The translations under genes and the position numbers were made by a program. 64,000 nucleotides of DNA from Patescibacteria group bacterium (GTDB lineage Archaea; Nanobdellota; Nanobdellia; Pacearchaeales; GW2011-AR1), in contig JAHYJW010000002.1 in assembly GCA_019428815.1 (NCBI GenBank), positions 11,725-75,724 of the forward strand, written 5' to 3'. The notes below the pieces were generated by a model. The model was not told the origin of the DNA. It worked only from the letters and a program-made list of their open reading frames with translations, and made no database searches. Below, one piece after another: positions 1-64,000 of this stretch (within the stretch, counting starts at the first letter, position 1; every line of letters begins with the position of its first letter).

Positions 1-1052
1 TGACTAGGGGTTAAAACTCCCCAATAGATATCATGAACAAGGATATCTAAAAAAGTGGCTTTTGCTCTTTTAGTTGTTTTATCTCCCATTGACATAAAAA
101 GATCAATCGCTTCTGGAGAAGGTTTTAATCTTCCCATTTTAAGTAATGCTTTCCAAGGTAAGAAAGTTCCTTTATCATAAAGTGGGACGCCATCTCGGAT
201 AAAAGTAAACATAACAGGATGTGCATCTTTAACAGATTCCCAAAAATCAGTGAGTAAATAAACTTGAACATTTAGAATATTTTTTTTAACTCCAGCTAAA
301 GCAGTTGCCTCAGCAATATACTGGTGAATCATTCCCCGAAGTCTTTCTTTAAGTTCAAGTCTAGGCATTCTTTTAACATCAGTATCATTGATAATCACAA
401 AGGAGTCTACATCTGATTCTTTAGTAGTCTCTCCTCGTACCAGACTCCCGGCAATAACGTAACTCACTACATATTTGTCAAATTTTTGAAGAACCAGTGT
501 TTTATGGATTTCTGCTACTCTTAATGAAGAAAGAATACCCCTATCATGTAAAGGAAAAGACATCCCTATGGCGTTTACAACTTCAAATTTACTATCAAGA
601 CAAAACTCCCATATATCCACAGGGGTTTTTATATGAATCCAAATTTCTTGTTTTGTTCTTTCAATCTCAGAGATAATCTCTTTTTTTATTTTAGGGATAT
701 CTTTGATTTTACTTTCTGGAACAATAATACATAAATGAACTTTTTTTTCAATTTTTTGAATTTCCGAGGGGGCAATATTTTCATCTATTTCTTCTTCAAG
801 AATTAATTTTAATGCTTGGGGAGGAAGGATTCCTATTGCTTCTATAAAAGGATATTTCTTAATCATGAATATTTTAATTTTCTCTAAATCTTTTTTTGTT
901 TTTTCGAATTCTTTCTGTGTTTTTTCAAGATTCACTGGGATATTCTCCCTTTTTGAAGAGTACTTATTAATATCCATACCCGGAATTGTTTCTTCACCCA
1001 CAATATTGTTGGTTTCTTTAGACTTAGAATTAATTTTATTGCCTTTATCCAT
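1..1052 (-). CDS. nucleotidyltransferase-domain protein; N-terminus complete, C-terminus runs off the window start
   Basis: Absent from the ORF track because the window edge truncates it. My minus-strand translation from ATG 1052..1050 reads MDKGNKINSKSKETNNIVGEE... to ...DILVHDIYWGVLTPS with no stop. It contains GSLVRGETTKESDVDSFVII, the G-S-x(9-13)-D-x-D Pol-beta-fold NTase signature. Confidence 0.6.
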   Translation of the reverse strand, partial: MDKGNKINSKSKETNNIVGEETIPGMDINKYSSKRENIPVNLEKTQKEFEKTKKDLEKIKIFMIKKYPFIEAIGILPPQALKLILEEEIDENIAPSEIQKIEKKVHLCIIVPESKIKDIPKIKKEIISEIERTKQEIWIHIKTPVDIWEFCLDSKFEVVNAIGMSFPLHDRGILSSLRVAEIHKTLVLQKFDKYVVSYVIAGSLVRGETTKESDVDSFVIINDTDVKRMPRLELKERLRGMIHQYIAEATALAGVKKNILNVQVYLLTDFWESVKDAHPVMFTFIRDGVPLYDKGTFLPWKALLKMGRLKPSPEAIDLFMSMGDKTTKRAKATFLDILVHDIYWGVLTPS

Positions 1053-1212
1053 CAATGAAATTATCCTTTTGTACTTATAAAGGTTTTGAAGAAATTGTCA
1101 AAAGAATCCTTTTTTAAAAAAATTATCTCAAAAAGAAAAGTGCTCCTTTAGTTGTTTTTACCCCCATAGAAAAAACTTAAAAGGGAGGAGATTGTTTAAG
1201 TTTAATCCTAAG

Positions 1213-1286
1213 GGTCCCGTAGTCTAGTGGTTTACGACGTCTCGTTTACACCGAGAAGATCGCAGGTTCGATTCCTGCCGGGACCA
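1213..1286 (+). tRNA. tRNA-Val (anticodon TAC)
   Basis: Cloverleaf folded by hand. Acceptor GGTCCCG/CGGGACC, anticodon stem TCTCG/CGAGA with loop TTTACAC, T-arm GCAGG-TTCGATT-CCTGC, discriminator A. Confidence 0.9.
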
Positions 1287-1345
1287 TACAACTTTTTAAA
1301 CAATCTTTTATAATTAATTTTATCATTTATTAAAAAGAATTTAAG

Positions 1346-1915
1346 ATGAAACCAACAGTAGAAATAAAAAAAGGTGAAAAAATTTCTAAGAAATTGTTTG
1401 ATTTTATGGACAAAGAGAGGATTAATCAGTATGGTAAGAAAACAAATCTTTTTAATAGAAAATACCACAAAAAAAGCAACTTCTTTTTTGTTAAAAATGA
1501 AAAAAAAATTGTTGGATTCGGATTCTTAAGACCTACTGAAATGAGATATAAAAACAAAAAGTATAATCTTCTTGCTCTGGGAGGCATAATGATAATTAGT
1601 GAAGAGAAAGGTCAGGGGTATGGAACAATTTTAATCCAAAATATGATTGATTACTCTAAAAAAAATAAAAAAACCATCCTTGGATTCTGTGAAAAGGATC
1701 TTGTTGATTTTTATGAAAAAGCGGGATTAAAAAGCAAAAAAGAGTTTAGTATTCGTATTGAAATGGAAGACCCAAAAACAAAGGAAAGGATTCTTGATGC
1801 AGATAAATGTGCAGGAATTTATTACGAAGGGAAGGAGGGATTTGTATCAAAAGTTATAAAGTCCAAAGGTGTTGCAACATATTGGATGCCAGATATTAAG
1901 AACCCCCATTTCTAA
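1346..1915 (+). CDS. GNAT-family N-acetyltransferase
   Basis: 189-aa ORF. EEKGQGYGTILIQNMIDY matches the acetyl-CoA-binding motif A (Q/R-x-x-G-x-G/A). ...FYEKAGLK is a typical GNAT C-terminal motif. Confidence 0.7.
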   Translation: MKPTVEIKKGEKISKKLFDFMDKERINQYGKKTNLFNRKYHKKSNFFFVKNEKKIVGFGFLRPTEMRYKNKKYNLLALGGIMIISEEKGQGYGTILIQNMIDYSKKNKKTILGFCEKDLVDFYEKAGLKSKKEFSIRIEMEDPKTKERILDADKCAGIYYEGKEGFVSKVIKSKGVATYWMPDIKNPHF

Positions 1916-2022
1916 AAGGATGATATTTAAAAGCTTTAGTTATCACAGATTGTAAAATAGATTTAGGTAAAAAATCCCCAGAATTTACAAAACCTCGCCT
2001 TTGATACAGGTTACTTTACAAA

Positions 2023-2268
2023 TCATCCGTAAACTTTTTCTCTAGTATCTATATCAAACACTATCCAAATATTATCTCGTAACTCTAATAAAACTCTATA
2101 ACCCCCCACCCTAAGACGAAAACAACTTTTATAACCCTGTAATTTTTTAATATCAATTCTTTTTTCACTCTGCAGATCTTTTAATTTTGTATTAATGATA
2201 TTTCTTACGTTAAAATCTAATCTGAAATACTTCTTTTTTGCTTTACTTGAGAATTCAATTTTTTTCAT
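2023..2268 (-). CDS. RelE/ParE-family type II toxin
   Basis: 81 aa. ...KKLQGYKSCFRLRVGGYRVLLELRDNIWIVFDIDTREKVYG matches the characteristic RelE/ParE core (yRlRvGdYRv...v...i.hR..vY). Confidence 0.8.
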   Translation of the reverse strand: MKKIEFSSKAKKKYFRLDFNVRNIINTKLKDLQSEKRIDIKKLQGYKSCFRLRVGGYRVLLELRDNIWIVFDIDTREKVYG

Positions 2269-2473
2269 GCTCTGCTAAAATTTTATCAAAGGAAGTTGTT
2301 TCACTTTTTTTAAATTCATCTAGGGCTTCTCTCCTTAAATTTTCACTTTCTTTTGATAGGGGAAGATAAGCTTCGATGAAATGCCAAATGACATCATCAT
2401 AAGAATCCAACAAAAGCTGTTTTTTTAATTTCGTCATTGCAAGATGGGTTTCTTCTTTAATTCTAAGCTGCAT
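2255..2473 (-). CDS. putative cognate antitoxin
   Basis: 72-aa ORF directly upstream of the RelE-like toxin, overlapping it by 14 nt. This is the classic antitoxin-toxin arrangement. I recognise no family. Confidence 0.5.
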   Translation of the reverse strand: MQLRIKEETHLAMTKLKKQLLLDSYDDVIWHFIEAYLPLSKESENLRREALDEFKKSETTSFDKILAEHEKN

Positions 2474-2562
2474 ACAAAATGAATACTTTTTGTATTTATA
2501 TACTTTTTGGTTTTAGTATACTACAAGGGTCTTTGTAAAAATTAAGTGTCTTATAAGATATC

Positions 2563-2604
2563 TTACACCGAGAAGATCGCAGGTTCGATTCCTGCCGGGA
2601 CCAT
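2563..2604 (+). repeat. exact 42-nt duplicate of the 3' part of tRNA-Val (position 33 to discriminator +1); att-like direct repeat
   Basis: ttacaccgagaagatcgcaggttcgattcctgccgggaccat occurs at 1246..1287 inside the intact tRNA-Val and again at 2563..2604. The flanks diverge immediately outside the repeat. Confidence 0.9.
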
Positions 2605-2666
2605 TTTTAGATATCTTTAAAAAGTTAAAGGACTATTTGAGTTTATAAAGGGGGTTTAAAATAGAT

Positions 2667-2855
2667 ATGGTTGAAGTAATTTTAGGAGGCATTATTGGTT
2701 TAGTATGTGCAATTTGGGTTATTTACGATGTATTTGCAAATAACAAGAAATTAGATACAGGTATGAAGGTTTTGTGGACTGTTCTTGCAATTTTCTTTAG
2801 CATAATAACTGCAATTGTGTACTACTTTATGTATAAGAATAAGAAGAAAAAATAA
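2667..2855 (+). CDS. small 2-TM membrane protein, PLDc_N-like (cardiolipin synthase N-terminal domain family)
   Basis: 62 aa. AIWVIYDVFANNKKLDTGMKVLWTVLAIFFSIITAIVYYF fits the PLDc_N pattern. Clear paralog of 6070..6282. Confidence 0.6.
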   Translation: MVEVILGGIIGLVCAIWVIYDVFANNKKLDTGMKVLWTVLAIFFSIITAIVYYFMYKNKKKK

Positions 2856-2927
2856 GGGAATTATACCCTAACCTTCAAAAATCTCAGTATCTTAAGAAAT
2901 TTGTTTATTTCTTAAATTAAAAAAAGA

Positions 2928-3107
2928 ATGGTTTTGATTAAAGAACCTAGCAGGTTAATACCTTTTATGGTAATACTTGGGATTTTGGTTTTATTCTTTT
3001 TCCCCGAACCCGAACAAAACTTTCTAGGGTACCTTTTAACAATATTTTTCTTTGGGGGGATTATTTTTTTTCTTTCTAAAAACAAAAAAGTTGAGAAAAA
3101 AAATTAA
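2928..3107 (+). CDS. small hypothetical membrane protein (59 aa, below the track cutoff)
   Basis: My translation: MVLIKEPSRLIPFMVILGILVLFFFPEPEQNFLGYLLTIFFFGGIIFFLSKNKKVEKKN*. Two hydrophobic segments. It fills an otherwise empty gap. Confidence 0.35.
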   Translation: MVLIKEPSRLIPFMVILGILVLFFFPEPEQNFLGYLLTIFFFGGIIFFLSKNKKVEKKN

Positions 3108-3261
3108 AAAAAGGCCATAATAAAGAATACCTGAACCCACTATCTTTTAAGCCCTTAAATTTTTTAGTCAGGTTTTACTGAATTTTTAGGAGAGTTTTAA
3201 ATTTTCTAAATTTTTAAAAACTATTAATTCTGTTTGATTAAGTGAATTCAGTTAAATTTAA

Positions 3262-3389
3262 GCGCGAGTAGTATAGTGGTTAGTATCTCTCGTTGCCATA
3301 TAACAGGATATAATATCCTTTTTGTTTCTTTTAATAGAAACAGAGAGTGTAAGAACGAGGTGACCCGGGTTCGAATCCCGGCTCGCGCA
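3262..3389 (+). tRNA. tRNA-Gly (anticodon GCC) with a 56-nt intron at canonical position 37/38 (intron about 3299..3354)
   Basis: Acceptor GCGCGAG/CTCGCGC, anticodon stem TCTCG/CGAGG with loop TTGCCA|intron|A, T-arm CCGGG-TTCGAAT-CCCGG. The exons sum to 72 nt. Confidence 0.85.
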
Positions 3390-3488
3390 TTCTACGCTTA
3401 GTGTTAAAAATAACCTTTTCTTCATTAAACAGAATGTTTAATTTTTATCAATAGGTAAAAATATATACTACGTTTACTTTAAAATAAT

Positions 3489-4250
3489 ATGGATGAAAAA
3501 TACATTTTGACCACTTTTGAATCAATAGGCATACCCAAAATGCAAACATTAGTTTATTTGGATCTTTTAAAACATAAAGCCTCCACTGCCACAGAGGTTT
3601 CAAAAAGAACAAGAATGCATAGGGCCAATGTATATGACACCTTGACAAAACTAAAAGAGAGAAATCTGATCTATGTGTCCCCCCTCGGAGAAAAACAAGT
3701 TTTTGCGGCTCTTCCAACAGATTTGATTATAAATAATGAAAAAGATAGACTAGAAAATTTAAAGTTAGCAATGGACTACATAAAGACAATTTATGTTCCT
3801 GAGCAGATTCCAAGGGTTTATACCCTTGAAGGATTAAGACCAGTAAAAAGCATTTTGTTCAGTCTATTAGAAAAAAAAACAGACGCCTGCTGGATATATG
3901 GGCTCGCAAAAGATGAGAATATGATGAATCTCCTTAAGGACAAATTAATGAACTCATTCCAGATAGAAAGAATAAAAAAACATCTCAGTCTTAAATTGCT
4001 TTTTTATAAATTGCCGCCGGAAGGGGAGCTTAAATCACTTAGTAAATTGAAATTTACAGAAGCTAGACTTTTACCCAAAAGTCAACAAGCAAAAATTTCA
4101 AAAATAACCCAAATTGTCTGTGGTAATTACGTTTATGTTACTCTATGGGTCGATCCTATTTGCACAATTGTAATTGAAAATGAGATTATTGCAAAAGAGT
4201 ACGCAACTCTTTATGAAATTCTTTGGGACCATTCTAAACGTTTAGAATAA
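3489..4250 (+). CDS. TrmB-family transcriptional regulator
   Basis: The N-terminal wHTH FESIGIPKMQTLVYLDLLKHKASTATEVSKRTRMHRANVYDTLTKLKERNLIY is typical of archaeal TrmB. About 250 aa including the C-terminal effector domain. Confidence 0.7.
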   Translation: MDEKYILTTFESIGIPKMQTLVYLDLLKHKASTATEVSKRTRMHRANVYDTLTKLKERNLIYVSPLGEKQVFAALPTDLIINNEKDRLENLKLAMDYIKTIYVPEQIPRVYTLEGLRPVKSILFSLLEKKTDACWIYGLAKDENMMNLLKDKLMNSFQIERIKKHLSLKLLFYKLPPEGELKSLSKLKFTEARLLPKSQQAKISKITQIVCGNYVYVTLWVDPICTIVIENEIIAKEYATLYEILWDHSKRLE

Positions 4251-4328
4251 TTTTTAAAAGAGTATAGTTCACTACTACACGGTTATATATACCTCTTAAC
4301 CCTTAATAGATTACAAGGGGGAATAAAA

Positions 4329-4706
4329 ATGACAACTAATCAAAGAATGAGAAACGATCTAGCTACAACTGAGAGAAGAGAAAGTGAAGATAATTTAAAA
4401 CAAGTTAATCGTGATAAAAATGATGAACTAACTATCCAAAGAAGGTATGATATCGATAATGGAAAACCTATAAAAAGGACAATGATAAATAGTCGGGATA
4501 AAAATGATTACTCTACTCGAGAAAAAAGATTCAAAGAAGATAAAGCAACGGAAAAGAGTAGAATGAGAAATGATGAAGCAACCGTTATTAGAAGAGAAGT
4601 AAAAGATGAAAAGGAAAGGATGCCCGCATTATTAGCTACTGTCTTATTTGTAGTTTTAGCCTTAGAAGTAGTGGTTATTGCGGGGCTTATTATGAATCTG
4701 GTATAA
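4329..4706 (+). CDS. tail-anchored charged protein with internal repeats
   Basis: 125 aa. The hydrophilic N-terminal 95 aa carry RMRND-x-AT twice and RDKND twice. A single C-terminal TM follows (ALLATVLFVVLALEVVVIAGLIMNLV). A GGGGG run lies 8 nt upstream. Confidence 0.5.
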   Translation: MTTNQRMRNDLATTERRESEDNLKQVNRDKNDELTIQRRYDIDNGKPIKRTMINSRDKNDYSTREKRFKEDKATEKSRMRNDEATVIRREVKDEKERMPALLATVLFVVLALEVVVIAGLIMNLV

Positions 4707-4777
4707 AAACTAAACATCTGGTTTGACTTTAAAAAATGGCTCCTGAAGGATGACTTAAAATTTAATTCTAAAAACCT

Positions 4778-5179
4778 TTGAGGAGCTTTTATAAAAATAA
4801 TAAAATGAAAAAACTAAAAAACAATGTTGAAAATTTGAATCTTTTAATTAAAAATGGTAAAATTCAAGAGGCATTTGAAAAATATTATGATGAAGGCGTG
4901 ATTATACAAGTAAATGGAAACCCCGGTATAGTTGGTAAAGAAAAAAATAGAAAAAGGGAAATGATTTTCCTCCAAGAAATAGAAAAATTAAATAATGCTG
5001 AAATAAAATCGGTTACTTTTGGTGGAAATGATGATAACGTTTCAATGACAGAATGGGCTATAAATATTGAAAATAAAAAAGGAGAACAAAAAATAATTTA
5101 TCGCGTGAATGTTCAACACTGGAAAGAAGACAGAATAATCAATGAAAAATTATATTTTTGTGGGGACCAAAATTTCTAG
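4778..5179 (+). CDS. SnoaL-like / NTF2-fold protein; the real start is probably the internal ATG at 4805
   Basis: Length and pattern (LIKNGKIQEAFEKYYDEGVIIQ...QHWKEDRIINEKLYF) resemble SnoaL-like small proteins. Recognition is weak. Confidence 0.45.
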   Translation: MRSFYKNNKMKKLKNNVENLNLLIKNGKIQEAFEKYYDEGVIIQVNGNPGIVGKEKNRKREMIFLQEIEKLNNAEIKSVTFGGNDDNVSMTEWAINIENKKGEQKIIYRVNVQHWKEDRIINEKLYFCGDQNF

Positions 5180-5461
5180 GGTATAATCTTATACAATTAA
5201 ACAGTATGTAAAATAATAACTTTAGTACAAAAGAGGGTAAGATAAATAAGAAATCTTAATAATCTTTTAAACCTTCCTTGAAATAAGGTCATTAAGCTTT
5301 TTGTAAATTTTGAGGTCTAAAAAAATTTTTGATGAACAAATAATTATTATCTCTATTGGATTCTAAGGGGTAGTTTAGCCTTATACAACAAAGCGTCATT
5401 GGATACTACATTGTTATATATACATTTTTTTCTTTAATAAAATACAAAATGGTGATTAGAT

Positions 5462-5824
5462 ATGTTAGACAATAATTTATGCATCTTATGCGGGGATTCT
5501 ATTTCCGATCCAATCTGTCGAGGTTGTTATATCCAACAAGTGGGAATTTTATTAAACGACTTAAAATTACATCCACTAGTTAGTGAAGTTATTTTAACTA
5601 AATTAAAAAGAAGATTTCCTATGGAATCTTTAAATGATACTTCTTGTATTTTATGTAATCGCGAAGAGGTAGTCTTATGTCGTTATTGTTTTTCAGTTCT
5701 CATAAATCGGATATTAGGCGAACTAAACTTTAGTGATGAATTCATTGAAGATTTTGGTTATAGAATTATGCCTGAGGAGATATACATGAAGAAATATTCT
5801 AAAAATCAGTTTTTTGGAGTATAG
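5462..5824 (+). CDS. Cys-rich zinc-ribbon protein
   Basis: Two CxxC...CxxC sets: CILCGDSISDPICRGC and CILCNREEVVLCRYC. Confidence 0.45.
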   Translation: MLDNNLCILCGDSISDPICRGCYIQQVGILLNDLKLHPLVSEVILTKLKRRFPMESLNDTSCILCNREEVVLCRYCFSVLINRILGELNFSDEFIEDFGYRIMPEEIYMKKYSKNQFFGV

Positions 5825-5879
5825 TATCATACAGCTTAGCTATATATAACAAAATAACTTTAATATAAAGGAGGATAAA

Positions 5880-6068
5880 ATGAATAAAAAAGGCATAACC
5901 GGTTGGTTGATTTGGGCAATACTGTTTTTGGTAGTGGCGATAGTTGCAGGGATATTTGGATTTGGAATTGTTTCAGGAATTTCTTTTACGATCGCAAAAT
6001 GGTTAGCAATAATCTTTGTAGTATTGTTTATTGTCACAATAATCGCTGGAACGATAAAACGAGCTTAA
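5880..6068 (+). CDS. DUF1328 (UPF0391) small membrane protein
   Basis: 62 aa. WLIWAILFLVVAIVAGIFGFGIVSGISFTIAKWLAIIFVVLFIV matches the DUF1328 two-TM pattern. SD-like aaggagga lies upstream. Confidence 0.6.
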   Translation: MNKKGITGWLIWAILFLVVAIVAGIFGFGIVSGISFTIAKWLAIIFVVLFIVTIIAGTIKRA

Positions 6069-6069
6069 A

Positions 6070-6282
6070 ATGGCATATGGAACAATAATCGGAATCATTG
6101 CACTTATCTTAGCAATATGGGTTATTTATGATGTGCTTACAAACAATAAAAAATTATCTGATGGTATGAAAGCTCTTTGGATAATTTGTGCTATTTTCTT
6201 TAGCATAATTACCGCAGTTATTTATTATTTCGTAGGCAGGAACAATCAAAATGATTTATTTAAAAGGAAAAAAAATGAATAA
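6070..6282 (+). CDS. PLDc_N-like small membrane protein (paralog of 2667..2855)
   Basis: AIWVIYDVLTNNKKLSDGMKALWIICAIFFSIITAVIYYF is nearly identical in pattern to 2667..2855. It starts 1 nt after the stop of the preceding gene. Confidence 0.6.
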   Translation: MAYGTIIGIIALILAIWVIYDVLTNNKKLSDGMKALWIICAIFFSIITAVIYYFVGRNNQNDLFKRKKNE

Positions 6283-6367
6283 AAAAGGACTTATTGGACA
6301 ACTGATAGTAGTCATACTGGTGGTATTTGGGGGATATTTTTTACTTAAATATTTTGGGATAATATAG
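6275..6367 (+). CDS. possible 30-aa single-TM micropeptide
   Basis: My translation: MNKKGLIGQLIVVILVVFGGYFLLKYFGII*. It overlaps the previous stop by 8 nt and the next start by 1 nt, and shares the MNKKG N-terminus with 5880..6068. Confidence 0.25.
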   Translation: MNKKGLIGQLIVVILVVFGGYFLLKYFGII

Positions 6368-6570
6368 TGGAAAAATTTACAGTAGTAGTCATAATCGGGG
6401 TTGTTCTCCTTGTTCTTCTTGTGTGGGGATTAATAGGAAGTTCTCAAGTGTCCAAAATTGGCAATACTTGTGATTTGGGAATTAATGCTCAAGGGAGTAT
6501 TTTTTGTTGGAAGTGGCATAGAAATATGGTGGGGAACATTCAAGATACTTTAGACGATTTTTTAGATTAA
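6367..6570 (+). CDS. small secreted or membrane-anchored protein (GTG start)
   Basis: 67 aa with an N-terminal TM (FTVVVIIGVVLLVLLVWGLIG) and two Cys. Tightly packed in the same small-protein operon. Confidence 0.35.
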   Translation: MEKFTVVVIIGVVLLVLLVWGLIGSSQVSKIGNTCDLGINAQGSIFCWKWHRNMVGNIQDTLDDFLD

Positions 6571-7065
6571 GTGAATAAAATGGAAAAAACGAAAGAAGAT
6601 AAATTAGATGAAATAAAAAATTGTATAAATCAAGAGGATAGTTTGTATTGTATACCTCGAAAGGATTCGGGATATTTTGAAAAAGAGAGTAAGGCAGAGG
6701 GGAAGGGTACAATACCTATAATGACCTATGGAGATTATATTATCTACCTAAAAGCAGAAGATTCAATTCTTCCAAAGATTGCCTTATCTAAATTCAATTA
6801 TACTTCAGGAACATTTGAGAAAAAATGGGGCCCGGAACATAAAACAATTGTCCTTACTCCCAATCATTCTAGTATTCGTAAAGTCGAAATCGAAATTCAA
6901 GGAATTGACATTCATAATATGAGGTTACTTCCCGATAAGACGGGGGATGTAATTGAAGATACAGCTAAGATAAAAATAACCAGACATTACCGATTTGAAG
7001 AGGGAAATTCTGAAAATAGGGAAGATTCTAGCGATGCTTCTCCTGGTGAAACTAATGCAAAATAG
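6571..7065 (+). CDS. hypothetical protein
   Basis: 164-aa ORF contiguous with the preceding operon. No motif recognised. Confidence 0.45.
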   Translation: MNKMEKTKEDKLDEIKNCINQEDSLYCIPRKDSGYFEKESKAEGKGTIPIMTYGDYIIYLKAEDSILPKIALSKFNYTSGTFEKKWGPEHKTIVLTPNHSSIRKVEIEIQGIDIHNMRLLPDKTGDVIEDTAKIKITRHYRFEEGNSENREDSSDASPGETNAK

Positions 7066-7352
7066 TTCTTATTTTAGGTAAAATTTAACGAGATGCATCA
7101 CAAAACACTATTAAATGTCCTGGGGGTATGAAAGTATTTTTAGGAAAAATTCTAAAGGAGGGGCTTATTCTTAAAAAGTGTTATAATTAATTTATACCCA
7201 AATTAGAAATAATGTTTATAAATTAGGGAGACATTGCCCCAAGGATTAAAAAGCCTATTAAAATAGCATATTATAATAACAAAAAGAACTTCCCATAAAT
7301 TAACGTTCACAGTCTCAAAACCGGTTACGCTTAAACCTAAAGATTAATAAAT

Positions 7353-7432
7353 GCCCACGTCGCATAGTGGTATTGCACGGCACTGGAGATGCCGGCCCTT
7401 TGGGCTCCCAGGTTCAATTCCTGGCGTGGGCG
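7353..7432 (+). tRNA. tRNA-Ser (anticodon GGA)
   Basis: Acceptor GCCCACG/CGTGGGC, 3-bp D-stem, anticodon stem CGGCA/TGCCG with loop CTGGAGA, long variable arm GCCC-TTT-GGGC, T-arm CCAGG-TTCAATT-CCTGG. Confidence 0.85.
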
Positions 7433-7451
7433 TAAAAAATAAAAGAAGAAT

Positions 7452-7898
7452 ATGAAAAAGTTTAGGATTAAACCCAAATTGATTTTAAGACTTCCTGAAG
7501 TTGAAATTGAAGCAGGAAGTAAAGAAGAAGCTGAAGAAAAGTATATGGAACTCTATGAAAAAGAAGAAATGGGAAGCTTACCGGAAATTGATTTTGAAGA
7601 GGATGATAAGGAAGAATATGAAGACAGTGATGAAGAAACTGAAAGTGATGAAGATGAAGAGGAAGAATATGAGGAAGATGAATATGAAGACAGTGATGAA
7701 GATGAAGATATAAGCCCTCAATTAATCAGACTTCCGTTAGTTAATTGTAAGATCTATGAATTAAAAGAGGGAGAATTGCCAGAAGAAGTCTTAGACGATA
7801 TTGAATATGTTCTTTATTACTTGGATAAGGGATATGACTGTTTAGGGGGGATCTCTGAAGAAAGTAGAATTATGAAGTTTAAAAGAAGATCCCGTTAA
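7452..7898 (+). CDS. hypothetical protein with an extreme poly-acidic central region
   Basis: 148 aa. The central segment is EEDDKEEYEDSDEETESDEDEEEEYEEDEYEDSDEDEDI. Confidence 0.55.
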   Translation: MKKFRIKPKLILRLPEVEIEAGSKEEAEEKYMELYEKEEMGSLPEIDFEEDDKEEYEDSDEETESDEDEEEEYEEDEYEDSDEDEDISPQLIRLPLVNCKIYELKEGELPEEVLDDIEYVLYYLDKGYDCLGGISEESRIMKFKRRSR

Positions 7899-7970
7899 AA
7901 AGACTAGATTTAAAATCAAATCAAAAAGATTAAAAAAGAAATTTTCTTTAAAAGGATATTAGTTTGAAAA

Positions 7971-8333
7971 ATGGACAAAAAAATTTTATCTCTTCTTAAG
8001 AAAGGAGAAAGGATAATTGAAAAATCAATTATCAGAGATGATTATATATCTAAAGGTTCTTCTGCAAGAATTTTCTTAACAAATAAGAGGATTATTTATC
8101 CAGGGAATTTTCTTAAAAGTTTCAAATCAGTCCCACTTAATAATATAAAAAGTATTTCTTACTTATCTCGACCATACCACAGTTTTGGGATTGTTATGAT
8201 TACTTTAAAAAAAGGAGGAACAAAAAAAATTTCGGATTATTTTAGACATCAGAAAGAGATAGAACTTTTTATTCAAAAAACTAGAGAGATTATCGGAGAG
8301 AGTGAAAACCCCCTTATAAATCCAAGTTATTAA
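7971..8333 (+). CDS. hypothetical protein, possibly bacterial PH-domain (bPH)-like
   Basis: 120 aa. ...ARIFLTNKRIIY... followed by a short beta-rich region resembles bPH/DUF304. Weak. Confidence 0.4.
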   Translation: MDKKILSLLKKGERIIEKSIIRDDYISKGSSARIFLTNKRIIYPGNFLKSFKSVPLNNIKSISYLSRPYHSFGIVMITLKKGGTKKISDYFRHQKEIELFIQKTREIIGESENPLINPSY

Positions 8334-8373
8334 AAATTTTTAATTTTTAATTAATCCTTTTTATTCAAAGAGA

Positions 8374-8682
8374 TTAATCTTTCATTTCAATTTTGATATT
8401 AACGGTTTTGGGAATTTGCATTCTCATTATATGATGTAAAACCTTCTCATTTGCGGGGAGGTCTATCAAACGTTTATGGATTCTCATTTCAAAGTTATCA
8501 AAAGTTGCAGTTCCATCGCCACAAGGAGATTTTCTTGTAGTTATCTTAAGTTTTTTAGTTGGTAAAGGGACTGGCCCTGAAAGAGCTATTCCAGATTTTT
8601 TTGCTATTTCTTTAATAGAATTACAAATATCATTAAGCATCTCTATATCTGTGCTGTTTAGTTTTATTCTTACTTTAGGCAT
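8374..8682 (-). CDS. rps10: 30S ribosomal protein S10 (uS10)
   Basis: RIKLNSTD...GPVPLPTKKLKITTRKSPCGDGTATFDNFEMRIHKRLIDL... closely matches the archaeal S10 consensus. Confidence 0.9.
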   Translation of the reverse strand: MPKVRIKLNSTDIEMLNDICNSIKEIAKKSGIALSGPVPLPTKKLKITTRKSPCGDGTATFDNFEMRIHKRLIDLPANEKVLHHIMRMQIPKTVNIKIEMKD

Positions 8683-8821
8683 TTTATAATATTTAAAAAA
8701 TTTATTTTTATTACTGAATAAAATTTCCTTGTTTGTTTAAAAACCTTTTTATAGTTATTTTATCATAATATATCAGGTTAATAAATTAGGTTTAATAAAA
8801 AGAGGTGGGGGGTATTTAAAG

Positions 8822-10528
8822 ATGGGTGATGTTTTTACGCAAATAAGTCTTATCATTTTGGTAGTATTTGGTGTTTCTACAGTTATGAGATTGCTTAAAC
8901 AACCTTTAATTGTAGGGTATATCCTATCTGGAATAATCTTAGGGCCTTATTTTTTAGGACTTTTGCCAGGTATAGATGCAATCCATGCGTTTTCTGAAAT
9001 AGGAATAGCACTCCTACTTTTTATTGTGGGGTTACACCTAACGCCAAAGGTAATTAAAGAAGTTGGGAAAATATCTTTAATCACAGGATTAGGACAGATA
9101 ACTTTTACTGCAATTTGTGGTTACCTTGTCGCAATACTCCTTGGATTTCCTCCTTTAACCTCTATTTATATTGCAGTAGCACTTACTTTTTCTTCTACAA
9201 TTATTATCCTAAAGTTGCTTTCAGATAAAGGGGATCTAGAATCTCTTTATGGGAAAGTTTCAATTGGGTTTCTTCTTGTTCAAGATTTTGTGGCTATATT
9301 AGCTTTAGTAGTCATTTCTTCACTTTCAACAGGAGAAAAATTTCTGAGTACAATTGGTTTAACTTTATTGAAAGGAGTCATACTTGTAGCAATTTTAGCT
9401 CCAATAAGTATTTATGTCCTTCCCAAATTTCAAAAGTTCTTTGCTAAATCTCAAGAATATCTTTTCATTTTTTCTTTAGCATGGGGACTTGGAATGGCTT
9501 CACTTTTTTATTTTGCAGGGCTATCAATCGAGGTGGGGGCCTTAATTGCCGGAGTTTTGTTATCTGTTTCCCCTTATAACATAGAAATGGGATCAAAACT
9601 CAGACCTTTGAGAGACTTTTTTATCATCTCATTTTTCCTTCTTTTAGGTGCTCAAGTAGCTATAAGTAATTTTGGGAATATGATCTTCCCATCCCTCATT
9701 TTTGCATTACTAATCCTTATTGGAAATCCACTTATTGTGATGGTCCTAATGGGGTTAGAAGGGTTTACAAAAAGAACTGGATTTTTCTCTGGATTGACTG
9801 TCGCTCAAATTGGCGAATTCTCTTTAATTGTCGCAGCTTTGGGAGCGAGAGTAGGGCATATATCAACAGAAGTCCTTTCTCTAATAACTTTAACAAGTTT
9901 GATTACAATTGGAATTTGTACTTATGCAGTTATTTATTCCAATAAGATTTATCCCCTTATCTCTAAAACATTGTCTATATTTGAAAAAAAGAAATTAAAA
10001 GAGAAGGTAAAAATAGAAAAAGATACTGAAGCATTATTATTTGGGTATAACAGGATTGGATTTGGGATCCTTAATTCTTTAAAAAGTCTAAACAAAAAAT
10101 ATCTTGTTATTGATTTTAATCCTGATGTTATTTCAGATTTAAAAAAATTAGAGATGCCAGCTATTTATGGGGATGTTGAAGATGAAGCCCTCATAAGAGA
10201 GCTGCCTCTTAAAAAAGTTAAGTTAGCTATATCGACTATACCCGAATTTGAAACAAATAAATTACTATTAGAAACAATCAAATCTGAAAATCCAAAAACA
10301 ATTGTAATTTTAAGGGCGCATAATATCCAAGATGCAATGGACTTGTATTCACAAGGGGCTGATTATGTTTTGACGCCTCATTTCTTAGGGGGGGAGTATA
10401 TTTCAAACATGTTAAAAGAAAATGACACACGTTTAGAGAAATATAAAAAAGAAAAAGAAAAACACATCAAAATGCTTAAAGAAAGAATAAAGAGGGGAGA
10501 CGAACATCCAGATATTGAGAAAAATTAA
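8822..10528 (+). CDS. Kef-type monovalent cation:proton antiporter with a C-terminal RCK/TrkA-N domain
   Basis: 568 aa. About 12 TM segments of the CPA2 type, followed by LLFGYNRIGFGILNSL...VIDFNPD (Rossmann RCK). Confidence 0.8.
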   Translation: MGDVFTQISLIILVVFGVSTVMRLLKQPLIVGYILSGIILGPYFLGLLPGIDAIHAFSEIGIALLLFIVGLHLTPKVIKEVGKISLITGLGQITFTAICGYLVAILLGFPPLTSIYIAVALTFSSTIIILKLLSDKGDLESLYGKVSIGFLLVQDFVAILALVVISSLSTGEKFLSTIGLTLLKGVILVAILAPISIYVLPKFQKFFAKSQEYLFIFSLAWGLGMASLFYFAGLSIEVGALIAGVLLSVSPYNIEMGSKLRPLRDFFIISFFLLLGAQVAISNFGNMIFPSLIFALLILIGNPLIVMVLMGLEGFTKRTGFFSGLTVAQIGEFSLIVAALGARVGHISTEVLSLITLTSLITIGICTYAVIYSNKIYPLISKTLSIFEKKKLKEKVKIEKDTEALLFGYNRIGFGILNSLKSLNKKYLVIDFNPDVISDLKKLEMPAIYGDVEDEALIRELPLKKVKLAISTIPEFETNKLLLETIKSENPKTIVILRAHNIQDAMDLYSQGADYVLTPHFLGGEYISNMLKENDTRLEKYKKEKEKHIKMLKERIKRGDEHPDIEKN

Positions 10529-10593
10529 TTAAGAGAAATTATTAAAAAGTCGTCTTTTTAATCAAAGAGATTCCTAAGTTTGAGGTTAGATTA

Positions 10594-11280
10594 TTATTCT
10601 TCGTCGGCGGAAGGCACAGATTCTTCATTTATTACTGCATCTTCTATTCCAAAAATATTAAATGCAAATTCAAAGAATCTTAAAATCACCTCAATAGAAG
10701 CTATAAACAAAAGGTAGGTTAATATCCCTGAAAAGAACAAAGGCAGATCACTTAATCTTGAGGAGATTCTTACAAAAAATTCTGAAAAAATTTGAGGATT
10801 AAAGATGGATAATGCTAAAAAGGTAAAGGGAAGGATTTTAGCGAGTTCTTTTGCTATATTCTCTCCACTTTTGGGTAAATAAGATGCAACCCTTATTGAA
10901 GCAATTACTATAGCTGAGATTAGGAGGATCATCTCAATTCCCACAGATTCTTCAACAAGAAAAATCAGGAAAAAAGTAAAGATTGAATACCAAAAAAAGA
11001 TAATAAAAGGGATTATTAAAATGTACTCTAAAAGATAAAGAAATCCCGCAATGATCTTGGCCATAAAAGGTCTAGAAGATTTGTTATATTTATTAAAATT
11101 AAACTTAAAAATATTTTTTGTTCCGATAAATCTGTAAAATTTCCAGATGAATAAAGCATATAAAACTAAAACTATGACTAAAAGAAAAAGATTTAAGAAA
11201 GTTTGAAAAAATGATGGAAGAGTTGAAATAAATTCTCTATAGGTATTACCAAACTCTAATATAAAACTTTCAAGGGTCAT
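10594..11280 (-). CDS. hypothetical polytopic membrane protein
   Basis: 228 aa with at least 5 hydrophobic segments and an acidic C-terminus. No family recognised. Confidence 0.5.
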   Translation of the reverse strand: MTLESFILEFGNTYREFISTLPSFFQTFLNLFLLVIVLVLYALFIWKFYRFIGTKNIFKFNFNKYNKSSRPFMAKIIAGFLYLLEYILIIPFIIFFWYSIFTFFLIFLVEESVGIEMILLISAIVIASIRVASYLPKSGENIAKELAKILPFTFLALSIFNPQIFSEFFVRISSRLSDLPLFFSGILTYLLFIASIEVILRFFEFAFNIFGIEDAVINEESVPSADEE

Positions 11281-11371
11281 AAATTTATTTTATATCTTAT
11301 TCTTTTTAAATGTAATCTAAAGTTACTGTTAAAAAGTAAATCTAGTACAATGGAGATTCTTTTTCTGGTTT

Positions 11372-12292
11372 TTATCTTTTTCTGGTTTTTTTAGAATTGA
11401 TAATCTTATCTGCCTCTAAAGCAGCGATGCACCCTTGTCCAATAGCTACTGCAATCTGTTCTGGGCCTTTATCATTAATGTCCCCTATTGCAAAAATACG
11501 ATTTCTAGAGGTTCTCATCTTACCGTCTACTTTAATATGGCCTCTTTTATCTTTTTTTACATTTACAATTTCCGAATGTGGGCCAATTCCAAGTTCTACC
11601 GAAATCCCCTTTACCTTTAGTTCATTTTCTTTTTTAGTTCCTAAATCAATATACCTCAAACCTTCCACACTTTTGCCTCCAAATATCTCAAGTGTTTTTG
11701 CTTTAGTTATAATTGTAACATTTTGGAGCTTCTTTAATTCATCAACAAGTACATCTTCTCCTTTTAGTTTATCTTCAACTTCTAAAAGGTATATCTTTTT
11801 TGCAATTTTACTTAGATACAAGGCAGATCTAATCCCCGAAGATCCACCCCCAATTATCGCCACATCTTGACCTTTAAATAAAGGGCCATCACAAATTGTA
11901 CAATAAGTAATCCCCTTTTTGGTAAATTTGTCTTCTCCGGGGATGTTAAGTTTTTTTCTACCTCCACCAGCAGCTACGATTGCAATCTTTGCTTCTACAG
12001 AGTCTCCGTTTTCTAAGTTTACAATAACCTTTGATCCTTTTTGATAAACCCTTTTGACTAACATATCTTCCATAACCTCAACTTTATACGAACGAAGATG
12101 TTCTATGAATTTTTTAGCTAATTCTGGACCAGATATAGACTTAAACCCCAAATAATTTTCTATTTTGTCGGTCTTAGAAACATAGCCCCCTAATTCTTCG
12201 GTGATCAAAAGAGTGTCTAATTTCCTCCTTGCAGAGTAAACTCCTGCACACAATCCACCAGGGCCACCTCCAATAATGATTAAATCTCTCAT
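11372..12292 (-). CDS. trxB: thioredoxin-disulfide reductase
   Basis: DLIIIGGGPGGLCAGVY (FAD GxGxxG), redox-active CTICDG, second Rossmann motif VAIIGGGSSG, and C-terminal FAIGDI. Confidence 0.85.
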   Translation of the reverse strand: MRDLIIIGGGPGGLCAGVYSARRKLDTLLITEELGGYVSKTDKIENYLGFKSISGPELAKKFIEHLRSYKVEVMEDMLVKRVYQKGSKVIVNLENGDSVEAKIAIVAAGGGRKKLNIPGEDKFTKKGITYCTICDGPLFKGQDVAIIGGGSSGIRSALYLSKIAKKIYLLEVEDKLKGEDVLVDELKKLQNVTIITKAKTLEIFGGKSVEGLRYIDLGTKKENELKVKGISVELGIGPHSEIVNVKKDKRGHIKVDGKMRTSRNRIFAIGDINDKGPEQIAVAIGQGCIAALEADKIINSKKTRKR

Positions 12293-12296
12293 TTTT

Positions 12297-12530
12297 TTAT
12301 TCTAAACTTTTTTCAATTATTTTTTTATTAAAACCTACAATCAAATTTTCGCCAATTTCAATGATTGGAACTACTTTTTTACCCGACCTCTCGAAAATTT
12401 CTTCAGCTTTTTTTTGATCTTTAAAAACATCCACTACGGTATATTTAATTCCCTTTTCTTTTAAGAATCTCTTTGTTCTTTCACATTGCGGGCAGAGGGG
12501 CGTTGTATAAAGAATCACTTTTTTTACCAT
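12297..12530 (-). CDS. glutaredoxin/NrdH-like small redoxin (CPQC)
   Basis: 77 aa. VILYTTPLCPQCERTKRFLKEKGIKYTVVDV...VVPIIEIG is the canonical Grx fold pattern. It lies 4 nt upstream of trxB. Confidence 0.75.
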   Translation of the reverse strand: MVKKVILYTTPLCPQCERTKRFLKEKGIKYTVVDVFKDQKKAEEIFERSGKKVVPIIEIGENLIVGFNKKIIEKSLE

Positions 12531-12591
12531 TTTATTTTTACTTATTTTTGTTTCACTTATGTTTGTTTCTGTTCTTTAAAAATTTATTTAA

Positions 12592-13764
12592 TTAAAATCC
12601 CACCAAATAATAATAAGAAAGAAAGAATAATAAAAGTGTACCCGCCAAATAAATCCAGGTTATGAATTTAGATTCCGAAAACCAAATTTCTTTTGTAACG
12701 ACTGCTCCTAAGAAAATTATAATTTCAATTAGGAGATAGAAAAAGAGGTACAAAATAATATAAAGAGTGTACCCCCACCAAGAAAGACCTTCCCCAGCAA
12801 GTATACTTCCGAATACCATGGGCAATCCAAAAGAACAGGGTAGTTCAACTAATGTAATAACCGTAGCAAAAATTATTACACTTGTTGCTAAAAAGATTGT
12901 TTGAGTTGTCCTATTTTTAAATGCTTCTTGAATTTTATTTGTTGCGCCTATGATTAGTTTATTCCCACTATACTCGCAAGAAGGGCCATATTTACAAAAT
13001 TTAATAAATTTTATCAAAAAATAGATACCCCCTCCTAAAGCGGCAATCCCTACAAGCATATTTATCGATCCAATAAACTTTGAAAGTGTGGCAAATAATG
13101 CAGTCCAAATAAAAACTAAGACGCCATAAACTAAAGCTGTAGTTAAAATAAAAATCCCCCCATAAAAAATTATTTTTTTCCTTGAATCAAAACTCAAGAC
13201 AATCATTAAAATTAGTATTAATGCTCCAATAGAACAAACATTTAGCCCATCTAAACTCCCAATGATTAGTGCTAATAAGAAAAGATTCAAACCTTTTATG
13301 TTAACCTCACCAATTAAAGGAACTCTTATTATCGAACTCTTTCTGAGGTCGTTTATTTCTTCTTGAACATTTTCGCCATTTATTGCCCTTCTAATTAATT
13401 CTCCATCTGCCTCATAAAATTTTTGGAAATAATTTTCTTCAATAAAGAGCGTCGGCACAACTAACAAGTATTCCTCAACATCTCTTTCTTCCATCATCTG
13501 ATGGAAAAGTTCTTGATTTTGTAAATCTTGAATAGAGTAGATTTTTATTTCAATATTTGGATATTCTTTTTTAATAAACTCCTCCAAAAATGCTTTTTGA
13601 CGAGCACAATCTGGGCAGCCTCTTTCTTCAAAGAAGTAAAGTGTAGGTAAAGAGGTTGTATTATTGCTTTCGTTTAAATTTTCAAGTTCTAGTCCTTTAA
13701 GATTAAATAAGCTAAATAAAAAAAAGAATAAAAATATCCCCAGTATAATCTTTTCTTTTTTCAT
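12592..13764 (-). CDS. exported thioredoxin-fold domain (CPDC) fused to a CcdA/DsbD-like 6-TM thiol-disulfide transporter domain
   Basis: The N-terminal signal anchor is followed by LYFFEERGCPDCARQKAFLEEF. The polytopic domain has Cys inside hydrophobic segments (GLNVCSIGAL and ELPCSFGLP) plus a loop CKYGPSC. Confidence 0.6.
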   Translation of the reverse strand: MKKEKIILGIFLFFFLFSLFNLKGLELENLNESNNTTSLPTLYFFEERGCPDCARQKAFLEEFIKKEYPNIEIKIYSIQDLQNQELFHQMMEERDVEEYLLVVPTLFIEENYFQKFYEADGELIRRAINGENVQEEINDLRKSSIIRVPLIGEVNIKGLNLFLLALIIGSLDGLNVCSIGALILILMIVLSFDSRKKIIFYGGIFILTTALVYGVLVFIWTALFATLSKFIGSINMLVGIAALGGGIYFLIKFIKFCKYGPSCEYSGNKLIIGATNKIQEAFKNRTTQTIFLATSVIIFATVITLVELPCSFGLPMVFGSILAGEGLSWWGYTLYIILYLFFYLLIEIIIFLGAVVTKEIWFSESKFITWIYLAGTLLLFFLSYYYLVGF

Positions 13765-14228
13765 TTTACTAACTCTTTCTTTAATTCATTTTTTAGTTCT
13801 AATTTATTCATTCTCCCTTCTTTCTTTGTATTGATTAATCTTTTATCTTTTAATCTCTTAATTATTCTATGTGCCTTTATCTTATCGTAATCAGCAGAGA
13901 TTTCTGTTTGTCTGATCTGTCCTTTATTTTTGATTATTTTATCTAAAACATTTTTTTCGTCTTTATCTAAAACCGCATAAATAATCTCTAGATTTTTTTG
14001 AATTGTTTTTTGTTTATCCCCCATTTTTAAAGAAAATAGATAGTAAAATATTGAACTAACAAAAAAAATGGCCAATAAAATAAATACCCAGATGAAATTA
14101 TAAGAAACGACTCGAGGACATGAACAACTAGCAACTTTAAATCTATCTGCTAAGAGTAGGCTTAAGAATATAATCAAAGTTATGAAAGATAAACCTCCAA
14201 AAATAAGTACAACTTCTTTTTTTCCCAT
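13761..14228 (-). CDS. membrane-anchored winged-helix transcriptional regulator with a CxC motif
   Basis: Two N-terminal TM segments flank ...VASCSCPRVV.... The C-terminal part LDKDEKNVLDKIIKNKGQIRQTEISADYDKIKAHRIIKRLKDKRLI is MarR/wHTH-like. It overlaps the next gene by 4 nt. Confidence 0.55.
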   Translation of the reverse strand: MGKKEVVLIFGGLSFITLIIFLSLLLADRFKVASCSCPRVVSYNFIWVFILLAIFFVSSIFYYLFSLKMGDKQKTIQKNLEIIYAVLDKDEKNVLDKIIKNKGQIRQTEISADYDKIKAHRIIKRLKDKRLINTKKEGRMNKLELKNELKKELVK

Positions 14229-14386
14229 TAGTTTTAATGAATTTTTTTATTTTATAAAACTTTCGTTAGTTTCATTAAAATGTAACCTTAATCTCTTAGA
14301 TTTATTTATAGGTATTAATGTTTCTAATATAAGAAACTAATAAAAAGCATAAGATTTTTAAACAAATTCTATTTAATTAGGAACAT

Positions 14387-14779
14387 ATGCCAGAAAAAAA
14401 GAAACCGCTGCAGAGAAAAAAGAAGCAGATTGGAACACCCATCATAATTTTAATTGCTTTAATTTTAATCTTTTTTATATTTAAAATTTACAGGGATAAA
14501 ACCTCAACACTTAATGATTTTAATGAGTGTTTGAGTGAAAAGGGGTTAGTTTTTTATGGAACTACTTGGTGTCCTGCTTGTTCCAGTTTAGTTGAAACTT
14601 TGGGAGGCTATGAATCTGTTATTCCTGTTTATATAGATTGTATACAGAATCAAGAGAGGTGTAATGAAGAAAAAAAGACAAATTATGTTCCAGAAATACA
14701 AATTAATGGGGAAGTTTATGAAGGGCCAAGAACCTTAGAGAGTCTTTCGGTGATAACTGGATGCCCCTTGCCAAATTAA
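14387..14779 (+). CDS. membrane-anchored exported thioredoxin-fold protein (WCPAC), resembling VKOR-associated Trx domains
   Basis: The N-terminal TM is followed by FNECLSEKGLVFYGTTWCPACSSLVETLGG...VYIDC...ERC...VPEIQINGEVYEGPRTLESLSVITGCPLPN. Paralogous to the C-terminus of 52519..53382. Confidence 0.6.
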   Translation: MPEKKKPLQRKKKQIGTPIIILIALILIFFIFKIYRDKTSTLNDFNECLSEKGLVFYGTTWCPACSSLVETLGGYESVIPVYIDCIQNQERCNEEKKTNYVPEIQINGEVYEGPRTLESLSVITGCPLPN

Positions 14780-14814
14780 GTTTTGATGAAATCAGTTAAA
14801 AATTTTATTTATTA

Positions 14815-15318
14815 TTAAACTCTTTCCATCATAACCTCACATTTAGGGCAAATTTCTTTTATACATGGTTGAGCTCTTAACTGAGGTTTTTCATAACCAC
14901 ATTTAGGACACTTACAAATACCCCCTGGCCCCTTTACAGATTGGCCCATTCTCCCCCTACCAAGAAATTTTAATTTTTTATCTTCCGCCCTCCTGTTTAA
15001 GCTTATTCTTTTAGAAATCTCGGGTACTGCCATATCAAAGGTACCCCCCTCAATTTTTAGGGCATTGCCCCTAATAATTGCTTCTGCAATTTTTTTCCGA
15101 CCTTCTTTTAACAACCTTGATAATGTTGATTGAGAAATGTTCATCTTTTTTCCGCATTCTATTTGATTAATAGATTCTACATCTATTAGTCTAATTGCTT
15201 CTAATTCTTCAAAATTTATTTTAATTTCTTTGAGGTCTGATAAAGGGACTCCTCTAGGTTTAAAATAAGTTATTTCTGGTTTGAAAAAAATCCTCCTTTT
15301 TAATCTTGGCCTCACCAT
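14815..15318 (-). CDS. DUF134 (UPF0251) predicted DNA-binding protein with a C-terminal zinc ribbon
   Basis: MVRPRLKRRIFFKPEITYFKPRGVPL...ELEAIRLIDVE...QSTLSRLLKEGRKKIAEAIIRGNALKIEGG matches the DUF134 consensus. The C-terminus has CKCPKCG...CPKC. Confidence 0.8.
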   Translation of the reverse strand: MVRPRLKRRIFFKPEITYFKPRGVPLSDLKEIKINFEELEAIRLIDVESINQIECGKKMNISQSTLSRLLKEGRKKIAEAIIRGNALKIEGGTFDMAVPEISKRISLNRRAEDKKLKFLGRGRMGQSVKGPGGICKCPKCGYEKPQLRAQPCIKEICPKCEVMMERV

Positions 15319-15414
15319 TTTTTTAATAGATACTCCTTAAAGAATTTTTTAATTTAAATCTCTTTCTAAGTTCTCAGATTATTTACTAAAGTAAAAAAAA
15401 GAAAGAAGAGAATT

Positions 15415-15693
15415 TTATTCCTTAATTTCTTCTAGTCTCTTCTCAATTCTTTCCTTATCCTCATTAAGTAAATTCAATTCCCTTTTGAGTAATACTCTTT
15501 CTTCTTCTTCGGTTAGGGGTCTAGAGTTTTGAAAAATTTTAGGTTGTGCAAATCTTCCTCTGAATCCATAACCTCTCCCTCTAGCAAAACCTCTCCCGTA
15601 ACCTTCTGCTATTTGATCGTTTTCACAAGATCCTAAACCTCTTCCAGTTAAAGGGCCTTGTCCGTTTGGTCCTGTTCCATCATATCCTGGCAT
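15415..15693 (-). CDS. DUF5320-family protein
   Basis: MPGYDGTGPNGQGPLTGRGLGSC... followed by a C-terminal coiled coil is the DUF5320 pattern. This family is commonly found next to DUF134 genes. Confidence 0.7.
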   Translation of the reverse strand: MPGYDGTGPNGQGPLTGRGLGSCENDQIAEGYGRGFARGRGYGFRGRFAQPKIFQNSRPLTEEEERVLLKRELNLLNEDKERIEKRLEEIKE

Positions 15694-15723
15694 TTTGTCC
15701 TCCTGCCTTTTAGGCTAATTTAG

Positions 15724-15743
15724 TTATGAATATATATTCATAA
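15724..15743. promoter_or_regulatory. perfect 20-bp palindrome, candidate operator/promoter element
   Basis: ttatgaatatatattcataa equals its own reverse complement. It sits 31 bp upstream of the DUF5320 start codon, in the divergent region shared with serS. Confidence 0.4.
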
Positions 15744-15902
15744 TACTATTTAAATGTTACGGTTTTTAAAATCTTTTAATTTGAGGTATTATGAGAGGGG
15801 TTAAGAGATATATATAACAGTGTAGTATTAAATCATACTTTTTTAAAAATAAATTTTTTAAGTTTTCATAATGTTTAAATAGAATTCTTTCTATTTCTTT
15901 TA

Positions 15903-17174
15903 ATGATTGATATAAAAGACATAAGAGAAAAACCAGAATTTTATAAAAAGAATATAAAAAAAAGGGGTTTCGAAGAGAAAAAAATTGAAAAACTTCTTTC
16001 TTTAGACATTTCTTGGAGAAAACTCAAAAAAGATGTAGATTCTCTTAGATCAAGAAGAAACCAGATTAGTGAAGAGATAAATTCTGCAAAGAAACAAGGG
16101 AATTCTATTTCGAGTTTTATAAAAGAAGCTAAAGAGATCCCTTTAAATTTAAAATCAAAAGAAAAAAAGTTAGATGAAATAGAAAAAGAAAGAATGAGCT
16201 TATGGAAGAACATTCCCAATATACTCTCTGAGGATGTTCCGATTGGTGGTGCAGAAAAAAATAAAGTTTTAAAGACCTTTGGGAAAATTTCAGATAAAAT
16301 ACCTAAATTAGGACATGCAGAGATTATGGAAAAATATAATCTTATAGATACAGAAAAGGCTGCTCAGATCTCTGCTTCAAGGTTTTATTATTTAAAAAAT
16401 GAGTTAGTAAAATTAAACTTTGCGTTAATTAATTTTGCAATGGACTTTCTTTCAAAAAAAGGATTAAAATTAATTCAAACCCCCTATATGCTAAATAGAA
16501 ACGCTCTTGAGGGGGCAATAACCTTGGATTTGTTTGAAGAGGCAATTTATAAAATTGAAAATGAAGATCTTTACTTAATTGGGACTGCAGAACATGCAAT
16601 TAATGCGTTTAAATCAAATGAGATCATACCCAATAAAGATTTACCCTTGAGATTTGGAGGATTTTCAACTAGCTTTCGGAAAGAAGCAGGTTCACATGGA
16701 AAAGATACCAAAGGGATATTCAGAGTTCACCAATTTGAGAAAATAGAACAATTTGTTTTTTGTAAACCTGAAGATTCATGGAAAGAATTTGATTTTATCC
16801 TAAAAAATTCTATTGAAATTTACAAGGCTTTAGGAATTCCTTTTAGAGTTGTCCTTTTATCTTCAAAAGAAACAAGTAAAACTTCTACAAAAACAATTGA
16901 TTTGGAAGGGTGGTATCCTAGTCAAAAAAAATATTGTGAATTAGGATCTTGTAGTAACTGTTTAGATTATCAGGCTAGAAGGAGTAATATTAGATATCAA
17001 GAAGGGAATGAATTAAGATATGTGAATACCATAAACAACACCGCAATAGCAACTCAAAGGATGATGACTTGTATTGTTGAAAATTACTTAAAAAAAGACG
17101 GGAGTATCAAGATCCCTCAAGTTCTATGGAAATATTTCGGAAAAAAGGAGATTAGTGCACCTCTTTCATCTTAA
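15903..17174 (+). CDS. serS: seryl-tRNA synthetase
   Basis: MIDIKDIREKPE..., N-terminal coiled coil, and class II motifs FRKEAGSHGKDTKGIFRVHQFEKIEQF and NNTAIATQR. Confidence 0.9.
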   Translation: MIDIKDIREKPEFYKKNIKKRGFEEKKIEKLLSLDISWRKLKKDVDSLRSRRNQISEEINSAKKQGNSISSFIKEAKEIPLNLKSKEKKLDEIEKERMSLWKNIPNILSEDVPIGGAEKNKVLKTFGKISDKIPKLGHAEIMEKYNLIDTEKAAQISASRFYYLKNELVKLNFALINFAMDFLSKKGLKLIQTPYMLNRNALEGAITLDLFEEAIYKIENEDLYLIGTAEHAINAFKSNEIIPNKDLPLRFGGFSTSFRKEAGSHGKDTKGIFRVHQFEKIEQFVFCKPEDSWKEFDFILKNSIEIYKALGIPFRVVLLSSKETSKTSTKTIDLEGWYPSQKKYCELGSCSNCLDYQARRSNIRYQEGNELRYVNTINNTAIATQRMMTCIVENYLKKDGSIKIPQVLWKYFGKKEISAPLSS

Positions 17175-17299
17175 AGTTATAATAATCTTTAGTGTTCTCT
17201 TTTATTAAAAAATTATAAAATTAATCAAAAATATCCACACCAAGATATCCAAAGTTTTAAAAATCAGATTAGTTATCTTTTTGAGTAAATATTCTAAAT

Positions 17300-17371
17300 G
17301 CCCACATGGTCTAATGGCTATGACGCTAGCCTGTCGCGCTGGAGACCCGGGTTCAATTCCCGGTGTGGGCG
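17300..17371 (+). tRNA. tRNA-Asp (anticodon GTC)
   Basis: Acceptor GCCCACA/TGTGGGC, anticodon stem CTAGC/GCTGG with loop CTGTCGC, T-arm CCGGG-TTCAATT-CCCGG. Confidence 0.9.
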
Positions 17372-17429
17372 TAAAAATCCTGAAAATCTTTAGTTTTGTA
17401 TTTTTCAAGAAACTTAAAATAAGAAGTTT

Positions 17430-17876
17430 TTATCCTTTTAGGGAATATATCGATAAAACATCTTCAAGATTATCGGGGCTTAATAACTCTATTTTTAATG
17501 CTTGTTCGTTCTCATTAAATTGCCTAGGGCGGGATTTTATTTTCTCGTCGTTATCTTCGGAATAAAAATCTGAAGAAATTTTTTCTTCTAAAGGACATAG
17601 TGTAACCGCTATTCTATCTCCTTTTTTTAAATTACAAATCCCATGATAGAATATACTTTTAATGGGGGTTTTTAATTGACTTCTATTTTCTAAATCTGAA
17701 ACCCCTATTACAGACATATAAAGGGGAGAAGAATAATTACTCAAAAGACCTTTTTCTTCCGTAATTAAACTTGCACCATAATTAGTTAAGTTATCTCTTA
17801 TTGTTTCCAATTCAAATTGGGTCACCCTAAAAATCAGTTTTTTATTGGATTCATCTTTTAATTTAGTTATGCTCAT
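17430..17876 (-). CDS. hypothetical protein
   Basis: 148-aa ORF in a gap with no competing frame. No motif recognised. Confidence 0.45.
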   Translation of the reverse strand: MSITKLKDESNKKLIFRVTQFELETIRDNLTNYGASLITEEKGLLSNYSSPLYMSVIGVSDLENRSQLKTPIKSIFYHGICNLKKGDRIAVTLCPLEEKISSDFYSEDNDEKIKSRPRQFNENEQALKIELLSPDNLEDVLSIYSLKG

Positions 17877-17992
17877 TAAAAGAGAATAAATTTTTAGTTT
17901 ATAATGATTATTGTTTTTAGAAAGAGTATTTTAAATTTAAAAAGAGGTTTTTTAAGGGTTATCCTTTTTAAATAAAAAGAATATGTATACTT

Positions 17993-18736
17993 ATGGAAAA
18001 AGAATTTAAAAAAATAAGAAAATTTGAGGGGGAAATTCATAAAAGGGGGTATGTTCTTATTCAAATTTTAATTCAAATTACTTTAGTTATCGCGATATTT
18101 CTCTCTATTTACGAAAAAAATTGGATAAACATTTTAGTTATTTCTCTTACATTACTTTTAATTTATCTACCTAAACTTTTTTCGAAAAAATTTCAAATTT
18201 TTTTACCTTTAGATTTTCAAACATTAATGGTTCTTTTTATTTATATGAGTATTTTTTTAGGAGAAATAGGAAACTTTTATGAAAAATTTATTTGGTGGGA
18301 CTCTATCTTGCATCTTACTTCAGGGATTGCTTTAGGTTTTGTAGGTTTTTTGCTATTGTACGTTCTTTATAGATCAGGGAAATTTAAATCTGATCCAATT
18401 TGGGTTGCAATTTTTTCTTTTTGTTTTTCTGTCACCTTGGGGGTTTTATGGGAGATTTTTGAATTTTGGATGGATTCTATCTTTGGTTTAAATATGCAAA
18501 GAGCTATTTTTTCTTTAGAGGTTATAAAAACCTTTGGCAGCAGCAGAATTGCAATTTATGATACTATGCAGGATTTCATATTAAACGGAATAGGTGCTTT
18601 TATTGCTTCTGTCTCCAGTTATATTTATTTAAAAAAAAGAGGTATGTTGATATTTGGTTCTTTTGTTAAGAATTTTGAAGACAAAAATCCTCGTCTCTTT
18701 AAAAATAAAAAATACCCAAAAAGAAGCATATTCTAA
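17993..18736 (+). CDS. hypothetical polytopic membrane protein (possibly YjdF/DUF2238-like)
   Basis: 247 aa with 6-7 TM segments. The WDSILHLTSG...LWEIFEFWMDSIFGLNMQ motif is only vaguely recalled. Confidence 0.45.
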   Translation: MEKEFKKIRKFEGEIHKRGYVLIQILIQITLVIAIFLSIYEKNWINILVISLTLLLIYLPKLFSKKFQIFLPLDFQTLMVLFIYMSIFLGEIGNFYEKFIWWDSILHLTSGIALGFVGFLLLYVLYRSGKFKSDPIWVAIFSFCFSVTLGVLWEIFEFWMDSIFGLNMQRAIFSLEVIKTFGSSRIAIYDTMQDFILNGIGAFIASVSSYIYLKKRGMLIFGSFVKNFEDKNPRLFKNKKYPKRSIF

Positions 18737-18775
18737 AACTTTAAAAATGAAGGGTTATTGTTTTTATAAGGTAAA

Positions 18776-18994
18776 ATGAAAAAAAAGAAGACTTTAAAAA
18801 AATCTATAAAAAAACAAAAGGAAGAGGATAACTCTGGACTTTTTATCCCGGCAGGGTTATTTGTTGGGATGGGATTAGGCTTTGCTCTTGAAAATCTAGT
18901 GGCTTGGTTATTTATGGGTTTAGGAGCAGGTTTTTTAGCAATGGCAGTTTATAAAGCGAGGGATATAAAGAAAAAAGGATCTTCAAAGAAATAA
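18776..18994 (+). CDS. small Gly-zipper membrane protein
   Basis: 72 aa. Basic termini flank GLFVGMGLGFALENLVAWLFMGLGAGFLAMAV. Confidence 0.4.
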   Translation: MKKKKTLKKSIKKQKEEDNSGLFIPAGLFVGMGLGFALENLVAWLFMGLGAGFLAMAVYKARDIKKKGSSKK

Positions 18995-19095
18995 AATATC
19001 CAACAAAATTTTAAATCTTTAACTTAATTTTATTTTTATAATTTTTATATATGTTTTCACGCATGTTTTAAAAAGTTCATTATTTTTTTAAAACT

Positions 19096-20028
19096 ATGAT
19101 AAATAAAAAAGGTTTTTCCTGGGGAAGCATTTTAAAATTTGTGTTTTTCCTATTTGTTTTAGGATTATTATTTTTTTATTGGATATTCCCAATCAACGAA
19201 AAAAATTTTATTCTATCTAAACCAGGGCATTCAAATTTTACTCTAAACTCTTCTTTAGGAACAAATATGCAGTTTTATACGAATATGAGGTATCAAAAAT
19301 CTGATATCTCCTACAAAATTGAAGACTGCCCTCTTCCTAGAGAAGTAGAAATGAAACGTTCTTTTGAATGGATTGAAAATTTAACAACCTTAAATTTTTA
19401 TGAAACACAACAAAATGAAGAAATAAGTGTAACTTGTAAAGACACCTTAATAAAAGGGGAAAGAGGTGCATTTATAGCTGGCGAAGGAGGGGTGACTAAT
19501 GTTGCAATAACAAATAATTTTCATGTTATTCTCCAAGGAAAAGTAATTTTAATTAGGGAAAGTCAATGTCCAGATCCAATAATCGGAACTCATGAGTTAC
19601 TTCATGCCTTAGGTTTTGAGCATTCTGAGAATCCGAATAATATTATGTACCCCACAGTTAACTGTAATCAGATAATCGGAGAGGACTTGATAAAAGAAAT
19701 AGATTATTTGTATAGTTTTCCTTCTGTTCCAGACCTTTCATTTGAAAATGCTTCGGCAAAACTAAAAGGGAAATATCTCGATGTAAATATGACGATTAGA
19801 AATAATGGCCTAAAAAATTCTGAAGAATCCAAGGTAATTGTTTATGGGAAGAATAAAGTACTTAGTGAAGTGGACATCTCTTCTATTAGTATAGGTTCAG
19901 GAAGAATAATCTCCTTAACAAATATTTTTACTTTAACGAATCCTAATGAGATAGAACTTTTTATAAACTACTCTGAAGATGAACTTAATAAAAAAAATAA
20001 CAGGGTTCTTTTAGAGATAAACAATTAA
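19096..20028 (+). CDS. membrane-anchored matrixin-like (M10) zinc metalloprotease with a C-terminal beta-sandwich (CARDB-like) domain
   Basis: HELLHALGFEHSENPNNIMYP is the HExxHxxGxxH motif plus Met-turn. An N-terminal TM anchor is present. Confidence 0.75.
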   Translation: MINKKGFSWGSILKFVFFLFVLGLLFFYWIFPINEKNFILSKPGHSNFTLNSSLGTNMQFYTNMRYQKSDISYKIEDCPLPREVEMKRSFEWIENLTTLNFYETQQNEEISVTCKDTLIKGERGAFIAGEGGVTNVAITNNFHVILQGKVILIRESQCPDPIIGTHELLHALGFEHSENPNNIMYPTVNCNQIIGEDLIKEIDYLYSFPSVPDLSFENASAKLKGKYLDVNMTIRNNGLKNSEESKVIVYGKNKVLSEVDISSISIGSGRIISLTNIFTLTNPNEIELFINYSEDELNKKNNRVLLEINN

Positions 20029-20059
20029 TAAAAAGAAAAAAAATAAGTTTAGTTAGAAA

Positions 20060-20155
20060 ATCAATCCATATCGTCAAGATCTAAATCTTCAACGACCTCA
20101 TCAAAATCATCTTCTAACTGTTGTTCTTCAGGCCCCTGAAAAAAGTTATTTCCCA
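20060..20155 (-). CDS. possible 31-aa highly acidic peptide
   Basis: My translation: MGNNFFQGPEEQQLEDDFDEVVEDLDLDDMD*. SD-like GAGGG lies about 8 nt upstream. It is the only ORF in a 280-nt gap. Confidence 0.3.
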
Positions 20156-20308
20156 TTTTGTGCCCTCTTTTTATATTTTTTAATAGAGGTGTCTTATTTT
20201 TAAATATTTCTATAAAAAATAATTAATGTAAATAATCCTAAATTACCAATTTTTAAATTAAAAATCTTTAATGGAAAGATTTAAAACTAAAAAAAGGATA
20301 TTTTTATT

Positions 20309-21178
20309 ATGAAAACAAAAAGAAGAGGATTGAAATTTTATTTAATCTTTTTAATCTTAATATTTTCTTTAACGATTTCTAGCGCTTGCACTTTAGACGT
20401 TATTTTAATTAACCAAGAACCATATCCTGTAAGCCCAGGAGAAAGTGTAAAGGTTTTATTCCAAGTAACGGGAGTGGGAAGTTCTGATTGTGGTTTAGTT
20501 AGACTTAAAGTTATGGAAAATTTTCCATTCACAATAGACCCAAGTATGTCCCCTGAAAAAACAATCCAGTCCGGAGTTTTTGCAATAGGTTACAATTACA
20601 ATTCCTGGACAGTACCTTATACTATAAGAGTAAGTAAAGATGCAGAAAGGGGTTTAAATGAATTAGATATTTTAGTCTCTAAAAATGGGGCAACAGGAGG
20701 AGTCATACAAAGTTTTGATATTGAAATTGAAGAAGTAAAAACAGAATTTGAGGTTTACATAAGAGACTATAACAGTTTAAGTAAGACCCTAACTCTTAGT
20801 GTGATGAATGTAGGAAAGAATAATGTTGAATCTTTGCTTATAGAACTACCTGAACAAGAAACATTAGATGTTATCGGAAGTAACAAACAAACAATTGGAA
20901 TTTTGGATTCCAACGAAGATACCACGGTTAGATTTAGCGTTTCAGAAGTAAAAGAGGGCAGATTAAAATTAATAATTAGGTATAACGATGTGATTAATGA
21001 AAGAAGAGAAGTTATCAAAGAGATTTCATTTAATCCCAAGTTGTTTAAACTCGAAGAAGAAAAGAAAGGTTTAAGTTTTTCTAATTATTTCTTAATAATT
21101 GTAGTTATAGCTATTGTAGGTTATTGTTTTTATAAAAGAAAAAAGAGTAGAAAAAAACTTAAAGAAAAAAAGTTTTGA
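20309..21178 (+). CDS. S-layer-like/CARDB-type cell-surface protein with a C-terminal TM anchor
   Basis: Signal peptide, then two beta-sandwich-like halves (LINQEPYPVSPGESVKVLFQV..., ...LSVMNVGKNNVESL...), then the TM plus basic tail IVGYCFYKRKKSRKK. Resembles archaeal COG1361 proteins. Confidence 0.55.
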   Translation: MKTKRRGLKFYLIFLILIFSLTISSACTLDVILINQEPYPVSPGESVKVLFQVTGVGSSDCGLVRLKVMENFPFTIDPSMSPEKTIQSGVFAIGYNYNSWTVPYTIRVSKDAERGLNELDILVSKNGATGGVIQSFDIEIEEVKTEFEVYIRDYNSLSKTLTLSVMNVGKNNVESLLIELPEQETLDVIGSNKQTIGILDSNEDTTVRFSVSEVKEGRLKLIIRYNDVINERREVIKEISFNPKLFKLEEEKKGLSFSNYFLIIVVIAIVGYCFYKRKKSRKKLKEKKF

Positions 21179-21249
21179 TTAAATAATTTTTTTCTTAAAT
21201 GATATTTGTTTAATCTAAAAGAAACTTATAATTATTTAATAACAACCTC

Positions 21250-22461
21250 CTATTCTTCTCTTAATGCTTCAGTAGGTTTTGTTTTTGCGGCGCGTAAAGC
21301 GGGCATAGATCCAGATAAACTGCCTACAAAAAATGAAAATAAAATACAAGATAAAACTAACCAAAGAGGAGTAGAAGCATTGAGGTAATCTACTCCTGTA
21401 AAAAAATATATCGCATATTCTACCCCTTTACCCATTAAAAATCCTAAAATAACCCCCAAGATCCCCCCAACGAGTCCTAAAAGCCCAGATTCTATCAAAA
21501 ATAAATAAAAGATATTTTTATTTTCAGCTCCGACGGCTTTCATTAATCCAATTTCTTTTCTTCTTTCCAAAATAGAAGTGTACATTGTGTTCGCAATTCC
21601 TATAGCACCAACAAAAAGAGAAATTCCTGCAATAGCTAAAAAAAATCCGGTTATTATAATCAAAATTGAATTAAAGATATTCAAAATTTGATCTGGTTTT
21701 ATGATAAAAAAGTCTTCCTCTTCCAAATCAGTAAAACGAATTAATCTAAGTTTTATCTCCTCTGCAACCTCATCAATAATTTCATAAGATTCTACTTTAA
21801 CAATTACCTCATCTACCTTATTTCCAATATCAAATATTTCCCTAAAATCGTCTGATAAAATCATTACAACTTTATCATGCTCATCAGTTCCAATTTTAGT
21901 AGTTATCCCCTCAACCCGAAACCTCTTACCGTTAATCATTATTGTATCCCCAACATAAACTCGTCTTCCAAAGAGTTCATCTTCACTATAGGCAGAACCT
22001 AGAACTACTTTTCCAGTATCCCCTTTTTTTAAATGCCCCCCTTCCTTGATAGAATAAAAAGACATATCCCCCAAAACATCCCATAAATTTTCACTAATCC
22101 CTGAAATCATAGCAAATCTCCCCTCCCCTTTATATTCTACAGTTCCTGTTCCAATTAATTCGTAAACTACATCTTCAACTCCTGGAACTCTTTTGATTTG
22201 ATTTATGTGATCTGTAGTGATTATGCCCTGATTTTCTGAAGAAGAACCCCCCATACCCATCATTCCTGAAGGTAAGATGATTATCATATCCATACCCATT
22301 TCATCAAAGGTTTTTTCTACAAAATCGCTTAAACCTAAAGATAAACTAACAATAACGAATATAATGGCTATAGAAGCAACTATTCCTATCATGGTTAACC
22401 AGGACCTTACTTTCTTTTCTTTTACATTTTTAATGCCTAATTTAAAATAATCTTTAATCAT
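21250..22461 (-). CDS. ABC transporter permease, MacB/FtsX-like
   Basis: 403 aa. TM1, a large extracytoplasmic MacB-type domain, and 3 C-terminal FtsX TMs (...MYTSILERRKEIGLMKAVGA...). Confidence 0.8.
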   Translation of the reverse strand: MIKDYFKLGIKNVKEKKVRSWLTMIGIVASIAIIFVIVSLSLGLSDFVEKTFDEMGMDMIIILPSGMMGMGGSSSENQGIITTDHINQIKRVPGVEDVVYELIGTGTVEYKGEGRFAMISGISENLWDVLGDMSFYSIKEGGHLKKGDTGKVVLGSAYSEDELFGRRVYVGDTIMINGKRFRVEGITTKIGTDEHDKVVMILSDDFREIFDIGNKVDEVIVKVESYEIIDEVAEEIKLRLIRFTDLEEEDFFIIKPDQILNIFNSILIIITGFFLAIAGISLFVGAIGIANTMYTSILERRKEIGLMKAVGAENKNIFYLFLIESGLLGLVGGILGVILGFLMGKGVEYAIYFFTGVDYLNASTPLWLVLSCILFSFFVGSLSGSMPALRAAKTKPTEALREE

Positions 22462-23687
22462 TTTCTTAATGCTTCAACAGGAGTTAGTTTAGATGCCTGC
22501 ATTGCAGGTAATATTCCAGAGATTGTTCCAACAAGGAATGAGAATAAAATAACCCCTATTAATAAGGGAATTGAAAAAGTTACATTAAGATTTGCCCCAG
22601 GAATAAAACCCTTTATAAAGTATGTAGTAACAAAAGCAAGTAAAAGGCCAAAAAAGGATCCTGTAATACCTCCAATTAAACCAAGTAATCCAGATTCTGT
22701 TAAGAAAAGAGCCAAGATATCTTTATTCTTAGCGCCAACAGATTTCATAATTCCTATTTCTTTTCTACGCTCTAAAATAGACATATACATTGTGTTTGTT
22801 ATTCCCACACCACCCACAAACAATGAAATAAAAGCTATTCCTAAAACGAAAATTCTTATAGTATTAATGATTTTACTTACTGTTTCTGCAGATTCTACAG
22901 ATGTCTGAATTTCAAAATCTTCTTCTCCAGGTTTTTGTTTTCTATCATTTCTCATTTCCTCCCTTATTAACCCTGCAATTTCTTCAACCTCATCCCTATG
23001 AAGAACTTTAACATCAAGGCTAGGGTAATCTTCTTTTAGATTAAAGACTCGTTCCATTTCATATTGAGGTAAAAAAATTGTTCGGTCTTTTTGAGAATTT
23101 CCTGTTGAACTTAAAATTCCTACAACTCTAAAATTTTCTTCTTCAATTCTTAAGTTATCCCCTACTTCGATTTTTGTTTTAAAAAGTCTAGATTCTGTTG
23201 CTTTATTACCAATGAGGATAACCCCTGTATCCCCACTATTTATTAATCTACCTTCTTCAATATTGAAACCGTAAGATTCATAAAAATGATTTAACTTTAA
23301 GAAACCCTCAGGGATGTTAGAGATAATTGAGTAACCGGTATCTTCCCTGTATTCTATTTCTGCAAAGGTAGTATATCTCGGGATAACAGATTCAACGCCC
23401 CTTATAGAGTTAATAATACTTATATCATCTTCAGAAAAAGTTCCGCCACCAAAACCCATCATACCCCGCCCAATAATTGTTATTTTATCAGGACTAAGTT
23501 CTCCAACAAATTGTTTAGAGATAGCCTCTTCCATCGCATTACCTAAAGAAACTAATGCTACAACAGAGACAATCCCTATAAAGATTCCTAAAATGGTTAA
23601 CCAACTTCTTATTTTTCTTCTTCTTAAATTTTTAAAGGCTAAAAAAGGATATTTGCTAATCATAACTACCTCCGAATATTTTTCCAA
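22458..23687 (-). CDS. ABC transporter permease, MacB/FtsX-like (paralog)
   Basis: Same architecture (MYMSILERRKEIGIMKSVGA). It overlaps the downstream permease by 4 nt. Confidence 0.8.
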   Translation of the reverse strand: MEKYSEVVMISKYPFLAFKNLRRRKIRSWLTILGIFIGIVSVVALVSLGNAMEEAISKQFVGELSPDKITIIGRGMMGFGGGTFSEDDISIINSIRGVESVIPRYTTFAEIEYREDTGYSIISNIPEGFLKLNHFYESYGFNIEEGRLINSGDTGVILIGNKATESRLFKTKIEVGDNLRIEEENFRVVGILSSTGNSQKDRTIFLPQYEMERVFNLKEDYPSLDVKVLHRDEVEEIAGLIREEMRNDRKQKPGEEDFEIQTSVESAETVSKIINTIRIFVLGIAFISLFVGGVGITNTMYMSILERRKEIGIMKSVGAKNKDILALFLTESGLLGLIGGITGSFFGLLLAFVTTYFIKGFIPGANLNVTFSIPLLIGVILFSFLVGTISGILPAMQASKLTPVEALRK

Positions 23688-24442
23688 ACATCCCCAACTT
23701 TTTTCATTGTTTTTTCGATTTTTCCATCTTTAATCCAATAGATTATTCCCGCGTGTTTCTTTCCTAATTCTGAATCATGAGTAACAATTATGATTGTCTT
23801 ACCTTTTTTATTTAACTCATCTAAAAAAGACATTATTATTTCCCCATTTTTTGTATCTAGATTTCCAGTTGGTTCATCGGCAAGTATCACCTCAGGATCA
23901 TTAATTAAAGCTCGGGCTATTGCAACTCTTTGCTGTTCACCTCCTGAAAGTTTATTTGGATAAGAATACATTCTATGACCCAATCCAACTTTTTTCAGTA
24001 ACTTCTCTGATCTTTCTCTTCTTTCATCTTCTTCGTAATCTTGAAAAAACATAGGTAAAGAGACATTTTCTATAACATTAAGATTTGGGATCAGATTAAA
24101 TTGTTGAAAAATAAATCCAATTTTTTGACCCCTGATTCTTGCTAATTCTGATTCTGATAAGTCTGAGATATTATAATTATCCAGGAAAATTTCTCCTTTT
24201 GTGGGGATATCAAGACTTCCAACAAGATTCATCATCGTTGATTTTCCGCTTCCAGAAGGACCCATTATCGCGACAAATTCTCCAGGTTTTATCTTGAGGT
24301 CTATTCCATCAACTGCTCTTACAAGAGACTCCCCCATTTGGTAATGCTTGGTCACTTTTTTCAAAAGGATTAGTCCCCTTTGTTCAGAATCCTCTTCAAA
24401 AGAAATCAAATCTTTAGGTTTTCCTTTTTCTCTCTTTTCCAT
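23666..24442 (-). CDS. ABC transporter ATP-binding protein (MacB/LolD type)
   Basis: Walker [11 protein letters not shown]-loop, signature [15 protein letters not shown], Walker [12 protein letters not shown]. Confidence 0.85.
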
Positions 24443-24592
24443 AAAAAATAAAGAACTTTATAGCTTAAAAATCTTAAGGAAAGACAGATTCTCTCTAAAA
24501 GAATCTTTTAACTTTTTATGATTAAATTTTATTTTTCAAAAAGGGATTACTTTAAACAAAATGTTTATAATTGATTTAGACATTATTCTAAG

Positions 24593-27298
24593 ATGGGGTT
24601 AAAAGAGGGGGAAATAAAAAAGGGCCTTAATTCTGAAGAAGCTAAAAAAAGATTAGAAGATTATGGTCCAAATGAGCTTAAAGAAACAAATAAAATATCT
24701 GTACTTGAGATATTAGCTCGCCAAATTAGAAGTAATTTTGTGATTTATCTTCTTTTGTTTGCTACAATAATTTCCTTCCTTGTTGGAAAAAATTTAACCG
24801 CATATGTAATAATTATTGTTCTAGGCGTAGTTATCTCAACCGGATTTTTACAAGAATACAAAGCTGAAAGAGCAATGGTAGCTCTAAAAAGAATGATCAC
24901 ACCGATATCGACGGTGATTAGAAATGGAGAAGAAAGAGAAATTCCCTCTAATGAAATTGTTCCAGGAGATATCTTAATCTTACGTACAGGGGAGAGAATC
25001 CCTGCGGATTCTATTGTTGTTGAGCAAGTAGAGTTACTTGTTAATGAATCGATTCTTACCGGAGAATCAAAGGAAGTAAAAAAATTTATTCCTAAAGATA
25101 TTGAAGATTATTCTGATAAAAATACCCTCTTCATGGGCTCTTTTATTGTTAGCGGGAAATGTAAAGCGAAGGTAATAAAAACAGGTATGCAAACAAAATT
25201 TGGAAAAATTGCAGGAATGATTTCTGAAACAGAAAAAGAACTTCCTCTACAAAAAAAAGTTAACAAGATTTGTAAATATCTTGCAATTGCAGGTTCATTT
25301 ATGGCAGTATTAACAGGAGCGATAATTCTTCTTCAGACCCCTGGAATAAATAATGAGTTAATAATGTCTGTTTTAGTTACAGTAATTGCAATAGCTGTTG
25401 CATCTTTTCCTGAAGGTTTTCCTGTTGTTCTTATAACTGCTCTTGCTTCAGGATCATACCAGATGGCAAAAAAGAATGCTATTGTAAACAGAATGTCGAT
25501 TATTGAAACTTTAGGGGAAACAACAATTATTTGTTCTGATAAAACAGGAACAATTACAAAAGGGGAGATGACTGCTGGAGATTTATTTACTAATCAAAGA
25601 AGGTATAAAATAACAGGAGTAGGATATGACTCCGAGGGAGATTTTATTCTTAATGGAAGAAAGATAGACCCCCACAAGGAACCCAATTTCAATATGATAT
25701 TCAGAAGTTCTATTTTATGTAATGAAGCAAGGATTACTAAAACAGATGAAGAGAACATCTTTCAACCCATTGGTATGCCAACAGAAGCAGCATTGTTAGT
25801 AATGGCAGCTAAGGGGAATTTTTTTAGAGAGGGTATAGAATATTCTGTCATTAAAGAAATCCCCTTTAGTTCTGAAAGAAAAATGATGACAGTTTTATGT
25901 AACGAAAAAGGTAAAAAAAGAGTTTATTCTAAAGGAGCATTAGAAGTCCTTATTCAAAAGTGTAATTTTATTCAAAGAGAAAATGGGGTTTTCAGATTAC
26001 TTGAAAGAGATAAAAAAAGAATTCTTGAAGCAGACAGCAATATGACTTCGAATGCCCTAAGAACAATTGCTCTTGCTTACAAAGAGGTAGAAAAAGGGAG
26101 CTCAAAGGGAAATTTAGAATCAGATTTGATATTTCTTGGTTTAGTGGGAATTGAAGATCCGCCTAGAGAAGAAATAAAAGAAGCAATAGAAACCTGTAGA
26201 GAAGCTGGAATAAGAGTTAAAATGATTACAGGGGATAATAAAGAAACAGCTATAGCTATTGCAAAAAAAATTGGATTTGATAAAGGAAAAGTTCTTGAAG
26301 GCAGAGATTTAGACAGTTTAAATGACGAAGATTTAGTTAAAATTGTAGATAACGTTGTTATTTTTGCAAGAGTAAGGCCAGAACATAAATTAAGAATTGT
26401 TAAAGCACTTAAAGAAAAAGGAGAAATTGTGACTATGACTGGTGATGGGGTGAATGACTCTCCGGCACTAAAAGAAGCCCATATTGGAGTTGCAATGGGA
26501 AAAAATGGGACAGATGTTTCTAGGTCTGTATCTGATTTGACTCTTAAAGATGATAACTTTGCAACTATTGTTGATGCAATAAAAGAAGGTAGAAGAATAT
26601 TTACAAACATACAAAAATTTTCAACTTATCAGATTTCGGTAAATTTTTCACAAGTTTTTTTGATTTTCCTAGGGATATTAATTGGATTGCCCCTTCCTTT
26701 ATTGGCAATTCAAATACTTTTTATGAACCTTTTTTCTGATGAACTTACAGCATTAACTTTAGCATTTAATCCTTATTCAAAGGATATAATGAGTGTTAAA
26801 CCTAGAAGTAAATCTAATATAATAACTAAACCCCTCTTTAGAATCTTAATCTTAGCAGGATTAATAATTTGTATTGGATCACTTTTCGTTTTTTATTACA
26901 CACATGAAATTGTAGGAGAACCAGAGAATGTAGCTAGAACAACTACTTTTGTAACTATGGTCTTATTTGGTATAACAAATGCGTATAATTTTAGATCTTT
27001 TAGAAAATTGACTTGCAACCGTTCCCCATTTGTAAACAAGCCATTAGTTTATGCATCCCTAATAGTGCTCTTTGGGACATTACTTATTGTATATAATCCC
27101 TTTTTAAACAGTATATTTGAAACTGTTCCAATACATCTTAATTACTGGGTTTTAGCTATTCTTGTTTCATTATCTGTGATTTTGATATTTGATATTTTAA
27201 AGTACCTAAATAATAAAAAACATTTTTGGACAGAAAATTTACAAGAATTAAATTCAAGGATAAAAAGAAAGGAATTAATGAAAAAAGATAGAAACTAA
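24593..27298 (+). CDS. P-type cation-transporting ATPase (type II, Ca2+/Mg2+-like)
   Basis: 901 aa. TGES, phosphorylation site CSDKTGTIT, MITGDNKETA, hinge TGDGVNDSPALK, and about 10 TMs. Confidence 0.85.
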   Translation: MGLKEGEIKKGLNSEEAKKRLEDYGPNELKETNKISVLEILARQIRSNFVIYLLLFATIISFLVGKNLTAYVIIIVLGVVISTGFLQEYKAERAMVALKRMITPISTVIRNGEEREIPSNEIVPGDILILRTGERIPADSIVVEQVELLVNESILTGESKEVKKFIPKDIEDYSDKNTLFMGSFIVSGKCKAKVIKTGMQTKFGKIAGMISETEKELPLQKKVNKICKYLAIAGSFMAVLTGAIILLQTPGINNELIMSVLVTVIAIAVASFPEGFPVVLITALASGSYQMAKKNAIVNRMSIIETLGETTIICSDKTGTITKGEMTAGDLFTNQRRYKITGVGYDSEGDFILNGRKIDPHKEPNFNMIFRSSILCNEARITKTDEENIFQPIGMPTEAALLVMAAKGNFFREGIEYSVIKEIPFSSERKMMTVLCNEKGKKRVYSKGALEVLIQKCNFIQRENGVFRLLERDKKRILEADSNMTSNALRTIALAYKEVEKGSSKGNLESDLIFLGLVGIEDPPREEIKEAIETCREAGIRVKMITGDNKETAIAIAKKIGFDKGKVLEGRDLDSLNDEDLVKIVDNVVIFARVRPEHKLRIVKALKEKGEIVTMTGDGVNDSPALKEAHIGVAMGKNGTDVSRSVSDLTLKDDNFATIVDAIKEGRRIFTNIQKFSTYQISVNFSQVFLIFLGILIGLPLPLLAIQILFMNLFSDELTALTLAFNPYSKDIMSVKPRSKSNIITKPLFRILILAGLIICIGSLFVFYYTHEIVGEPENVARTTTFVTMVLFGITNAYNFRSFRKLTCNRSPFVNKPLVYASLIVLFGTLLIVYNPFLNSIFETVPIHLNYWVLAILVSLSVILIFDILKYLNNKKHFWTENLQELNSRIKRKELMKKDRN

Positions 27299-27330
27299 CT
27301 TATCACAAAAGTAAGAAAAATCTAATGAAC

Positions 27331-28278
27331 TTATTTATTCTTTTTTCTAGTTTTATCTTTGATTAAATATGTTACTATCAAAAGGATTAACAAAAGAATA
27401 ATCAACATCATTAACCAAACAACAATTTCTTCAAGCTTTATTCCTTCTGAGGATTTTAGAGGTATTCTTCCTTCTTCATCTGACTGGTCTGAAGGAGATA
27501 TTGATCTAAATTGATTTATCCATCTTGAAAAGTAATACTCATCAATGGGGATGAACCTCACACCGCTTCCAGTTCCCGGTGAAATTGGGTCTTCTTGTTC
27601 AGGAGGGGGAATGATATTCTTTACTGATAAGACATAATCTTGGAATACGCTATCGCCAGCTTCATCTTGAACTTTTAGTCTGATTTGAAATGCAGTGTCT
27701 CCATCAACAAAAGGAGCTCTTCCAGTTATCAAACCTGTTTGGGAGTTTATTGAAAGCCAATTTGGTGCGTTGATTAATGAGAATTGATAAGGTAATATTC
27801 CCCCATCAGCTATAACTTGGTAATTATAAATTACTCCTTCATCAACTTGGGTAATTGGGTTAGAGATAATTTTTAAAGTTTCTGGAGGAATTATTACGGG
27901 ATTTACTAAAATATGAAGAATATAGTTATCTGCACTAGGATAATTATCTGAACCTTGTAAAATTACTCGATAGCTTCCGGGGCTGTTATAAATACTTTTT
28001 CCTAAATTGAAAGTATTAAAATAACCGTAATCATTCACAACATGATTATTTTGAAAAGTATAAATCAAATTATAATCTGAATCATAAAGTTTAATATTAA
28101 TAACCATTGGCGGGGACATGCTATAAAAATTTACATTAAATCCAATATTTTCCCCATCATTTATCTCAATAAACTGATTCCCATTTTCCCAATTTCCATG
28201 AACAACTATTGCACTTAAACTATTTACTGAAAAAATGATTAATATCCCTAAGATTAATAAAAGATATTTATTTTTCAT
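27331..28278 (-). CDS. surface protein with an Ig-like (He_PIG / dystroglycan-type cadherin-like) domain and a C-terminal TM anchor
   Basis: Signal peptide. ...YNYQVIADGGILPYQFSLINAPNWLSINSQTGLITGRAP... is the putative-Ig-domain signature. C-terminal TM plus basic tail. Confidence 0.6.
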   Translation of the reverse strand: MKNKYLLLILGILIIFSVNSLSAIVVHGNWENGNQFIEINDGENIGFNVNFYSMSPPMVINIKLYDSDYNLIYTFQNNHVVNDYGYFNTFNLGKSIYNSPGSYRVILQGSDNYPSADNYILHILVNPVIIPPETLKIISNPITQVDEGVIYNYQVIADGGILPYQFSLINAPNWLSINSQTGLITGRAPFVDGDTAFQIRLKVQDEAGDSVFQDYVLSVKNIIPPPEQEDPISPGTGSGVRFIPIDEYYFSRWINQFRSISPSDQSDEEGRIPLKSSEGIKLEEIVVWLMMLIILLLILLIVTYLIKDKTRKKNK

Positions 28279-29617
28279 TTTTATTTCTCCTATTATTAGG
28301 GTGATAACTTAACCTAATTCCCCCATAAGCTCCACTTTCCCCATGATCTTTCATCCAATTATATCCACCTGTAAGGCCTAAACTAAGATCATTTAGAATA
28401 GGAAAATTTATGCTTGAATTAACATTGTAAGACTTTGATTTCTGATTTTTTGAGTTTTCATTTTCTTTGATAATCTCTCCAGATGATGAAACTATACTCT
28501 CTTTAACATGATTAGTTGATGTCCATTGATTAACTCCTGCTCCTACAGAAAGATATCTAGATATATCAATCTCCCCTCCAACACCAACAGATCTAAAGTT
28601 TGAGTTATATTCCTCTCCAACACCCAATATTCCTTCTGAAAGAGGAACAGAAATTTCCCTTACTTTTTGATCTCCAGCTTCAGAAGAATTAACCACAAAA
28701 GAAACAGGACCATATCCAACTCCTGCTTCTATCCTTCTAAAACCATTTTTACCTGCAGAAAGACCTCCAAAGATTTTAGCCCCATAAGAAGATTTAATCT
28801 TTTTTGGAACTGGTTGGCCTTTTTGTGATCCTTCCGGTTCATAACTTTTTAAGGAATCTGATTGAGCTTCTCTTAGAGTATCTTTTTCTCCACCATTATT
28901 CTCATATGGGGAAAAACTAAAATCTTCATTTTTAGAAGTTTTTCTATCCAAACAGTCCAAAGGGAATATTAAAGGCCTTCTTCTATCAGGCGTCGGTTTT
29001 AATCTTAGAGAGATGTCATCTAGGGAATCAATAATTTTTTTATCTAGATAATCACCGCCTTCAGGAGTTTTCCAGTTAAGATAAACTACAACAGGAACGC
29101 TATCTGTATTACTTTTTGCTATGAACATATATGGCCCTTCTTGGATATTCTTCATATCATCTTTAGAGATAGGGCTTCCATTATACAAGAGTTTTTCTAA
29201 ATTATTTAAAGAATTTTTATCGCTTTCAGGTATTTCATTGATTAATCTTTCATAATGATTAATTGTAGCAATTGCTTTCTTCTTTGAAAGAGAATCTAAA
29301 GAGTTTAGGTCTTTTTTTAAATAGTTAATAACATCTCTTAAACCTTCTTTAGCATCCCCAATACTCCAATTGATATCCCCTTCGAGGGGTTTTAATTTAA
29401 ATTTATTTAGATATTCAGAAAGAGAAGTTTCAGAATCTGGGTTTAAGTACATATCAAAACCAAAATCTTTTAAGATTACTCCATCTCCAGAAACAGAGAG
29501 TCTTGAATCTTCAGAATATACTCTGTTATTCTTTTTGGTGTTAGTAGCAAAGTTAACATTTGGTGAACCTAACAAGAATGCAATTGTTGCCCCAGCTAAA
29601 ATCTTTTTGAGTGTCAT
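28268..29617 (-). CDS. secreted protein whose C-terminal ~170 aa look like a small OMP-type beta-barrel
   Basis: Bacterial-looking signal peptide (MTLKKILAGATIAFLLGSPNVNFA). The C-terminus has 8-9 short amphipathic alternating strands (YGAKIFGGLSAG, FRRIEAGVGYG, FRSVGVGGEIDIS, YLSVGAGVNQW, LSLGLTGGYNW, AYGGIRLSYH). It overlaps the downstream gene by 11 nt. Confidence 0.5.
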   Translation of the reverse strand: MTLKKILAGATIAFLLGSPNVNFATNTKKNNRVYSEDSRLSVSGDGVILKDFGFDMYLNPDSETSLSEYLNKFKLKPLEGDINWSIGDAKEGLRDVINYLKKDLNSLDSLSKKKAIATINHYERLINEIPESDKNSLNNLEKLLYNGSPISKDDMKNIQEGPYMFIAKSNTDSVPVVVYLNWKTPEGGDYLDKKIIDSLDDISLRLKPTPDRRRPLIFPLDCLDRKTSKNEDFSFSPYENNGGEKDTLREAQSDSLKSYEPEGSQKGQPVPKKIKSSYGAKIFGGLSAGKNGFRRIEAGVGYGPVSFVVNSSEAGDQKVREISVPLSEGILGVGEEYNSNFRSVGVGGEIDISRYLSVGAGVNQWTSTNHVKESIVSSSGEIIKENENSKNQKSKSYNVNSSINFPILNDLSLGLTGGYNWMKDHGESGAYGGIRLSYHPNNRRNKNEK

Positions 29618-29741
29618 TTTAGATTATTTTTTTATTAATTCCTGAGTTTATAAATCTTTCTAATTTGTTGTTACTTTATAATTATTACTAAAATGACACT
29701 ACTCTTGGATTATATCTTAAAAATTGAATCAAGCCATTCAA

Positions 29742-30653
29742 TCACTTAAAACCCAATTTTAAATTTTCTGGCCGGAGTATTTTTACCGGAAAGGCTTCTT
29801 CTAACTCTTTCAAGAAATCTTTGAATAAATTTGGTTTAGAAGTTGCTTTTATATCTTCAATAACTTCTCTAGCTTTTTGTTCTCCTTTTTTGATTATCCT
29901 TTGAGAATCTGAGAAGTCTAATGCACTCACATCTTCTAAATTTACATTTATAAGAAAATCAATCTCATCTCCAATCAAGTCTGCTGTACTTAACTCTGAA
30001 GTAAAAATTTGTAAAGATTTGGCAGCACATGCTAAAATGTTTGGGACAGTTGTTTTTTTATCTCTTTCATTAGAGACTGCTTCTTCATTCAAGATTGGTT
30101 CTCTAATTCTTCTTTTATTAACATTTACTGCTATAATTATGTCTGCCTTTTCTTTCAAAATTTCTGTGGGAACAGGATCAACTATCCCCCCATCTACTAA
30201 GACTCTCCCTTTATTTGAAACAGGGGCAAATAAAGCCGGAATTGAGATACTAGCCCTTATTGCTTTTACTACATCTCCTTTAGTGAACACAATTTCCCTT
30301 TTACTTTCGATATCAAATGCTGTTATAAAAAGAGGAATTGTCAAATCGTCAAAAGTAATATTCCCCAACTTACTTCTAAGAAATTTTTCTATTTTATTTG
30401 ATTTCATTAACCCTTTTACCGGAAAATGATAACTAAAAAGGTCTTTCCAATTAATGTCTAGAACTTCTCTCTCTAGTTTTTTTATATTAAGTTCTGCAGA
30501 ATAAAAAGCTCCGATTACAGCCCCCATACTTGTTCCGGCTATATAATCTATAGGGATATGATTTTCTTGTAAAACTTTTAGAACTCCAATATGTGCTAAT
30601 CCTCTTGCACCCCCTCCACTTAAAGCAATACCCACTTTTTTTCTCTTTTTCAT
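29742..30653 (-). CDS. patatin-like phospholipase
   Basis: GIALSGGGARGLAHIGVL (oxyanion GGxR), the GTSMGA nucleophile elbow, and DGG near the catalytic Asp. Confidence 0.8.
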   Translation of the reverse strand: MKKRKKVGIALSGGGARGLAHIGVLKVLQENHIPIDYIAGTSMGAVIGAFYSAELNIKKLEREVLDINWKDLFSYHFPVKGLMKSNKIEKFLRSKLGNITFDDLTIPLFITAFDIESKREIVFTKGDVVKAIRASISIPALFAPVSNKGRVLVDGGIVDPVPTEILKEKADIIIAVNVNKRRIREPILNEEAVSNERDKKTTVPNILACAAKSLQIFTSELSTADLIGDEIDFLINVNLEDVSALDFSDSQRIIKKGEQKAREVIEDIKATSKPNLFKDFLKELEEAFPVKILRPENLKLGFK

Positions 30654-30772
30654 ATCTTTCAGAAAAGTATACGAACTTTAAATAACTTCCCCGAAAATAA
30701 AAAATAAAAAATCTTACTAGCTTGAACAATAAAACAAAAAAAGAGAATTCGAATTAAATCTTAAAAATTAAA

Positions 30773-31354
30773 TTAATTTTTTTCTAAATTATTTGTTTTT
30801 TTGTAGATAAATATAACCAACAAAAATTCAGTGAGTATAATCAAAGGCATTGTTCTACCTAAAAATTCCAAAGCCATAATTGTAGTTATCAACAATGAAA
30901 CAAGACTCGCGCTTAATAAAGAATATTTGATTATTTTATCTGAGATTTTTATAAAAGCAAGTGTTAATGCAAAAATAAAAGTAAAAATCATTCGGCCCAG
31001 ATTAATTCTGTTATTATAACTCTTTATTTCAGAAAGGAAATCCCGATAACAATAACTACATTCTACTTCACAATCCTTTTTGTAAATCAGGTTACCTTCA
31101 TTCTGTAAACATTCTGTTATGAATCCTTCATCATAAGAACAGTTTAACTCTTCTAAGGAAGAAGTTTGGACATAAGGGGTAGAATAATCTTTAAAATAAG
31201 GATAGTCCCCAAAAGAACAATTATCTTCAGGCCGTTCTAAGAAAAGCCTTTCGATTGTAAAAACAAAACTTATAAACAAAGCAAAGATTAAAGCAAACAT
31301 TACAATGCTATAAATTGTTTTGTCTAATCCCCTCTTTTTATTTTCTTTAACCAT
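30773..31354 (-). CDS. hypothetical membrane protein with a Cys-rich extracytoplasmic loop
   Basis: 193 aa. The N-terminal TM is followed by a loop with 6 Cys (CSFGD...CSYDEGFITEC...CEVECSYC) and 2-3 C-terminal TMs. Confidence 0.45.
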   Translation of the reverse strand: MVKENKKRGLDKTIYSIVMFALIFALFISFVFTIERLFLERPEDNCSFGDYPYFKDYSTPYVQTSSLEELNCSYDEGFITECLQNEGNLIYKKDCEVECSYCYRDFLSEIKSYNNRINLGRMIFTFIFALTLAFIKISDKIIKYSLLSASLVSLLITTIMALEFLGRTMPLIILTEFLLVIFIYKKTNNLEKN

Positions 31355-31383
31355 TTTTTAAACTTATTTATTCCTAAAAAGAA

Positions 31384-31562
31384 TCCCTCCGCCCAGATTC
31401 GAACTGGGGGTCTCCCGGGTTCTGCTTTTAAAAAAACTTGAAAAATGAATCTTCAAGGGATTTTTTATTACTGGCTTTTGGGGTTTCATAGTTATCATAA
31501 TTGAATCTCCACCTTAGGTAAAAACCTACAGCCAGGCGCTTTAACCACTAAGCTACGGAGGG
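31384..31562 (-). tRNA. tRNA-Tyr (anticodon GTA, C1-G72) with an intron of about 106 nt at 37/38 (about 31420..31525)
   Basis: Minus strand: acceptor CCCTCCG/CGGAGGG, D-arm GCTT-AGTGGTTA-AAGC, anticodon stem CCTGG/CCGGG with loop CTGTAG|intron|C, T-arm CCCAG-TTCGAAT-CTGGG. The exons sum to 73 nt. Confidence 0.8.
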
Positions 31563-31697
31563 ATTTTCATTTAGTCTGAAGAGGCATAAAGTAACTGACC
31601 TTCAAGACCTTGAATTAGATAAATGAATTGATTTTAAAACCTTTTTGTTTATACTTTTAGAAATAATTTCTTTTAATAGTACCCGTCGTTTTATTTT

Positions 31698-32024
31698 TCA
31701 AAATTTAATTAATTTTAAGACATTAAGAATTAAAATCATATAAATAAAAAGTGCTAAGATAAAAGAAGTAATAAAAGCAGGAATTATACCTATTATACCA
31801 GATAAATAGTTCATTACTACAAAAATTATAAATGAAGAAACTAAAAAAACTAAAATAATCTTAATCAATAAAAGAAGTGTTATTTTAGACTTATGCTTTA
31901 TATGCTCTCTTAAGGTTCTTTTCTTTTTTTTATTGATTTCTTTTTTATTTTTTTTAATGTTTCCCCCCTCATTTTTTTTAGTCTTCTTTGTCTCTTTATT
32001 CTTATTCTTTTTTTTATCTTGCAT
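31698..32024 (-). CDS. hypothetical protein: poly-Lys/Asn N-terminus plus 2 TMs
   Basis: 108 aa. MQDKKKNKNKETKKTKKNEGGNIKKNKKEINKKKKR is followed by two hydrophobic helices. Confidence 0.4.
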   Translation of the reverse strand: MQDKKKNKNKETKKTKKNEGGNIKKNKKEINKKKKRTLREHIKHKSKITLLLLIKIILVFLVSSFIIFVVMNYLSGIIGIIPAFITSFILALFIYMILILNVLKLIKF

Positions 32025-32120
32025 TTAATAAAGAATATTTAATTCCTTTTAAATTTTTTTAATGAGAAGCGGGAATAAAAATAGGGTTTTATTTTTTAAG
32101 AATTAAGGCCGAGGGGAAAT

Positions 32121-33545
32121 TTATTCTCCTTCTTCTTTGCCTCTTTGTTCAACAACAAAAAACGCCATATTAGATTCTGCTTCATGTATTTTTCCACTTT
32201 TTTCATATATTGCTGTCGCTGTAGGGAATGCAAATTTTCCTAATACGCCTACCTTAGAATAAACCACATATGAAAGAACTCTTTTTTCACCTTCTTCTAA
32301 TTTTTCAAAATTCCATTCTAATCTTCTGTTTTTCTTGTCAACCTTAGAAGGGTTTTCTCCTCCGAATCTTTCATAAATCTCAACTAAAGGCGGAAGCTTA
32401 TCAACGATATTAATTCTTTCTGCAAATTTTCTAGCAGTTACCAGAATAGATACCTTAATAGCAAATTCCCCCCCTTTAGATTTTATAAAAGAAACTTTCT
32501 TTTTAAGGATTATATTCGTCTTAAGATATTGACTTGCCAAAAAAACAATAAGACAAATAAAGAATATTATGATAAAGGGGAAAAACCAATTGGTTCTTAC
32601 TAAAATTTGATAATTTTCACCAGGTTTTATTTCACTTATCCAGGTATAATAAACAGCAGTACCTTCTCTTTCTACTGCGAAAGGTTCTGGATTAAAGGTA
32701 GTAAACAATCGAGAAATAATATTCTTTCTTAAAACAGTTTCAGAAGTTTCGATCATATTTCCCTCGTTATTTTTTTCAATTATTTGAGTGGTTACGAAAA
32801 CACCAAATTCTGTTTTTGATGTTGTCACAATATTTTTTTCTGCAAATCTTATTACATCCTCGATGATTGTTTCCTTATCCCATACTTCAATTTCTGCTTT
32901 AAGAGTATAAAATCCCGCTGTTAAATCTTTAAAATCTTCTTTATCTAAGGGAATTAAAAAGGTTACATTTTCTTTTGGTCCAATATCAAAAGTTTTTTCA
33001 GTATTAAAAAAGGGTGATGAAAAAGTTGCGTCAATTTCCCCAAAATCAATATTTTCATTGTTAATAATAAAAATTTCAACAGATTCTGACTCTGGATCAA
33101 TTTCTCCAGAACCTATGCTAAACGTACTATTTAATTTTGTAATTTTAAAAGTAAAACTTTCTTCAATACTCTCACTGTTATCTTTGATTATATAATAAGT
33201 TAGAGTATAATATCCTTTTTCAGGAAGATTTCCCAAAGGAATAACTTCTAAGGTAATTCTTTTAGTTTCGTTCCTTTCAATGTAAATACCCTCAGAAGGA
33301 TAAATTAAAAATCCAATTAGATTATAAAATTCAAAGGAACCAGATCTTCCAAGATTGGTTATTTCTAAATCCAGAAAGAGAGAATTTTTTAAATCGTGAA
33401 TATAGACTTCGTCATTACTTTTTTTTTGTAAATCAATATCCAAGGCAGAAAAAAGAGGCAGAGTGGATAAAAAAGAAAAGAGTATAACTAAAAAAAAGAG
33501 CTTAAATTTTAATTTTTGATTCTTTTTGTCGATTAAGTTTTTCAT
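32121..33545 (-). CDS. large surface/membrane protein with beta-sandwich domains on both sides of a central TM
   Basis: 474 aa. A signal peptide is followed by Ig-like repeats (FYNLIGFLIYPSEG..., YYTLTYYII...) and the TM WFFPFIIIFFICLIVFLA. A DUF11/DUF58-like C-terminal domain follows (EGEKRVLSYVVYSKVG). Confidence 0.5.
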   Translation of the reverse strand: MKNLIDKKNQKLKFKLFFLVILFSFLSTLPLFSALDIDLQKKSNDEVYIHDLKNSLFLDLEITNLGRSGSFEFYNLIGFLIYPSEGIYIERNETKRITLEVIPLGNLPEKGYYTLTYYIIKDNSESIEESFTFKITKLNSTFSIGSGEIDPESESVEIFIINNENIDFGEIDATFSSPFFNTEKTFDIGPKENVTFLIPLDKEDFKDLTAGFYTLKAEIEVWDKETIIEDVIRFAEKNIVTTSKTEFGVFVTTQIIEKNNEGNMIETSETVLRKNIISRLFTTFNPEPFAVEREGTAVYYTWISEIKPGENYQILVRTNWFFPFIIIFFICLIVFLASQYLKTNIILKKKVSFIKSKGGEFAIKVSILVTARKFAERINIVDKLPPLVEIYERFGGENPSKVDKKNRRLEWNFEKLEEGEKRVLSYVVYSKVGVLGKFAFPTATAIYEKSGKIHEAESNMAFFVVEQRGKEEGE

Positions 33546-33601
33546 ATAAAAAGTTATGGAAAAATTCTATTTAAGGATTTCGGTATTTTTTAAAGGGATT
33601 C

Positions 33602-34108
33602 CTATTTTTTCCCTTCTAAGTCTAAATAAGCCTTTGCTTGACCTAAAAATTCGTCGCATAATTCTGCCAATTTGTTATCATATTCCTCCACTCTTGAAGT
33701 TATGACCCATTTTTCATAGATACCCCTAAGAAATTTATTAAAGGCAGACATCTCGAATTTACCCTGATAATCCCTTACAAGGTCCCCTTTTATAGAGACT
33801 TTTAAAGAACCTTTATTCATTCTGATCTTTGCTTGCCCTTGCATAATCTCTACTTCCTGTAACCTCTTTATTTCAAATTTAACCTTTATCTCAAATCGAA
33901 AATAATCTGTAATATTCCTTAATCCAACCCATTGGATAAGCAATTCTTTCTCATTATCTTTTATTTTTTCTTCATATTTTTCTTCTATTAATTGTTCAAA
34001 CCCTTTATCCTGGTTTAACCATTCATAACAAAATTTGTAAAAATCTTTAAATGAAAATAATCCATCATACTTAATCGTGCTCGAGAATATTGTCTCTTTT
34101 TCAACCAT
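33602..34108 (-). CDS. hypothetical soluble protein
   Basis: 168-aa ORF, 56 nt upstream of 32121..33545 on the same strand. No motif recognised. Confidence 0.45.
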   Translation of the reverse strand: MVEKETIFSSTIKYDGLFSFKDFYKFCYEWLNQDKGFEQLIEEKYEEKIKDNEKELLIQWVGLRNITDYFRFEIKVKFEIKRLQEVEIMQGQAKIRMNKGSLKVSIKGDLVRDYQGKFEMSAFNKFLRGIYEKWVITSRVEEYDNKLAELCDEFLGQAKAYLDLEGKK

Positions 34109-34203
34109 ATTTTTTATAACAGAAATATATTTAAATAACCTTCGGATGCCATTTTTAGAAGAGGCTATGTGATAAAATTTAAAGAAAAAATAAAAAACCT
34201 CTC

Positions 34204-34857
34204 ATGATGCTATCTAAAAATTTAATAGAAGATTTAGGATTAAAAGAAAAATATGGAAGAATTTTCAGAGGAGAATTTGAAAAAGATCCTTTATATGAAG
34301 AAATCCTTGAGGTGGGAAAAAGAAATTCTGAAGAAGGATTATGGATTTTAGGGGGCTATGTTTATAGAACAATAATTGACCATATCTATCACTCAGATAC
34401 TAAAAAAGAACAAGTAGATATTGATTTTCTTACACAAAGAATGTCAGAAGAGCGGTATGTTCCGGAGGGATGGAAAAGTGGAAAAACAGATTTTGGAGAC
34501 CCTTGTATGATGAAAGGGAAGTATAAAATAGACATTAATGATATGAACACCTTCCATAGCATCACTTCAAATGAATGCGAAGCCACAATAGAAAACATTT
34601 TAAGAAATTCACCCTTAACAATCCAATCAATTGCCTGGGATTTAGAAAAGAAGAAACTTTTAGGGAATAGAGGAATTCTAGCGATACTCTACAAAACAGT
34701 AGGAGTTAATAATCTTTCTGAAGCAGAATATGAATCTAAAAGAAAAGGGCTCTTTTTAGAAGATTTAGTATCCTTCAAAGCGCAACAGTTAGGTTTTAAA
34801 CCTCAAGGAGTTAAAAGAGCCCAGATTTTAGGTCTAATTAAAGAACTTTTTTTGTAA
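34204..34857 (+). CDS. hypothetical protein, possibly a minimal PolyA_pol/CCA-type (class II) nucleotidyltransferase head domain
   Basis: LWILGGYVYRTIID...EQVDIDFLT resembles GGxVRD...DxD, and SPLTIQSIAWDL resembles RDFTINA. Pattern-level only. Confidence 0.35.
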   Translation: MMLSKNLIEDLGLKEKYGRIFRGEFEKDPLYEEILEVGKRNSEEGLWILGGYVYRTIIDHIYHSDTKKEQVDIDFLTQRMSEERYVPEGWKSGKTDFGDPCMMKGKYKIDINDMNTFHSITSNECEATIENILRNSPLTIQSIAWDLEKKKLLGNRGILAILYKTVGVNNLSEAEYESKRKGLFLEDLVSFKAQQLGFKPQGVKRAQILGLIKELFL

Positions 34858-34927
34858 ATTCTCAGTCTTCTTTTATCAATCCCTAATTTCCACCTATTAA
34901 TTTCTAAGATACCTCTTTCTGATAGAA

Positions 34928-35491
34928 TTATATAGAATCTAAACAAGATGCACAAACTAAAGTCCCATTACTTTTATACAATGGTGCTCTTTGCCCACAT
35001 TCATTACAGATTCCATCTCTTACACTAACTTTAACATAAGAGTCTGTATCCTTAAGTCTCTTAATTTTCTCTTCTTCTTCTCTAATGAATTCTATTTCTT
35101 TTAGATTAGAATAAACTTCTGGATGCATGCTTAGAATATCTTTTAATGTTAACAAACCCATTAATTTTCCTTCTTTAACAACTGGAAGTCGATAAAAATG
35201 ATTTTTATTTATTTTACTTATTGCTTCAGAAATCTTTGCAGAAGGTTTTAGGGTAATTAACTTTTTAGGAGAAACATCCTTAGCTTTAACCTTAGAAAGA
35301 TCAGATTTTTTAACTATTGCCCAGAGTATATCTTTTTGACTAACTATCCCCTTAAGTTTTCCTTTTTCTACTAAAACAAGACTTCCAATCCTTTTTTTTA
35401 TCATCTTTTTTGCACAAGAAAGAAGGCTTTCATTAGGTTTAGCAGTGATTGGATTACGAGTCATTATGTCTGAAACAGTTCTTTCTACCAT
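34928..35491 (-). CDS. CBS-pair domain protein with a C-terminal zinc ribbon
   Basis: Two CBS motifs (VSDIMTRNPITAKPNESL..., ...FYRLPVVKEGKLMGLLTLKDIL) and the C-terminal CNECG...CASC. Confidence 0.75.
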   Translation of the reverse strand: MVERTVSDIMTRNPITAKPNESLLSCAKKMIKKRIGSLVLVEKGKLKGIVSQKDILWAIVKKSDLSKVKAKDVSPKKLITLKPSAKISEAISKINKNHFYRLPVVKEGKLMGLLTLKDILSMHPEVYSNLKEIEFIREEEEKIKRLKDTDSYVKVSVRDGICNECGQRAPLYKSNGTLVCASCLDSI

Positions 35492-35619
35492 GTTTATAAA
35501 AGTCTTTAAAGTCTTATAAATCTTCTGAAAGTAAACCTTATTTTCATATTTAGGGGAATTTTGTTAAATAGCTCTGAATAGTTTACAACAATAATGTTTA
35601 AATAACTCTAAAAAAAACA

Positions 35620-37260
35620 ATGGATATGCCTGAAAAACCAATCGTTTTAATGCCTGAAGATGTACAAAGAATTCTTGGAAAAGATGCGCAAAGAAATAAT
35701 ATAATGGCTGCAAAAATGGTCTCTGAAATAGTTAAAACTACTTTAGGCCCAAAAGGAATGGATAAGATGTTAGTTTCTCCAACAAATGACATTATCATTA
35801 CAAATGACGGAGTTACAATACTTGAAGAAATGCAAATAGAACATCCAGCTGCAAAAATGATGGTTGAAATTGCAAAAACCCAAGAAAGTGAGGTTGGAGA
35901 TGGAACTACAACTGCAGTTATGATTGCAGGTAAATTACTTGAAAATGCTGAAAAACTTCTTGATAAAAAAATACACCCAACTGTGATTACAAAAGGATAC
36001 AGAATTGCAGCTGATAAATCTCAAGAAATTCTTTTAGATTTAGCTTTGAAAATAACCCCCAATGATGAAAAAATACTAAAACAAATTGCAATGACTGCTA
36101 TGACAGGTAAGGGTGCAGAAGACGCCAAAGAAAAACTCTCAGAGATAATTGTCCAAGCAATTAAACAAGTAGAGAATAATGGGCAATTAGATTTAAAGGA
36201 TATAAAAATTGACTCATCAAAAGGATTAGGGATAAAAGATACAGAGATAATTCAAGGAATAGTAATTGATAAAGAAAGGGCTTCTTATGATATGCCTAAT
36301 TTTATTTTAGATGCAAAAATAGCTTTAGTTGATTTTCCTCTTGAAATAAAAAACCCCGAGATAGATACAAAAATTTCAATAAATTCTCCCGACCAACTTC
36401 AAAGTTTTGTGATAGAAGAGGAAAGAAGTATAAAAGAAATGATTGAAAAAGTAAAACTTTCTGGAGCTAATGTTATCTTTTGTCAAAAGGGGATTGATGA
36501 TTTTGCAAGATATTTACTTTCAAAAGAGAAAATTTATGCTTGTCGAAGAGTTTCCAGAAGTGATTTAGAAAAAATCTCTAAAGCAACTGGAGGTAGGATT
36601 ATAAGTAACCTAAATGAATTAACTCCTTTTGAGCTAGGAAATGCAAAAAAAGTTGAAGAGATTAAACAGGGAGAAGATACCTTCACTTACATAAGAGGAT
36701 GTCAAAATCCTAAATCTCTAACAATTTTAATTCATGGGGGAACAGACCATGTCATTGAAGAAGTTAAAAGAGCAATAAAGGATGGTTTAGGAGATGTAGC
36801 ATGTGTCTTAAAATCTGGATTAGTTGTTCCCGGAGGGGGAGCAATTGAGATGGAACTTTCAAAAAGACTTAGAGAATTTTCACAGGGATTGACTGGAAGA
36901 GAACAACTTGCCATAGAAGAATTTGCTTCTGCACTTGAGTTTTTACCTGCAACTCTTGCAGAAAACGCAGGAATAGATCCCATAGATATTTTGACTGAAT
37001 TAAAGTCCCGACATGATTCTGGAGAAAAAAATGCGGGATTGAACCTATTCACAAATAGAATTGAAAACGTTTTAGAATCTCGTATAATAGAACCCTTAAA
37101 AATAAAAAGCCAGGCCATAAATTCTGCTAGCGATGTTGCCATAATGATTCTAAGAATTGATGACATAATCTCTGCAGTGGGTAAAAAAAATTCTTTAGGA
37201 ATAAAAGGGACCAACCCTATGATGGGCAAGGGAGGATTCCCAGATTATGGAGACTTTTAA
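35620..37260 (+). CDS. ths: thermosome subunit (group II chaperonin)
   Basis: [22 protein letters not shown], ...[11 protein letters not shown]..., [28 protein letters not shown]. Confidence 0.9.
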
Positions 37261-37618
37261 TCAGAGCGTTGATTTTGACTATTTATTCTAAAAAATTTTT
37301 AGATATTTATTCTAAAAAATTTCTTAGGGTTTTTAAAAAAATCTTATCAAGAAAGATTAGATTTAAAGAATTTAAATTAAAAAATATTGAAGAAGCATAC
37401 GGATAAAAAATCTAAATTTTTTAGTCAGTTTAAATTTAATCTTAGGTTTCTTTTTTAGAAATAATTTTATCGAGGGTTAATCTAAAAATTTTATTTGAAG
37501 GAAAGATTGAGATTAATTTAAAAAATCCAAAACATATTTAAATAAGATTTTACTTTGTATACTATAAAAGGAGGTTTAATGCAAAACAAAGTTTTTACTT
37601 TGTTGTTAAAAAGAGAAG

Positions 37619-38128
37619 ATGGTTAAACTAAAAACATTGAATGAAACCTACTTCGCAGATATCCTTAAAGAATTCAATGACGCAGGAGAATTTGTTGGAG
37701 CTAGACAGGATGAAAAACAAGGACTTTTGAATGATTTCGATGAAGCTTGCAAAAGGTTTTTCTTTGGTAAGATTTCAGAGAAAGTCTTAAGTCTCTCAGT
37801 AGCTAAAACAAATAAAGAGTTGCAAAGACTTGATAAAGAAGTAAGAGAAGCTATTTCAAAAGGTAGAAAAAGTGCAGAAAAAGCTTCAAAACTTTTAGGG
37901 GCTCAAGCACCTATCGCATATAGAGCAACAATGTCTGGTATCTCTGGTGGACCTGGAAAAGCTAAGAAGAAAAAGGCTGCTAAGAAGAAAGCGCCTGCAA
38001 AAAAGGTAACTGTGAAAAAGAAAGCGCCTGCAAAAAAGGTAACTGTGAAAAAAAGCGTACCAAAAAAAGCGCAAAAAAAGGTAGTAAAGAAAAAGTCAGT
38101 AAAGAAGGCAGCAGTAAAAAAGAAATAA
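37619..38128 (+). CDS. hypothetical protein with a histone-H1-like Lys/Ala/Pro-rich C-terminal tail
   Basis: 169 aa. A helical N-terminal domain of about 100 aa is followed by GKAKKKKAAKKKAPAKKVTVKKKAPAKKVTVKKSVPKKAQKKVVKKKSVKKAAVKKK. Confidence 0.55.
   Translation: MVKLKTLNETYFADILKEFNDAGEFVGARQDEKQGLLNDFDEACKRFFFGKISEKVLSLSVAKTNKELQRLDKEVREAISKGRKSAEKASKLLGAQAPIAYRATMSGISGGPGKAKKKKAAKKKAPAKKVTVKKKAPAKKVTVKKSVPKKAQKKVVKKKSVKKAAVKKK
37985..38050 (+). repeat. perfect 33-bp tandem duplication inside the CDS
   Basis: aagaaagcgcctgcaaaaaaggtaactgtgaaa occurs at 37985..38017 and again at 38018..38050. It encodes KKAPAKKVTVK twice. Confidence 0.9.
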
Positions 38129-38191
38129 TTTTAATTTAATTTTTTATTTTTTTAGTTTATTTTTAAGTTTTAAAAATCGAAGATTTAATAA

Positions 38192-38401
38192 ATGAATAAA
38201 ATGGCAAAAAAAGAAAATAAACTCTTAAATCTTATTTCTTGGATTACGGGGATAATTGTTTCTCTAGCTTTGGGATTTGCAATGATTGGGGGAACATTAA
38301 GTCTGCCAGTTTGGTTAGGGGGGCATATTTTAGCTGCAATTGCAGGATGGATTCTTGTTATAACAACATTTGTTAGTGTCATCCTAACAATAATCAAATA
38401 A
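38192..38401 (+). CDS. small 2-TM membrane protein
   Basis: 69 aa. LISWITGIIVSLALGFAMIGG...HILAAIAGWILVITTFVSVILTII. The antisense ORF 38185..38397 is judged spurious. Confidence 0.45.
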   Translation: MNKMAKKENKLLNLISWITGIIVSLALGFAMIGGTLSLPVWLGGHILAAIAGWILVITTFVSVILTIIK

Positions 38402-38497
38402 GGAGTTCGTAAAACTTTTATTTTTTAATTAATTTAAAGATTAAGTTATTTAATCTATTAAGAATTAATCCAGAGAAGATTAGTTAGAACTCCTTTA

Positions 38498-39304
38498 TTA
38501 TTTTACAGGTTCCATGTCTTTCCAAGCAAGATCAAAAAGTTGTTCTAATGCTTGAGCAAAGAATTCAGTATTAATCCAAATTCCAATGTCATAATTAGGA
38601 TGGAATTTTTCATCATCTAAAAGCATGAACATAACTTGATTAGAGTCTATTACGATAAATCTCGCTTTAAATTGACTAAGACTTCTAACTTCTGCAACTT
38701 TTTTAAAATCTTTTGCTATTTTTTGGTTATTACTATCAATTGGTGCAGCAATTCTAATTTTTACACCCCTTTTCTTACACTTTTCTAATGCAGGAAGTAA
38801 AAATTCTAATTTTCGGTTTAAGCCTTCAGAAGTAGTGATCATAGTTATTGATTTTTCTGCATCACGAACCATCATATCTAAATGATTATAAAGATTTTGT
38901 CTGCCCCTTATACTACCGGATAAATCTGAAGGCTCTACGAATTTTACCCCTTTTGTAAATAAGGAGTTTAACTCATTAAGAACATCATCGCCCTTTAAAG
39001 TTTCAAGTCTTTGGGATTTTTCCTTTGCCTCGACTAAAAGGTTTTTCTTAACTCTTTCTACTACCTCTTCTGGCCCCAAAGCAACAAACTTAATCGGTTT
39101 ACCCAATTTCATTATGATAAATCCTTTTTTCTCTAAACTCTCTAAGATATCATATGTCCTAGATCTAGGAACATCAGAAATATTACTCAGTTCTCCTGCT
39201 GTTGAAGTCCCTCTTGAAAGAAGAGCTGTCCAGACTTTGACTTCATAAAGGTTTAAATCAAATATTTTTCGTAATCTGCTTAAAAATTCTTCTTTGACTA
39301 TCAT
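38498..39304 (-). CDS. TrmB-family transcriptional regulator
   Basis: LNLYEVKVWTALLSRGTSTAGELSNISDVPRSRTYDILESLEKKGFI plus the C-terminal TrmB effector-like domain. Confidence 0.75.
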   Translation of the reverse strand: MIVKEEFLSRLRKIFDLNLYEVKVWTALLSRGTSTAGELSNISDVPRSRTYDILESLEKKGFIIMKLGKPIKFVALGPEEVVERVKKNLLVEAKEKSQRLETLKGDDVLNELNSLFTKGVKFVEPSDLSGSIRGRQNLYNHLDMMVRDAEKSITMITTSEGLNRKLEFLLPALEKCKKRGVKIRIAAPIDSNNQKIAKDFKKVAEVRSLSQFKARFIVIDSNQVMFMLLDDEKFHPNYDIGIWINTEFFAQALEQLFDLAWKDMEPVK

Positions 39305-39387
39305 TTTAGTTTATGACTGTTTCTATATCCCTTATTAATGGGAACTCTTTTTAAAGATTGTTATGATAAAAGAGTAACCTATCGCAA

Positions 39388-42249
39388 TTACCTTGCGGTG
39401 ATGATAATTACAATATCTCCTCTTTTGTCCTTTATACTAAACCTTATTTTGTTTTTAAAGTTTTCCTTGTATTCACTTTCGAGTTTCTTGTTTTCTATTA
39501 TCTCTAAAGAAACCGAGTTAGTTCTCTCTTTTATAAAAATGAGATTTTGATCTAAGATTTCTTTAAATTCCTTATCAGTTACTATAAGCAATTTTATTTT
39601 TTCTTTTTTCTCGAGGCCTAAACTTTTCCTGAAGTCCTGGACTTTCCGAGAAATCTCTCTAGCATAACCTTCTGCTTCAAGATCTTTAGAAACCTTTGAA
39701 TCAAGTTCTACCAAAATTTTATTATTCTCTATTCCCTTTGAGTAAGTTAATTTTTTGACATTTAGTTGTTCTTTTATTAGAGATTCTTCTTCTTTATTTA
39801 GAATAAAATTATCAATAGATATATTGGCATTAAGTAAGGGCCATTTTAAGCCAATACCAATCTTATCTCTTTCCCTTAAACCCAAAGAGATTATCTCCCT
39901 TATTTTTGTCATTTTTTCGGATATTTTCTTTTCTATCTTTTTTTTATCAAATCTAGGAAAATTTTCAAGATGAACAGATTTTAAGTTAGGATTTAGTTTA
40001 TGAAATATTTCTTCAGAAACAAAAGGTAAAACTGGTGCGATAGTTTTTGAAAAAACATCTAATACATAACCTAATGTTTGTATTGCATTTTTTTCTTCTT
40101 CAAATCTATTTCGATTAATTCTAACATACCAGGTAGATAAATCTTCAACAAAGGATTTTATCTCTACACATGCATGAAGGGTATCATAATCCTCTAAATA
40201 TTGGTTTATTTTAATTCCAAAGTCATTTAACCTAGAGATAATCCACTTATCAGTTAAGTTTTTACTTAAAGGATTTTTAATCTTTTCTTCTTTTCTGGTT
40301 ATTTCGTAAAATCTCAACACATTATAGAGGATAAGAATCACTTTTCTATAAACCTCTTCAACACCCTTATCTGAGAAATTAATATCTTCTGCATTCATAA
40401 CAGAGCTTGACATAAGATAAAACCTCAAGGCATCTACACCATACTTTTTAATTAAAATCATTGGATCTGTAAAATTATTCTTACTTTTACTCATTTTTTG
40501 ACCATCTTCAGCAAGAATAGTCCCAGTGGTTACCACGTTCTCAAATGGAGCTTCATCGAATAAAATTGCTGAAAGAACCATCATATAGTAAAACCAAGTT
40601 CTTACTTGAGCAATGTACTCTGCAACAAAATCTGAAGGAAAACTTTTTTTAAAGAGTTCTTTATTTTCAAAAGGATAATGAAATTGGGCAAAGGTCATAG
40701 CTCCGGACTCAAACCAACAATCCAGAACTTCAGGAATTCTTTTGAATTCTTTTCCATTTTTTTCTAAGATTAATTCATCTAAATAATCTTTATGGAGATT
40801 AATCTCCCCCTTAAGATTTTTTGCATATTTTTTTAGTTCATCTATACTTCCAATAACAAGTTTTTCTCCGTCTACAGAAACCCACACGGGCATAGCACTT
40901 GCCCAATACCTATTTCTAGAGATATTCCAATCTGGAGCAGTTTCTATTGTATACCTTACCCTTCCTTTTTTAAGAAAGCTAGGATACCAGTTTATTTTTT
41001 GACTTATTTCAAGAAGTCGGGGTTTTATTTTTTGTATATCAACAAACCATGCAGGTATAGCCCGATATATCAGTTTGGTATCACATCTGCAACAGAAGGG
41101 GTATTCATGTTCTGTTTTCTTAATAAGAACAATCTTGTTATCTCTCTTCAAAAAATTTATTATTTCTTGATTTGAATCGTGAACAAATCTCCCTTTGAAA
41201 TCTTTAACAACCGGTTGAAATTTGCCTTGATCATCGATGGGATTAACTAGGGGGATATTATTTTTTTTGCATATTTCATAATCATCTTCTCCAAAAGCTG
41301 GGGCTGTATGAACAATACCTGTTCCGTCTTCAGCAGTTACAAACTTACCTAAAAGAAATCTAAAAGCATTAGGGGTGTCTTTAAAATAAGGGAATAGAGG
41401 CTCATATCTTTTATTTTCCAAATCCTTTCCTTTTATCTCTTTTATTATATCATAACTGTCCTTACTCTTAAAGAACTTATCAATCACATCTTTAACAAGA
41501 AGGTAAGTTTTTTCATCAGATTTGTCCTTTAAGTAAACATAGTTCAAAGAAGGATTTATTGTTAGAGCAAGGTTTGAAGGCAAGGTCCAGGGAGTAGTAG
41601 TCCATGCAAGTGCATAAACATCCTCATCTAAAAGTTTAAACTTCACAACTATAGAATCTTCTTTTATAGTTCTATAAGAATTATCCATAGCAATCTCAGC
41701 TTTAGCCAAAGGTGTAGAACATCTAGGACAGTACATTAATACCTTTTCCCCTTCATAAATAAAACCTTTTTCCCACAGTTGTTTAAATGCCCACCAAACA
41801 GATTCTATATACTCCTTATCCATAGTTTTATAGGCTTTGTCCATATCAACCCACCTAGCTATTCTTTCAATAACTTTTTTCCATTCAGAAGAATAACCCA
41901 TAACACTATTCTTACAGTATTCATTGAATTTTTTTACGCCAAGTTCTCTAATCTCTGTTTTAGAATTTATCTTTAACCCTTTTTCAGCAATATTTTCTAC
42001 TGGTAATCCATGACAATCCCATCCCCAAACTCTTCGAACATATTTTCCTTTCATAGTCCAAAATCTCCCAAAGATGTCTTTTGTAACAGATCCTAAAATA
42101 TGACCATAATGGGGGGTTCCTGTTGCAAATGGGGGGCCATCATAGAATAAATAAGGTTTTTTGGATTTAGTCTTTATTAAAGATTTTTCAAAAATCTTGT
42201 TTTTATTCCAAAACTTTAAAATTTCTTCTTCAACATCATTAATTTCCAT
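39388..42249 (-). CDS. ileS: isoleucyl-tRNA synthetase
   Basis: PPFATGTPHYGHIL (HIGH), the CP1 editing region (TTTPWTLPSN), KMSKS, and zinc-knuckle Cys pairs. Confidence 0.9.
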   Translation of the reverse strand: MEINDVEEEILKFWNKNKIFEKSLIKTKSKKPYLFYDGPPFATGTPHYGHILGSVTKDIFGRFWTMKGKYVRRVWGWDCHGLPVENIAEKGLKINSKTEIRELGVKKFNEYCKNSVMGYSSEWKKVIERIARWVDMDKAYKTMDKEYIESVWWAFKQLWEKGFIYEGEKVLMYCPRCSTPLAKAEIAMDNSYRTIKEDSIVVKFKLLDEDVYALAWTTTPWTLPSNLALTINPSLNYVYLKDKSDEKTYLLVKDVIDKFFKSKDSYDIIKEIKGKDLENKRYEPLFPYFKDTPNAFRFLLGKFVTAEDGTGIVHTAPAFGEDDYEICKKNNIPLVNPIDDQGKFQPVVKDFKGRFVHDSNQEIINFLKRDNKIVLIKKTEHEYPFCCRCDTKLIYRAIPAWFVDIQKIKPRLLEISQKINWYPSFLKKGRVRYTIETAPDWNISRNRYWASAMPVWVSVDGEKLVIGSIDELKKYAKNLKGEINLHKDYLDELILEKNGKEFKRIPEVLDCWFESGAMTFAQFHYPFENKELFKKSFPSDFVAEYIAQVRTWFYYMMVLSAILFDEAPFENVVTTGTILAEDGQKMSKSKNNFTDPMILIKKYGVDALRFYLMSSSVMNAEDINFSDKGVEEVYRKVILILYNVLRFYEITRKEEKIKNPLSKNLTDKWIISRLNDFGIKINQYLEDYDTLHACVEIKSFVEDLSTWYVRINRNRFEEEKNAIQTLGYVLDVFSKTIAPVLPFVSEEIFHKLNPNLKSVHLENFPRFDKKKIEKKISEKMTKIREIISLGLRERDKIGIGLKWPLLNANISIDNFILNKEEESLIKEQLNVKKLTYSKGIENNKILVELDSKVSKDLEAEGYAREISRKVQDFRKSLGLEKKEKIKLLIVTDKEFKEILDQNLIFIKERTNSVSLEIIENKKLESEYKENFKNKIRFSIKDKRGDIVIIITAR

Positions 42250-42330
42250 TTTATTGAATTGTATGAACTTTTTAACCTCTTAAATTTTAAGAGTACCATA
42301 TTTTTAAATAGTTAGTTTAGATATAAAAAA

Positions 42331-43041
42331 TTAAATTTCATTTAAAAATTCTTTTTCTGTGAAATGGAGTTTTCCAGGAATGATAAAACAAAAAGGTTTT
42401 TCTAAATCTTTTTGTTTTAGATTGGAGATATCTTCGTAGTAAACTTTTGAATTTTTACATCCAAGTCTTGAACAAACAACTATTTTTGTTAGAGGAACTT
42501 CATTATTCTCACAATCTTTTCTTAGTTTTTCTAATGCAACATTAAAATTTAATCCGATGTCCACTAATATTAAGGTATGTGCTTGGATACTCTGATTTTC
42601 CTTAATAACTTCAGTGTAACTAGAAGCCTCAAAATCAGGCATAGAAGTAATCTTACCAAACTTGTATAGTTGAAGACCGGTTTCAGAAACAGCATCAAAG
42701 ATAGATGCATTATGAATAACCCTGGTTTTAACGTTCGATTTTTTAGCTTCATTTATTAAAGAAATATGGGTAGTTGCCATAAGAGGAGAACCATAGATTA
42801 ATAGAACAATGTCTGAATCTTTAGATTCCAAAAAAAGTTTTTCCATTTCTTGTTCAACAAAACCCCTATCAACCTGAATTATTTTTCCCTTAAGATTTAA
42901 CTGATTTTCTAAATCTTGGAGATCATAGGGGAAATCAACAGTATAGTTTTCAAGATATACTGCTTTAGCTTCAGAGATTATTCTTTCTGTTTCTTTATTA
43001 TAAGAATTTTCATTTAAACCTAATCCTATTAAATACAACAT
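42331..43041 (-). CDS. dph5: diphthine synthase
   Basis: MLYLIGLGL...AVYLENYTV...LIYGSPLMATTH matches Dph5 (tetrapyrrole-methylase fold). I prefer ATG 43041 (MLYLIGLGL) over the upstream track start at 43089. Confidence 0.8.
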   Translation of the reverse strand: MLYLIGLGLNENSYNKETERIISEAKAVYLENYTVDFPYDLQDLENQLNLKGKIIQVDRGFVEQEMEKLFLESKDSDIVLLIYGSPLMATTHISLINEAKKSNVKTRVIHNASIFDAVSETGLQLYKFGKITSMPDFEASSYTEVIKENQSIQAHTLILVDIGLNFNVALEKLRKDCENNEVPLTKIVVCSRLGCKNSKVYYEDISNLKQKDLEKPFCFIIPGKLHFTEKEFLNEI

Positions 43042-43143
43042 AAAAAAGTTAAAATAAGGGCATTTATTAAGATATCTCCTTAACTTCAACCTAACCTTGA
43101 ATGAGGGATAAACTTATATAAAGAGATTTTACAGTTTAGATAT

Positions 43144-43539
43144 ATGGATATTAAAAAGTTTAGAAATTTTACATTGAGTTCAGGTGCAGAGATATTCTTA
43201 GGGAAAAATGCAGATAATAATGACAAGCTTGTTAGTTATTTTAAAGGAAAACCTAACGTGATTATCCATACAATTGCCCCTGGAAGCCCTTTTTGTGTTA
43301 TTGAAAAACTAAATCCAAATAGAGAAGAGATAAAAGAGGCTTCGATAATCTGTGCATCTAAAAGTCAAAATTGGAGGGATCACCACTCTAATGTAGACTT
43401 ACATGTTTTTACTGGTAAGGATGTTAAAAAAACATTATTTGCTAAAAAAGGTACTTGGAAAGTAAAGAAAAAGGCTGAAATTGTCCAAATTAAAAAAGAA
43501 GATATATTAAAATTTGAAAGTAAGACTAAGAAAAAATGA
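43144..43539 (+). CDS. stand-alone NFACT-R (DUF814) RNA-binding domain protein
   Basis: SGAEIFLGKNADNNDKLV...VIIHTIAPGSPFCVI fits the DUF814 pattern (G..i.vGkn...Nd.l ... H......gshvvi). Confidence 0.6.
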   Translation: MDIKKFRNFTLSSGAEIFLGKNADNNDKLVSYFKGKPNVIIHTIAPGSPFCVIEKLNPNREEIKEASIICASKSQNWRDHHSNVDLHVFTGKDVKKTLFAKKGTWKVKKKAEIVQIKKEDILKFESKTKKK

Positions 43540-43778
43540 GACAAACAAACATCCAACTAGGAAAGAATAGAATAACTGAGAACTTTATCGAAACTTTAAA
43601 AAGCCACTTTAAAAAACATGACACTGTAAAAATTTCAGTTTTGAAAAGTGCAGATACTAAAAAAGAAAACATCAGACTATATGCTAATGAAATATTAGAA
43701 AAGATGGGGGTTAATTATACAGCAAGGATAATTGGATTTACTATATCTCTAAAAAAATGGAGAAGGCCTCAAAGATAA
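43536..43778 (+). CDS. CRM/YhbY-like RNA-binding protein
   Basis: 80 aa. IQLGKNRITENFIETLKSHFKKHDTVKISVLKS...ARIIGFTISLKKWR resembles the YhbY/CRS1 fold pattern. Its start overlaps the upstream stop (ATGA). Confidence 0.6.
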   Translation: MRQTNIQLGKNRITENFIETLKSHFKKHDTVKISVLKSADTKKENIRLYANEILEKMGVNYTARIIGFTISLKKWRRPQR

Positions 43779-43868
43779 ATTGTTAATTTTTAGTTTAAGT
43801 AAAGATTGATTTACAGAATAGAAAATTTTAAAAAAAGAGATTTTTAAAATAGATAAGGAAAAAATAAA

Positions 43869-45762
<1,894 letters not shown>

Positions 45763-45904
45763 ACAGATGATCCTATAATGCAAACTCTTTATTTCAATTC
45801 TTTAAAAATCTAAAGAGATACTTTTATAAACCGATAGCATATTACTTTTTAGGTCAACAGCCTAGAGCTGTTCTAATGTCGAAAGACATGCCATAACAAT
45901 CAGA

Positions 45905-46327
45905 ATGGAAAAAGATAACAAGAATTCAGTTTATGAACTTAATGCTCAGGAATATAATCTTAAGCTAGCAAAAGCTTTGAAAGAGGTTTCAGAGTTTAAA
46001 GAGCCAGAATGGGCAATGTTCATTAAATCAAGTTCTGGAAAAGAAAGACCCATTAATGACCCTGATTTCTGGCATAAAAGAGCTGCAAGTATCTTAAGAC
46101 AAATTTACAAAAAAAAGATAGTAGGGGTTAGTCGTTTAAGAACAAGATACGGAAGTAAAAAAAAGAGGGGAAATAGACCAGAAAGATTCAGAAGAGCTGG
46201 AGGAAAAATAATCAGGACAATTTTACAACAATCTGATTCTGCAGGTTTTACAGAGGTTGAAAAAGGAAAAAAACCTGGAAGAAAATTAACACAAAAAGGA
46301 AAATCTTTTTTAGAAAATATCAAATAA
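45905..46327 (+). CDS. rps19e: 30S ribosomal protein S19e
   Basis: EPEWAMFIKSSSGKERPINDPDFWHKRAASILRQIY...VGVSRLRTRYGSKKKRG matches the S19e consensus. Confidence 0.85.
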   Translation: MEKDNKNSVYELNAQEYNLKLAKALKEVSEFKEPEWAMFIKSSSGKERPINDPDFWHKRAASILRQIYKKKIVGVSRLRTRYGSKKKRGNRPERFRRAGGKIIRTILQQSDSAGFTEVEKGKKPGRKLTQKGKSFLENIK

Positions 46328-46333
46328 ATTAAA

Positions 46334-46537
46334 ATGGGAATAAAAAATCCGAAAAAAAAGGCAACTCTTGAAAAGAAAGCTAAACAAACCAAGTGGGCTC
46401 CTATTTGGGCTGTTTTAAAAAAGTATGGTGTGGGAAAAAAGATCCATCCATCTAGCTTAACTAGACATAGAAGGTCCTGGAAAAGAACTAAACTTCATAT
46501 TAAACCAAGAAAACAAAGAAAGTCTCATTTTGGTTAA
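46334..46537 (+). CDS. rpl39e: 50S ribosomal protein L39e
   Basis: Small and very basic, with ...KQTKWAPIWAVLK...RHRRSWKRTKL, consistent with L39e. It sits in the conserved position before L31e. Confidence 0.7.
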   Translation: MGIKNPKKKATLEKKAKQTKWAPIWAVLKKYGVGKKIHPSSLTRHRRSWKRTKLHIKPRKQRKSHFG

Positions 46538-46559
46538 ATAAAATAAATCTAAGAAGAAT

Positions 46560-47144
46560 ATGGCAGAAAAAAAAGGAAAGAAAACTGAAGAAAGAGAAGA
46601 AAGAGAGTACATCATTCCTCTTAGAGCTAACTGGACAAAGGTTCCAAGGTATAAGAGAGCAAATAAAGCAGTAAAAACAATAAAAGAATTCTTAGCGAGG
46701 CATATGAAAGTTCGGGACAGAGACTTAAATAAAATTAAATTAGAAGGTTACATTAACGAATTTGTTTGGTTAAAGGGAATAAAAAAACCCCCAGTTAAAA
46801 TAAAAGTGAAGGTGTTTAAAGATGGAGAAATTGTGAGAGCAAAACTTTCTGAACTTCCAGAGAAATTAAAATTCAAAAAAGAAAGAGAACAAAAAATGGA
46901 AGAAAAGGCTCATAAATCTATTGAAAAAAAGAAAGAAGAAGTTAAAAAAAATGAAGAAGAAATGAGTGAAAAGAAAACGCCTGAAAGAACAGAAGAAGAT
47001 GAAAAGAAAGAGAAAGAAAAAACTATTTCAGGAGAAGAATCAATGAAAAAGTTAGAAAAAGAAGCTTCAATAAGAGAAAAACATATGTCAAAGAGTAAAG
47101 TTAAAGAACCAAAACATCAAAAAAGAATGGCTTTAAAAAAATGA
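46560..47144 (+). CDS. rpl31e: 50S ribosomal protein L31e with a ~100-aa Lys/Glu-rich C-terminal extension
   Basis: EREYIIPLRANWTKVPRYKRANKAVKTIKEFLARHMKV...KLEGYINEFVWLKGIKKPPVKIKV is the L31e core. The rest is K/E-rich low complexity. Confidence 0.8.
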   Translation: MAEKKGKKTEEREEREYIIPLRANWTKVPRYKRANKAVKTIKEFLARHMKVRDRDLNKIKLEGYINEFVWLKGIKKPPVKIKVKVFKDGEIVRAKLSELPEKLKFKKEREQKMEEKAHKSIEKKKEEVKKNEEEMSEKKTPERTEEDEKKEKEKTISGEESMKKLEKEASIREKHMSKSKVKEPKHQKRMALKK

Positions 47145-47162
47145 TTCTAAATTTGTTTCATT

Positions 47163-47564
47163 TTGTTTAAGATGGTTTTAAAAAAAAGATCTTTTTATCG
47201 GAAAATTTTTTCCTTTTTTTTATTTTTCTTAATTTTAACACTAACAACAGACTCAGCATCTAACTTAAGCTTAATAACTAAAGAAAATAAATTTGATTAT
47301 AATCCCACTGGATTTTTGATTTTTAGAGAATCTCAAAATTCAAAAAGTTTCAATCTTTTTGATTTAGATAATTCTAATGCTCAAGTATATTTCACACATT
47401 CTTATACACAAGCAATCTGCGATGAAAAAAACCTTTGTAAAGATTTTGAGTTTTTTTGTTATAATGAAAAGATTGTAGAGATTATTTCTACGGAATCATC
47501 AGTTCAATTTCCAAAGAACTGGGAAGATTTAAGGCCAGAAAGATTGAAGGATAATATGTGCTAA
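47163..47564 (+). CDS. hypothetical secreted Cys-containing protein (likely start ATG 47172)
   Basis: N-terminal signal anchor FSFFLFFLILTLT and 4 Cys in the mature part. Confidence 0.4.
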   Translation: MFKMVLKKRSFYRKIFSFFLFFLILTLTTDSASNLSLITKENKFDYNPTGFLIFRESQNSKSFNLFDLDNSNAQVYFTHSYTQAICDEKNLCKDFEFFCYNEKIVEIISTESSVQFPKNWEDLRPERLKDNMC

Positions 47565-47691
47565 GTAAGACTTAGGTTCTAAATAAAAATTTTCGAAAAA
47601 AGAGTATGTTATTTTTAAAATTAAAATTTTTTTTAAAAAAAGGTTCTTTTTAGTTTGTTAATTTAAATTTAAAAAAAGATTTGTCTTTTAT

Positions 47692-47886
47692 TTAAGATAA
47701 ACTTTTGAGGTCAGATTTTTCATTATCTTTTTTTTGTTTAGAAACCCATCTTACCTTTCTTTTTTTCATTTGCATATTTTTTCTGCACTTTGAAGAACAA
47801 AGATAGTTAATTGTCCCGTCATTCATAACTAGGGTAGTTCCTTTTGGGATTTCGTATTGTTTTCCGCAATATACACACTTAGGCAT
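47692..47886 (-). CDS. rpl24e: 50S ribosomal protein L24e
   Basis: MPKCVYCGKQYEIPKGTTLVMNDGTINYLCSSKCRKN matches the L24e zinc-ribbon consensus. Confidence 0.85.
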   Translation of the reverse strand: MPKCVYCGKQYEIPKGTTLVMNDGTINYLCSSKCRKNMQMKKRKVRWVSKQKKDNEKSDLKSLS

Positions 47887-47915
47887 TTTTATTTTTTTGA
47901 AATTTAATTTAATTT

Positions 47916-48380
47916 TTAATTTGAATACTCTTCAAAAGGGGGGTTCTTTTGGAGATTAATGTCATTGTATTTTCTAGTAAATTCTCTAAAGAGTCTCCCA
48001 CAACAATGTTGGAGGTATTTCATGTTTTCCAAAAATTCTTTCTCAGTGTCTGAAAGAGAACATCCTAACTCTTCATTTTTAATAACTTCAAGTAATCCAT
48101 TTAATTTTTCAACTGTTCCCCCTCTAGTAACCTCTTCTCGAGGGCCCAATATATGGAGAATATACCTATTTTTTCTTTCATCTTTGCTTTCTTTATTTCC
48201 TGAAAGATTAACTGAACCTTTAACAAAATAATCTTTTTCTAATTTTTCTCTTAAAGTATCATAAAAATACTTTGAAAGGTGGTCTATTTCTACAACCTCT
48301 GAGGGATGTTCCTCTAGGGTTGAGAATACTCTTCTTTCTAAATTTTTTAGTTTAGCTTGAGATCTTTCGAATTTACCCAT
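47916..48380 (-). CDS. hypothetical protein inserted between rps28e and rpl24e
   Basis: 154-aa ORF on the same strand, with gaps of 14 nt and 29 nt to the flanking r-protein genes. No motif recognised. Confidence 0.5.
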   Translation of the reverse strand: MGKFERSQAKLKNLERRVFSTLEEHPSEVVEIDHLSKYFYDTLREKLEKDYFVKGSVNLSGNKESKDERKNRYILHILGPREEVTRGGTVEKLNGLLEVIKNEELGCSLSDTEKEFLENMKYLQHCCGRLFREFTRKYNDINLQKNPPFEEYSN

Positions 48381-48394
48381 TTTGAATTTCCTTT

Positions 48395-48685
48395 TTATGT
48401 ATATGCTCCTTTTGTGACCTTTGATTTTATTCTTCTTGCTTCGATTTCAGTTTCTCTTAAAATTAAATAATCGCCAATTCTTACTGGTCCTTTAACGTTT
48501 CTCCTCATTACCCTTCCCTTGTCTCTTCCTTCTTTTACTAAACATTTCACCTGGGTAACCTCACCCCTAAACCCAGTTCTACCGATTATCTCTTGAACTA
48601 ATGCAGGGGAAGTTTCTCCGACTATTCTATCGCTTTTTTTAGCTTTAGATTTTCGTTCTTCTCCTTGATTTTTTTGGTTTTTCAT
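48395..48685 (-). CDS. rps28e: 30S ribosomal protein S28e (with a basic N-terminal extension)
   Basis: [60 protein letters not shown] matches the S28e consensus. Confidence 0.85.
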
Positions 48686-48743
48686 TTTTATTTAGGAGTT
48701 TATAATAAGGAACTTTCAAAGTCACAAGCTTTGTAAACTCGAT

Positions 48744-49046
48744 TTATTTCAAAGAAGTTATATCTTTTTCAGCATCACCAGATTGAATAACCACTACTGA
48801 TGAAGCTGGTACAGGAATTCCTACTGCAATTCCTAATTTTTGTTTACTCTCAACTTCCTTACATAAAACATTTTTTTCTTTGCACAAAATAGGGAGATGT
48901 TGAACGATTTCCTTTGGCTCAACGTCTAAAGCATAAACCACAAGTTTAGCAGTTCCCCTTTCTATAGCTTTTGTAACTTCATTTGTTCCTTTTTCTACTT
49001 TTCCTGTCTTTCTTGCTTTTTCTATTATAGAGTATATATCTGCCAT
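48744..49046 (-). CDS. rpl7ae: 50S ribosomal protein L7Ae
   Basis: TGKVEKGTNEVTKAIERGTAKLVVYALDVEPKEIVQHLPILCKEKNV... matches the L7Ae/L30e consensus. Confidence 0.9.
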   Translation of the reverse strand: MADIYSIIEKARKTGKVEKGTNEVTKAIERGTAKLVVYALDVEPKEIVQHLPILCKEKNVLCKEVESKQKLGIAVGIPVPASSVVVIQSGDAEKDITSLK

Positions 49047-49064
49047 TTTATTTTAATTTATTGA

Positions 49065-49095
49065 GAACGAATTTTTTCCTCCCGAAAATTCGTTC
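49065..49095 (-). promoter_or_regulatory. perfect 11-bp inverted repeat (hairpin) in the rpl7ae leader / downstream of the SemiSWEET gene
   Basis: gaacgaatttt (49065..49075) and aaaattcgttc (49085..49095) are exact reverse complements. On the minus strand the 9-nt loop reads CGGGAGGAA. The stem ends 18 nt before the rpl7ae ATG. Confidence 0.5.
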
Positions 49096-49217
49096 ATCGG
49101 ATAGGTATTATGACAAATTTTCATTTAAAAATGTTTTGTAATTGGAGTATAATAATTTCTAAATCCCCAAAGTTCAATAAACACCAAATGTTATCATATT
49201 CGGGACATTAAAAGACT

Positions 49218-49472
49218 TCATTTATATCTGATTATTAAGAATAATATTGTAAGTGTAAAAGTTAAACTTATCCCATTTGAAAGAATCAAAGGAAAATCTT
49301 TAATTAAAATTCCATATAAAAGCCATAAAAAAAGACCAGTAGCAAGCATTAGATACATTCCCAAAGATAAATCTTTAGTATGCTTAGTTTTTATAGTCTT
49401 TATTGCTTGTGGTAAAAATGATGCGTTTGTAAAAATTACTGCAACTAATCCTAAGAGTATAATTAATTCCAT
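49218..49472 (-). CDS. SemiSWEET / PQ-loop 3-TM transporter
   Basis: 84 aa with three TMs and FTNASFLPQAIKTIKTK (the PQ motif). Confidence 0.65.
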   Translation of the reverse strand: MELIILLGLVAVIFTNASFLPQAIKTIKTKHTKDLSLGMYLMLATGLFLWLLYGILIKDFPLILSNGISLTFTLTILFLIIRYK

Positions 49473-49496
49473 GATCTTTAGTTTGTCTTTAAGAGT

Positions 49497-50522
49497 TTAT
49501 AGACATTCCTTCTTCCATTTAACCTCTACCTCATCTGTTCTTTGTCTTGGCATAATATCTAAGGTATCTGCAAGTTCTGGCTTAATCTTTATCCCAGATT
49601 TTAATATAATCTCCCCTAAGAATGCTATCATAGCGCCTTGATCCATAAGAAATTGTTTTTCAGGGCAAAAAAATTTGGTTCCTCTTTCCTTACACATAAT
49701 CTTACACATTTCCTGAAGTCTAAGATTACAAGATACACCCCCTCCTAAAAGAAGCTCATTTTTTTCAGTGTGCGCTAAAGCTCTTTCAGCAGTTTCAACT
49801 AACATAGCAAAAACTGTTTCCTGCATTGAATAAGCTAAATCCTCAAGAGAGTATTTCCCTGTTTCTATTTTTTGTCTTAAGTTTGTAAGAATTCCTGAAA
49901 GAGCAATATCCATCCCCTTTACAGTGTAAGGTAATTCAATAAAGTTTTTTCTTTTAGAACCCTCTTTTGCTAATTTTTCAACAATTGGACCTCCAGGGAA
50001 ACCGATTCCAGAATATCTTGCAAAGTTATCAATAAAATTTCCCACCCCAACATCTAAAGTTTCACCAAAAACTCTAAATTTTTGGGAGGCATAAGCGATA
50101 ATTTGAGTATTTGCTCCAGAAACATACAACATTACCGGATCTTTTGTTCCAGTAATTTTTCCTACCTCAAGATGCGCAATACAATGATTTACGGGAATCA
50201 GGGGAATGTTCAAATTTTTTGAAATCTCTTTTGCAAATCTTATACCTACAAGAAGACAGGGGGATAGCCCAGGGCCTTGAGAAAATGCAACTGCATCAAT
50301 CTCCTTTTCTTTTATTTTAGCTTCTTTTAGTGCTTTAGAATAAACTTCTTTTTTTATTATTTCATGATGTTTAGCAGATTCTAAGGGAATAATCCCCCCT
50401 TTTTTTGTTGTATAACTATCTTTGATATTCGAAATAATTTTCCCGTCTTTAACTACTCCGACTCCGAAAGTATGTGCAGTAGACTCTATACCTAAAACTA
50501 TGGCCATTTGTATAACCATCAA
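49497..50522 (-). CDS. kae1: tRNA N6-adenosine threonylcarbamoyltransferase Kae1
   Basis: VLGIESTAHTFGVGVV..., ...NHCIAHLE..., LLLGGGVSCN. The probable true start is MAIVLGIEST at 50507. No Bud32 fusion. Confidence 0.9.
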   Translation of the reverse strand: MMVIQMAIVLGIESTAHTFGVGVVKDGKIISNIKDSYTTKKGGIIPLESAKHHEIIKKEVYSKALKEAKIKEKEIDAVAFSQGPGLSPCLLVGIRFAKEISKNLNIPLIPVNHCIAHLEVGKITGTKDPVMLYVSGANTQIIAYASQKFRVFGETLDVGVGNFIDNFARYSGIGFPGGPIVEKLAKEGSKRKNFIELPYTVKGMDIALSGILTNLRQKIETGKYSLEDLAYSMQETVFAMLVETAERALAHTEKNELLLGGGVSCNLRLQEMCKIMCKERGTKFFCPEKQFLMDQGAMIAFLGEIILKSGIKIKPELADTLDIMPRQRTDEVEVKWKKECL

Positions 50523-50555
50523 AATAATTATAAATAACTTTTCATTTTAACATTT

Positions 50556-51368
50556 ATGGACTTAGCTGTTGTTTATATGGTTGCCGGACTTTCTTCAAGA
50601 TTTGGGGGCAAGATAAAACAATTTGCTAAAGTTGGACCAAAAAATGAAACTCTCATTGAGTATTCTATAAATCAAGCGATAAATGTAGGGTTTAATAAAA
50701 TAATTTTTATTGTTGGAGAAAAAACAGAAAAACAATTCAAAGAGATGTTTGGTAAAGAATACAAGGGAATTAAAGTGGACTATGCACTACAAAATTTTGA
50801 TCCCAAAGAAAGAGATAAACCTTGGGGAACGGTTGATGCATTATGCTCTGCAGAAGAGTTGATTGACTCTCCATTTGTTGTTTGTAATGGAGATGATATC
50901 TATGGAGAAAAGACTTTTGAAATATTATTTAATCATTTAAAAAAAGAAAATACCCCTGCAACAATTGGTTATGAATTAAAAAATGTTCTTTCAGAAGAAG
51001 GAACAGTTAATAGGGGGATATTTGAACTTGAAGGGGATTTAGTAAAATCAATAAAAGAAGTTTTTGAGATTTCTAAAGAGAATTTTATTGATAAAGGACT
51101 TAAAGGAAACACCCCCTGTAGTATGAATATTTTTGGTTTTGGACAAAGCATCTTAAACAATTTAAAACAATCTTTGGAGAGATTTAAAAAAGAAAAAAAG
51201 GGGGATCGAAAAGCAGAATGCCTTCTTTCACAAGAATTAGGGAATATGATTAAGAGGGGAGAAATAATCATGAGAATTTATCCTACCCCTGATAAATGGT
51301 TCGGAGTAACTAATCCTGAAGATGAAGAAAAAGTGAGAGAGGAATTAAAAAATTTAAAAAAAATTTAA
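50556..51368 (+). CDS. sugar-phosphate nucleotidyltransferase (NTP_transferase family)
   Basis: VVYMVAGLSSRFGG (the G-x-G-x-R signature), ...KPWGTVDAL..., and VVCNGDDIYG. Confidence 0.7.
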   Translation: MDLAVVYMVAGLSSRFGGKIKQFAKVGPKNETLIEYSINQAINVGFNKIIFIVGEKTEKQFKEMFGKEYKGIKVDYALQNFDPKERDKPWGTVDALCSAEELIDSPFVVCNGDDIYGEKTFEILFNHLKKENTPATIGYELKNVLSEEGTVNRGIFELEGDLVKSIKEVFEISKENFIDKGLKGNTPCSMNIFGFGQSILNNLKQSLERFKKEKKGDRKAECLLSQELGNMIKRGEIIMRIYPTPDKWFGVTNPEDEEKVREELKNLKKI

Positions 51369-51386
51369 AAAGAAAAACTTAGAAAA

Positions 51387-51575
51387 TTATTTTTTCTTTT
51401 TTTTAGTTGTTGCTTTTACTTTAGTAGCTTTTTTCTTTGCAGGTGCTTTTTTTGCACTTTTCTTTTTCTTGCCACCTCTAGCCATTTTTGCTTCACAAAC
51501 ATTTCCTAGTCCGTCAACATAATAAAGATGGCCTGGCTTTCTCTGAACAATACCTTTTATAAGAATTTTTCCCAT
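51387..51575 (-). CDS. small protein with an H1-like Lys-rich tail
   Basis: 62 aa. MGKILIKGIVQRKPGHLYYVDGLGNVCEAKMA is followed by GGKKKKSAKKAPAKKKATKVKATTKKKKK. Confidence 0.5.
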   Translation of the reverse strand: MGKILIKGIVQRKPGHLYYVDGLGNVCEAKMARGGKKKKSAKKAPAKKKATKVKATTKKKKK

Positions 51576-51637
51576 TTGTGTTACCTCCTTTTAGTATTAT
51601 ATTACAAATTATAAAGGAAGATGATATTTAAATGTTT

Positions 51638-52018
51638 CTAATTATCGACGACAAAGCTAAATTCCTTTGAATATTTTTTGTTTAGAGGTATCTCTAAAAG
51701 TTTTTTAAAATTTCTAGGACCTTTAATATCTAATTTAAAGGGATTCACTTTTTCAACATTTATTATCTTATCTTTTTCATCAAGCCAAATTGCGATAAAT
51801 GGGAAAAAAACAAAAAATGAATGAATCCTTATACTTGTCGGTTGATTAAATTCAAATAATAATGCTTCTGCATTTTTTCTTCTTGTAAACATAAGTCCTA
51901 GAAATCTTTCAAAGAAATTACATTGTCTAACTATAACTTCTAATCTATGATTTTCAAAATCTAAAGAAATTTTCTTTTTCTTTTCTTTCATTTTGACCTG
52001 CCTGGAGGTTTTCCTCAA
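51638..52018 (-). CDS. DUF192-family protein
   Basis: ...ERFLGLMFTRRKNAEALLFEF...IHSFFVFFPFIAIWLDEKDKII fits the DUF192 pattern (GLM...gmlF....m.fpiDi.f.d). Confidence 0.6.
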   Translation of the reverse strand: MRKTSRQVKMKEKKKKISLDFENHRLEVIVRQCNFFERFLGLMFTRRKNAEALLFEFNQPTSIRIHSFFVFFPFIAIWLDEKDKIINVEKVNPFKLDIKGPRNFKKLLEIPLNKKYSKEFSFVVDN

Positions 52019-52418
52019 AATTATTTAACTGATGTAATTGATGTTTTTTATAAAGGCGATATTTTTGTTGTATATTTCTTTCACATACGTGATCATGGTG
52101 CCTAAATCCTCCCCCAAAGCTCATAGGGATATGCATGATTTCATGTATGATTATTTTAAGTTGTTCTTCTTTGTCCAGTTTATCAAATCTCTCAGAGATA
52201 AATTCTAATGCATAAAAAGGAGGAACATTCATTGCTTTTTGGATTAATTTTCCGATGGTGTGGCATCTTGCTATGGTCATCTTAGAAGAGCTTCCGTAAC
52301 TTCTAAAACATCTAACCCTGTCGATTCTAACTTTAGGAAAAATAGCTTTTGAAACATCTTCCATTATGCTTTGTAAATCTGGAGCAAATTCATATCTCAT
52401 TTTGTTTATTATACTCAT
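51954..52418 (-). CDS. predicted zinc metallopeptidase (COG4900-like)
   Basis: IIIHEIMHIPMSFGGGFRHHDH contains HExxH plus a downstream GGG..H. It overlaps the DUF192 ORF. Confidence 0.55.
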   Translation of the reverse strand: MSIINKMRYEFAPDLQSIMEDVSKAIFPKVRIDRVRCFRSYGSSSKMTIARCHTIGKLIQKAMNVPPFYALEFISERFDKLDKEEQLKIIIHEIMHIPMSFGGGFRHHDHVCERNIQQKYRLYKKHQLHQLNNFEENLQAGQNERKEKENFFRF

Positions 52419-52518
52419 TACCCTATAAAAAGATAAACTGTTACTAAAGCGTAGAATAAATATTAAAGAATAACTTTTAGCATTTGTTTAAAATTCATAA
52501 AAAATAAAAAGTAGAGAT

Positions 52519-53382
52519 CTAAAATGGAAGAGGGCAACCTGTTGCTTCTGAAAATATTTCAAGTGTTCTTTGGCCAGTATGAAGTATCCCGTTAAATTGT
52601 ATTTCAGGAACTCCTTGGCCTTGCATCTCTTGAGTGCATCTTTCATAATTAGACTCACATTCTACATAAATAGAACTTACTGCTTCATGGCCCCCTAATA
52701 ATTCGACTAACTGAGCACAATAAGGACAAGTAGCAGAACCATAGATTACAGTTCCTTTATCTGCAAGGCACTCATTAAATTCTGTAAGTAAGGCTACTTC
52801 TTCTTCAGAGTACATTGTAGAAGAATCAGGATTATTATTTTGATCAGGATTAAATTCAAGACTTGTAGATGTTGGGATCAAATCCGGAATAAAATATTCT
52901 CCATCTTTGGTGATATAAAGAGGGAATACATCCCCTTCATAATTAACTGTAAATTCGTAGATATAACCTAAGTCTTCTGAATCAATAATTGTAAACTGTC
53001 CTCCAGGAACTAATTCTCCTAAAAAAGTAACTAATTTGTCACCTATTTCATCTTCGTTTAATATAACTTGGCCAGTAAAGAATCCTCCTTTACTAATACT
53101 AACAATCCCTAAAATTAGTAAGATACCCAAAAGAATAAAAGTGGTGTATTTCCAAATATCAGCTTTGTTTATTTTAAAGGATTTTTTTTCAGATTTTTTT
53201 ACCTTCTCTTCTTTTTTTTCTGTTTTTTCGTTAGAAACCGATTCTTTTTCAGTTGTTTTTATTTCTTTTTCTAAATCTTCTTCTTTTTTTTCTGTTTTTT
53301 CGTTAGAAACCGATTCTTTTTCAGTTGTTTTTATTTCTTTTTCTAAATCTTCTTCTTTTTTTTCTGTTTTTTCGTCAGTCAT
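52519..53382 (-). CDS. membrane-anchored exported thioredoxin-fold protein (CPYC) with an N-terminal charged tandem repeat
   Basis: TEKKEEDLEKEIKTTEKESVSNEK occurs twice, followed by a TM. The C-terminal part FNECLADKGTVIYGSATCPYCAQLVELLGG...YVEC...ERC...VPEIQFNGILHTGQRTLEIFSEATGCPLPF is paralogous to 14387..14779. Confidence 0.6.
   Translation of the reverse strand: MTDEKTEKKEEDLEKEIKTTEKESVSNEKTEKKEEDLEKEIKTTEKESVSNEKTEKKEEKVKKSEKKSFKINKADIWKYTTFILLGILLILGIVSISKGGFFTGQVILNEDEIGDKLVTFLGELVPGGQFTIIDSEDLGYIYEFTVNYEGDVFPLYITKDGEYFIPDLIPTSTSLEFNPDQNNNPDSSTMYSEEEVALLTEFNECLADKGTVIYGSATCPYCAQLVELLGGHEAVSSIYVECESNYERCTQEMQGQGVPEIQFNGILHTGQRTLEIFSEATGCPLPF
53209..53352 (-). repeat. 72-bp tandem repeat (2 full copies plus a partial third) inside the CDS
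   Basis: cgttagaaaccgattctttttcagttgtttttatttctttttctaaatcttcttctttttttt... recurs with a 72-nt period (cgttagaaac at 53229 and 53301). Confidence 0.85.
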
Positions 53383-53442
53383 ATTAAATTTTCATAATTT
53401 TTAATATTAGATGTTATAAATTACCTTTTTTATATCTTTTGG

Positions 53443-54075
53443 TTATTTTAAAACATTCCCAGTTTCAGAATACCAAAGGTATAAGTCTAATTCTCCGAGT
53501 GTCAATCTTAATTTTTTTGAAAGAGAAAGGAGTTTTTTTTCTATTTCTAAATATTTTTTTCGATTTAGAGCTTTTTTATCTAAGGGGGCAATTAGTTTAT
53601 TTCTTACCAAAAAATCTATTATGTGAAAGTCTATTATTGCGAGATTTTTTTTACCAATATTCCTAAGAAAATGGCTTGCTTCTTTTAGCCCATAACCTTT
53701 TATATTTTTTACCAACCAGTCTCTCATTTCATATTCTGTTTTAAATGAATTAAGAATCTCCTTTAAATTAGAGGAATATTTTCTAGCATCAAAAATAAAC
53801 TTAGATCTCATATTTGGGAATCTATGACCCAACCGGTACAATTCTCCTGTAAGTTCTTTTAAACTTAAAAACAAAAATCCATCATTAATTTCTTTAGAAA
53901 TCTCAATTGATTTAAGAGCATTAAAATTTGCAGTTAAGATACAATAACATAATTCTTTAAAAATTTCTTTATTGTCTCTTTGACCCAAATCCTCAAATTC
54001 TTTAATACGCTTTTTTATCAACTTCGATACTTCTTTATTTTTTAAGTTCTCAACTAATTTTATTACTCTCCTCAT
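53443..54075 (-). CDS. ogg: archaeal-type 8-oxoguanine DNA glycosylase/AP lyase (Ogg2)
   Basis: Collinear with remembered archaeal Ogg2 (MJ0724-type) proteins: ...FKELCYCILTANF..., LGHRFPN..., NIKGYGLKEASHFLRNIG..., LAIIDFHI..., ELDLYLWY..TG.VLK. Confidence 0.85.
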   Translation of the reverse strand: MRRVIKLVENLKNKEVSKLIKKRIKEFEDLGQRDNKEIFKELCYCILTANFNALKSIEISKEINDGFLFLSLKELTGELYRLGHRFPNMRSKFIFDARKYSSNLKEILNSFKTEYEMRDWLVKNIKGYGLKEASHFLRNIGKKNLAIIDFHIIDFLVRNKLIAPLDKKALNRKKYLEIEKKLLSLSKKLRLTLGELDLYLWYSETGNVLK

Positions 54076-54686
54076 TTTATTTTTTTAATCTTTTCTAATA
54101 AAACATCTTTTTGTTTTTTGCTGGTATATGTCTTACCAAACTTAACTAACGTTGGGTTTATTTCCTTCCAGTAAATTTTAGGAAAGATTTTTTTAAGGTC
54201 TTCTTCAATTTTTTTTTGTTTCTTATGGCTAGTCCAACCCAAGTAATTAGAAATATAAGACAAATGAGTATCTACCCCAATGGTATCAAAACCTACTTCA
54301 GATAAGAAAACATTAGCTGTTTTTCTACCAACACCAGGGAGGGTTATTAAATCTTCAAATTCATAAGGAACTTTTCCCTTATGTTTGAGAACAATTTTCT
54401 TTGAACAATCCCTTATATTTTTAGCTTTATTTTTATAAAAATTTACAGAGAATACTAATCTTTCTATATCTCTAATTCTTCCCTTTGCTAATCTGAAGGG
54501 ATCAGGGTATTTAATAAATAATTTTTCAGCTGTTTTGATTGTTGTTTCATCTCTTGTTCTTGCGGAAAGGATGATTGCGATTAATGTTTTAAAATCAGAA
54601 TCCCAAGATTCTGCTGCGAGTCGCATTGGGGATTCTTTTTCAGAAAATTTTCTTAATTTATGAAGTTGTTTAATCTGTTTTTTCAT
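54072..54686 (-). CDS. nth: endonuclease III-like HhH-GPD glycosylase lacking the C-terminal 4Fe-4S Cys cluster
   Basis: ILSARTRDETT, LPGVGRKTANVFL, GVDTH. The last ~40 aa contain no Cys, whereas EndoIII carries C-x6-C-x2-C-x5-C there. Confidence 0.8.
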   Translation of the reverse strand: MKKQIKQLHKLRKFSEKESPMRLAAESWDSDFKTLIAIILSARTRDETTIKTAEKLFIKYPDPFRLAKGRIRDIERLVFSVNFYKNKAKNIRDCSKKIVLKHKGKVPYEFEDLITLPGVGRKTANVFLSEVGFDTIGVDTHLSYISNYLGWTSHKKQKKIEEDLKKIFPKIYWKEINPTLVKFGKTYTSKKQKDVLLEKIKKIK

Positions 54687-54747
54687 TGGCTTAATTTTAT
54701 CTTATTATTTGGAAATAAATCTCTTAATCTGAAGATTATAACCATAG

Positions 54748-55497
54748 GTGATCTTAAAAGTTTTTATATTAGAAAAAAATGGTTACCTTATGGAAGATTT
54801 ATTTTTAAAATTAAAAAAAATTGCAAACCCAGAAAAAGCAAGAATTTTACAACGTTTTTTTAAAACAGGTAAAGGAGAATACGGAGAAGGAGAGGTATTC
54901 CTAGGGATTAGTGTGCCAGATCAAAGAAAAATCTCCAAGGAGTATTACTCTAAACTAAATTTAAAAGACCTACAAAGGCTATTAGAAAGTAAGATTCATG
55001 AACATCGATTAATTGCTTTGATTATTCTAATTGAAAAATACAAAAAAGCTAATAAAAGTAAGTATGAAAAAAGAGAGATAGTTAATTTTTATTTGAAAAA
55101 TTTAAGTAGAGTAAACAGTTGGGATTTAGTTGACATTTCTGCACCAAAGATATTGGGTGATTTTATCTTAAAAGAGAAATCGAGTCTTTTAAGGGATCTT
55201 GCTAAATCTGAAAATTTGTGGGAAAGAAGGATATCAGTTGTTTCAACTTATGCATTTATCAAAAAAAATATTTTAGGAGAAACCCTTGCAATATCAGAAA
55301 TCTTATTAAATGACCAACATGATTTAATCCATAAAGCTGTTGGATGGATGTTAAGAGAGTTAGGAAAAAGGAATAAATCGGTTTTAGAATTATTTTTATT
55401 ACCAAGATATAAAAAAATGCCTAGAACAATGTTGAGGTATGCTATTGAAAAATTTTCACCAGAAGAAAGGAAGAGATACCTAAAAGGAGAAATATGA
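54748..55497 (+). CDS. DNA alkylation repair protein (AlkD/AlkC-like HEAT-repeat glycosylase family)
   Basis: KARILQRFFKTGKGEYGEGEVFLGISVPDQRKISKEY...SWDLVD...HDLIHKAVGWMLRE matches PF08713-type proteins. The likely start is ATG 54790. Confidence 0.8.
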   Translation: MILKVFILEKNGYLMEDLFLKLKKIANPEKARILQRFFKTGKGEYGEGEVFLGISVPDQRKISKEYYSKLNLKDLQRLLESKIHEHRLIALIILIEKYKKANKSKYEKREIVNFYLKNLSRVNSWDLVDISAPKILGDFILKEKSSLLRDLAKSENLWERRISVVSTYAFIKKNILGETLAISEILLNDQHDLIHKAVGWMLRELGKRNKSVLELFLLPRYKKMPRTMLRYAIEKFSPEERKRYLKGEI

Positions 55498-56402
55498 AAA
55501 CAAATTTAAAAGAATTAAAGGAGAAAAAAACCATAAAAGAGCTATTAGAATTTGGTATCTTAAATATTGATAAATCTTCTGGACCAACAAGTTTTGATAT
55601 TTCAGACTTTGTAAGAAAAACACTATCATTGAAAAAAACATCTCACTTTGGAACCCTAGACCCTAAGGTGACTGGTGTTTTACCAATTGCTTTAAATCGT
55701 GCTTGTAAATTAACGGGATTCTTTATTGGAGAGGATAAAGAATACGTCGGAATAATGAGAATCCATGAAGATTTAGAAATAGAAAAAATTCGAGAAGCTA
55801 TAACTAAAAATTTTAAGGGTATAATTAAACAAACTCCTCCTGTAAAATCGAGGGTTAAAAGACAAGAAAGAGAAAGGGAGATAAAAGTTTTTGAGATTCT
55901 TGAAAAAGAAGGTCAAGATATACTCTTCAGAGTTGTTTGTCAAGGGGGGACATACATCAGGAAGTTAGTTCATGATTTGGGGATTTATCTCAAATGTGGC
56001 GCACATATGCTTGAGTTAAGAAGGACAAGAGCAGGGATATTTAAAGAAGAATCTGATTTGGAAAATCCAGGGCCAATGATAAACCTTTATGATTTTGAGA
56101 GGATAGTTAAAGATTTTCAAAAAGATCCTAAAGAAAATGAAGCGGCATTAAAAGAAATTATAATCCCGGGGGAGATTATCTCAGAGTTATATCCCATTGT
56201 TCAAATAAAAGATGAATACGTAGAAAAGATTCTTCATGGAAGCCCAATACATTATTCTCATTTAATCAACCCAGAAGATAAAAAAAACGATTGGAGATTT
56301 TGTGCGTTTAACAAAGAAAAGTTTATGGGAATTTATGAGGTTACTTCTGAAGGAGAGATATTTGCTAGGCCGCAATTTGTTTTACAACCAATTGAAAGTT
56401 AA
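55494..56402 (+). CDS. cbf5: tRNA/rRNA pseudouridine synthase Cbf5 (TruB family with a PUA domain)
   Basis: GILNIDKSSGPTSFDI, SHFGTLDPKVTGVLPIAL, GTYIRKLVHDLG, and a C-terminal PUA-like segment. Its start overlaps the upstream stop (ATGA). Confidence 0.85.
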   Translation: MKTNLKELKEKKTIKELLEFGILNIDKSSGPTSFDISDFVRKTLSLKKTSHFGTLDPKVTGVLPIALNRACKLTGFFIGEDKEYVGIMRIHEDLEIEKIREAITKNFKGIIKQTPPVKSRVKRQEREREIKVFEILEKEGQDILFRVVCQGGTYIRKLVHDLGIYLKCGAHMLELRRTRAGIFKEESDLENPGPMINLYDFERIVKDFQKDPKENEAALKEIIIPGEIISELYPIVQIKDEYVEKILHGSPIHYSHLINPEDKKNDWRFCAFNKEKFMGIYEVTSEGEIFARPQFVLQPIES

Positions 56403-56414
56403 ACTATTGAAATT

Positions 56415-56470
56415 TATTAAACAAGTCTTATAAAATATAATATATTAAACAAGTCTTATAAAATATAATA
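56415..56470 (+). repeat. perfect 28-bp tandem duplication in the trmY upstream region
   Basis: tattaaacaagtcttataaaatataata occurs at 56415..56442 and again at 56443..56470. Each copy carries a TATA-like ttataaaatata. Confidence 0.9.
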
Positions 56471-56508
56471 AATAAGATAGATTTTTAATACCTCTCTCTT
56501 TACAAATT

Positions 56509-57093
56509 ATGATGAGAAATTTTGTTTATTTTTCTGGAACAGCTAGAACTTCAGGAAATTTTGATGTTAATAACTTAATGAAATCTGGGAGAATGGATAT
56601 TGTTGTCCATTTCATAATAAATACCTTTTTTCTTTCACATAACTTAAGGGATGATGTAAAATTACATCTTATTTTTTATGGGCCTCCAGATCCGCCTAAA
56701 CATATAGAAATTCAAATTAAACCTGATACAGAAATTAGCAAAAAAGATGTAGCTAATTTAATTAAGAAAATCCTTTATAAGTATAAACCTAATCAAAAGA
56801 TAGAAGCTCATCCTGGATGTTATGTTGAAAAAAAAAGTCTTCTTAAATTAATTGATGAACTTTTAGAAGAAGAAAAAGAAATCTTTATTTTAGAAAAAGA
56901 TGGCAAACCCCTTAGAGATACAAAAATCCCAGAAGATAGTGTTTTCATAATCGGGGATCATTTAGGACTTCCAAAAAAAGAATTAAAAAGATTAAGGGGT
57001 GTTTCTAGTAAAATCTCTGCTGGTCCAGTAGTTTATTTTGCTAGTCAAATTGTTACAATATTAAACAATGAACTTGATATTCGGGGCCTTTAG
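56509..57093 (+). CDS. trmY: tRNA (pseudouridine54-N1)-methyltransferase TrmY (DUF358, SPOUT)
   Basis: FVYFSGTARTSGNF...GRMDIVVHFIINTFFLSH...LHLIFYGPPDPPKHIEI...FIIGDHLGLPKKE matches the remembered TrmY pattern. Confidence 0.75.
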   Translation: MMRNFVYFSGTARTSGNFDVNNLMKSGRMDIVVHFIINTFFLSHNLRDDVKLHLIFYGPPDPPKHIEIQIKPDTEISKKDVANLIKKILYKYKPNQKIEAHPGCYVEKKSLLKLIDELLEEEKEIFILEKDGKPLRDTKIPEDSVFIIGDHLGLPKKELKRLRGVSSKISAGPVVYFASQIVTILNNELDIRGL

Positions 57094-57424
57094 TCTATCA
57101 AACAAAAATTTACATAATATCTAAACTTAACTTTAAGTAGATATTCTAAGTCTTCTAAATCTACTCCAATATCATAAAGAAAGTTCATTTCTTCGTTTAT
57201 GTTTTTGGGTATTCTTTCTAAAAAAAAGTTTTGATTCATTTTCTAGTAGGTTATCTCAAATTTGAAGATTTTTGTTGATTATGTGCCCCCAAAATTAAAA
57301 TTTAGGGGCTTTGGAAAAGAGGTTTTATTTGTAAATATCTTATACAACCTGAATGATAAGTATACTAAAAAAAGGGTTTATATATCGCTTATGAAAACCC
57401 TCTAAAGAACCAGGATATAGAGAA

Positions 57425-58204
57425 TTGTTCCATAATCTTTTTAAAGAAAAAGCTTTATCTTTTTTGATGGCGTTTCTTGCTCCCGAGTGGTTTTTAGGAA
57501 AGGATATTATGATGGGAATTTTTGTCTTAATTGTTTTAATTGTATTTTTTGTTTTAGCTTTTAAAGGATACCGCTTAAGCAAGAATAAAAGTTTATTAAA
57601 TTTAGGAATTGGCTTTGGTTTAATAGCCCTCGCACAAATTGCAAATCTTCTAACAAAATTTGTTATTTATTATGACACCCCTCTGATTTCCTCTATTGGA
57701 ACAATGATTATCCAATCAGGAGTTGTAAATTCAGTAAGTATCCTTTATGGGTTAAGTTTCTTTTTTCATAGATTTCTTTCTTTACTTGGTTTTTATCTTA
57801 TTTACAGACTCCCAAAAGAAAAGAAAGGGTATGGAGGAGATTTTGCTTTAGTAATTTTCTTTATTCTAATCTCTGCTTTCATAAGTAAGGAACAGTCGTA
57901 TATTTTTAACTTAACAGCACTATTTCTCTTAGTTTTAATTTCTATTAATTATTATGACTTATACAAAAAGAATAAATTTTTTAATACGAAAATTTTATTT
58001 ATGGGATTCATGATGCTAACCCTAACAAATTTGATTATGGTCTTTGGAAATTTTGATTTTATGTTCATTACCGGAAGTTTTTTAGAATTAATAAGTTATA
58101 CAGTCTTCTTAGGCCTTATCATTAAAATACTAAAAAATGGAAAGGAAACGAGGAAGAATGGAAATAATCTCAGATATGTTAACAATCGCTCAAGGAAAAA
58201 ATAA
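57425..58204 (+). CDS. hypothetical 7-TM membrane protein (likely start ATG 57470)
   Basis: About 7 hydrophobic helices. No family recognised. It overlaps the downstream wHTH gene. Confidence 0.5.
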
Positions 58205-58409
58205 GGGCATTAAACCAACACATCTAATGTACAAGGCAAATTTATCACATAATCAAATGAAAATTTACCTCGAAGAGCTAATTGAAAAAAGCCTCATAAA
58301 AAAAGAAGGGGATAAAGCAGGTTTTCGGATATTTATTACTAAACAAGGCCAAGAATTCTTAGAGAAATATTCTCAGATTAGGGAACTTGAAAGAACATTT
58401 GGTCTTTAA
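58137..58409 (+). CDS. small winged-helix DNA-binding protein (HTH_45/DUF4364-like); likely start ATG 58158
   Basis: [50 protein letters not shown]... is a typical archaeal wHTH. Confidence 0.55.
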
Positions 58410-58567
58410 TCTTAAAGAAAATAGGATATCTCAAGTTTTAGGGATTAGATAACTGAAACAAAATTCTTAAAAAAATTAATGTAAATGAATTTTTAACAGT
58501 ATTGCAATAGAAATTTAAAAAAACAATCAGATAAAACTTAATAAATCCCTCTTTCTTTTTATATTAT

Positions 58568-58843
58568 ATGAAGAAATCAGTAAGACTTTATATTGAAGGT
58601 ATTGTGCAAGGATTATTTTTTAGGTCGTTTATCAAAGAAAATGCTGAAAGGTATAATGTAAAGGGGTTTGTGAGAAATCTAGAAGATGGACGTGTAGAGG
58701 TTTTTTTAGAAGGGGGAATAGATGATGTAAACAAAATGATAGAACTTTCAAAAAAAGGCCCAAAACATTCTCAAGTAAAAAAAGTTCAATTAAAGCCTGA
58801 AAGATTTCAAGATTTTAAAAGTTTCAAGATACTTCATATTTAA
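58568..58843 (+). CDS. acyP: acylphosphatase
   Basis: VRLYIEGIVQGLFFRSFIKENAERYNVKGFVRNLEDGRVEVFLEG is the acylphosphatase signature (V.G.VQGV.FR ... G.V.N...G.V). Confidence 0.85.
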   Translation: MKKSVRLYIEGIVQGLFFRSFIKENAERYNVKGFVRNLEDGRVEVFLEGGIDDVNKMIELSKKGPKHSQVKKVQLKPERFQDFKSFKILHI

Positions 58844-58928
58844 AATTATTAAAATTATCAAAAAATAAAATAAAGGAAATAAAGGAAATTTTTCTTACTG
58901 TATGAAACATTAAAAAAAGAGAGATAAC

Positions 58929-59528
58929 ATGGATAATTTAGATATTATGAAGAGAGAAAAGGTTTTAGAAATTCTAAAAAAATATAATTCTCAAGATTCA
59001 GATTTTATTCATTTTTTAGAAAGCGAAGCGGTTATGAGAGAATTAGCCAAAAAAATAGAACTAAAGGACGAAGAAGTCAATTATTGGGCAATTATAGGAT
59101 TAATTCATGATATTGATTGGGGCCTTACAAAGAATGATGTTCAAACTCATTTAAAAAAAGCTCCTGAAATCTTAAAAAAAGAAGGTTTTTCAGAAGAATT
59201 TATTGAGACTGTGATTAGTCATGGTTATGGTTGTGAGGAAATCCCCCATCTAAGAGATAAAAAAAGAACAAAAAGAATTGAACATGCTTTAGCTGCTTCT
59301 GAAACAATCACTGGTTTAATTCATGCATATGCTTTAATGCGTGGTAAAAAAATAGAAGATATGGACTATAAAGGTTTGAAAAAAAAATTTAAAGATAAAT
59401 CTTTTGCAGCAAAGGTTAATCGTGAGATCATAAAAGAATGTGAAAAGGTTGGTTTAAGCTTAGATGATTTTTTTAAAATCTCAATAGAAGGTATCAAAAA
59501 AATAAAAAACCAGGTAGGTCTAGAGTAA
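58929..59528 (+). CDS. HD-domain metal-dependent phosphohydrolase
   Basis: H...IIGLIHDIDW (the HD motif), then ...SHGYG... and ...EHALAASE.... About 200 aa. Confidence 0.7.
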   Translation: MDNLDIMKREKVLEILKKYNSQDSDFIHFLESEAVMRELAKKIELKDEEVNYWAIIGLIHDIDWGLTKNDVQTHLKKAPEILKKEGFSEEFIETVISHGYGCEEIPHLRDKKRTKRIEHALAASETITGLIHAYALMRGKKIEDMDYKGLKKKFKDKSFAAKVNREIIKECEKVGLSLDDFFKISIEGIKKIKNQVGLE

Positions 59529-59559
59529 AAAATAAAAAGATTAAATTCTTTAAAAAAAT

Positions 59560-59745
59560 ATGGGCTTAATAGTAAAAAACAATATAAGAAAAGTTGTAAA
59601 AGAATTAGATAAGGGTGAATCAATTTCCAGCGTAGCAGATGAAGTTGGTTTAGCTTTAGAAAGAAAAGTTGAAGGAATTCTCGTAGAAGCAATAAGAAGA
59701 GCAAGAGCTAATGGAAGGAGAACTCTTCAAGCAAGAGATTTATAA
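59560..59745 (+). CDS. DUF1931 histone-fold-like small protein
   Basis: LIVKNNIRKVVKELDKGESISSVADEVGLALERKVEGILVEAIRRARANGRRTLQARDL matches the DUF1931 pattern (…V.ea...A.anGRkTv.a.Dl). Confidence 0.65.
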   Translation: MGLIVKNNIRKVVKELDKGESISSVADEVGLALERKVEGILVEAIRRARANGRRTLQARDL

Positions 59746-59790
59746 TTATTAAAAAGAAATTAAAAATAATTAAAAGGAGGTTTTATTAAA

Positions 59791-59952
59791 ATGACAAAGC
59801 CAAAATTTCCAGTTTTGGCAGTAATTCTTTTAATATTTGCTTTAACTTGGTTTTTTAGTGATATAGGGTATCTCCATATGAATATTCCCTGGATACCAAT
59901 TATCCTTGGGATAATCGCAGTTGGAATGATATTTAATAGATTTAGAGAATAA
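59791..59952 (+). CDS. small 2-TM membrane protein (53 aa, below the track cutoff)
   Basis: A strong SD (aaaaggagg) lies 10 nt upstream of the ATG. Translation: MTKPKFPVLAVILLIFALTWFFSDIGYLHMNIPWIPIILGIIAVGMIFNRFRE*. I prefer this to the antisense track ORF 59760..59984. Confidence 0.45.
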   Translation: MTKPKFPVLAVILLIFALTWFFSDIGYLHMNIPWIPIILGIIAVGMIFNRFRE

Positions 59953-60013
59953 AAGAACAAAAAATTGAGAAATTCGAAGTTCAAAGTCCAAAGTGAATTT
60001 AGGATCTTAGGGC

Positions 60014-61276
60014 CTAATCTTCTAAGAAATATTCACAAGAGTTATAATAACTAGCGTTTCCACCGTAAGTACACTCTAATTCTTCATTAATAAAAATACA
60101 ATTTGCCTCCCCAGACCAGTCAGCATCATAAAAGGCATCTGAGATTTCTGGTAAATCATCTAGATCAAAATAACAAAAAGTTTCCATTCCCCAAAGTAAC
60201 ATAGAATAATTATTTGCTACTTCTATTTGTTCTTCAATCTCAAGAGCGGTATTTCCTAAAGATAAAAGGGCTTCCATAAGCCAGTTAGAAAAATAGATAG
60301 TTTGATTCGTTAGTTTAGAATAGTAAATACAAGTATCGTCTGATTCGTTAATCCCTATTATCTCTAGATTGGATATACTAGTTGTAACAATTCCTAAAAT
60401 TTCAAATACTGTAAACTGAGTTAATTTTGCAGGTTCACAGTTTTCTAAAGCTTCGGCAAAACAATGTTGAGGTGATAAGTTTAAATTTTGGCTATCACCA
60501 CTTGTTTCCATAAAAATTAAAAAAGATGTTCCGCAGTCCAAAATATCTAAAGTACAAATTCTCACTTCTGAAGGTTTGTTTAGCGTAGTTCCACATTGAT
60601 TTAAGTCTGTACAATTTCTTGTTTGAGTCTCATTCCCCGAACACGTACTCCAAGCAGTGCAGCTCCAGTTTTCAGCACAAGAAAGAGGATCACATTCCTG
60701 AGTTATCGGAGGTTTACTTAATATTGTCCCACATTGATTTAAGTCTGTACAATTTCTTGTTTGAGTTCCACCTTGAGAACAATTAGACCAAATGGTACAG
60801 CTCCAGTTTTCAGTACAAATAGCCTCATTAATCTTTTTGATATAAACTTCTAAGGTCCCTTCTTCTATCCTTATCAGTTTAATTTTTAGATTATAAGTTC
60901 CCGCGCCATTTAAATTAAACTTTTTTTCTTGTCCTTCTTCTAGGATAAAATCAATAGGATCACTCTCCAAGGTTAAACTTGCGGAATTATTGTTTGTGGA
61001 AATAACTCTAAGGGTATGAGTAACGTCTTCTAAAATGAATCTTACACTTTTACCTTCTCTTAAATTAATATTTTTCCCAGACATTATTTCTAATTCAGGA
61101 ATTGTTGTTTGGAAAAATCCTAAAATAAAGAGAACTAAAAAAATGATTCCTATAAAAAATACTACCGCGAGGATAATCAAAAAAGTATTCAGCCCAGATT
61201 TTTTGGGAGGATTAGTCCCTGAAGGAAAATATAAAACCTTTTTCTTTTCTTGAGTGTTAGAATTGTATTTATTCAT
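60014..61276 (-). CDS. membrane-anchored surface protein with two thrombospondin-type-1-like W/C repeats
   Basis: N-terminal TM anchor and a beta-sandwich domain. Then CTENWSCTIWSNCSQGGTQTRNCTDLNQCGT and CAENWSCTAWSTCSGNETQTRNCTDLNQCGT, followed by a Cys-rich C-terminal domain. Confidence 0.6.
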   Translation of the reverse strand: MNKYNSNTQEKKKVLYFPSGTNPPKKSGLNTFLIILAVVFFIGIIFLVLFILGFFQTTIPELEIMSGKNINLREGKSVRFILEDVTHTLRVISTNNNSASLTLESDPIDFILEEGQEKKFNLNGAGTYNLKIKLIRIEEGTLEVYIKKINEAICTENWSCTIWSNCSQGGTQTRNCTDLNQCGTILSKPPITQECDPLSCAENWSCTAWSTCSGNETQTRNCTDLNQCGTTLNKPSEVRICTLDILDCGTSFLIFMETSGDSQNLNLSPQHCFAEALENCEPAKLTQFTVFEILGIVTTSISNLEIIGINESDDTCIYYSKLTNQTIYFSNWLMEALLSLGNTALEIEEQIEVANNYSMLLWGMETFCYFDLDDLPEISDAFYDADWSGEANCIFINEELECTYGGNASYYNSCEYFLED

Positions 61277-61420
61277 CTATACTCAAAGTGGTTATATCTT
61301 ATAAAAGTTATTAATTTCCTTATTATCTGAATTTCTTTTATTTTCTTTTTAAATAAATGCTTTTTTAATTTTTCTTGGTTAGGTTTTCCTGGTTAGGTTT
61401 TTATAGTTTAAGAAATTGTA

Positions 61421-61873
61421 GTGGTTATGGAATACTCCCAAAAAATTCAAGATAAAAAAAAATCTGAGAAAAATTCACTTCAAGGAAAGAAGAATAGGGC
61501 AGCAGGGTCAAGGTTTGAATTAAAGGTTAGGAATGAGTTAGAATCTAAGGGGTGGATTATTGATAAATGGACAAACAACATTGATTTAGAGACAGGGAAA
61601 TTAGTCAAAGCTAAAAGAAAGTTTAATCCCTACTTAAAAGTTCTAGGAATTGGTACAGGATTTCCAGATTTTATTGGAATAAAAAAAGTTTCTAATGGAT
61701 ATGATGTTATGGGAGTAGAAGTTAAGATAAATGGTTGGCTTGATAAAACAGAAAAAGAAAAATGTTGGTGGTTATTAAAAAACAAAATCTTTTCTAAGGT
61801 TCTTATTGCAAAAAAAGGGAAAAAACCTGGACAAATTGAATATGTTGATTTCATAGAAAAGTATGAAAAATAA
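61421..61873 (+). CDS. PD-(D/E)XK nuclease, Holliday-junction-resolvase (Hjc)-like
   Basis: GSRFELKVRNELESKGWII ... GFPDFIGI ... VMGVEVKING reproduces the Hjc order G..xE(R)....L...G / D / E-x-K, with an insertion between the motifs. Confidence 0.5.
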   Translation: MVMEYSQKIQDKKKSEKNSLQGKKNRAAGSRFELKVRNELESKGWIIDKWTNNIDLETGKLVKAKRKFNPYLKVLGIGTGFPDFIGIKKVSNGYDVMGVEVKINGWLDKTEKEKCWWLLKNKIFSKVLIAKKGKKPGQIEYVDFIEKYEK

Positions 61874-62036
61874 AGAAAAATAAAATTTTTGAGAGAAAAG
61901 ATAAATATCACGCTCTTTTTCATCCCCAAAAAGTATAAAAAGAGTTAAAATTTTTGAAAGATTGAGAATTAAGGGTATTCATAACCAACATTTACGGCGG
62001 TTATGAGATTTTTTCCGTTTAAACCCTAAAGAAAAA

Positions 62037-62513
62037 ATGAGTGAAGATAAAAACCTGGAAACAAGAATTAAAGCAATTATTATTCTAGAGGTTATTGGAA
62101 AGCCTCCTGAACATCTTGTTGAGACCTTAGAAAAATTAGCAGAAGGAATCGGAAATGAAAAGGGGGTTTTTGTTATTTCAAAAAAGATAAATAAATCTGT
62201 TTTATTAAAAGATCAAAAGGATTTTTATTCAAATTTTGCAGAAATCGAGCTTGAAGTTAATGAGTTATTACAACTTTTATTTTTGATGTTTAAGTATATG
62301 CCTGCACATGTAGAAATTGTTTCACCAGAAACAATTAAAACTTCTAATAATGATTTTGGAGAAGTTTTGAATGAACTTTTAAGAAGACTCCATGTTTATG
62401 ATGAAATAGCAAGAATCATGCAATTAGAGAATAAGAAATTAATGGATAAATTAAAAGTAATTGAAGAAAAAGAAGGTGATGAATCACCAAAAGATGAGAA
62501 GAAAAAAGATTAA
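62037..62513 (+). CDS. hypothetical protein
   Basis: 158-aa ORF with a C-terminal coiled coil. No motif recognised. Confidence 0.45.
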   Translation: MSEDKNLETRIKAIIILEVIGKPPEHLVETLEKLAEGIGNEKGVFVISKKINKSVLLKDQKDFYSNFAEIELEVNELLQLLFLMFKYMPAHVEIVSPETIKTSNNDFGEVLNELLRRLHVYDEIARIMQLENKKLMDKLKVIEEKEGDESPKDEKKKD

Positions 62514-63961
62514 GGCAAAAAATCATCCCTTTTTCTATTTATCCTATTTTTTTGTTCAAAATCCATTTTATTATCCCCATAATTATTACGTGGCTTAAAT
62601 TCTGAATGGCTCCTCTTTTTACCTTTAGCAATATCTAATAAATCAACCTTAGGCCTTATTCTTTTATGTTTAAGAAAAAATAAAACGAGAACAACAATTA
62701 TCACAACAATGATAATCCAACCAATAATTTTCCCGGTAGCAGGTTTTTCAGGGAGGGGTTCACAATTTCCTAAACAGCAATAAACCATCTCATTATCTTC
62801 ATCCATTGCAAGATTAGTTGAGATAGAACACATTTCCCCACTAGGACAAACTTTTCCCCCTTCTAAATCCCTACAATAAGGAAGAGAGTTCTCTCTTGGA
62901 CTAGGTTCAGAAGAATTTGGGTTCTCTATTATTTCTAAATTAATAAAAAGAGGCGTTGTAAAATTCTCACTAATTGCAAATAAGTGCCCACTTATCCTTA
63001 TCTCTTCTTCGCCAGAAGTAAAGTTTATTTCAATTTGTTCTGTAGAGTTTTCTTCTAAGACACTTATAAATTCAGGAGAGACATTCAAATAAGATTCCAT
63101 ATTCTGGGAAGTTACTAAAGAAATATTCTCTGTCCTTAAACCTTGATTAAGAATATAAAATATTTTTGTTAAGTTTGAATTAGTATACATGGAAAGATTT
63201 ATCCCCGAGGGGGTAATCTTAAAATTAGAATCATTCGTTTCAGGGCCGTCTACTTCTATGGGATTTGTCTGATTATTTATTAATTCTGGATAAAAAAATA
63301 CTGGAAGTTGATATTCTGTACTTTCTGAAGTAATCTGAATGTATTCTAAAGTTTGAGAAGTTAAATTAGAATCTAGATTTATTTCAAAATTAATCACCTT
63401 AGTTTGACCAGAAATTAAATCAAAAGAATTTTCTTGCGTAATAAAAGAATCTGGGGGAGTTAATTCTATTGTTCTTCTCACATTTTTAAAATTTGTAATC
63501 TCAAAAGAGAAATTTCCATTTGTTAAAACAACTCCAGGGTTAACGAAAAAATCTGTTGAATTTTCTGTAATCGTAAAATTTTTTATGATTCTTTCTTCAC
63601 TTATTTGAATTCCATTCCAATAACTGACTCCATCTACAACTAAAGAATAATTTCCAGCTGGTTTTCCCAAAAGTAATGCGTAAACATAAAAGTCTGTCCC
63701 AATTTTTACAACATCATAATTCATAGGGATACCACTAATATGACCTCTGTAGAATATAATGTTCTCTTTTGTTATCTGTTCAATAAAATTTCCAGAGATC
63801 ACTGCAATTAGATTTTCTCCTTGGTCAAATTGGATATCTTGTTCAATGATTGCAAAACCTGTAAGAGTAGGTTTAGGGGTATAAAATAAAACAAACATTA
63901 AAACTATCGCTATAATTAAAATCACTAACTTACCAGACAATTTTAATTTCCTCTTTTTCAT
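62510..63961 (-). CDS. large sequon-rich surface protein with a Cys-rich stalk, a TM and a cytoplasmic tail
   Basis: A signal anchor is followed by beta-rich repeats with at least 13 N-x-S/T sequons. Then come CRDLEGGKVCPSGEMC...YCCLGNC, the TM IIGWIIIVVIIVVLVLFF and a basic tail. Confidence 0.55.
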   Translation of the reverse strand: MKKRKLKLSGKLVILIIAIVLMFVLFYTPKPTLTGFAIIEQDIQFDQGENLIAVISGNFIEQITKENIIFYRGHISGIPMNYDVVKIGTDFYVYALLLGKPAGNYSLVVDGVSYWNGIQISEERIIKNFTITENSTDFFVNPGVVLTNGNFSFEITNFKNVRRTIELTPPDSFITQENSFDLISGQTKVINFEINLDSNLTSQTLEYIQITSESTEYQLPVFFYPELINNQTNPIEVDGPETNDSNFKITPSGINLSMYTNSNLTKIFYILNQGLRTENISLVTSQNMESYLNVSPEFISVLEENSTEQIEINFTSGEEEIRISGHLFAISENFTTPLFINLEIIENPNSSEPSPRENSLPYCRDLEGGKVCPSGEMCSISTNLAMDEDNEMVYCCLGNCEPLPEKPATGKIIGWIIIVVIIVVLVLFFLKHKRIRPKVDLLDIAKGKKRSHSEFKPRNNYGDNKMDFEQKNRINRKRDDFLP

Positions 63962-64000
63962 GTTTATTAAAGAAAAAAGGAGTTAATAAATTTTAATGTT

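Follow-up and report, generated by a model that had tools for sequence, protein, structure and literature searches.

A conserved archaeal gene cluster centred on a redoxin–membrane protein fusion and its possible role as a thiol-reductant relay

A compact group of five genes encoding redoxins, a flavoprotein and two further membrane-associated functions raises the question of whether a single archaeal locus could encode a self-contained pathway that moves reducing equivalents out of the cytoplasm. The stretch of DNA analysed here, referred to as the window, comprises 64,000 nucleotides of contig JAHYJW010000002.1. The thermosome, Kae1 and Cbf5 proteins encoded in the window all score above their NCBIfam cut-offs, which identifies it as archaeal.

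Gene content and organization

A check of the open reading frames recovered all five genes with the coordinates, motifs, spacing and orientation given in the initial annotation, and the codon positions of the cysteines were confirmed (Table 1). Gaps of 4 and 61 nt separate the TrxR-like from the Grx-like gene and the Grx-like from the fusion gene respectively; the wHTH and fusion genes share 4 nt. Domain assignments of the five proteins were checked by Pfam and NCBIfam model searches.

Table 1. Features of the locus (positions in the window)
Feature	Position	Strand	Description
TrxR-like	11372..12292	(-)	306 aa; CTIC at residues 131/134
TrxR-like CTIC codons	C131 11900-11902, C134 11891-11893	(-)	active site
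Grx-like	12297..12530	(-)	77 aa; CPQC at C13/C16
Fusion	12592..13764	(-)	390 aa; signal/anchor, exported redoxin domain, six-helix membrane domain
Six-TM domain of fusion	12595..13302	(-)	~residues 155-390; predicted N-out/C-out
Fusion C310	codon 12835-12837	(-)	TM4, ELPCS (LPCS)
Fusion C263	codon 12976-12978	(-)	cytoplasmic loop 3-4, YGPSC
Fusion C177	codon 13234-13236	(-)	TM1, DGLNVCSIG (NVCS)
Exported Grx/Trx-like domain of fusion	13345..13653	(-)	~residues 38-140; CPDC at C50/C53
Fusion CPDC codons	C50 13615-13617, C53 13606-13608	(-)	codon positions
Membrane wHTH	13761..14228	(-)	155 aa; two TM helices and DUF7343 wHTH
wHTH CxC codons	C35 14124-14126, C37 14118-14120	(-)	short stretch between the two TM helices
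Palindrome GTTTCTAATATAAGAAAC (GTTTC-N8-GAAAC)	14320..14337		divergent intergenic region; candidate operator
dTrx (divergent thioredoxin)	14387..14779	(+)	130 aa; WCPAC; C-terminal end GCPLPN

Architecture of the fusion protein

The N-terminal domain of the fusion had weak Pfam matches only, in the Trx/Grx range of E 0.0025–0.003 (Thioredoxin_2, E 0.0025; Glrx-like, E 0.0028), with Grx/Trx families matching 13 of 29 members. Its PDB profile matches were to Trx/Grx folds only, including weak ones to copper/metal-resistance Trx proteins (E 0.04–0.07), and Foldseek likewise returned Trx/Grx folds with a probability of 1.0. Residues C50, C53, P104, C177, C263 and C310 were invariant in alignment A1, with Pro104 located where the cis-proline is expected. 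In a distant subfamily, the exported domain has CPHC, which is DsbA-like.

The N-terminus of the fusion resembles a signal peptide, and the segment preceding TM1 is poor in lysine and arginine. Among 260 relatives, the number of these residues per loop was 3.3, 7.8 and 2.4 on the predicted inside versus 0.6, 1.1 and 0.2 on the outside. The dTrx protein has a predicted N-in membrane anchor and an N-terminus rich in KKK/RKKK, so that the proposed location of both thioredoxin-fold domains outside the cell is upheld as a prediction. Within the fusion family, Trx-fold domains are attached N-terminally, as an N-terminal duplication, or C-terminally (P0211), which fits an arrangement in which both termini of the membrane domain face outside.

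The expected conservation of the membrane cysteines was clear, C177 and C310 being kept in 260 of 260 relatives and C263 in 251. The AF2 model of the fusion had a mean pLDDT of 79.6, and helices TM1 and TM4 were broken at the cysteines in both AF2 models. When the two halves of the six-TM domain were aligned, the two cysteines fell into register (P 0.011), which indicates a 3+3 pseudo-repeat. The predicted N-out/C-out topology, six helices, invariant TM1 and TM4 cysteines at helix breaks and pseudo-repeat together suggest that the fusion resembles CcdA/DsbD-type transporters in its construction.

Relationship of the membrane domain to known families

The initial annotation had called this domain CcdA/DsbD-like, a prediction that model searches did not support: none of 69 fusion family members matched Pfam DsbD (PF02683) or DsbD_2 (PF13386), and a PDB profile search with the fusion gave no CcdA match. 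Alignment of the six-TM domain to a DsbD-beta profile with hhalign gave P values of 0.053–0.087, compared with 0.32–0.42 for reversed-sequence controls. A global alignment placed C177 and C310 on DsbD C163 and C285 over ~210 columns, with a P value that was not significant. In Foldseek searches with a TM-only model, CcdA (5VKV) had the highest TM-score among the matches, at 0.42–0.45 with an E value of 2.8. The invariance of the membrane cysteines stands, but the similarity to CcdA/DsbD, while in register, is not significant. Because of the missing Pfam match, the hhalign P values and the Foldseek E value, 'CcdA-like' is used here for a functional and architectural analogy and not for established membership.

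The analogy with CcdA, DsbD and ScsB (DsbD superfamily, TC 5.A.1) extends to a core of six TM helices whose termini are both predicted to lie outside, the 3+3 pseudo-repeat with one essential-looking cysteine each in TM1 and TM4 at a helix break, an exported Trx-fold domain fused at a terminus (compare DsbD-gamma), a cytoplasmic thiol reductase system as presumed donor, and a neighbouring gene for an exported Trx-fold partner, as for CcdA with ResA/CcmG/Etrx and ScsB with ScsC (PMC3322552). The fusion differs from these proteins in having no significant sequence or fold match to them, an N-terminal, Grx-like redoxin domain, a third cysteine that is nearly invariant and sits in a cytoplasmic loop, and a donor pair composed of a Grx-like protein and an AhpF-type reductase rather than Trx and TrxB. 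Its motifs, DG(L/F)N(V/P)C in TM1 and ELPCS in TM4, are likewise distinct from the P-C-x-x-P motifs of CcdA/DsbD, as in the E. coli sequence.

The sole Pfam model aligning to the membrane domain was GAP/SfLAP (PF11139; TC 2.A.116, LysE superfamily), which matched relative P0045 at residues 155–347 (model positions 3–175 of 213, E 7.4e-8), covering TM1–5. This match, at 32.5 bits versus a gathering threshold of 35 and seen in 2 of 29 members, would as a sub-threshold match place the six-TM domain in the LysE superfamily, and the six helices and 3+3 layout are shared. GAP proteins are not known to have redox cysteines or Trx fusions. The LysE superfamily contains DsbD, a statistical relationship between DsbD and the GAP/SfLAP family has been reported, and a function in glycolipid addressing is reported for GAP proteins (PMC4608589).

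Redox partners on both sides of the membrane

The best PDB match of dTrx was the Trx-like domain of Synechococcus VKOR (3KP8, E 6.4e-9; 3KP9, E 2.3e-8), while Pfam gave a weak Grx match; the resemblance to VKOR-linked domains first noted from sequence patterns is thus borne out as homology. About 80 residues align with the VKOR domain (3KP8/3KP9/4NV2), and both proteins have a YG..WCPxC active site, an (E/D)C...C pair and a C-terminal G.PL motif. Unlike the VKOR domain, dTrx is free-standing behind its own TM anchor, contains an extra invariant cysteine pair (C48/C126) and is encoded beside the fusion rather than a VKOR. The active-site cysteines C62 and C65, four further invariant cysteines (C48, C85, C92 and C126) and a VPE motif were conserved in 51 homologues. 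Among window ORFs with a CxxC motif and at least four TM segments, only the fusion and ORF 30773 were found, and the latter had no VKOR or DsbB match in Pfam, in agreement with the initial report that neither enzyme is visible in the window.

On the cytoplasmic side, the TrxR-like protein matched Pfam Pyr_redox_2 (E 2.7e-39) and scored 293.7 bits against the AhpF C-terminal half and 284.8 bits against TRX_reduct in NCBIfam, both under the equivalog cut-offs. In an alignment with E. coli TrxB and AhpF, its YCTICDGPLF matched AhpF YCPHCDGPLF, and LLEVEDKLKG was aligned to AhpF LLEFAPEMKA, where TrxB has LIHRRDGFRA; the dinucleotide motif (YLLEVED) is accordingly AhpF-like. The protein can be described from these matches as a cytoplasmic low-molecular-weight TrxR-family flavoprotein disulfide reductase. 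It has more in common with the NADH-using AhpF type than with classical NADPH-dependent TrxR, which corrects the original TrxR assignment.

The Grx-like protein matched Pfam Glutaredoxin (E 5.1e-17) and scored 81.1 bits against TIGR02196 GlrX_YruB (cut-off 88.55), and neither a TM segment nor a signal sequence was found in it. It is a YruB/Cp9/NrdH-like cytoplasmic redoxin, and we propose it as the electron donor to the membrane protein. The Clostridium pasteurianum Cp34/Cp9 operon is a precedent for such a donor pair, as it also encodes a TrxR-family flavoprotein with AhpF-like motifs beside a YruB/Cp9-type CxxC Grx-like protein (PMC3720550). The third gene in C. pasteurianum is a peroxiredoxin, none of which was seen in the present locus, where the membrane redoxin fusion is found instead.

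Membrane regulator and candidate operator

The wHTH protein matched DUF7343 at E 2.8e-6 (27.5 bits, cut-off 27.6). DUF7343 is present in precomputed Pfam matches for the orthologues in related loci L083 and L096, the match in L097 being marked weak. The wHTH domain is predicted to be cytoplasmic and the CxC motif to face outside, and the latter was invariant in eight aligned homologues. This suggests that the two-TM wHTH probably senses the thiol-redox state outside the cell, or a thiophilic metal.

Both divergent start codons lie downstream of the palindrome, that of wHTH at a distance of 92 bp and that of dTrx at 50 bp. Two exact matches to GTTTC-N8-GAAAC occur in the window versus 0.05 expected, the second inside an intron-bearing tRNA. 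L008, L083 and L097 likewise carry the pattern ahead of their wHTH genes, L083 in duplicate, and L096 has two copies there with 1 mismatch each; the pattern was not found elsewhere in 800 kb of fetched loci. This conservation fits self-regulation, as the suggestion of an autonomously controlled locus had implied. The invariant CxC of the membrane regulator and the palindrome ahead of its gene in five of six loci are new here.

Conservation of the gene cluster

The order wHTH–fusion–Grx–TrxR recurred in L083, L096, L097 and L008 (TrxR cut by the locus end in the last), TrxR being directly downstream of Grx in all four, and the 4-nt overlap of wHTH and fusion was also present in L083, L096 and L097. 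The order in L007 was wHTH–fusion–Grx–dTrx, with TrxR absent. The divergent dTrx layout of the window was found in one of five related archaeal contigs (L097), and in L096 dTrx is located after TrxR. The gene set nevertheless stays together in six archaeal-type loci at 57–70 % protein identity.

Of 66 bacterial loci with enough flanking sequence, 44 had dTrx as the immediate same-strand neighbour 5' of the fusion. Cytoplasmic reductase genes directly followed the fusion, separated or overlapping by a few nucleotides, in 12 of 61 bacterial loci and in the six archaeal-type loci including the window. The Grx gene was directly 3' of the fusion in nine bacterial and two archaeal genome loci as well as L083, L096 and L097; overall, only ~20–28 % of bacterial loci had Grx or TrxR adjacency, and the possibility that these are housekeeping genes counts against a relay. 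The recurrence of the same order in related loci and of the upstream dTrx gene in bacteria means that the arrangement exceeds chance, and the synteny anticipated for related genomes was thus observed.

Proposed pathway and alternatives

We consider it probable, at roughly 65 %, that the locus is a self-contained pathway moving reducing equivalents out of the cytoplasm. Electrons from NAD(P)H, probably NADH, would pass through the AhpF-type TrxR-like flavoprotein to the small CPQC Grx-like protein, which would reduce a disulfide between C177 and C310 of the fusion, with C263 possibly serving as an entry or relay thiol. Working like a thiol-disulfide shuttle of the CcdA/DsbD type, the six-TM domain would then pass electrons to the exported CPDC domain of the same protein, which would take the role of DsbD-gamma and reduce the membrane-anchored dTrx. 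The latter would maintain cysteines in the reduced state, or isomerise them, in proteins that are exported or located at the surface. The Cys-rich exported proteins nearby, in which cysteines were counted, were initially suggested as clients and would be candidates at most. The wHTH would control both the operon and the divergent dTrx gene via the palindrome.

The same proteins could in principle run in the opposite direction, with the fusion replacing VKOR/DsbB to re-oxidise a DsbA-like dTrx and electrons from exported proteins flowing inward via the TM cysteines and the Grx-like protein to a cytoplasmic oxidant. The Trx clade to which dTrx belongs is otherwise known from fusions with the oxidising enzyme VKOR, which counts against a reductive relay; its three probable disulfides are typical of oxidising compartments, and the CPHC subfamily and the lack of VKOR/DsbB among the CxxC-bearing membrane ORFs of the window point the same way. 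Quinone synthesis is not known from these organisms. We nevertheless regard an oxidative pathway as unlikely, given that an NAD(P)H-dependent reductase beside the Grx would hold the latter in its reduced form and push electrons outward, a thermodynamic argument from the potentials of Trx/Grx versus DsbA, and that the membrane domain has neither a CxxC nor a recognisable quinone site. CPR genomes are also reported to have MdbA-like oxidoreductases and VKOR for oxidation (PMC6744442).

Handling of thiophilic metals or metalloids, as in MerP/MerT/MerA, seems quite unlikely. Here the exported CxxC proteins would capture Hg, Cu, As, Se or Te, the metal would cross the membrane by way of the TM and loop cysteines, its reduction or detoxification would fall to the Grx and flavoprotein, and the CxC regulator would sense it. 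A TM cysteine combined with a cytoplasmic-loop cysteine does recall MerT, CxC is a common metal ligand motif, the N-domain has the weak metal-resistance matches noted above, and neighbours at other loci include ArsR-type regulators, a Thioredoxin_3 and ArsP_1 permease pair and an exported rhodanese; most of the LysE-superfamily relatives export ions and metals (PMC4608589). However, both exported domains, with their CPxC and the invariant proline at the expected cis-proline position, have the standard Trx/Grx fold rather than the MerP-type ferredoxin fold, the flavoprotein is of the low-molecular-weight TrxR/AhpF type (MerA score 53 bits, cut-off 454), and the ArsR/ArsP genes form a unit of their own beside those loci, one that the window lacks. 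It is very improbable that no relay exists, the membrane domain being an ordinary LysE/GAP-type exporter fused by chance to a redoxin domain and the adjacent Grx and TrxR the organism's general thiol system in the cytoplasm, brought next to it through chance or genome compaction. The GAP/SfLAP lipid-addressing proteins are indeed the only sequence match of the membrane domain, and most bacterial loci lack the Grx/TrxR adjacency. Against this, a non-thiol transporter needs no TM cysteines, yet two are invariant at equivalent positions of the two repeats; the TM domain is nearly always fused to or directly beside Trx-fold proteins, and the archaeal gene set is kept despite the rearrangement of dTrx.

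The outward relay is the reading we prefer. The fused form, initially considered unusual, proved to be widespread: in addition to 252 close relatives of the fusion, the TM domain alone (E<=1e-3) recovered 1,288 clusters at 50 % identity, mostly from Patescibacteria and also from DPANN-type archaea. Public names for its members are only 'glutaredoxin/thioredoxin family' or 'hypothetical'. The central membrane protein thus represents a family that is common in the smallest bacteria and archaea, yet is without functional annotation.

Organisation of the locus and its host

The initial annotation proposed a self-contained trans-membrane thiol-reductant relay locus of five genes. All five ORFs were found where it had placed them, with the motifs, spacing and orientation described, and the positions of their cysteine codons were checked against the window DNA. 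Gaps of 4 and 61 nt separate genes of the minus-strand run, and a 4-nt overlap joins the gene for the membrane winged-helix (wHTH) protein to that for the central protein, in which a Grx/Trx-like CPDC domain is followed by six transmembrane (TM) segments (the fusion). The divergent gene encodes a TM-anchored thioredoxin fold (dTrx).

Features of the locus, its surroundings and related loci (L-numbers denote contigs with homologues of the fusion)
Feature	Sequence	Position	Strand	Description
TrxR-family flavoprotein	window	11372-12292	-	306 aa, CTIC
Glutaredoxin-like protein	window	12297-12530	-	77 aa, CPQC
Fusion protein	window	12592-13764	-	390 aa
Winged-helix protein, two TM	window	13761-14228	-	155 aa
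Palindrome GTTTC-N8-GAAAC	window	14320-14337		GTTTCTAATATAAGAAAC, in the 158-bp divergent intergenic region; candidate operator
dTrx, thioredoxin fold, TM-anchored	window	14387-14779	+	130 aa, WCPAC, C-terminal end GCPLPN
DUF134 protein	window	14815-15318	-	double-CxxC tail at C-terminus
DUF5320 protein	window	15415-15693	-	
tRNA with intron	window	3262-3389	+	Rfam match, 128 nt
Palindrome GTTTC-N8-GAAAC	window	3324-3341		inside the tRNA
ORF 30773	window	30773-31354	-	193 aa, membrane protein, six cysteines
Thermosome subunit (NF041082); bacterial-type GroEL (TIGR02348)	window	35620-37260; 44146-45762	+; +	742 bits; 764 bits
ORF 60014	window	60014-61276	-	420 aa, 20 cysteines, one TM segment
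'AACP' protein	L094	5147-5776		~209 aa, exported
ArsR/Thioredoxin_3/ArsP_1 module	L082	4270-7319		
ArsR/Thioredoxin_3/ArsP_1 module	L083	4238-6032		

The thermosome, archaeal Kae1 and Cbf5 each scored above their own NCBIfam cut-off, indicating that the window is archaeal. GC content is uniform throughout at ~30%, so the locus carries no mark of recent insertion. The GroEL encoded in the same window may be a bacterial acquisition. The tRNA, which was not called by ARAGORN, has an Rfam match that covers the full 71-position model, and this together with its long span indicates an intron. The DUF134 gene adjoins the module, as does the DUF5320 gene; alone or together with DUF5320, a DUF134 gene also precedes the fusion in the bacterial loci L022 and L037, and DUF134 may be an alternative regulator.

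Family, cysteines and topology of the fusion protein

A word-indexed search recovered 252 relatives of the fusion, and an exhaustive profile search that used only the TM domain recovered 1,288 clusters at 50% identity (E≤1e-3), 753 of them at E≤1e-10. Members of the family come mostly from Patescibacteria and DPANN-type archaea. The fused form had been expected to be unusual, a view that cannot be kept for the fusion as such because it is not rare but belongs to this large family. Public names of its members are 'glutaredoxin', 'thioredoxin family protein' or 'hypothetical', with 'CcdA' added in a few JGI entries. Public annotation covers the soluble redoxin domain only. The exported domain gave only weak Trx/Grx matches in Pfam and NCBIfam, and Pfam holds no model for the membrane domain.

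Five cysteines were invariant in 29 relatives. Two of these, C50 and C53, form the CPxC motif of the exported domain; C177 lies in TM1 (DGLNVCSIG), C263 in the TM3-TM4 loop and C310 in TM4 (ELPCS). Among 260 relatives C177 and C310 were retained in all and C263 in 251. A distant subfamily follows the same plan, with DGFNPC and VELxCSAGLP in the membrane domain and GCPHC in the exported domain.

Topology was predicted from the distribution of charged residues across the 260 relatives. Loops 1-2, 3-4 and 5-6 averaged 3.3, 7.8 and 2.4 K+R, compared with 0.6, 1.1 and 0.2 for the segment before TM1 and loops 2-3 and 4-5. Combined with the signal-peptide-like N-terminus, after which the Trx domain follows, this predicts a six-TM core with both termini on the outer side, the CPxC domain outside and C263 in the cytoplasm. 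In longer relatives the Trx/Grx domain is duplicated at the N-terminus, or a Trx domain follows TM6 (as in the relative P0211); these positions fit two outward-facing termini. These longer members were also scanned for a fused Msr or peroxiredoxin as a clue to the substrate, and only extra Trx/Grx domains were found. For dTrx, a strongly basic N-terminus followed by a single TM helix indicates an N-in anchor with the fold outside. Both the CPDC and the WCPAC domain are thus predicted to lie where the initial annotation had put them, outside the cell.

AF2 models of the full-length fusion and of the TM domain alone had pLDDT values of 79.6 and 74.4. These models predict that the helices of TM1 and TM4 are interrupted, each at its cysteine. 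The N-terminal and C-terminal halves of the TM domain aligned to each other with P 0.011 and with C177 and C310 in register (reversed control P 0.087), so that the one conserved cysteine of TM1 and that of TM4 occupy matching places in an internal repeat.

Relationship of the membrane domain to DsbD and CcdA

The proposed CcdA-like identity of the TM domain was not supported by sequence statistics. Neither PF02683 (DsbD) nor PF13386 (DsbD_2) matched at E≤0.1-1 in the window fusion or in any of 69 family members, comprising 29 close (alignment A1) and 40 distant (alignment A3) sequences. The NCBIfam scan of the fusion likewise gave no DsbD or CcdA model, and a profile search of PDB sequences returned Trx/Grx matches alone and no CcdA. 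An E. coli DsbD-beta query (phmmer) also failed to retrieve CcdA from the PDB, which indicates large sequence divergence within the DsbD/CcdA superfamily.

Profile-profile alignment (hhalign) of the TM domain with the E. coli DsbD-beta profile gave P 0.053, and 0.087 with a more diverse profile. The values ranged over 0.05-0.16 across three target types, namely a single DsbD-beta sequence, close DsbD homologues, and the profile with seven plasmid-borne DsbD/CcdA/ScsB-like sequences added. Reversed-sequence controls gave P 0.32-0.42, and the accepted internal repeat of DsbD itself scored no better (P 0.041), which places these values at the noise boundary. The global alignment spans TM1-6 over ~210 columns, and C177 and C310 fall on DsbD C163 and C285. 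Thioredoxin folds swamped the Foldseek list for the full-length model, and the TM domain was therefore modelled alone. CcdA (5VKV) then had the highest TM-scores (0.42/0.45) but at E 2.8, and no match to the TM-only model was significant. These weak signals all point in the same direction.

The sole sequence-level link of the TM domain was a sub-threshold match of the relative P0045 to GAP/SfLAP (PF11139) at E 7.4e-8, scoring 32.5 bits where the cut-off is 35 and extending over TM1-5; PF11139 matched two of the 29 members and not the window fusion. GAP and DsbD have both been assigned to the LysE superfamily (PMC4608589). Our reading is that the TM domain is a LysE-superfamily 3+3 protein working like CcdA, which may be either a divergent member of the DsbD superfamily or a parallel invention.

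Partner redox proteins

Comparison of dTrx with the Trx-like domain of Synechococcus VKOR (3KP8) gave E 6.4e-9 over residues 51-128, and the two have the active site and a cysteine pair in common. The resemblance to VKOR-linked thioredoxins suggested in the initial annotation therefore corresponds, at the level of sequence, to true homology. In dTrx six cysteines are invariant, forming the CPxC pair and two further pairs that are probably structural; Trx/Grx matches in Pfam and NCBIfam were weak only. In contrast to the bacterial VKOR arrangement, dTrx is stand-alone and TM-anchored, without a fused VKOR, and its conserved neighbour is the fusion protein.

The reductase scored far above the cut-off for Pyr_redox_2 (E 2.7e-39). 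It fell below those for TRX_reduct (TIGR01292, 284.8 against 343.45) and AhpF (TIGR03140, 293.7 against 502.9, C-terminal half only), and it shares 37% identity with E. coli AhpF (C-terminal module) and 33% with TrxB. Its homology places it in the TrxR/AhpF-C superfamily. A C-x-x-C-D-G-P-L-F motif is common to the reductase and AhpF. At the aligned dinucleotide motif the reductase ('LLEVED') is nearer to AhpF ('LLEFAP') than to TrxB ('HRRD'), the TrxB motif being NADPH-binding. Going by what is known of these motifs, the reductase likely uses NADH.

The small CPQC protein matched Glutaredoxin (PF00462, E 5e-17, 62.3 bits against a cut-off of 22.9) and scored slightly below the cut-off of TIGR02196 (81.1 against 88.55), consistent with membership at fold level and an approximate YruB/Cp9/NrdH subfamily placement. 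A similar pairing of a reductase with a small YruB/Cp9-type Grx occurs in the Cp34/Cp9 system (PMC3720550).

Two further cysteine-rich ORFs of the window, both without a significant Pfam family, are plausible candidate clients of an outside thiol system: ORF 60014, and ORF 30773, which has its six cysteines in a soluble stretch with a predicted location outside. The latter, with four TM segments and one CxxC, was also considered as a VKOR/DsbB and rejected; it had no such Pfam match and its cysteines are in the soluble loop.

Putative regulator and candidate operator

The wHTH protein has two TM helices with a CxC between them that was invariant in eight homologues and is predicted to face outward, given an N-in orientation. 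Its score for DUF7343 (PF24034) was 27.5 bits against a cut-off of 27.6; among orthologues the match was flagged as weak in L097 and carried no such mark in L083 and L096. The palindrome upstream of its gene is a good candidate operator, judged by its pattern and recurrence. GTTTC-N8-GAAAC is expected 0.05 times per window. The wHTH gene is likewise preceded by this motif in L008, L083 (two copies) and L097, and by two one-mismatch copies in L096. The motif was found nowhere else in 800 kb of loci. The sole other copy in the window lies inside the intron-containing tRNA.

Synteny and possible exchange between domains

Gene order was compared across 80 genome loci (L001-L080), the bacterial ones being labelled Patescibacteria. 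Of the 66 bacterial loci with sufficient flank, 44 have dTrx as the gene immediately before the fusion, in the same orientation. Grx or TrxR was immediately downstream in 12 of 61 bacterial loci, and either was present within 6 kb in 19 of 68. The sequences most similar to the window fusion (57-70% identity) came from archaeal-type contigs with a matching operon. The order wHTH-fusion-Grx-TrxR was found in L083, L096, L097 and L008 (TrxR cut off in the last), and wHTH-fusion-Grx-dTrx in L007. The dTrx gene is divergent in L097, as in the window, and follows TrxR in L096, for which Spt4, S24e and S27e confirm an archaeal host. This sharing of gene sets despite a shuffled dTrx position indicates that the five genes travel together, and the expectation of conserved neighbourhood was borne out in the related archaeal-type loci.

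Archaeal copies of the fusion fell into at least three separate similarity groups. Within the group of the window, identity was 57-70%, and to some Patescibacteria copies it was 58-64%. Such near-equal identity suggests exchange between domains, with repeated transfer of the fusion between bacterial and archaeal lineages.

Several other genes recur at these loci. In 13 Patescibacteria loci the gene immediately after the fusion encodes an exported protein with a single conserved 'AACP' cysteine. This protein, which has no recorded Pfam family in L094 or L095, is a candidate substrate or partner. In L082, L083 and several genome loci the fusion adjoins, or is interspersed with, a second thiol-related module made up of a Thioredoxin_3 protein, an ArsP_1 permease and a regulator of the ArsR type (HTH_5). 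Among the genome loci, Thioredoxin_3 was present in nine, HTH_5 in seven and ArsP_1 in five. An exported rhodanese was present in eight loci.

At least 27 of the 80 fusion loci derive from hypersaline soda-lake MAG series (PW*, PU*, SL*, SK*, LKM*), a count open to sampling bias; haloalkaliphilic Nanohaloarchaeota also carry the fusion. High external pH favours thiolate oxidation, so an alkaline habitat could be the reason why soda-lake hosts need a reductase outside.

Proposed electron flow and alternatives

The best-supported model is outward electron flow through the locus, to which we assign a probability of roughly 0.65. Electrons would pass from NAD(P)H to the reductase and the Grx-like protein, then, perhaps via C263, to the membrane cysteines of the fusion, and from there to its exported CPDC domain, to dTrx and finally to surface proteins, which would be reduced. 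Gene adjacency, with Grx/TrxR downstream and dTrx upstream, is the basis for proposing that the fusion takes electrons from a cytoplasmic Trx-type system and reduces exported Trx folds; a complete absence of functional coupling among these genes is the least probable of the alternatives.

The outward direction is inferred from the presence of an NAD(P)H-dependent reductase in the operon and from the redox potentials of Trx and Grx, which are lower than those of DsbA-type proteins. Electron flow in the oxidative sense, with the fusion acting in place of VKOR, is unlikely. In its favour, no VKOR-like ORF was found among the CxxC membrane ORFs of the window, in agreement with the initial annotation, which had seen neither VKOR nor DsbB there; against it, in CPR bacteria, oxidation by MdbA-like proteins and VKOR has been reported (PMC6744442). 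Mer-like handling of thiophilic metals appears somewhat less probable than the oxidative role.

Comparison with known systems and implications

Three classes of trans-membrane reductive protein are known, DsbD, CcdA and ScsB (PMC3322552), and these have been studied almost exclusively in cultured bacteria. The fusion family differs from them in its cysteine motifs, in its N-terminal Grx-like domain, in a third cysteine in a cytoplasmic loop, in a donor pair of Grx and AhpF type and, in the archaeal loci, in a dedicated membrane regulator. Nothing specific to this fusion in CPR or DPANN was found in the literature.

We tentatively propose, as a possibility well short of the confidence given to outward flow, that the fusion is a fourth, unrecognised class of transmembrane thiol-disulfide electron transporter whose origin lies within the LysE superfamily, with GAP-like proteins as closer kin than CcdA. 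Such a transporter would operate a three-cysteine relay (a C263-type loop cysteine and two membrane cysteines) fed by the Grx-like protein and an NADH-dependent AhpF-type reductase, and would provide the main redox control of surface proteins in ultra-small Patescibacteria and DPANN-type archaea. Bacteria and archaea would have exchanged it, and the archaeal version would be under a membrane-tethered CxC sensor of outside redox.

Patescibacteria and DPANN-type archaea are host-attached and rely on surface proteins and pili, and neither c-type cytochrome nor quinone synthesis is known in them. If confirmed, the relay would extend the known membrane electron transporters by a new class that has different motifs and an extra cytoplasmic cysteine, and would be a clear case of bacterial/archaeal gene exchange among episymbiont-type lineages. 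It would also provide a compact and testable sensor-operator pair, in the CxC wHTH protein and the 18-bp palindrome, and a way into the study of how uncultured ultra-small cells control envelope redox.
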